Shown: one piece after another, positions 1 to 64,000 of the stretch
Layout: every line of letters starts with the position of its first letter
Position numbering within the stretch: position 1 is the first letter of the stretch
Assembly: GCA_009914755.4 (NCBI GenBank)
Contig: CP068257.2
Location: 34,272,001 to 34,336,000, forward strand
DNA: 64,000 nt
Source: the human T2T-CHM13v2.0 reference genome, Homo sapiens
Reading direction: 5' to 3'
Notes under the pieces: generated by a model
The model's input: the letters and a program-made list of their open reading frames with translations, nothing else
The model's database searches: none
Told to the model about the DNA's origin: nothing
Program-made: the position numbers and the translations under genes

Positions 1-1084
1 TATGATTATTACTGAAAGTACAGACAAAAGTAAGCCTGGACATTGTTTAATTTAAATACTTTAAATAGTCCCTGCTTTAAGGGAATACGATAATATATAC
101 TATGACAAATGTACTTTATTCTTCTAACACAGTAAGAATTACTTGGAATTTTTTCCTGAAATGAAGTGCAGGAAAGCCCTGTGCATCTTGGGTTAGTGAT
201 GGTTTCATTTCTAGCCAATTATTTGTATCTTAAGTTTTTGTTAGTACCAAAATAATCTGTTATATGAACAGACTTTTAAAATAATTTCTGTATATTATAT
301 ATATAAGAAAGCTTTTATTGAACAGCTTATCTTCCACTTGCAAGTTTATGGAAATATCAGTATGTCAAAATAAATAAAAAGTGGGAGAATTATTTGGTAT
401 TAGAAGAATGTTTTAATTATTTTGATTTTTTTAATGGGATATAATCAAAGTACTGCTGAACTATAGGTGCAGTATTCTACTAAACATTTCAGCTAGTAAT
501 ACCACTGATTTAGAAACAAAACTGCTTATCTCTGCCTTCTGAATTTAGAATGTTGAGATTACCTGTTTAAATCTGTTTTGGGGGATGTAGACATTAAGTC
601 TGTACATACATGTGTACATATATTCATGCACCTTCTGATTTTGGTTTTCTTGTTTTTGAGTTCTTAGAAAGTATTCACATACTCTTTTTTTTGGTAGAAG
701 TAGCTGTTGTACAATGAAGAAAAGGATAAGACTTTAAACAGTTGATTCTGTTTGTGTTTTCTCCAAATTATTTTTTGAAATTTACCTTACAAGCAAACTC
801 ATTTTCTGGTTTTCAGAAATAGATGATTATTTCAGAGCAGTAAGACATGACAAACAGCATGCCCAGGAGGATTTTAGGTAGTCAAATTCAGCTGAGAAAA
901 AGGTGTTTTCAAGTCATAAGTTGCTCATTGATATGGTATGAACTAGTCAAAATATGAACCATTATAATTCAAGTTAGATTTTCTTCTGGAGAGACAGATT
1001 TGAATGTTCAGTTCTAGCCACAGTAGATTTTACTTTCAACTTTTTAATCAATATCACTTTCTGTGCTTAACTCCTTGGTGTTGC

Positions 1085-1827
1085 CTTGTCCGTTTTCATT
1101 AATCAAATTCTGCAGGGATGACTAAAATTTGACATAATGGTATAAATGGATTGTTAAGAATAACTTTAAGTTGAAGATTAAAGCAAGATGCCATTTTCCC
1201 CATGACTTCGATTTTGTTTACATTTTTTCCTTTAAGTTAGTATACACTACACATACATAAAATACAATAATATGACAACAAAAGGAATAAATGTTCTTAT
1301 TTTATAGAATAATAAAATGTCTGATATTGGGATATGACTGGTGGTGTTATATTCATAATTGTTGTAATAAAATTAGTAACTCCTAAAATTAATGGAATAC
1401 CTGCGAAGCGTAATGAGAAAATTGTAAGAGGCTCCTGCGTGTGCTAAATTTCCAACTAAAGCTGCTTATCCTGTCCCAGCTCCAGCTTCTACTAGTAAAG
1501 GGGCAAGCAGAAGTCAAAACGATGGTGAAAAAAGTCAGAAGCTTATATTGTTTATAAGAGAATGCTGTATCTCGGCTCAGTCATTTAGGGAGCTAATCAG
1601 TTACCAAGTCCTCTTATTTTAATTGGCATATCCATTAAAAGATTATTACAAATGCATGGGCAGTTATAATGACATAAATTTGATCATTGCCTAATAGGGC
1701 TCCTGGTTGACCCAGTTTGGCTCATATTAAGAGATTTATGTCAGTTCCTACTACTCTGGCTCAAGCACCGAATACTATAATGTGCCAATATCTTTGTGTT
1801 TGTTGAAAATAATCAATGATTAATCAA
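1085..1827 (-). pseudogene. MT-CO1-derived pseudogene fragment (about the first 700 nt of COI) within the NUMT
   Basis: The reverse complement from 1827 leftwards matches the human COI start (acaaacacaaagatattgg..., ..gcccatgcatttgtaataatc.., ..aacaatataagcttctgac.., ..gtagaagctggagctgggacagg..). It has frameshifts and stops. Similarity fades left of about 1100. Confidence 0.8.
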
Positions 1828-2151
1828 TATAGGTAGAAGAGTGAAATGGCTGAGGAAGCCTTAATCCGTAATCTAAAGACAGAGGTTGAACCCTCTTTTT
1901 ACTGTGCCTCAAGGTGAATAGTCACATCAAATTGCAAACTCAAAGATGCAGCTTCAATTCTGCCAGGGCTTCCCCTGCCCTTTTCTCTCAACAGCAGAAG
2001 TAGACTGAAGACAGGTGATTAGGGTATTTCACTGTTAATGAAATTTTCTTGAGGTTGGATACTACCAATCTAATGAGGATTTAGTTTAATTAAAATGTTT
2101 GATTTGCATTCAATTGATGTAAGATAGAGAGTGTTGCAGTCCTTAATTTTT
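1828..2151. pseudogene. Remnant of the mt tRNA cluster (tRNA-Tyr, tRNA-Cys, OriL, tRNA-Asn, tRNA-Ala) within the NUMT
   Basis: The reverse complement matches the human sequence between ND2 and COI (aaggactgcaa...catcaattgaatgcaaatca...ttaattaaactaa...gcagaattgaagctgc...gtaaaaagaggg...ctgtctttagatt...). The OriL stem is degraded. Confidence 0.6.
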
Positions 2152-2219
2152 CAGGAATAAAATATAAAATATTGCTTAGGGCTTTGAAGGCTTTTGGTCT
2201 GCCTAACCTAAATTCCTAA
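2152..2219 (-). pseudogene. mt tRNA-Trp-derived sequence (NUMT copy)
   Basis: The reverse complement aggaatttaggttaggcagaccaaaagccttcaaagccctaagcaat... matches human mt tRNA-Trp AGAAATTTAGGTTAAATACAGACCAAGAGCCTTCAAAGCCCTCAGTAAG.... Confidence 0.7.
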
Positions 2220-3217
2220 TCCAATGTTGAGAATACTGGTTTAAGTGGGAAGAAAAAGGCTGATAACAAAATAAGCGAGGGAAGGAAGAATGTTTATTTT
2301 ATATTTTCAAATTGTCATTTTGTTTTTATGTTATTGGTTTTGGGGAACGTCTTTAATGATGTAGAATAGATTAATCCCATACAAAAACATAAGTTGAGTA
2401 GGGCTTTGATGGTGATAAATGTTAGTATAATAACGCTGTTATTTTTTGTTAATTCTTGGCTAATAAGTCATTTGGTAAAAATCGTGTAAGAGGAGGTAGG
2501 TCTTTTGGAGATAATAGAAATATAAAGATATGGGAGTTATTAGTGATAACTTACCCCATGTATGTAATAATGATAATGTATGGGAGTTATATTTAAATTG
2601 AATAAATATGAATACAGTGATTATTAATATTTTGTAATTAGTAGATGTAACATTATTGTAGAAAGGTTGTAGGTTAGAGTGGACATTATTTAGTCTATAT
2701 GTGCAATTAATAGGCCAGAATTTTGTATAGTTATGCCTGATTTAGTCTTCCTCATTCTCCTATCAGAATTGATAATATAGCAGTAATTAATATTACATTT
2801 GGGTTAATTGATGATACTTGGAATTGAGATTAGTGCCAGTTTTTGTCATATTAATAAGATTATGCCTGATGTTATTGGAATTCCTTGTCTTACTTCTGGG
2901 ACTCAGAAATGGAATGGAGAAAGCCCACTTTTTATAATTACTGTTATAGTGATTATTACAGATGCTATTGGGTTGGGAATTTTTATGATTGTTCACTACC
3001 CAGAATATGATATATCAAGACACCTACTATTAGGACTGTAGATGCAGTTGTGTTAAGAAATATTTAGTAGCTGCTTCTTTGGATCATGAATTTAATTTTT
3101 TATTAAAATGAGAATAATGGCTAGTACATTTATTTCTAGTCCTATTCAGATTATTAATCAGTGCAAGCTAAATATTGTAAGTATAGTTCCTGTAAATTTC
3201 TGGCTCACGGTTCACAT
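2220..3217 (-). pseudogene. MT-ND2-derived pseudogene (essentially full length), with a frameshift and stops
   Basis: The reverse complement is collinear with human ND2 from near the start (..cac tga tta ata atc tga ata gga cta gaa ata aat.. vs CAC TGA TTT TTT ACC TGA GTA GGC CTA GAA ATA AAC) to the 3' end abutting tRNA-Trp. A 1-bp deletion in an A-run plus TAA/TAG stops make it non-functional. TGA codons sit at Trp positions. Confidence 0.85.
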
Positions 3218-3264
3218 CACTCTCTGTTATATAGTATACAGAGACATACGTATTATATATATAT

Positions 3265-3330
3265 GATATCTTTCTAAAAATAACCAATGAAATTGCTTTA
3301 GTAAGCATTGCCATGTCATTTTTGGAGGGA
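3265..3330 (-). pseudogene. Possible mt tRNA-Met remnant at the NUMT edge. tRNA-Gln and tRNA-Ile remnants further right (to about 3450) are uncertain
   Basis: The reverse complement contains ..tcattggttatttttagaaag.., resembling the tRNA-Met 3' part ATGTTGGTTATACCCTTCC. A TA-rich expansion separates it from the ND2 start. Confidence 0.3.
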
Positions 3331-5065
3331 GAAAGATAGGGAGCAAAGAAGGAAATGGGTAAGATGGGCCCCAATCTAAACCTCAGGTGTGCTTCCCACA
3401 AAAGGTTCCAGAGAGTCTCTGGATTCCCCACAACCAGAGAGCAACAGCAGGTGGAGTTAGATTGGAGATGAAAGCATTTCAGATAAATGTTTGTTGACTC
3501 ACATGTAAGGAGAAAATTTACCAGGCTGCCTAAGAGGAAAAGATCTTGGCCCAAACCTTTTCCTTAATCAATGGAAGAATCCCCATTTTCCCCCACTACA
3601 AAGAAAGGAGCAAAGAGCCAGCCACGAGGTGGTCAATCTGCACCAGCTCAGACATGAGTGCAAGGACATTCTATGGCCTGGAATCTTCAACGCACATGAA
3701 AAGGGCTTTTTCTATCCATAAATGGTAATGATCTACAACAATAGGGCTGTGACACTGGAAGATACCAATTCCTACATCTTGCTTTGCTGAGGACACTCAC
3801 GGTTTTAGCCTCAGACCTTCCTAGATTACATTTTAGCTTTAGTTCATATTCTCATATTTGTCCTAAATGTCAGCCTCTGATCAAGCTCATTAAACAGAGG
3901 CTGGCCCTTCCCACAGGGGGCTTATTATCTCAGCCAGACAATTCTTGCCAGTAGGCAAGAGGAAGAAGACAAGCAAACTTATAAGAGTTGTAAAGAATGG
4001 AACTGGGACCCAAATTATGAGCTAAGGCCTTGAGTAAACATATACAGAGGTTCCAGGTAAATGGTGATTCTGTTTACAGTGGAACAGGGCCTTCTTATCC
4101 AGGATTTCTCCTCCTAGCTGATCTGATTAGCAGCTCCTTATTCATATCTCCTGCTCCAAAGTTTTCCATTGCCACATATACAGGTAATGGTATTTTGCAC
4201 AAGAAGATAAGCATGATTCAATAGAGGTAGGAGGGTCTGGTAATCAGCTACAACATCAATTGCAATATATGATCACTAGTAACATTCCCAACAGGTGTGG
4301 CCCCACCTCTTCCTCTGCATGGAAAACAATTAATGGTATCTTTTTTGCTATCCTTGGATTGTGACTAAAGTATGAGGTGCTTTCATCATAATTAGAGGTG
4401 CTGTGTCACCAGGATCTATGTTAATGAGCAACCAGAACTTCCTGGAAGATAATAGCCCAAGAAGCAACCCACTGTCATCAGTGAAGAAGTGACTCTGGGA
4501 AGACGTTGGTGCTTGGTTGGTTTCCTGAGCCCGGCCCAGCCCAATCTGCAATATGTAGAGACCGCAACTGAAAAGGGAGGTTGTTTTCACTAACAATATC
4601 CAAGGCACTGAGGAAGGGGTGGCTCTGCTTCAGTGACCTTTCATGAAGTACACACCAGGTGAAAAGAGGAATTTGCTCCACAAAAAACTACACAGCTGTG
4701 GCTCCTAAGGGCTCCAAGTATCATCAGCACAAGCAGAGGAGATGGCGCCCAGGGCAGCAGCAGAGTGGCCTGGAGGGCAGGTGTCGCTCACCCCAGGGGT
4801 GGCAGATGGTCTCAGGTAGACCTGGATGACAACGGAGGAGTCTCTGCTGGCACCTTCCCAGGCATCAAGGAAATAAAATGGCAGCTGCCACACGGTAACT
4901 AAGCCCTGGAACCATTTAGGAGAAAGGTTTCTGAGGGCCAATGTCCCAAAGCAGCTAGAAAAATAAGGTCATCAATACTAGTGTGAACCTCTTTTAAGCC
5001 CCATGAGTTGTAAGATCTTAACCACAGTCTACAACTTCAAACTTTTTCTAGGATGTAAAAATTGT

Positions 5066-5406
<341 letters not shown>

Positions 5407-5734
5407 TCAGAGATTCCTTCTTCTCTGATCTCTCTTCAGAATCAGGTTTCACCAGCTTAACCTGAGACTTAAAGGTGCTGAAAAATGAAGGTTTCAGGTG
5501 AATAAATGGGACTGCAGAACAGAGATTGGCAGCTATCATTATAACCTAGTGCCAAAGGGGTTAGACCCATGGGTTCCACCTGTCTGGTGAATAATCACCT
5601 TCACTAAGAAGATGGTCATCTACCAGTTATGACCTGACATCCTACTCAATGCCTTCGAGTAGGAGAGTATAAAGAGTATAAAGAGGACTAGCTATCACTT
5701 CTCAGCTTTTGGCTAAGAACAAGTGAAGGGCACC

Positions 5735-5946
5735 GGCTTTGGAATTGTAAAGATATGAATTCAAATCCCAGTTCTTCTATTTGCTCATAGTATGAATTTT
5801 AACAAATTAGGTGACCTCTCTGCTTCTTGGATGCCTCAGCTATCACACAGAATATATCTAATGGGATATTTTGCAGGACTATTTTTCAGCGTTAAATTAA
5901 ACATGTCAAGCTTCTAACAGAATGCCTGACATATAGTAGTTGCCTT
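5735..5946 (+). mobile_element. MIR SINE fragment, followed by an A-run at 5947-5965
   Basis: ..attcaaatcccagttcttctatttgctcatag...gacctctctgcttc..cctcagc...aatgcctgacatatagtag resembles the MIR core and 3' end. Confidence 0.6.
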
Positions 5947-6387
5947 AAAAAAAAAAAAAAAAAAGTAGCTACTGCTATTAACTAGCCAACTTTCAACAGC
6001 TCCCCTTATACATAAAGTGGGCATGAAAGCAAATTAGAGCTGGATCCTACTAATGGGGGGCCAGGAACAGTAAATGTGTTTGGAAAGCCATAGGATTTGA
6101 GAGAGAAAATCTCACAGATGGCATGATCCAATTCTATCATTTTTTAGTTATAGAACAGAAGCTAAGTGTCAAAATTAGGCCATGCGGTCAATGAGAGACA
6201 GAACAGAACACAAATCCATGCTTGGCTATGGTTATGGGTTGAATTGTATGTTCCAGAATAAGATATGTTGGAGTCCTACCCCCAGAAGCTCCAAATGGCC
6301 TTACTTAGTAGGATCTTTACAGAGGTCATCAAGTGAAAAGGAGGTCCTTCGTATCATTCTCATGCCTTTGCATTCTCATAGCTTAGT

Positions 6388-6612
6388 TCCCACTTATGAA
6401 TGAGAACATGCGATGTTTGGTTTTCCATTCCCCTGGGGGAAAGGGTGGGAGGGGGTTGAGGGATAAAGGACTACAAATTTAGTTCAGTGTATACTGCTCA
6501 GGTGATGGGCTCACCAAAATCTCACAAGTCACCCCCAAAGAACTTACTCTTGAAACTACATACCACCATTTCCCCAAAAACCTATGGAAATAAAAAAATA
6601 ACAAATAAATAA
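6388..6612 (+). mobile_element. Old L1 (L1PB/L1MA-like) 3' end fragment
   Basis: ggtgatgggctcaccaaaatctcacaagtcacc..aaagaacttactc...ccccaaaaacctatggaaataaaaa is the characteristic 3' terminus of older L1 subfamilies. A short inverted piece (cccacttatgaatgagaacatg) sits at the 5' edge. Confidence 0.55.
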
Positions 6613-6624
6613 AAGGAGGTGCTC

Positions 6625-6928
6625 AGGAAGGGCTCTAATCCAATATGCCTGGTGTCTTTATCAAAAGGGGAAATTTGGACACAGAGACATGCACACAGGG
6701 AGGACACCCTGTGAAGACTGGAGTTACACTGCCACAGTCAAGGAATTCCAGCAGGTAGAAGAGAGGTCTGGAGTGGATCTTCCCCTGGCACCTTCACAGG
6801 GGACCTGGTCCTGCAGACACCTTGATCTCAGACTGCTGGCCTCCAGAAGTCTGAGCTAATACATTTCTGTGGTTTAGCCACTCTGGTTTTGGTATTTTGT
6901 TTAGGCAGCCTTAACAAACTAAAATAAC
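6625..6928 (+). mobile_element. MaLR-type (MST/MLT1-like) LTR fragment, 3' half
   Basis: ..ctaatccaatatgcctggtgtc..aaaaggggaaatttggacacagagacatgcacacaggga...ccttgatctcagactgctggcctccagaag.. parallels THE1/MST LTR architecture. The family name is uncertain. Confidence 0.4.
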
Positions 6929-7894
6929 TACTTCCCAGTCCACTAAGCCACCATACCAGTAGTTTTCCAATTCTGTTCCGTTGGCCCCTAGGGTCCCGGG
7001 TAGATGTTTAATAAGTGGCTCTCAGGAGAGGGTGTGGGAGACCTGATGTGCAGTTGCTGCCAATTTCCATGGTGTAAACACTCCCCCTATGGCCAATTTC
7101 AAGCTCCCAGTGTGTGGTCACTGAATGCAGAGCTGGGAATTGCTGCACACAGTCACTCTCATGACCAGGAGGAGACACCAGGAGGTACCTCAGGGATGGC
7201 ATGGGGTAAGGGGAGGACCAAAGAAGCAGGACGCCAGCATTGCCACCAGCCCAAACTAAGCACTGTATGTATGAGAGCAACACAACTGAAACTGTAAGCT
7301 CCACTGCAGTAGCCCATGACCATCAAAGCAACAAACCCACTTCCTTTTCAACCTGAAGTTTTTTGTATCTGTTACATGCCTAGACCTCTGGAACCCCAGG
7401 CCACTGTCTGTAAAGATCCAGCAGTTTTAGAGGTCACTCAGGGGCGCTTAGTGGAGGTCACCCTTCTCATCCCTGGCCTCTGTTTCTTGCTCATTAAAGA
7501 TCGTGCTGCTTTTCACTCACCTAGAGATGAATTTCAAAAAGAATGTCTTTCTTTCACATTCGGCAGGAGATCAAATTCCCCCTCCTCTCTCAAAAAACAC
7601 TCTTTAGGAAAAGAATTCCAGAAGAATCTACCCACAGATTCTGAGTCCTTAATCTAGCTATCCAGTGTGACACAGAACTCAGACACTGTGAGAAGGTTTT
7701 GCTTTTACTGGGCCTGTTCTCCAGGTCTGTGCTTTCTAATTATAAAGTTGATGTCTCAGTCCTTCTTTGATCAGTTCAACTAAGAGGACTTGGTGTTTAT
7801 GGCAATTGAATTGCTTCTTTGTCACGATGTCAGATTCGTCCCACCGTTCAACTACCTCTAACACACGAATTGTATCAACTAAGCGCATCAAACA

Positions 7895-8140
7895 GTAATG
7901 GTGAAAGGGAGAGGGACTAGTGCAGTGGCTCTCAACTGGGGGCAGTTTTTCCCCCCAGGAGACGTTTGGTGGTGTTTGGACACATTTTTGATGGTCACAG
8001 CCAGAGAAAGGGATGCTACTGGCATCTGGTACGTAGAGGCCAGGGTTGCTGCTACCTATTGTACAAGGCATAGAGCAGCCCCACAAGATAAAGAATTATC
8101 TAGTCTAACTATCAATAGTGAGAGGTTGAAAAACCCTAAA
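7895..8140. repeat. Probable ancient interspersed repeat (MER-type), family not identified
   Basis: ..agtggctctcaactgggggcagtttttccccccaggagacgtttggtggtgtttggacacatttttgatggtcacag..ggatgctactggcatctgg..gaggccagggttgctgctac.. resembles a common mammalian repeat consensus recalled from memory. Confidence 0.3.
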
Positions 8141-8752
8141 TTCATGAAATGGGGAGCCCAGAACACATTGACTGGGATAGATTTGGTCATTGTCCTATCA
8201 CCGTACTAAGGTGCTGGCCAGTAAGACGGTCTAAAGATAGAGGCATATCTTATACATATGACACACGAAGAAGAACCTCTATACAACTAAATTATTTTCA
8301 ATAATAATTATGTAATAATAAGCAACAACCATTATTTTCTTTAATTTTGCAGCAATTTAAAAAGTTAAAAATACATTTCTATTTTAAAAATTTTATTCAA
8401 ATTCAAGAAAATACTTAATGTATGAACTAAACTTTGCACTTACCAAACAAAAACATTTTACCTTGCAGCTCTCATTGTTTTATTTTAAAATTCATGTTAA
8501 TCAATGGGGAAAAGATTCCCTATTTAATAAATGGTGCTGGGAGAATTGGCTAGCCATATGCAGAAAATTGAAACTGGATCCCTTCCTTACACCTTATACA
8601 CAAGTTAACTCAAGATGGATTAAAGACTTAAATGTAAAACCCAAAACTATAAAAACCCTAGAAGAAAATCTAGGCAATACCATTCAGGACATAGGCATGG
8701 GCAAAGATTTTTATAATGAAATTGCCAAAAGCAATTGCGACAAAAGCCAAAA

Positions 8753-9678
8753 GCCGCCCCGTCCGGGAGGGAGGTGGGGGGGTCAGCCCCCCGCCCGGCC
8801 AGCTGCCCCATCCGGGAGGTGAGGGGCGCCTCTGCCCGGCCGCCCCTACTGGGAAGTGAGGAGCCCCTCTGCCCGGCCAGCCGCCCCATCCGGGAGGGAG
8901 GTGGGGGGGTCAGCCCCCCACCCGGCCAGCCGCCCCGTCCGGGAGGTGAGGGGCGCCTCTGCCCGGCTGCCCCTACTGGGAAGTGAGGAGCCCCTCTGCC
9001 TGGCCAGCCGCCCAGTCCGGGAGGGAGGTGGGGGGGTCAGCCCCCCGCCCGGCCAGCCGCCCCGTCCGGGAGGTGAGGGGCGCCTCTGCCCGGCTGCCCC
9101 TACTGGGAAGTGAGGAGCCCCTCTGCCCGGCCACCACCCCGTCTGGGAGGTGTACCCAACAGCTCATTGAGAACGGGCCATGATGACAATGGCGGTTTTG
9201 TGGAATCGAAAGAGGGGAAAGGTGGGGAAAAGATTGAGAAATCGGATGGTTGCCGTGTCTGTGTAGAAAGAAGTAGACATGGGAGACTTTTTATTTTGTT
9301 CTGTACTAAGAAAAATTCTTCTGCCTTGGGATCCTGTTGATCTGTGACCTTACCCCCAACCCTGTGCTCTCTGAAACATGTGCTGTGTCCACTCAGGGTT
9401 AAATGGATTAAGGGCGGTGCAAGATGTGCTTTGTTAAACAGATGCTTGAAGGCAGCATGCTCGTTAAGAGTCATCACCACTCCCTAATCTTAAGTACCCA
9501 GGGACACAAACACTGCGGAAGGCCGCAGGGTCCTCTGCCTAGGAAAACCAGAGACCTTTGTTCACTTGTTTATCTGCTGACCTTCCCTTCACTATTGTCC
9601 TATGACCCTGCCAAATCCCCCTCTGCAAGAAACACCCAAAAATGATCAATAAAAAAATAAAAAAAATAAAAAAAAAAA
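8753..9678 (+). mobile_element. SVA retrotransposon, 5'-truncated (GC-rich VNTR 8753-9160, SINE-R 9160-9650, poly-A 9651-9678), inserted inside the L1
   Basis: The VNTR has tandem units of about 37-49 bp (ccgccccgtccgggagggaggtgggggggtcagccccccgcccggccag.. alternating with ccgtccgggaggtgaggggcgcctctgcccggc(c/t)gcccctactgggaagtgaggagcccctctgcc). It is followed by canonical SINE-R sequence (..gggaggtgtacccaacagctcattgagaacgggccatgatgacaatggcggttttgtgg...ccaaatccccctctgc.agaaacacccaa.aatgatcaataaaaaa). Confidence 0.85.
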
Positions 9679-10241
9679 TTGACAAATGTGGTCTAATTAA
9701 ACTAAAAAGCTTCTGCACAGTAAATGAAACTATCATCAGAGTGAACAGAAAACCTACAGAACAGAAGAAAATTTTTGCAATCTATCCATCTGACAAAGGT
9801 CTAATATCCAGAATCTACAAGAAACTTAAGAAAATTAACAAGAAAAAAAACCATTAAAAAGTAGACAAATGATATGGACAGACACTTCTCAAAAAAAAAA
9901 AAAAAGACAGACATGAGGCCAACAAACGTATGAAAAATAGCTCAACATCACTGATCATTAGAGAAATACAAATCAAAACCACAATGAGATGCCATCTCAC
10001 ACCAGTCAGAATGGCGATTATTAGAAAGTCAAGAAACAAAAGATGCTGGTGAGATTGTGGAGAAATAGGAATGCTTTTACACTGTTGGTGGGAATGTAAA
10101 TTAGAATCAACTATTGTGGAAGACAGTGTGGTGATTCCTCAAAGATCTGGAGGCAGAAATACCACTGGACCCAGCAATCTCCTCACTGGGTATATACCCA
10201 AAGGAATGTAAATCATTCTATTATAAAGATACATGTACATG

Positions 10242-10561
<320 letters not shown>

Positions 10562-13034
10562 TCATTGCAGCACTATTCACAAGAGCAAAGACATGGAATC
10601 AACCCAAATGCCCATCAATGATAGACTGGATAAAGAAAATGTGATACATATACACCACGGAATACTATGCAGACACAAAAAGGAATGAGATCATGTCCTT
10701 TGCAGGGATACAGTTAAAGCTGGAAGCCATTATCCTCAGCAAACTAATGCAGGAACAGAAAACCAAACACCACATGTTCTCACTTATAAGTGGGAGCTGA
10801 ACAATATGGACACAGGAAGGGGAACAACACACATTAGGGCCTGTCAGGGGAGAGTTGGGAGGGGAGAGCATTAGGGAAAAGAGCTAATGCATGCTGAGCT
10901 TAATACCTAGGTGATAGGTTGATAGGTGCAGCACACCACCATGGCACATCTTTACCTATGTAACAAACCTGCACATCCTGCACATGTACCCTAGAACTTT
11001 AAAAATATATATTATTTAAAAATGAAATAAGATAAAATTCATGTTAAATTTTAAACACAAAAACTCCAAATGTTCACACAGAATAACAGAATTAGAGTAA
11101 CTCGAGTCTTGTTTCTTCATCTTTACAATCACTGTGCTAATGTTGTTTGTTTGCAATCCACAGTTTAAAGGCAGGAATGTATACTACTATAGGTTTGGAG
11201 GCACAAACTAAACCCCAAGTGAGCTCAAATGGTTCTAAATATTTTTGAACTTCATTTCAAAAAGAACACTGAGTCCACAGATTGAGGGGCAGGGAGTGAA
11301 CTCCCTGTATAACCAAATTGTAATTGTAACTTCCATGTGAAATAGAGCTTATCTATGAGCCTTGGAGTAAAATACCACCATGTTCTCTATGTTCTAGTGG
11401 TCACCCAGGCCAGCTGCTTCGACGTGGATAGGGGCTACACAGGACATGAATATCATGAGAAGGTGAGGATCACTGAGGACCATCTTGGAGGCTGGCTACC
11501 ACATTTAAATTTCAAGATGGTCTTCAGTTTGGAATTCACTGTTGGTCATTAGTTTGCTTAGTGGAGACCTACTATGCGATACCAAGTGAAATCTTTGTTT
11601 CTCTGCTTTAATGGAGGGCATAGATAATGCACCAAGAGGACTTTCTTATTACAGCATTGGATATTTTCAATGCCTTGTTCATATTCCTGTTGCTTCACTC
11701 ATGGCCAGCCCTGTTCTCACAAGAGGCAAGCTGAGCTGCCAAGCTAGCCAAGCACGGTTATTATGAACAATATATTACGACCATCTTGGACAGCTCCAAT
11801 TAGCAAGAAATATGAGTAGTAACTGGTTCTGAATTGGAGCAAACACTTAGAGGGAAGCATTATTTTGATAAATGATCAAGATCTTTCAAACCTCAAATTC
11901 ACTGCCTGAAATAACTCAGTACCACGTTATGCCACGTCTGTTCCAGTTCAGTCACTCATTCACTCATTTCACCTTTCTCCCTTTGCATGCAGCATTTAGA
12001 AGCTCACAAATACTCACTGAATAAACAATACTAACAACAAGTAAAGGCTTGTAATAATTTGACAGTTTCATTCTAAATTTAGCATAGAAAAAAACATTAA
12101 ATACTAAAACATCCACTTAAAAATTATATAAGCTCAAAATTATATATCACTGTCATAAATGTTGATGAAGATTAAATAACATGAGGAAACAACTGTAACA
12201 AAGCAGAAAATAAAAATTGTTTTGACAGTATTTTTCAAACTGAAAAAAGCAGGGAGCCCTCTTAGCATAGCTGGCAGCATGTCAATCTCACAAACTGGAA
12301 AAAGCAGCTATTATAGAAAATATATTCTGGATAAATATATAATAAATTTACATATTAGTTGTGTTTTAATGTTAGAATGAAATTGATACATATTCCTTTT
12401 TCTACTTTTTTGAATTTCTATTTTCTCATAAAGTTTTCAGCAGTACAATTTTATGGGGCATGATCTTTAGTTAACAATGTACTATTATGTAATGCAAGAA
12501 GTAAAATAGCCTAGTAGAAAAGCATAGTAGAAAGAATGCTGGCCTAATGAGAAATCCTGGGAATAAGCACCTGCCATTGCTAATGAGCAGGATGACACCT
12601 CTTCACTTCTCAACCTCTTTATCTGTGAAAGATAAGAACAGGAAATACTACTCACTTTATGCCAGCGAAATACAAAAATTTATTAGGAGTAGATCTCATG
12701 TTTTCTTACTACAAAAACAAACAAACAAACAAAGAGACACCAGGAACCTTGGGAGGTGTGGGATATGTCTATTAATATGTCTATTACCTTAATTGTGGTG
12801 ATGAAATCATGGTGTTTGCATATGTCCAAACTCATCAAATTGTTTATATTAAACGAGTATGGTTTTTGCATATCAATATACCTCAATAAAACTGTTTTTT
12901 AAAAGGTATGAGACAGATTTCAGTGTTTCAGAGTTGCTACCTTTGTAAAAAGCAAGCTAAGAAAAATATAATTCCAAACACATTGACTTCTTTTATTGTT
13001 TAGCTGAAGAGATTATAGCCTGATCACTTCTGTT

Positions 13035-14950
13035 TAAAGATAAATGTTTTAAGCTGATAAACAACATCAGCAAAGTCTCAGGTACAAAATCAATGTGCAA
13101 AAATCACAAATATTCCTATACACCAATAATAGACAAACAGAGAGCCAAATCATGAGTGAACTCCCATTCAAAATTGCTGCAAAGAGAATAAAATACTTAG
13201 GAATACAACTTACAAGGGATGTGAAGGACCTCTTCAAGGAGAACTACAAATCACTGCTCAAGGAAATAAGAGAGGACACAAACAAATGGAAAAACATTCC
13301 ACGCTCATGGATAGAAAGAATCAATATCGTGAAAATGGCCATACCGCCCAAAGTAATTTATAGATTCAATGCTATCCCCATCAAGCTATCATTGACTTGC
13401 TTCACAGAATTGGAAAAAAACTGCTTTAAATTTCATATGGAACCAAAAAAGAGCCCATATAGCCAAGACAATCCTAAGCAAAAAGAACAAAGCTGGAGGC
13501 ATCATGCTACCTGACGTCAAACTATACTACAAGGTTACAGCAACCAAAACAGCATGGTACTGGTACCAAAACAGATACCTAGACCAATGGAACAGAACAG
13601 AGACCACAGAAAAAATGCTACACATCTACAACCAACTGATCTTTGACAAACCTGACAAAAACAAGCAGTGGGGAAAGGATTCCCTGTTTAATAAATGGTG
13701 TTGGGAAAACTGGCTAGCCATATGCAGCAAACTGACACTGGACCCCTTCCTTACACCTCATACAAAAATTAACTCAAGATGGATTAAAGACTTAAATGTA
13801 AGACCTAAAACCATAAAAACCCTAGAAGAAAATCTAGGCAATACCATTCAGGACATAGGCATGGGCAAAGACTTCATGACTAAAACACCAAAAGCAATGG
13901 CAACAAAAGCCAAAATTGACAATGGGATCTAATTAAACTAAAGAGCTTCTGCACAGCAAAAGAAACTATTATCAGAGTGAACAGGCAACTTACAGAATGG
14001 GAGAAAATTTTTGCAATCTATCCATCTGACAAAGGGCTAATATCCAGAATCTACAAGGATATTTAAATAAGTTTACAAGAAAAAAACAAACCACCCCATC
14101 AAAAAATGGTGAAGGATATGAACAGACACTTCTCAAAGGAAGATATCTATGCGGCCAACAAACATAAGAAAAAAAGTTCATCATCACTTGTCATTAGAGA
14201 AATGCAAATCAAAACCACAATGAGATGCCATCTCACGCCAGTTAGACTGGTGATCATTAAAAAGTCAGGAAACAACAGATGCTGGAGAGCATGTGAAGAA
14301 ACAGGAATGCTTTCACACTGCTGGTGGGAGTGTAAATTAGTTCAACCTTTGTGGAAGACAGTGTGGTGATTCCTCAAGGATCTAGAAGCAGAAATATCAT
14401 TTGACCCAGCAATCCCATTACTGGGTATATACCCAAAGGATTATAAATCATTCTACTATAAAGACACATGCACACGTATGTTTACTGCAGCACTATTCAC
14501 AATAGCAAAGACTTGGAACCAACCCAAATGGCCATCAATGATAGACTGGATAAAGAAAATGTGGCACATATACACCATAGAATACTATGCAGCCATAAAA
14601 AAAGAATGAGTTGATGTCCTTTGCAGGGACATGGATGAAGCTGGAAACCACCATTCTCAGCAAACTAACGCAGGAACAGAAAACCAAACACCACATGTTC
14701 TCACTCATAAGTGGGAGGTGAACAATGAGAACACATGGACACAGGGAGGGGAACATCACACACCAGGGCCTGTTGAGGGGTGGAGGAATAGGAGAGGGAT
14801 AGCATTAGGAGAAATACCTAATGTAGATGACGGGTTGATGGGTGCAGCAAACCACCATGGCCCATGTATACCTATGTAACAAACCTGCAAGTTCTGCACA
14901 TGTATCTCAGAACTTAAGGTATAATAAAAAATATATATATATATAAATGT
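13035..14950 (+). mobile_element. L1PA-like LINE-1 3' portion (ORF2 C-terminal about 1.6 kb plus 3'UTR), 5'-truncated
   Basis: Translations [51 protein letters not shown].. and ..[59 protein letters not shown].. are L1 ORF2. The 3' end is ..ggtgcagcaaaccaccatggcccatgtatacctatgtaacaaacctgcaagttctgcacatgtatctcagaacttaaggtataataaaaa. Confidence 0.9.
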
Positions 14951-15172
14951 TTTATTTAAGAGTATCATTCTGACCATCATGCCTCCCACCATGCCTACAC
15001 TAGCTCTGTCATATCTTGGTTTGTTAATGCATCAGACACCTCAGGTGATAGCCCATCACAGTCACCTACAGCTCAGGACCCAGGGGTGAACACCAAAATG
15101 GGCACCAGAATGTGTAGAGAAAGCTCCAGAAGAAGCAGGAACCCATGTCTCTTCCCATTTGATCTATTCTTG

Positions 15173-15228
15173 TTGTGTGTGTGTGTGTTCATGTATGTGC
15201 AAGTGTCTATGTGTGTGTTTCTCCCAAG
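15173..15228. repeat. (GT)n / GT-rich microsatellite
   Basis: ttgtgtgtgtgtgtgtgttcatgtatgtgcaagtgtctatgtgtgtgtttctcccaag. Confidence 0.7.
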
Positions 15229-18195
15229 TTACCTCAAGAAAACTTGATCACCAACGACTCCAGCAGGCTGGACTTCTTGCTACAGAGAAACAACTCTGGT
15301 GAGTAGGTTTTCTTTGTTTTCCTACAAGGAAAGACTAACGATGGCAGGGTTCAGGAATGTATCAATATAGGATGTCGTTGTTTAAAAAAGGAAAAAGAGT
15401 CGAAGGTTCTCTGTTTCAGGGAATGGAGGAATAACAAGATGAAAGCAATAGGAAAAATGAACTGGCACGAAAGAGTTGGCTCCAGGAACTTCTCCTATGC
15501 CTCTTCAACTCTAAAATCAGAAAGGTAAAACTGGAGAGCCACTGGAGCATGGAGGGTAGGTTTCCGAGCTGCACACTTAGAGCTGCACATGAGTTCCCCA
15601 AAAGAGTAAAGGTGGAGGCCTTAGAAGACACGGTGAGGACTCCAGGAGGGGAAGAAGAGGACGAACACTCAGGAACAAAAGCAGCAAAGGCAGTCATAGT
15701 TACAGATGCCAAAGAGGAAAAAAGGAGAACAAATTCCCATCAAAGCAGGAGGGTGTTTTGAGAAAGAATGGGTGGTCAACTGCGCTAAATGTTGGAAAGA
15801 GATTATGAGGAAGGCAAGAGGACAGAGACACAAAGCTTTTTCAGTAAGGTAGCCACTGGTGTCTTTGGGTGGCATATTTGTAATAGAATGGTGGGGACAA
15901 TCACCAATAATTACACCTCGCATTACCTCACCAGTAAGCAGAGGCCGCACATGAGGAGACAGACCAGCAAAACTAGGACAGAGAAAGCATATAGTAGGAA
16001 GATTGAACACAACCAAGTGTGAGATTTGGGCATAGGAAATGTATAGATAATGGCTGGGTAACGGCAATAGGATGGAAGAGATGCAAAAGGGCCCAACCTA
16101 GAACATGAAGGACCCACTGGGGTGGGGATAGGGTGGACCAGCCTTGAAATCATTTCAGCAAGCAGAGCCCAATGTGCAAAGGGGTGCAAAGCAGAGCCCG
16201 ATGTTGCAACTAACCAGCAGTCACCCAGGCAGGCAGACAGCATGGGGCAGGGGAGAGAGGAGAACGCCTTTGCATCATGGTGAACCGTGATGTTTTTCAA
16301 CAAGTAAACTGAATCAGGAACAGGAAGAAATCCGGAACAAGAAATATTCTAGGAAGTCAGCTGAAAGGCAGCCAAGCTGCATTAGAGAATCAGTGGCGAT
16401 AACCGGGCTCCCATCAACAGACTGTGTGGTTCAGGGGCAAGACTCCAGCCCCCGGGGAGAGCTGGCAAGGGCAAGAAGAAAGGGCTGGATCCATGGAGGA
16501 GTGGAGGAGCAGGCTCCCAAAGACAGATCAGTGGCTTGAGACTTTGTGAGCCAGTGAGCAGACCTGGGTGCAAAGCAGGACTGAAAGGGCCAAAAGAGTG
16601 AGTCATCGCAGCCCAGAGCACTGGGCCAGAACTCCTCAGCCCCTTCCACGAGCAGGGCAGAGACGGCCTGGGCAGTAGCATGTTTGGCTCAAAGACTCCC
16701 AGCAGAAGAGGACGGCAAAGGCTGAGAATCAGGCAGGAGTCAAAGAAGGGGTGCTTTAAGGTAAGGGGAAGGCTTAAACAGAAAAAGCAGAAGGAAGGGT
16801 AAGAAAGAGTTCAGAGACAGGGTCATAAGCATTTTGTAAGGCTAAGGCCAAGGAAGAAGTGGGAAGGCATAAAATACCCAGCGAATACTTGGCCTTGCTC
16901 TCCTCAGATCTAACCAGTTGCAGACCTAGAGCTACTCTAGAATAATTGTTAATTGAATGTGATGCACCCTGAAAGGCACCCAATCAGAAGATTTGAGATT
17001 GATCTGCTGTGTGAGGGCCAAGGAAGAATTTCTCGATTGCGAGGACTGACAAACACCCACGCAAGTCCCTACAAGAGGTTATGAACATTTTCTTCTTTCG
17101 AAATTACTTTTTCGCCGTGCAGATTTTCATACTCTGAGATACTTGGTGAGTATGGTTCTAACCGAAGGCAAAGCAACAAGTTCAATAACCCCACAGGGAA
17201 CTCAGCAGCCCCGCTCCTTGTCTTCCAAAGCTGTCCAGCTCCTCCTCCCAGTGGCTGGTTTTCAGTTTTGCAACTCTTGAAATTCAGATTGATAACTTGG
17301 GCACCCTTTTAGTGGAGATGGCTGAAAAAGTAGATTTCTTCTTAGCCAAACAAAGGCTTCAAAAGCATCTCTTACAATTTTAAGCTTTTCAAATGGCTTC
17401 AAAATTCACAAGTACCCATAACAACTTTTTAAAACTTTGTGACTTTAGATCGACACCCAGAAAATTGTACGCTGGGTTTTCCCTTAAGGAGAGAACATTT
17501 TGGATTTGCTTTTGTTAGTTTCAAATGAATGACCTCATCATTGGATTAATACCTAAACCAAAAGGATGAATGGCTTGTGCTACTTCAGCTGGGGAGTCCA
17601 GGAACCTGGAGGATGCTGCGGAGCCATTCAGAGGGATCTTGGCATGTAGCATGTTCTCAAAACTTTGAAGCAGCAATGACAATGAGAAGAAGGAGGAGGC
17701 AGAGGAAGCAGTAGAGGCTCTAATGAAATTCATTGCCTGAATATTAAAAGCATTCAATAATGGGCTCAAATCAATCCATTGATGGTGCATCCAAAAACAG
17801 CTATAAAGGAAAGCTAGGGATATTTGTGCTATGTCATCATATTTTGAAGGTTAACACTATGAATAACAGCCTACCCTTCTTTACTAAATATGTTGGTGCC
17901 ACTTAGAATCCTGAGAATCTTAGGGGTATTTTTCAACTGAAATGGGTATTTTTAACTAGAAACTCAAGTGGTCTGTGGCCACAAATTGAGAAGACCTGGC
18001 CTAGTGAACCATGTTGGCAAACATTCTGCCTATGCCTATGAAATAATAGATGCTCAAGGCATCATTTCACATCATAATAGCAGAAATCTAGTTCTTCCAG
18101 GGCTAAAGCAGAAGGAGGTAAGGGTCTGATGCTCTGACTTGAGACACAGCCACAGAGAGAATGATTCACATGTGTGTATCTTAAATCAGTACTCA

Positions 18196-18654
<459 letters not shown>

Positions 18655-19057
18655 TTAAATTTTTTAAATGTTCTGAATTTAAGAACCTGACTTTCTCTGT
18701 CTGTGGGAGTATCAACTGCAGATACAGAATGCACTCAGATCTCACTTTGGATTTACTCAGGTCCCAGTAATGAGCTCCTGTGCAATGCCCAGGGCTATGC
18801 TCTGAAGATGCAGGAAGGGAAGATCTTAAACTACATGATTTTGGAAGGCAAATGTAGATACCCACCAATCTCTACTACAATGCTGCTTTATGTGGTCCCC
18901 AAGAACCTCTGACTTGATGAGTACTGATGGGCCCCCAAAATAAACTCGGGGCTAATGTCGAGCAGGAAACAAAGTGCATTAACCTGTTGGGTAAAATTAA
19001 TTAATAATTATCTCTCTCAACACGAAAGAAGCCCTGCTAGGAATTTTTATTTCACTA

Positions 19058-19338
19058 ATTTTTTGGAGACAGAGGCTTACTCTGTCACCCAGGCTGGAGT
19101 GCAGTGGCATGATCTCAGCTCACTGCAGCTCCCAGGTTCAAGTGACTCTCGTGCCTTAGCCTCCGAAGTAGGTGGGATTACAGGCACCCACCACCACACT
19201 CAGTTAATTTTTGTATTTTTAGTGAAGATGGGTTTTCACCATGTTGGCCAGGCTGGTCTCGAACTCCTGACCACAAGTGATCTGCCTGCCTCGGCTTCCT
19301 AAAGTGTTAGGATTACAGGCATGAGCCACTGTGCCCAG
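19058..19338 (-). mobile_element. Alu SINE in reverse orientation, with target-site duplication ctgctaggaatt
   Basis: ttttttggagacagaggcttactctgtcacccaggctggagtgcagtgg...gattacaggcatgagccactgtgcccag. Confidence 0.9.
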
Positions 19339-21377
19339 TACTGCTAGGAATTATCTTGGCTGTCTTTCTGACATTCATTTGTTGTGAGACAGAGGCTCAC
19401 TTGTCCAAACCCAAAGAATGGACTCAGAGACCTGGAAAACAGCAAAAGCGACACTTTTAATGACAGTCTTGCAAGATCGAGTGTCTGATGGGAAGGCACA
19501 CCCAGCACAGTTACAACAAGCAGTTTATCCCCTAGTGTGCAGGTCCCTCCCCCAGTTCCTCATAGGCTGAGAACTATGGGGTCACAATCTTCCCAGACGT
19601 CGCCTATTGGTTGTTGGGTTGGGGCTTTAGGTGGTTTCTTTAAGGTTGTCTTGCTGCATTTTGTTGCAGCCCACAATGCATTACAATCCTAGTCAGCTCA
19701 GGGGCTCTTTAAGTATCTGACTTATGTCCTAAGTAGCTGGGCAGCTCATAAGAACAGACAAAGCAAGCTATTTTGCAGGCTAGTAAACTTTCATCTTAGA
19801 CTAAACTTTTTTGGATTAGGTGAAGGCAACTAAGGGACGGGGGTGGGGTGCCAACAAGCAGGCATCAGCTATCCAAGCAGGGGCCTAGTATATCCTGTTT
19901 TTTTCTGTAGTTTGCTGACCTAAGCCAATTTAAGTCACTTTGTCTTAGAAATGGACCACTATATACATTATTTCCTTCATTTGTGAGGAAAGATTATTAT
20001 TACAAATAGAAATTGCTAATATTTATTGACCACTGACCTTCTGCACTGCACCAATCTTACATATATTAACTCACTTAAATTCTCAACAATCTAGTGAGGG
20101 TTTACTATTTTGCATCCTAGATAATTAAGGGACACAGAAGTTAAATTCCTTGCTCAAAATCTTATAGGTGACAGAACAAAGATTGAAACCCGAGCACTCT
20201 GGATCCTGGGCATAAACTCTTAACCACCCCTCTCATTTCCTCTGAAAAATTAACAGATTCACTCATAGTGGGCCTACTTCTATTTTTAAGTGTAAACATT
20301 TTTGTCCTCAGATATTTTGACCCTCATAAGTTTACCATGCTAGGATTTTCTTGTTTTGTCTTTCAGAGCAAGGACACAGGCTCATCCAATGTTTTAGTAC
20401 ACTGCTACCTAAAATCAAAGAAATAAGATCTTATTTGTTCTAACAAAAGACCTGCTTCACAATAGAAATAAAAATGGTCTCTTTGTTCATTTACTGAACA
20501 AACCCAAAAACATATGTTTTTGGGACAAACCCAAAAACATAGCTCAGTCTAGTAAACTTCTCCAAAATATGCATGTTATACATTTTTGAGATACCTCTTG
20601 TGTTATATATCTGGTGGGAAAAAAAAGGGAGCTTTGATCATAGCACATGCATCAACAAAAAATTTTCACTCTAAACCTCAGTTTGAATATGGTTTAAAAG
20701 AAAATTGTAAAGCGTTTCCTCTCCCAGTGTTAACCAAATAGAGGTTGTTGGAAAAACAATCCTGGGAACTGGGTGTGGGTCTGGGCCCTGAAACTAGATT
20801 GCACCAGCACCAATTTACATGAAGGATTACATAAAGTTTTGGACATGGTACTGAGCAATTTTGCCAGTTTCAACTGTCCAGCATCTTAACCTCATTTCCA
20901 TATTTGGGGACTTCTGACACATACTACCCACCATGAAAGCCTATCACTACAGCAGCTGAAATGCCAGGGCCCTGGGTAGAAGGTTGGTCACATGACCTCT
21001 CATGGCCAATCAGGTTCCCTGGCTGGGACTTTGACTTTGGGCTGAGAGCCCCAGCTTTAATTTTCACTACATTTATCATTTCATCTATTGTGTTTCCTCC
21101 ACAGACAAATGTAATGCTCCATGAAGGCAGTCAACTTTGTTCACTGCTGTATTCCTAGTGCCTAAAATAATGTCTGACTCATAACAAGAAAATATGTACA
21201 AATACATATTTCTTGAATGAATAAAATATGTCTTGTTATCTGAATCAATTCTTTTAATTTCTAAGATCTCAAATTCTCTTGTATAATAGCTGATTCCTAA
21301 TTTATGGATATGGTAGCCACGCTTATTTCCAAAACATGATATTTACATTAATGATCTTCTATTAGCTCTATAAGCTC

Positions 21378-21745
21378 TGATGTGGTTTTGCTGTGTCGCC
21401 ACCCAAATGTCATCTTGAATTGTAGCTTTCATAATCCCCATGTGTCTTGGGAGGGAGCCTGTGGGAGGTAATTGAATCATGGGGGGCAGTTTCCCCCATA
21501 CTGTTCTCATGTTAATGAACAAGTCTCACAAAATCTGATAGTTTTTTAAAGGGGAGTTCATCTGCACATGCTCTGTTGCCTGCCACCATATAAGACGTGC
21601 CTCTGCTCCTCCTTCACCTTCCACCATGACTGTGAGGCCTCCCTAGCCATGTGGAACTGTGAGTCCATAAAACCTGTTTTTCTTTATAAATTACCCAGTT
21701 TGGGGTATGTCTTTATTAGCAGAGTGAGAACAGACTAATATAAGC
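21378..21745 (+). mobile_element. THE1/MST-family MaLR LTR (solo or 3' LTR), with about 140 bp of MaLR-internal-like sequence immediately upstream (21240-21377)
   Basis: tgatgtggttttgctgtgtcgccacccaaatgtcatcttgaattgtagc..cccatgtgtcttgggagggagcctgtgggaggtaattgaatcatgggg...ccatgtggaactgtgagtccataaaacc..ttataaattacccagtttggggtatgtctttattagcagagtgagaacagactaata. Confidence 0.7.
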
Positions 21746-23401
21746 TCTGTTTCCTTGGGTATTATTTCTTCTTCACTGTGACTTTGTGCCTCTGTTTCCT
21801 AAAATCTTTGCTTCTTTGTTGTCAGAGAGGGGATAGATGGATGCATGTGCAAAGCAAGGCTAACTGACTATAACCTTTCCCCCAGCATTATGCATAATAA
21901 AGATGTTCATTCATTCATTCTTTCATCCAACCATTGTTATTAAGAGAAAGACACAATGGGGCAAAACAAGAATATTTTATTGTTTTGTGGGAGAATGTGT
22001 TCACCCCTTCCATTTTGCAACTTGTTCTCCTGAGCAAAACTCTACATATTTTTTCCCATAGCATAACTTAAAAGGATATTTTTTTAGAGAGTAGATTATC
22101 ACCATTTTGAAGATGGGAACTTCCAAACTCCAAAAAAAACAAAATAGTACAAAATTTTCCAGACATATGGGATTATCAACCACTGCCAATCACCTTACAG
22201 ACCAAGAAGTGTTCAAGAACAGTGTTAGGCAAATATTGCCCCAATATTTAAAACGGGTGGGGAGACTCATACAATAGAACACAATGCTTAATATTAACCC
22301 CCTAAAATCTAGAGCAAATTAACAAAGAGCTATTATAAAGTCTGGATAATTTGACACATATACACCCATATCCCACTTTACATTTTACTCTTTAGGCAGA
22401 AAATCCCTGGTTGCTTCTACAATAACCCTTGACATCACCATCATAGATGTCCTCCACTTGAAACTCCAGTCTGTCTGTCTGCCTGTTATAAATTGCAATA
22501 TTCAGAACCAGAAATAGTATTCCAGACAACATGAGAGTATGGAACCACTAATCACTATTTGGATATCAATTCATGTCTACCAAAATAGCCTGTGATTTCA
22601 TTTCTCTTTTACCAACCTCTACACACTGCACATTGGAACTGCTCCTGAACCAACCATTCCACATTCTTTCCACATATTTCATGAAAAGGTAAAGACACAT
22701 GACCCAGATGGCAAACTTGGTATATTCACCTAGCTCTTTTCCTACTCCACACCCTTAGAAATGACAGGAGAGATGTTTTATTACATACTGAAACCGTAAG
22801 AGCTGCGCCAAACAAGGAACAGTACCCAACATTAACCAGAAATTTTGAGACAAAAAGCAGAAAGATATAAGGCAGACAGGATCAACTTGTTGGAGAAAAC
22901 GACAGCCAAACACTTGTACACTTGTAGCAGGAGAGGCCTGCCAGAGAGAGAAGTGGTTACAGAGTACTCCAAGCTCTCAGGGGATGGGTCCAAGAAGCAA
23001 GAAGGCAAATGGGGAAAAACAATAGGAGATTAACAGGGTCACTGCATTTAGAGCAGCCACATCTCTTGGCTCCTCCTTCCTCCCGCTCTTGAATTGAGTG
23101 GTGACCAACAGCAGCATATTGCACAGGCTAAAGTGATGAGTGGGGCACTTAAGTCTAAGAGGCATCATTCTAACTGAACCTATGGAACCTATGGCAGAAA
23201 GTGGCCTTATGCTCACCAGGCTTATCTTCCTTTCCCTGGGCACACAGAAAGACTGTATTTGCCAGTTTTCTTTCAGTTATGTTGAGATCATATAACTAGT
23301 TTCCAGCCAATGGATAGCAGTGAAATGTACCCCTTCCAGGCCTGGCCATACAATGCCCCATTTTATGCTCCTTGTTCTTCCCTCTCTAAAAGTAAAGGAT
23401 C

Positions 23402-23812
23402 TGTATCAGTCCATTCTTGCATTGCTATAAAGAAATACCTGAGACTGGGTAATTTTATAAAAGAGGTTTAACTGGCTGACGGTTCTGCAGGCTGTTTGGG
23501 AAGCATAGTGGCATCTGCTTCCAGGGAGGCCTCAGAGAGCTTTTACTCATAGCAGAAGGCAAAGTGGGAACAGGCACTTCACAGACCAAAAACAGGAGCG
23601 AGGGTAGGGGAGAGCTGCCACACTTTTCAACAATCAGATCTCGCAAGAACCCATCCAGTACCACGAAAACAGTACCAAGAGAATGGTGCTAAACTATTCA
23701 TGAGAAATCCAACTCTATGATCTAATTATCTTCCACTAAGCCCCGCCTCCAATATTGAGGATTACAGTTCAATATAGGATGTGGTGGGGACAGCATCCAA
23801 ACTAGATCAGGA
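23402..23812 (-). mobile_element. MaLR LTR (MST-like, diverged) in reverse orientation
   Basis: gtatcagtccattcttgcattgctataaagaaatacctgagactgggtaattttataaaagaggtttaactggctgac.gttctgcagg...cagaaggcaaag...ggggacagcatccaaactagatca is the reverse complement of THE1/MST LTR architecture. Confidence 0.55.
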
Positions 23813-26600
23813 TCCAATTAAGATTTGTGAGGAGCCCTGGAAAGAGGACAATGCCCCAAGATGGAAACAGCCGGGATCCTAAGAGTAATCGAGAGAAAAA
23901 TAAATCTTTATTGAGCTACTCAGATTTTTGGATTATTTCTTACAGCTGACAAATTATCCAACAAATATTATAGTGAAAGAAGCCCTGAGAGGATATGGAG
24001 GTACCACAAGAGAAAACACTTACGCAGCATCTCCATCATCTCAGTCAAGGTATTGACAGGAAATTGATGGCATGCTTGAAGGTTTAACCAAAGAGAAATT
24101 TACAAATGGACTATTTCCAGAGGTAAAGATGGGGCTGAGGGAACCATCAAGGGATGATAAAGCTCCCAGAAGTTAGCAATAGTGGAAAACCATGACCTCC
24201 CTCGGTCCTGAAGGGAGAGGAGAAGGAGCAGTTACCAGAAACCAGGGAGGATAGTAGCCACAATAGAGAGTGTCCCACCAGGAGTTCTCGCTGTAGATTA
24301 GAAAATACCACCACTGCCTAGCCCAGGGCAGGGAAGAAAGGAAGAGCAATACTCCAACCTTTCTTCCTATCCTCCAGCTTCAGTGGGAGTCTCCCTTTGA
24401 CTGGACCAGTTGGAAGGCTGACGGCAAGGGAAGTCCACTGATGCAGAGATCAGCTTCCTGGGGCCCAGAAGAAGGCAAATTGGGACAGAGCTTGGACCTG
24501 GAAGACAAACTGAAAAAAACCAGAACATCCTCCCAGCAGATCATCATGCCCAACCCCCAGTCACCAGAGATAAGCACCTGTGGTCAGCACTGGCATCCAC
24601 AGAGGGGCAGATAGTGTTCCAAAAGCAAAATTGAGCAGACAACAGGGAATCAAAGACTTAAGGAAAGAGAGGCATAAAAGTCACCGTGAAGAAGAAATAA
24701 TACCAAAGGAAACATAACTCATAGAGCAGACAGAAGAGGATTGCTGTGTCAAGTTTTAAAAATACAAGCGTGGCTACGATATCCATAAATTAGGAAACAG
24801 CTATTATATAAGAGAAGTAAAATTAGAAATTAAAAATTTTTAAACAGACAATAAAACATTGATTGGATAAACAGAATTACAAAAAGTTCATAGTTAAATG
24901 GTAACTTGTTGATCTGGAAAATCAAGCCAAGGGATTATTTACAAATATGTAATCAAAAGGGAAAAACAGATAATTTTTTTTTATAAAATTTCAATATCTA
25001 CCTAATGAAAATACTAGAAATAGAAAAAAGAAAATTTTAGAAATGGAAAAGAAGAAGTAATTAAGAAACAAAAAGAAAATTTCCCAAGACCAAAGAAACA
25101 TTTGAATTAAAAATGCTCATCACTTTCAAAAATACCTGCCCTTTGACATACAGTTGTAAATTTTAAAAGTTCAGAGCTAGATAGAAAATTCTAAATGCCT
25201 CCTGAGAAAATAAGCAGCCTACCTGAAATGGATGAGTGTCTGACCAGCACCAAATTTCTCTTTGACAATACTTGAGGCTAAAAGACAATACAGTAATACC
25301 TTAAAAGTTCAAAAGAATTACTTTGAATCTAAATCCTGATTCTTATTCAAGTCAACATTCAAAAGGAAAAACAAAATAAAGACATTTTCATAAACCTTTA
25401 AAGATTCTGAAAGTTAACCTTTCACACACAGACCTTCTCTAACAGATTTAATCAAGCAAAAGAGAATTCAAAAAGGGGAAAATGTTGGGCCCAAGAACTA
25501 ACAGTATACAGAGAAACCAGTGAAGTACACTTTGGAAATATATTTTACAATTTTTAACAACAATCTGCAACTAAACCAAAATATCTCAACATGAGAGGTG
25601 GTGGTGTTGGGGGAATAAAGGGGATGAAGTGAAAACATGGTAAGGTTCTAGTTTTGTTTGGGGTGTGCAGTAGAAATAGATACCCACTGATTCAAAATAT
25701 TAATAAATAATCTAGCAATGAGAAAAGAGATATAACTCTCAATATAAGATCTTATACATAAAAAAATAAGTGCTATATTAAAAATAAATGTGACCATCTC
25801 AAAAAATGTGCAATTTTCTACAAAACTGTAAATTAATCAAAATTGATCCCAAAAAAGATAGAAAATGTGAATAGACTGATAGACTGTTGACAAAAAGAGT
25901 CAAACTCTAAAATATTTGAAAAGCCAAATATGTGTGACCAATGGCCTGTGACACAGCCCCATGAGATGCTGAGAACATGTGCCCAAAGTGTTCAGGCTAC
26001 AGCTTGGTTTTATATATTTTGGGGAGACATAAGACGTTAATTGATACATGTAAGATGAACATTGGTTCAGTCCAGAAAGGTATGACAACTGAAAGTGGGG
26101 GTCATAGGTGGAATAAAAGATTTTCTGATGGGCAATTGGTTGAAAGAGTTATTATCTAAAGACGTGGAATGTCTGGGTTAATATAAGGGGTTGTGGAGAC
26201 CAAGGCTTTATCATGCAAATGAAGCCTCCAGGTACCAAGCTTCAGAGAGAATAGATTGTAAATGTTTCTTTTCAGACTCAAAGAGACTATTCTATTCAGT
26301 CTTTATATCTTTGTGCTGACATTAATGTTGGTCAGCTGTGCCTGAATTCCAAAAGGGAGGAGGGTATAATGAAGCATGTTCAAGTGCCCCTTCTCATCAT
26401 GGCCTGAACTTGTTTTTCAGGTTAACTTTGGAATGCCATTGGCCAAGAGGAGGGTTCATCAGTCAGTTGGGGGGCTTACAGTTTTATTTTTGGTTTACAA
26501 TACACTTATAAAAATTGAAAATATAGTCAAAGCTCTAATCCATTAAAAAACAGGTACCAATTCCAGATAATTTTATGGAGATTTCTACTCCTTGAAGCAA

Positions 26601-26968
26601 GTATATTAGTTCGTTCTCATGCTGCTAATAAAGACATACACAAGACTAGGTAATTTATAAAGGAAAGAGGTTTAATTGACTCACAGTTCTGCAGGGCTGG
26701 GAAGGCCTCAGGAAACTTACAATCATGGCAAAGGGGAAGCAAACATGTCCTTCTTCACATGGTGGCAGGAAGGAAAAGAATGAGTGCCCAGCAAAGGGGA
26801 AAGCCACATATAAAACCCTCAGATCTTGTGAGAACTAACTCTCTATCATGAGAACAAGATGGGGGAAACAGCCCCCATGATTCAATTATCTCCACCTGGT
26901 TCCTCCCACAACATGTAGGGATTATGGGAACTACAATTCAAGATGAGATTTTGATGGGGACAGAGCCC
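26601..26968 (-). mobile_element. THE1-like MaLR LTR in reverse orientation
   Basis: gtatattagttcgttctcatgctgctaataaagacatacacaagactaggtaatttataaaggaaagaggtttaattgactcacagttctgcagggctgggaaggcctcaggaaacttacaatcatggcaaagg...gatggggacagagcccaaccatatcagc. Confidence 0.7.
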
Positions 26969-57312: not shown

Positions 57313-58019
57313 GATGACCATCTGCAAGTCAAGTACAGAGGCCCAGAACAGATTCTCCTCACAGCCCTCAGAAGGAAACAACCCTGCAAAGAACTCATAT
57401 AAGCTGGACAGTGAGCAGATGCTAGACAATGAGCAGAGACAGGGAGCTCAGTGCCCCCAGGCAAGACCAGCAGAACCCCACTCTTGGCATAAGAGGGTCC
57501 ACATGCTCTGAGTGGAGGCCTGAGGTCGTTCATCAACAGAGCAGCCACTTCAGGCCGAGGGTGAGTGGTGACTAAACTCCCTGCTTCCCACAGAGGAAGG
57601 GCCAAGCCACACAGCTCAGCAAACATCCATTTCCCTTCTCCTTCCTCCCATCTGACTTGCTGCTGACTGAGGAGACCCTGAGAGAGTCCCCACTCTGCCA
57701 CTGGGGTCACCTGCCCACTGAAGCCAAGAAAAGTCCCATCCAGCTCAGCTCCCCTGGCCAGCCCTGAACAGGCAAGGAAGCCCCTTGCTCTAGCAATTCT
57801 ATTTCTAACCCCCGCCCCCTCGAGGTTGACAGTCATCACCACTGAGGCCTATTTTATTAAAACCTGGGACAGGGGTATGTTCCCCTTCCACAGGTTCCCT
57901 TCCACCTAGATTAACCCTTTGCCTAATTGGCAGAGGTGTAGCAAATGAAGGCAGTTGAACCTGAGGGTGCTACCCTGAAAAAGCAGAAGTCCTTCCCTGT
58001 ATATTCTTTTATTATTATT

Positions 58020-58148
58020 ATTATCTTTAAAGACAGGGTCTCACTATGTTGCCCAGGCTGGTCTTGAATTCCCAGCCACAAGAGAACCTCCTGTCTCAGC
58101 CTCCCAAGTAGCTGTGATACAGGTGTGAGCCCACCACGCCCAGCCTTC
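58020..58148 (-). mobile_element. Alu fragment (monomer-sized, reverse orientation), preceded by (TTA)5
   Basis: ttattattattattatctttaaagacagggtctcactatgttgcccaggctggtcttgaattcccagcc.caagagaacctcctgtctcagcctcccaagtagctgtgatacaggtgtgagcccaccacgcccagcc. Confidence 0.6.
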
Positions 58149-60430
58149 CCTGTATACTCTTATCGTTGTCCTTGACCTCAAGCCTTCCCTTGAAAGTAAC
58201 TATAGGCCTATGTACCCCAAACCTCTGTGCAACCTCTGGTCACTTACCTATGAACACTCCACTCTGCCCCCTTAAATTTCACTCCCCTATATGCTCAGTG
58301 ATCGCCATTCTGGGGCTGGTGCCGTGGAAAGAAGGGATATATACGAGGATCAAGGATGATTTGCACTCTGTAAAATATTGCATTTATATTCCACACCAGC
58401 TTGAATTAAACCCTCCAGATTTGTAGGAATTACCTTTCTTACTGAGGTTTGATTACTTCTATGATTTTGATCTACCAGGAGAAAAAAGAAAATGTACAAG
58501 ATATAAATTTAAAAAACAGAAAAGGTAGCTCCAGATATCTTAAAATATTTTTCTTAATACAGAACATATAGATCCTAATTGCCTTCAAACAGCTATCGCC
58601 CTGTGGATGAAATAGAGATATCTTTATTTTTAATAAACAACAAGAAAAGAATCCTTTATGCGGTGTTCGCGTGGAAGCACCAAACATCTTGCCATGCCAA
58701 GGATCAAATAACTTTATTAATTGACCAATTAAAGCCTTAACCATTCCTACTATAGTCCAAGAATATTCAATAACATGGGGAAAATATTTGTACAACAATG
58801 TTAAGGGGTAAACAGTAGAATTCAGAATTATCTATTACATAATATATGTATAATCACACACAATTATTCTGTACAGGCACAAAAAATGAAATACTTTAAA
58901 TAATGGTCATTATAGCTGAATGATGAGTTCCAGGCAATTCCAGCATGTTTCTGTATTTTCCCAATTTATTAAAATAAGCTTATATTACTTTTTTAATCAG
59001 AGAAAAAAGTTACATTGTATCTTAACCATTTAACAATTATATATCTACTTTATAAGTATATGAATATCCAACTAATTTTACATACCAGGCTGCTAGCCCA
59101 TTAGGAAAATTTTATAACCAACCCCAAAAGTTATTACAAACTGTGCACTGGAACCCATAGAAGCTCAAGATATACAACTGCAAACAAAAATTAAAGAAAA
59201 TATATGAGGTGTTATCACTTCAGCAAGGATAGTTTTTGGTAATTGATTCTGTTTTAGTGTGCCACTAGAAATATATCCTCTTCATTTATGTCCTCTCTTG
59301 CTTTCTCTGAGTGTATAAAATGACAGCTTATGCGGAAATCAAGTCGAGGTCAAATTACCAATATTCTGTAAGTGGCTGGAGGTCAGAATTACCTCCTAAA
59401 GAGCCCTGAGCCCCAGAGTGAGTTTCTATTTATTCAGCATTCTACTTCCCAATCTCAGCTAACAAGGAAAAAAAAAAAAAAAAAGGAGAAAGGGGCAAAA
59501 TGGGTTCCAAACTCAGGGTTCAGCCTGTGTTTTCAAATGACCAAGAAAAACAAAGGCATATGCAGGCACAACCAGACAGAGTACAGGGTAGAAGTCCCTT
59601 GTATTTGTAAAGGCAAATGTTTGATTAGTTCTATTCAGCTTGAATAATTCTAGTTGTGTGATATAAGAAAAAGAGAAAAAACTGTACCCTGGCAAACAGC
59701 TAAGAAATCCTTAATGGGCTTTGAGGGTTCCCTATATTCATTATATTTTTAATGTAACGGGCAGCCACCATGTGCCATGCATACTGCTAGAAACATAAGA
59801 TGCCATGAGAATGTGGCCCTAGATCCTTGGAAGAGTGGGGCTACTTCTTTCCCAATTGTTGAATCTTTTTATGTCTATTTTTGGTTTTAATACATGTTAT
59901 GGAAGCATAATCGTCCTTCCAAAAATACTTGGTAACCAACATTGGTTTAATGGTGTATAAAATTTATTTTGGCTTTAACAAGGCATCTGGATCACAGATT
60001 CCTATAAAGGTTGCAAAGTCAGGCCCCAAGTGATACAGTCCATGGGACACTGCCTTTCCCATCCCTATCCATTCCTCCTGCTCCTACTCCCAGCTGCCTT
60101 GTGAGAAAAGGTCAGTTGTACTGGTTTGCCCAGGATAATGAAATGTCACTGAATGAGCTGCTATAACACTAACTATTTTTACTGCTTTTGCATGTTCCTT
60201 TCTACTTTTATCTCATCTTTGAAAGATGTTTTACGACATCTTTGCAAGATGAATGGAAAAGGCAATGGGGCATGCACTGAAATGTGGACTATGCTAAAGC
60301 TTTGCAACTCAAGACCAAATTCCACATTGATACTTCCTAGTCACTTCCATAGTCTGCTTGCTGCTTTCCCTGCCTCCTCCACCCTATCCCACCCCAACCA
60401 ATTCAGATGGACTTCAAAAATTCAAGTCCA

Positions 60431-60775
60431 GTAGGGCACAGTAGCTTATACCAGTAATCCCAATGCTTTCAGAGGCCAAGTCAGGAGATCACTTGAGGCC
60501 AGGAGTTCAAGACCAGCCCAGGCAACACAGTAAGACCCTGTCTCTACAAAAAATATAAATAAATAAAAATTTTAAATTAGCTGAGCATGGTTGTGGGTGC
60601 CTGTAGTCCCAGCTACTTGGGAGGCTGAGGCAAGAGTATTACTTGAGCCCAGGAGTTTGAGGTTATAATGAGCTATGATTGCACCACTTCACTCCAGCCT
60701 GGGTGACAGAGTAAGACCCTATCTCTAAAATGAATGAATAAATGAATGAATGAATGAATAAATAAATAAATGGAT
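60431..60775 (+). mobile_element. Alu SINE (old, AluJ-like) whose tail carries an (AATG)n/(AAAT)n microsatellite (60729-60775)
   Basis: gtagggcacagtagcttataccagtaatcccaatgctttcagaggccaagtcaggagatcacttgaggccaggagttcaagaccagcccaggcaacacagtaagaccctgtctctacaaaaaatataaataaataaaa...gcaccacttcactccagcctgggtgacagagtaagaccctatctctaaaatgaatgaataaatgaatgaatgaatgaataaataaataaatgg. Confidence 0.85.
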
Positions 60776-61689
60776 TAATTAAAAAAACAATCAAATCTGA
60801 TAATGATATTACCTGGCCTAATCCTTTCCAATGGTTCCATGTCACTTACCAAGGACAGTCAGAACTGCTCATGCATATTCCAGGCCTTTCTGGTCATCCC
60901 TGCTGGCTCCGTCCCCACTCCTGCAGCCAATGTGACAGCCCCACACCTGTGCACATGCATTCCCCAAACCCGCACCATCCTCATCCCATCTCATCACCAG
61001 AAGAGCAACTCCTATCTGCACAAGCATCCCATCTTCCATGAAACATGTTTCTTAGAAAAATGTTTAATTAGGAAAGAAATTTAAATCAGTACCTTCTTTG
61101 AAGAAGACCGGAGGGATGGGTTTGGCCCTGGAGAGAAAGTTATACCCAATCTTAGAGAATCTTACCCTGCTTTTTCTTTTATTCAGTACCCAGTAACTAC
61201 TGATGAGGTGGACTCTGTACCACACATTGATTTCACTACTAAAGCCCCAGGAGAATAGACAAGTCCTGGAACCATCGGGGCTGGCAAGACTTTATGGGAA
61301 AATGTGCATAGAAGTAAAACATGCAAACAAGGTATTTTGAGTCCTTGTGAAATATACTTCTGCAGAAGTATATCTTCCACTTTCATCACTGTCCCCAAGA
61401 ACGTTTGGGGAATAAGGTGGCCACTTGGATAGCTAAGCTGCAAAACCATCAGATGATACATGTAAATGGCAGGTTTAAGAGAAAGAATAGCTCCCAGTCC
61501 AGCAATCCACCCATGGGGTTGGATTACCATGTCGAAAGACAAAATGTGCTCCTTGTAAACTAGAGTGGCCAGCCATGGAATCTGCCCAGCCTGTGGGCAA
61601 ATGTTGGCAGGCCCCATCTAAGCACTGTGCAGGGAAGGGGCTGGCCCAAGGACTCCAGCTGCCTGGCCCAGGGGCAGCTCTATCTAAAT

Positions 61690-62230
61690 GAAAGAGTGTA
61701 TTAATTTCCTAGAGCTGCCATAACAAATTAGCACAAACTGAGTGGTTAAAAACAACAGAATTGTATGGTTTCACAGTTTTGGAAGCCAGAAATCTGATAT
61801 CAAGGTGTCATCAGGGTTGGCTACTTCTACAGGCTCTGAGGGACAGTGCATTCCATGCCTCTTTCTAGCTTCTGGGGGCTGTCAGGAATCCTTGACACTC
61901 CTTGGCTTGTAGCTTCAGAACTCCAATCTCTGCATCTGTCTTCACATGGCCTTCTTTTCTTCTCTTGTAAGGATATAGAATTTGTAAATTGACACTGGAT
62001 TTAGGGCACACCTAATCAAGGATGATTTCATCTTGAAATCCTTAACATAATTACATCTGCAAAGACTCTTTTTCCAAATAGGGTCACATTTATAGGGCTC
62101 AGGTGGACACACCTTTTGAGTGGCTCACCATTCAATCCACTGCAGAAAGCATACATTATTCTGACTGAACCTTTGCCACTGATACCCCCAGTTCTGAATC
62201 CAAGCTGATCACACTTCTTTCTGATTGTGA
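61690..62230 (+). repeat. Ancient interspersed repeat (LTR- or DNA-element-like), family not named
   Basis: ..gtgtattaatttcctagagctgccataacaaattagcacaaactgagtggttaaaaacaacagaattgtatggtttcacagttttggaagccagaaatctgatatcaaggtgtcatcagggttggctacttctacaggctctgagggacagtgcattcc...cttggcttgtagcttcagaactccaatctctgcatctgtcttcacatggccttctt...aggatgatttcatcttgaaatccttaacataattacatctgcaaagactctttttccaaatagggtcacatttatagggctcagg closely resembles a very common mammalian repeat consensus recalled from memory. Confidence 0.45.
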
Positions 62231-63110
62231 TTTCATTCCCCAGGTAGTCAGACCTGCCTGGCATTTTTGAGAATCCAGGCTCTGTGCAGTTACATTTCTT
62301 GTAAAAAATCAATGGATTGGAGATCCGGTTTTACACTTGAGTCTCATGAGAGAGGTGTGTGTCTGTGCTAGAGAGAGAAACAAAACCATCTCTTAATGTG
62401 TTCAGCCAATCTTCTCTGAGCCTGCCAGCCTAGGGCCAAACCCAAGCCTGGCAAATTCTCCAAGGTAAGCCATCCTGGGAGGGCCCTGGAGACACTGCCT
62501 ATCTGCAAAAGACCCTCTGCTATGCGTGGCCAAGTGAGGACCGAGAATCAGTGCGAACTAGAGCTTCTCAATGAGCCAGTAGTCACCCCCGATCCTTCCA
62601 CCCTATGTCTGTGCTGACCAATGGGGTGCACAGTAGTGTGCACTAATGATGTGACCCCTTGGATTATCCTTTTGGAAGATGAAGAGTGGAGCCAGTCAAG
62701 AGGCAGAAGAAGAGATAAAGAAGAACCTTAAAGACCATCCTGACTCCCCATGAACTGTCTCAGATTGAGCGATGCCCACTGTTCAAACACAAGTGTGACC
62801 AACCCATGGCCAGGTAGCTGCTGCCTGAGAAGTAAGGGCCCTCTGCCCTGGAATTTCACCTGCAGCCTCTCCTCCCCAAATACACTCTGCCATGTGTCGT
62901 TGAACCTGAAATCATAGTTTCTAAGCCTCTCTCAGCTACTGTCAAAAAAGCCAATAGGAATAGATCTACATTAAGACTTTTTAACCCATTTTGTGTTGCT
63001 AGTTTTGTAATTGCTGTTGGTGTTTTTACATGATTTCCAAAAGATCTGGCTTCCTGGAGAAGCTGGCAGTTTTCCAGTGATCAAAACTATTCTGTGATAA
63101 GAAAAGGATT

Positions 63111-63394
63111 GGCCGGGCGCAGTGGTTCACACTTGTAATCCCAGCACTTTGGGAGGCCAAGATGGATGGATCACTTGAGGTCAAGAGCTCGAGACTAGCC
63201 TGGCCAACACTATGAAACCCCGTCTCTGCTAAAAACACAAAAACTGCCAGGTGAGGTGGCAGGTGCCTGTAATCCCAGCTACTCGGGAAGCTGAGGCCTT
63301 GAAACCAGGAGGTAGAAGTTGCAGTGAGCCGAGATTATGCCACTGCACTCCAGCCTGGGCAAAAGAACGAGACCCTGTCTCAAAAAAAAAAAAA
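63111..63394 (+). mobile_element. Alu SINE with a poly-A tail
   Basis: ggccgggcgcagtggttcacacttgtaatcccagcactttgggaggccaagatggatggatcacttgaggtcaagagctcgagactagcctggccaacactatgaaaccccgtctctgctaaaaacacaaaaactgccagg...gcactccagcctgggcaaaagaacgagaccctgtctcaaaaaaaaaaaaa. Confidence 0.9.
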
Positions 63395-64000
63395 ATGATT
63401 AGGAATTAAGATTAAAGGTCACAATGACACTATGTGTGTGTCCTCAGGGAAGACATTTCAGCAGAGAGATAAAAGCTTCCGGGTGCTTTCATCTGTGAGT
63501 TTCCAACAAACCTGTGAGCCTCCAGCAGTTGTAGAAATTCTCAGACGAGATATGAACTCATTTCCAGACCCACGGACATTGAAATAGGGAAGAAGGACCT
63601 GATGTGAAAGGACAGAGGTAAGGGCCAGTTTGTAGCACTAGAGCCAATAACTGGGAACCTCATAACTCCAACTGAGTCATCCTGGCTCATGCTTCTGAAG
63701 TTAATTTAACTTAAAGAAATATGTTTTTCTTTATGGATGAAGTGCATGGGTCTGTGCTGGGTGTCCTGCCCAGCTTCCCTTCATTTTCTGTGCCAAAATC
63801 AGCCAAAATGCTGTGTCTGTCCATCACTTTTGGCCAATCAAGCAGAAATGCAGGGGCTAGAAGCTCTAGCACATTCCTGTCCCATTTCCTCTCTGTCCCC
63901 CATGATAACAACATCAGCAGGAGATTGTCCAAAACTGGCAGTGGTTTCTGGAGGGAAGGAAATGGCTTCCTAGTGGGAAGGATCAGGGCAAAGGCTATGC

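What the first reader, a model, noticed from the sequence alone, without database searches (positions are those of the whole stretch)
1085..3450. Ancient NUMT: about 2.3 kb of mitochondrial genome (COI-tRNAs-OriL-ND2) embedded in reverse orientation
Read on the minus strand, 1085-3330 is collinear with the mitochondrial segment running tRNA-Met / ND2 / tRNA-Trp / Ala-Asn-OriL-Cys-Tyr / COI. Highly conserved COI and ND2 blocks are directly recognisable. The implied reading frames use TGA at conserved Trp positions, which makes sense only under the vertebrate mitochondrial code, so this is a transferred organellar sequence and not a nuclear gene. Identity to modern human mtDNA is only about 70-80%, and there are several frameshifts and stops (for example a 1-bp loss in the ND2 A-run, and TAA/TAG codons). 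Together these point to an old insertion, probably pre-dating the hominoid radiation. The NUMT strand is distinctly more AT-rich and C-poor than the human L-strand, which suggests the donor was an ancestral mt genome with different base composition. The NUMT edges fade at about 1085 on the COI side and about 3330-3450 on the tRNA-Met/Gln/Ile side, and no clean junction is visible. Old NUMTs preserve snapshots of ancestral mtDNA and can contaminate mtDNA PCR and heteroplasmy calls.
Basis: partly seen in the sequence, partly recalled or inferred. Interest (0 to 1): 0.5.

Follow-up and report, generated by a model that had tools for sequence, protein, structure and literature searches.

The report
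Old catalogued mitochondrial fossil on chr21

Summary
The NUMT is real. Window 1319-3197, read on the minus strand, is collinear with mtDNA from ND2 codon ~14 through tRNA-Trp/Ala/Asn, OriL, tRNA-Cys/Tyr to COI nt 542 (blastn E 1e-110 against human, bit score 710 against cow). It is 1.88 kb, not 2.3 kb. The proposed fading edges (1085-1318, 3198-3450) and tRNA-Met/Gln/Ile have no mitochondrial similarity. Identity to human mtDNA is 66%, not 70-80%, and it is closer to sifaka, horse, cow and colugo (68-71%). It has 13 frameshifting indels and 10 stops, and 12 of 15 conserved Trp codons are still TGA. It is already catalogued as HSA_NumtS_552 (hg19 chr21:37,262,572-37,264,422), with syntenic entries in chimpanzee and rhesus. 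Neutral decay is 14% at sites invariant in nine mt genomes, even across codon positions, and exceeds that of AluJ copies in the same window (13.4% vs 10.3% non-CpG). The NUMT shares essentially none of the catarrhine or anthropoid-stem changes and falls on the Euarchontoglires side, outside anthropoids. Insertion was therefore roughly 65-90 Myr ago. The AT-rich, C-poor composition is partly nuclear C>T decay and mostly a C-poor donor. Novelty: already known. Interest is low.

The parts
1319..3197 (-). Whole NUMT (HSA_NumtS_552): mtDNA from ND2 nt ~40 to COI nt 542, corresponding to rCRS ~4509/4535-6444
   Evidence: Single collinear blastn HSPs against six mt genomes. MAFFT alignment with 9-12 mt genomes. 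The catalogue entry has an identical length of 1851 bp for 1319-3169.
2220..3197 (-). ND2 pseudogene fragment (codon ~14 to the end)
   Evidence: The stitched translation hits mammalian ND2 at E 6.5e-101 (PF00361/PF06444 proteins) and PDB complex I ND2 chains. It carries 8 frameshifting deletions and 6 in-frame stops, and 8 TGA at 10 conserved Trp codons.
2150..2219 (-). tRNA-Trp copy (anticodon TCA)
   Evidence: ARAGORN -mtmam. Weak Rfam tRNA hit at 2152-2217, 21 bits.
2074..2146 (+). tRNA-Ala copy (anticodon TGC), L-strand encoded as in mtDNA
   Evidence: ARAGORN -mtmam. Rfam tRNA 33 bits, above the gathering score.
2010..2075 (+). tRNA-Asn copy (anticodon GTT)
   Evidence: ARAGORN -mtmam -ps. 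Aligned with mt tRNA-Asn.
1969..2000 (-). Remnant of the light-strand origin (OriL) stem-loop, with the stem degraded by C>T changes
   Evidence: Aligns to the conserved CTTCTCCCGCC...GGCGGGAGAAG motif of nine mammals.
1905..1971 (+). tRNA-Cys remnant
   Evidence: Aligned column by column with mt tRNA-Cys. ARAGORN no longer recognises it.
1840..1904 (+). tRNA-Tyr copy (anticodon GTA)
   Evidence: ARAGORN -mt. Rfam tRNA 29.6 bits.
1831..1839 (-). 9-nt tRNA-Tyr/COI intergenic spacer (CTTCTACCT). Human, baboon, colugo and rabbit mtDNA have a similar spacer; cow, goat, dog, horse and mole do not.
   Evidence: Alignment block 1600-1700.
1319..1830 (-). COI pseudogene fragment (nt 1-542)
   Evidence: Alignment. 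First and second codon positions are 80-87% identical to mt COI. It carries 5 frameshifting deletions and 4 stops, and 4 TGA at 5 conserved Trp codons.
1085..1318 (.).
   Evidence: No mt similarity. The junction reads ...TTTTATAGAATAATAAAATG|TCTGATATTGGG.
3198..3450 (.). Nuclear flank with a short (TA)n run, not mitochondrial; no tRNA-Met
   Evidence: No mt similarity. Sequence.

Best explanation
A 1.9-kb fragment of mitochondrial DNA (ND2 from codon ~14, tRNA-Trp, Ala, Asn, OriL, tRNA-Cys, Tyr, and the first 542 nt of COI) was captured in an AT-rich intergenic stretch of what is now human chromosome 21. By inference from established knowledge of NUMT formation, this happened during end-joining repair of a double-strand break. 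The donor was the mt genome of a human ancestor living at about the origin of primates, roughly 65-90 Myr ago: after the Euarchontoglires/Laurasiatheria split and before the accelerated, C-enriching evolution of anthropoid mtDNA. The copy has since drifted neutrally at the nuclear rate. It accumulated about 0.16 substitutions per site, with a GC-to-AT bias, and 24 indels, and it has no function. It is the catalogued NUMT HSA_NumtS_552. Shown here: mitochondrial origin, extent, pseudogene state, neutral decay, catalogue identity, syntenic catalogue entries in chimpanzee and rhesus, and placement outside anthropoids. Inferred: the insertion mechanism and the absolute age.
For: Mitochondrial origin and collinearity. 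Nuclear context: 10 matches to an Alu motif and 16 Alu copies in the window, and non-mitochondrial flanks. Catalogue identity: chr21 minus strand, mt 4535-6444, 1851 bp, which equals window 1319-3169. Chimpanzee Ptr_Numts_609 and rhesus Rhm_Numts_080 lie in the same order as the neighbouring NUMTs. Neutrality: at 901 columns invariant in nine mt genomes the NUMT differs at 128 (14.2%, JC 0.158). The rate is alike across partitions (COI pos1 10.9%, COI pos2 13.4%, ND2 pos1 12.4%, ND2 pos2 14.2%, tRNA/OriL 15.8%), with C>T 40 and G>A 22. There are 13 frameshifts and 10 stops. Age: non-CpG decay is 13.4% against 10.3% for four AluJ, 6.0% for eleven AluS and 3.5% for one AluY in the same window. 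Of the sites where human and baboon share a state against sifaka and the outgroups, the NUMT has the catarrhine state at 7 and the ancestral state at 39, which is at the homoplasy background (similarly 6 of 28). Sifaka plus catarrhines exclude the NUMT in 90% of LogDet bootstraps. The NUMT groups with Euarchontoglires in 97% of transversion bootstraps. In the ND2 protein tree it lies outside anthropoids, next to colugo. ND2 amino-acid identity is 58% to sifaka, colugo and horse, 50-52% to catarrhines and 47-49% to platyrrhines.
Against: The NUMT-versus-AluJ difference is only about 2 standard errors. Placement relative to crown primates is not resolved: quartet counts are 16 / 11 / 7, not significantly unequal. 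No tarsier or platyrrhine mtDNA and no non-boreoeutherian outgroup could be obtained. Rooting and the polarity of the tRNA-Tyr/COI spacer are therefore assumed. Orthology in chimpanzee and rhesus is inferred from catalogue coordinates and neighbour order, not from aligned flanks.
Confidence: 0.8

Rival explanations
1. The NUMT is much older: it was inserted before the Boreoeutherian or eutherian radiation (over 90-100 Myr ago) and is shared with non-primate mammals.
For: JC decay of 0.158 per site is about what I recall for the neutral length of the human lineage back to the boreoeutherian ancestor (from memory, not computed here). The NUMT is as close to Laurasiatheria as to any primate. Huang and Frith (bioRxiv 10.1101/2025.03.14.643190) report 90 pre-eutherian human NUMTs, the strongest with E 6.3e-100 and shared with sloth. 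Its identity is not given, so it could be this one. Without an outgroup, the split 'NUMT + Euarchontoglires | Laurasiatheria' also fits attachment at the root.
Against: Transversion NJ puts the NUMT inside Euarchontoglires, next to colugo and primates, and not on the central branch (97% and 82% bootstrap). It carries the tRNA-Tyr/COI spacer seen in human, baboon, colugo and rabbit but absent from five laurasiatherians. It has the Euarchontoglires-type LPPLTxFLPKW motif where cow, sheep and pig ND2 have LPPLSGFMPKW. No ND2-COI NUMT is catalogued on mouse chr16, which is weak evidence given fast rodent decay.
Confidence: 0.12
2. The NUMT is younger: it was inserted on the anthropoid or catarrhine stem (about 30-45 Myr ago) and looks old only because of a locally high mutation rate.
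For: The only direct presence data are human, chimpanzee and rhesus. AT-rich regions can evolve faster.
Against: A donor from that time would carry most of the changes shared by human and baboon, and the NUMT carries them only at background level (7 versus 39; 6 of 28). At four anthropoid-stem amino-acid changes it has none of the derived states: two are ancestral and two are other residues. Alu copies in the same window give a local clock, and the NUMT has decayed more than AluJ and twice as much as AluS. The inferred donor C content of 23% does not fit C-rich anthropoid mtDNA at 31-32%.
Confidence: 0.06
3. It is a secondary copy: a nuclear duplication of a NUMT that was first inserted elsewhere.
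For: Some human NUMTs are known to have spread by segmental duplication (general knowledge). Other catalogued NUMTs overlap the same mt interval, for example HSA_NumtS_376 on chr10.
Against: No catalogue entry seen here shares its end-points (mt 4535-6444). The flanks are unique-looking AT-rich sequence, and there is no second copy in the window. This was not tested genome-wide.
Confidence: 0.02
4. It is not a nuclear insertion at all, but mtDNA contamination or misassembly, or a chance resemblance.
For: None.
Against: Identity is 66% with 24 indels, and the segment is embedded between non-mitochondrial flanks in Alu-rich primate DNA. E-values run from 1e-110 to 0. Entries at the same locus exist independently in the hg18 and hg19 catalogues, with syntenic entries in panTro2 and rheMac2.
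Confidence: 0

Closest known systems
HSA_NumtS_552 of the RHNumtS.2 compilation / UCSC NumtS track (Simone et al. 2011, PMC3228558; Calabrese et al. 2012, PMC3314570)
   Same: It is the same locus: chr21, minus strand, rCRS 4535-6444, 1851 nuclear bp (hg18 36,184,442-36,186,292; hg19 37,262,572-37,264,422). This is exactly the span of my blastn HSP against human mtDNA (window 1319-3169). The catalogue HSP identities are 69.4% and 67.2%.
   Different: BLAST split the catalogue entry into two HSPs with an unaligned middle (mt 4891-5509). Alignment to less derived mt genomes shows that it is continuous and extends ~28 bp further into ND2 (to window ~3197, rCRS ~4509), as in the chimpanzee entry. 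The catalogue gives no age.
Primate-ancestral and older orthologous NUMTs (Uvizl et al. 2024, PMC10764098; Huang and Frith 2025, bioRxiv 10.1101/2025.03.14.643190)
   Same: It belongs to the same class: a highly diverged NUMT (~65-70% identity) that pre-dates ordinal or subordinal splits and decays neutrally.
   Different: Those studies assign age from orthology across genomes, which I could not test. The cross-order examples aligned by Uvizl et al. are short (228-342 bp), whereas this one is 1.9 kb. I could not establish whether this locus is in their lists (no hit in the supplements held).
Recent, high-identity human NUMTs (for example the 5.8-kb chr1 NUMT, PMC3000329)
   Same: They share the origin (mtDNA captured into nuclear DNA) and the lack of function.
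   Different: Those copies are over 90-98% identical to modern mtDNA and do confound mtDNA PCR and heteroplasmy calls. At 66% identity this one will not (inference).

Membership tests
NUMT (nuclear mitochondrial DNA segment) | Significant similarity to mtDNA that is collinear over several genes in mitochondrial gene order | tested here: met
   Single HSPs of 1.85-1.88 kb, with E from 1e-110 to 0, against six mt genomes. The order is ND2-W-A-N-OriL-C-Y-COI.
NUMT (nuclear mitochondrial DNA segment) | Embedded in nuclear chromosomal sequence | tested here: met
   The flanks have no mt similarity. The window holds 16 Alu copies and L1 ORF2 fragments. It maps to chr21 in published catalogues.
NUMT (nuclear mitochondrial DNA segment) | Reading frames make sense only in the mitochondrial code and are disrupted (pseudogene) | tested here: met
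   12 of 15 conserved Trp codons are TGA. There are 13 frameshifting indels and 10 stops in the mitochondrial frame.
NUMT (nuclear mitochondrial DNA segment) | Evolves without the constraint pattern of functional mtDNA | tested here: met
   Decay at mt-invariant sites is alike at codon positions 1 and 2 and in the tRNAs (11-16%).
Pre-anthropoid (primate-ancestral or older) NUMT | Orthologous copy present in platyrrhines, tarsiers and strepsirrhines | not testable with these tools
   No primate nuclear assemblies were available. Only catalogue entries for chimpanzee and rhesus could be read.
Pre-anthropoid (primate-ancestral or older) NUMT | Branches off the host mt lineage below the anthropoid stem | tested here: met
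   Shared catarrhine states are at background level. There are no anthropoid-stem amino-acid states. NJ places it outside anthropoids, and in 90% of LogDet replicates outside sifaka plus catarrhines.
Pre-anthropoid (primate-ancestral or older) NUMT | Neutral decay at least that of the oldest primate-wide repeats nearby | tested here: met
   Non-CpG decay is 13.4% against 10.3% for AluJ in the same window. The Alu consensus sequences were recalled from memory.
Exapted NUMT / functional nuclear mt-tRNA look-alike | tRNA or other segment conserved above the neutral rate | tested here: not met
   The tRNA/OriL block has the highest decay, not the lowest (15.8%). tRNA-Cys is no longer recognisable. 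Expression was not testable.
Recent NUMT or mtDNA assembly contamination | Over 95% identity to the host's present mtDNA | tested here: not met
   66.0% identity to human mtDNA, whose ND2 protein is identical to YP_003024027.

The most novel reading that the evidence does not exclude
The insertion pre-dates crown primates: it comes from a stem-primate or early euarchontan ancestor, or is even older. If so, this 1.9-kb segment is one of the longest surviving fossils of a mt genome from before the anthropoid rate acceleration and C-enrichment. It would allow a direct estimate of the ancestral composition (C about 23%) and of the tRNA-Tyr/COI spacer state, and would give a presence/absence marker for deep Euarchontoglires nodes.
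Probability: 0.45. Interest if true: 0.35.

Novelty: already known. Interest (0 to 1): 0.15.

Why it matters
It matters little for new biology. NUMTs are a well-understood class, and this locus has been in the UCSC/RHNumtS catalogues since 2008-2011. Its modest value is as a long, old molecular fossil. It records a C-poor mt genome from before anthropoid mtDNA accelerated and shifted in composition (Kitazoe et al. 2008, PMC2553178, describe that shift). Its presence or absence in strepsirrhines, colugos and tree shrews would be a clean marker for deep nodes. In practice it is too diverged to disturb mtDNA PCR or heteroplasmy calling.

Tried and rejected
1. Default ARAGORN (bacterial mode) found no tRNAs. 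The mitochondrial mode run in Python was needed.

2. Viral-contig scans for mt motifs found nothing.

3. A genome-contig scan for tRNA-Met returned only human, horse and two unidentified laurasiatherian mt contigs mis-binned in bacterial assemblies. No new primates were found.

4. I tested whether the window holds RUNX1 exons, which would follow if the catalogue coordinates were hg19. There was no hit, and the paper confirms the coordinates are hg18.

5. I looked for this locus in the supplements of Uvizl et al. 2024 and Tsuji et al. 2012. Nothing was found or held. The supplements of Huang and Frith are too small to hold coordinates.

6. Strict amino-acid synapomorphy counts with platyrrhines and strepsirrhines gave too few sites (2-4 per node) to be decisive on their own.

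7. Fetching the orthologous nuclear locus of other species through a neighbouring gene was not possible, because ORF listing found no protein-coding exon in the window.

8. No query could be designed that would bring tarsier or an afrotherian/xenarthran outgroup into the top 120.

Full report
**What is there**

Read on the minus strand, window ~1319-3197 is visibly mitochondrial. ARAGORN in mammalian mitochondrial mode finds tRNA-Trp (2219-2150, minus strand) and tRNA-Ala (2074-2146, plus strand). In its relaxed or general modes it also finds tRNA-Asn (2010-2075, plus) and tRNA-Tyr (1840-1904, plus). Rfam's tRNA model hits 2075-2145 (33 bits, above the gathering score) and 1840-1904 (29.6 bits). 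This is the vertebrate WANCY cluster in the correct order and strand pattern, with a degraded OriL stem-loop and tRNA-Cys between Asn and Tyr. A frame-stitched ND2 translation retrieves mammalian ND2 proteins at E 6.5e-101 and the ND2 chains of solved complex I structures.

**Reference mtDNA**

No mt database was provided, so I collected references in three ways.
- From the ND2 hits I fetched colugo (NC_004031), dog, horse, mole and, later, Propithecus coquereli mtDNA.
- A scan of metagenome contigs for the conserved OriL/tRNA-Cys motif returned mt contigs.
- I identified those contigs by exact ND2 look-up as human (identical to YP_003024027), Bos, Capra and rabbit. A later search identified one more as a baboon (98% to Papio anubis ND2).

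**Extent and significance**

Against every reference, blastn gives one collinear minus-strand HSP. It starts exactly at window 1319 (COI nt 542) and ends at 3169-3197 (ND2 nt ~40-67). E is 1e-110 against human and 0 (710 bits) against cow. Nothing else in the 64 kb matches mtDNA.

Windows 700-1318 and 3198-3900 have no mt similarity, even with permissive scoring (best E 0.22). Smith-Waterman scores of the flanks against the adjacent mt segments are indistinguishable from shuffles. Those segments were tRNA-Ile/Gln/Met plus the ND2 5' end, and downstream COI.

The NUMT is therefore 1.88 kb, not 2.3 kb. It contains no tRNA-Met/Gln/Ile, and its COI-side junction is sharp against an AT-rich flank (...TTTTATAGAATAATAAAATG|TCTGATATTGGG). 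This fits the A+T-oligomer flanks reported for NUMTs by Tsuji et al. 2012 (PMC3467031).

**Identity and pseudogene state**

Ungapped identity to each reference:

| Reference | Identity (%) |
|---|---|
| human | 66.0 |
| baboon | 65.9-66.3 |
| colugo | 68.0-68.6 |
| rabbit | 68.7-68.8 |
| cow | 69.8-70.1 |
| horse | 70.2-70.8 |
| sifaka | 70.3 |

There are 24 indel events, 13 of them frameshifting (8 in ND2, 5 in COI). One is the 1-bp loss in the ND2 A-run near 3099-3104. There are 10 stops in the mitochondrial frame. Of 15 conserved Trp codons, 12 are still TGA, 1 is TGG and 2 are TAA.

**Already catalogued**

The RHNumtS.2 table lists HSA_NumtS_552: chr21, minus strand, rCRS 4535-6444, hg18 36,184,442-36,186,292, 1851 bp, with HSP identities of 69.39% and 67.23%. 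The hg19 coordinates are 37,262,572-37,264,422. 1851 bp is exactly the span of my HSP against human mtDNA (1319-3169). The window is therefore human chr21, plus strand, starting near hg19 37,261,254.

The same paper's chimpanzee and rhesus tables hold matching entries:
- Ptr_Numts_609: chr21, minus strand, 1882 bp, 67.4%.
- Rhm_Numts_080: chr3, plus strand, 1861 bp, 67.8%.

Each lies in the same order and spacing relative to the neighbouring NUMTs. The locus therefore pre-dates the ape/Old World monkey split on catalogue evidence. No ND2-COI NUMT is listed on mouse chr16, which is uninformative given rodent decay rates.

**Neutral decay**

At 901 alignment columns invariant in nine boreoeutherian mt genomes, the NUMT differs at 128 (14.2% ± 1.2, JC 0.158), plus 26 gapped columns. 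The rate by partition:

| Partition | Sites differing (%) |
|---|---|
| COI position 1 | 10.9 |
| COI position 2 | 13.4 |
| ND2 position 1 | 12.4 |
| ND2 position 2 | 14.2 |
| tRNA/OriL | 15.8 |

This evenness is the signature of unconstrained evolution after transfer. The spectrum is GC-to-AT biased (C>T 40, G>A 22, A>G 20, T>C 12). The tRNA copies are not conserved above background, so nothing suggests exaptation.

**Composition**

The NUMT has 19.8% C and 67% A+T, against 31.6% C in human over the same columns. I applied the inverse of the decay matrix estimated at invariant sites. This gives a donor with C 23.2% (bootstrap 95% interval 21.0-25.4), lower than all nine extant references (24.5-31.6%). 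A human-like donor would now show about 25.9% C.

About a quarter to a third of the C deficit is therefore nuclear decay, and the rest reflects a C-poor donor. This fits the known acceleration and compositional shift of mt genes on the lineage to simians (PMC2553178).

**Age**

Three lines of evidence agree.

1. Local clock. The NUMT shows 13.4% at non-CpG invariant sites (118/883). It is at least as old as the AluJ copies, the oldest dimeric Alu family, which is common to all primates (textbook knowledge).

2. Shared derived states. At 28 sites human and baboon share a state against seven unanimous non-primates. The NUMT has the ancestral state at 21 and the catarrhine state at 6, which is close to the ~14% homoplasy seen for single-taxon changes. 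With sifaka added, the quartet patterns are: 'catarrhine alone' 39, NUMT+catarrhine 7, NUMT+sifaka 11, NUMT+outgroup 16. At the few clean anthropoid-stem amino-acid changes defined with six platyrrhines, the NUMT never has the derived residue.

3. Trees.
   - LogDet NJ recovers sifaka plus catarrhines to the exclusion of the NUMT in 90% of replicates.
   - Transversion NJ places the NUMT inside Euarchontoglires (97%), next to colugo (82%).
   - An ND2 protein tree with 6 catarrhines, 6 platyrrhines, 2 lemurs, colugo, 3 Glires and 6 laurasiatherians puts it beside colugo (64%), inside Euarchontoglires (78%) and never with anthropoids.

The NUMT also keeps a 9-nt tRNA-Tyr/COI spacer like those of human, baboon, colugo and rabbit. 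That spacer is absent from cow, goat, dog, horse and mole.

The donor must lie on the human ancestral line. It therefore sits between the Euarchontoglires ancestor and roughly the crown-primate ancestor or the earliest haplorhine stem, about 65-90 Myr ago. 'Pre-dating the hominoid radiation' is true but far too conservative.

**What remains open**

Placement just inside or just outside crown primates is unresolved: quartet counts of 16 / 11 / 7 are not significantly unequal. I had no tarsier mtDNA, no platyrrhine DNA and no outgroup to Boreoeutheria. An older, pre-boreoeutherian insertion is therefore not excluded. Huang and Frith (2025 preprint) report such NUMTs in human, including one strong hit shared with sloth whose identity is not given. 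Orthologous nuclear loci could not be fetched with these tools.

**Mechanism and function**

By analogy with what is established for NUMTs, a fragment of mtDNA was ligated into a chromosomal break by end joining (inference; no pre-insertion allele was available). It has since evolved as neutral DNA. It is a molecular fossil, not a working element. At 66% identity it should not interfere with mtDNA PCR or read mapping (inference).

**Verdict**

It is already catalogued. Three specifics need correcting: the extent, the identity to human mtDNA and the supposed tRNA-Met. Novelty: already known. Interest is low.

Noticed in passing
L047, L048, L049, L050, L051 (genome-contig loci): Mammalian mtDNA contigs sit inside public 'bacterial' assemblies. 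Human mtDNA (99.8-99.9%) is in a Francisella MAG and in Actinomadura cremea JCM 3308. Horse mtDNA (99.4%) is in a Chlamydiaceae MAG. Two other laurasiatherian mt genomes (16.6-16.7 kb) are in Vampirovibrio and Lachnospiraceae MAGs. All are host or reagent contamination.
   Followed up: partly
L037 (metagenome contig OOCQ01019723.1) and L005: L037 is only 92.3% identical to human mtDNA over 826 bp of the WANCY-COI region. L005 is 98.3% identical over 1.6 kb. Either could be ape mtDNA or a younger human NUMT present in a metagenome assembly.
   Followed up: no
L007 (ERZ808240 contig): A baboon mt contig (ND2 98% identical to Papio anubis) turned up in a metagenome assembly. Its exact ND2 sequence is not in the protein collection.
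   Followed up: yes
window 53429-53892: A complex C/A-rich minisatellite with units of ~45 bp nested in 185-230 bp periods. It gives long spurious His/Thr-rich ORFs (53300-53923) and a strong negative GC skew at 52-54 kb.
   Followed up: no
window 8418-9150: An L1 ORF2-like ORF fragment runs into a GC-rich tandem array with a 127-bp period (3.1 copies, 94% match) that resembles an SVA-type VNTR. Further L1 ORF2 fragments lie at 13095-13932.
   Followed up: no
window 37024-37345: A 320-bp AT-only minisatellite (25-bp unit, about 13 copies).
   Followed up: no
window 5074-63381: The 64 kb holds sixteen near-full-length Alu copies: one AluY-like, eleven AluS-like and four AluJ-like. I used them as a local clock.
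   Followed up: yes
window 3168-3554 (minus strand): A 128-aa ORF under the bacterial code spans the ND2-side junction of the NUMT. It is a chance ORF across unrelated sequence, not a gene.
   Followed up: no
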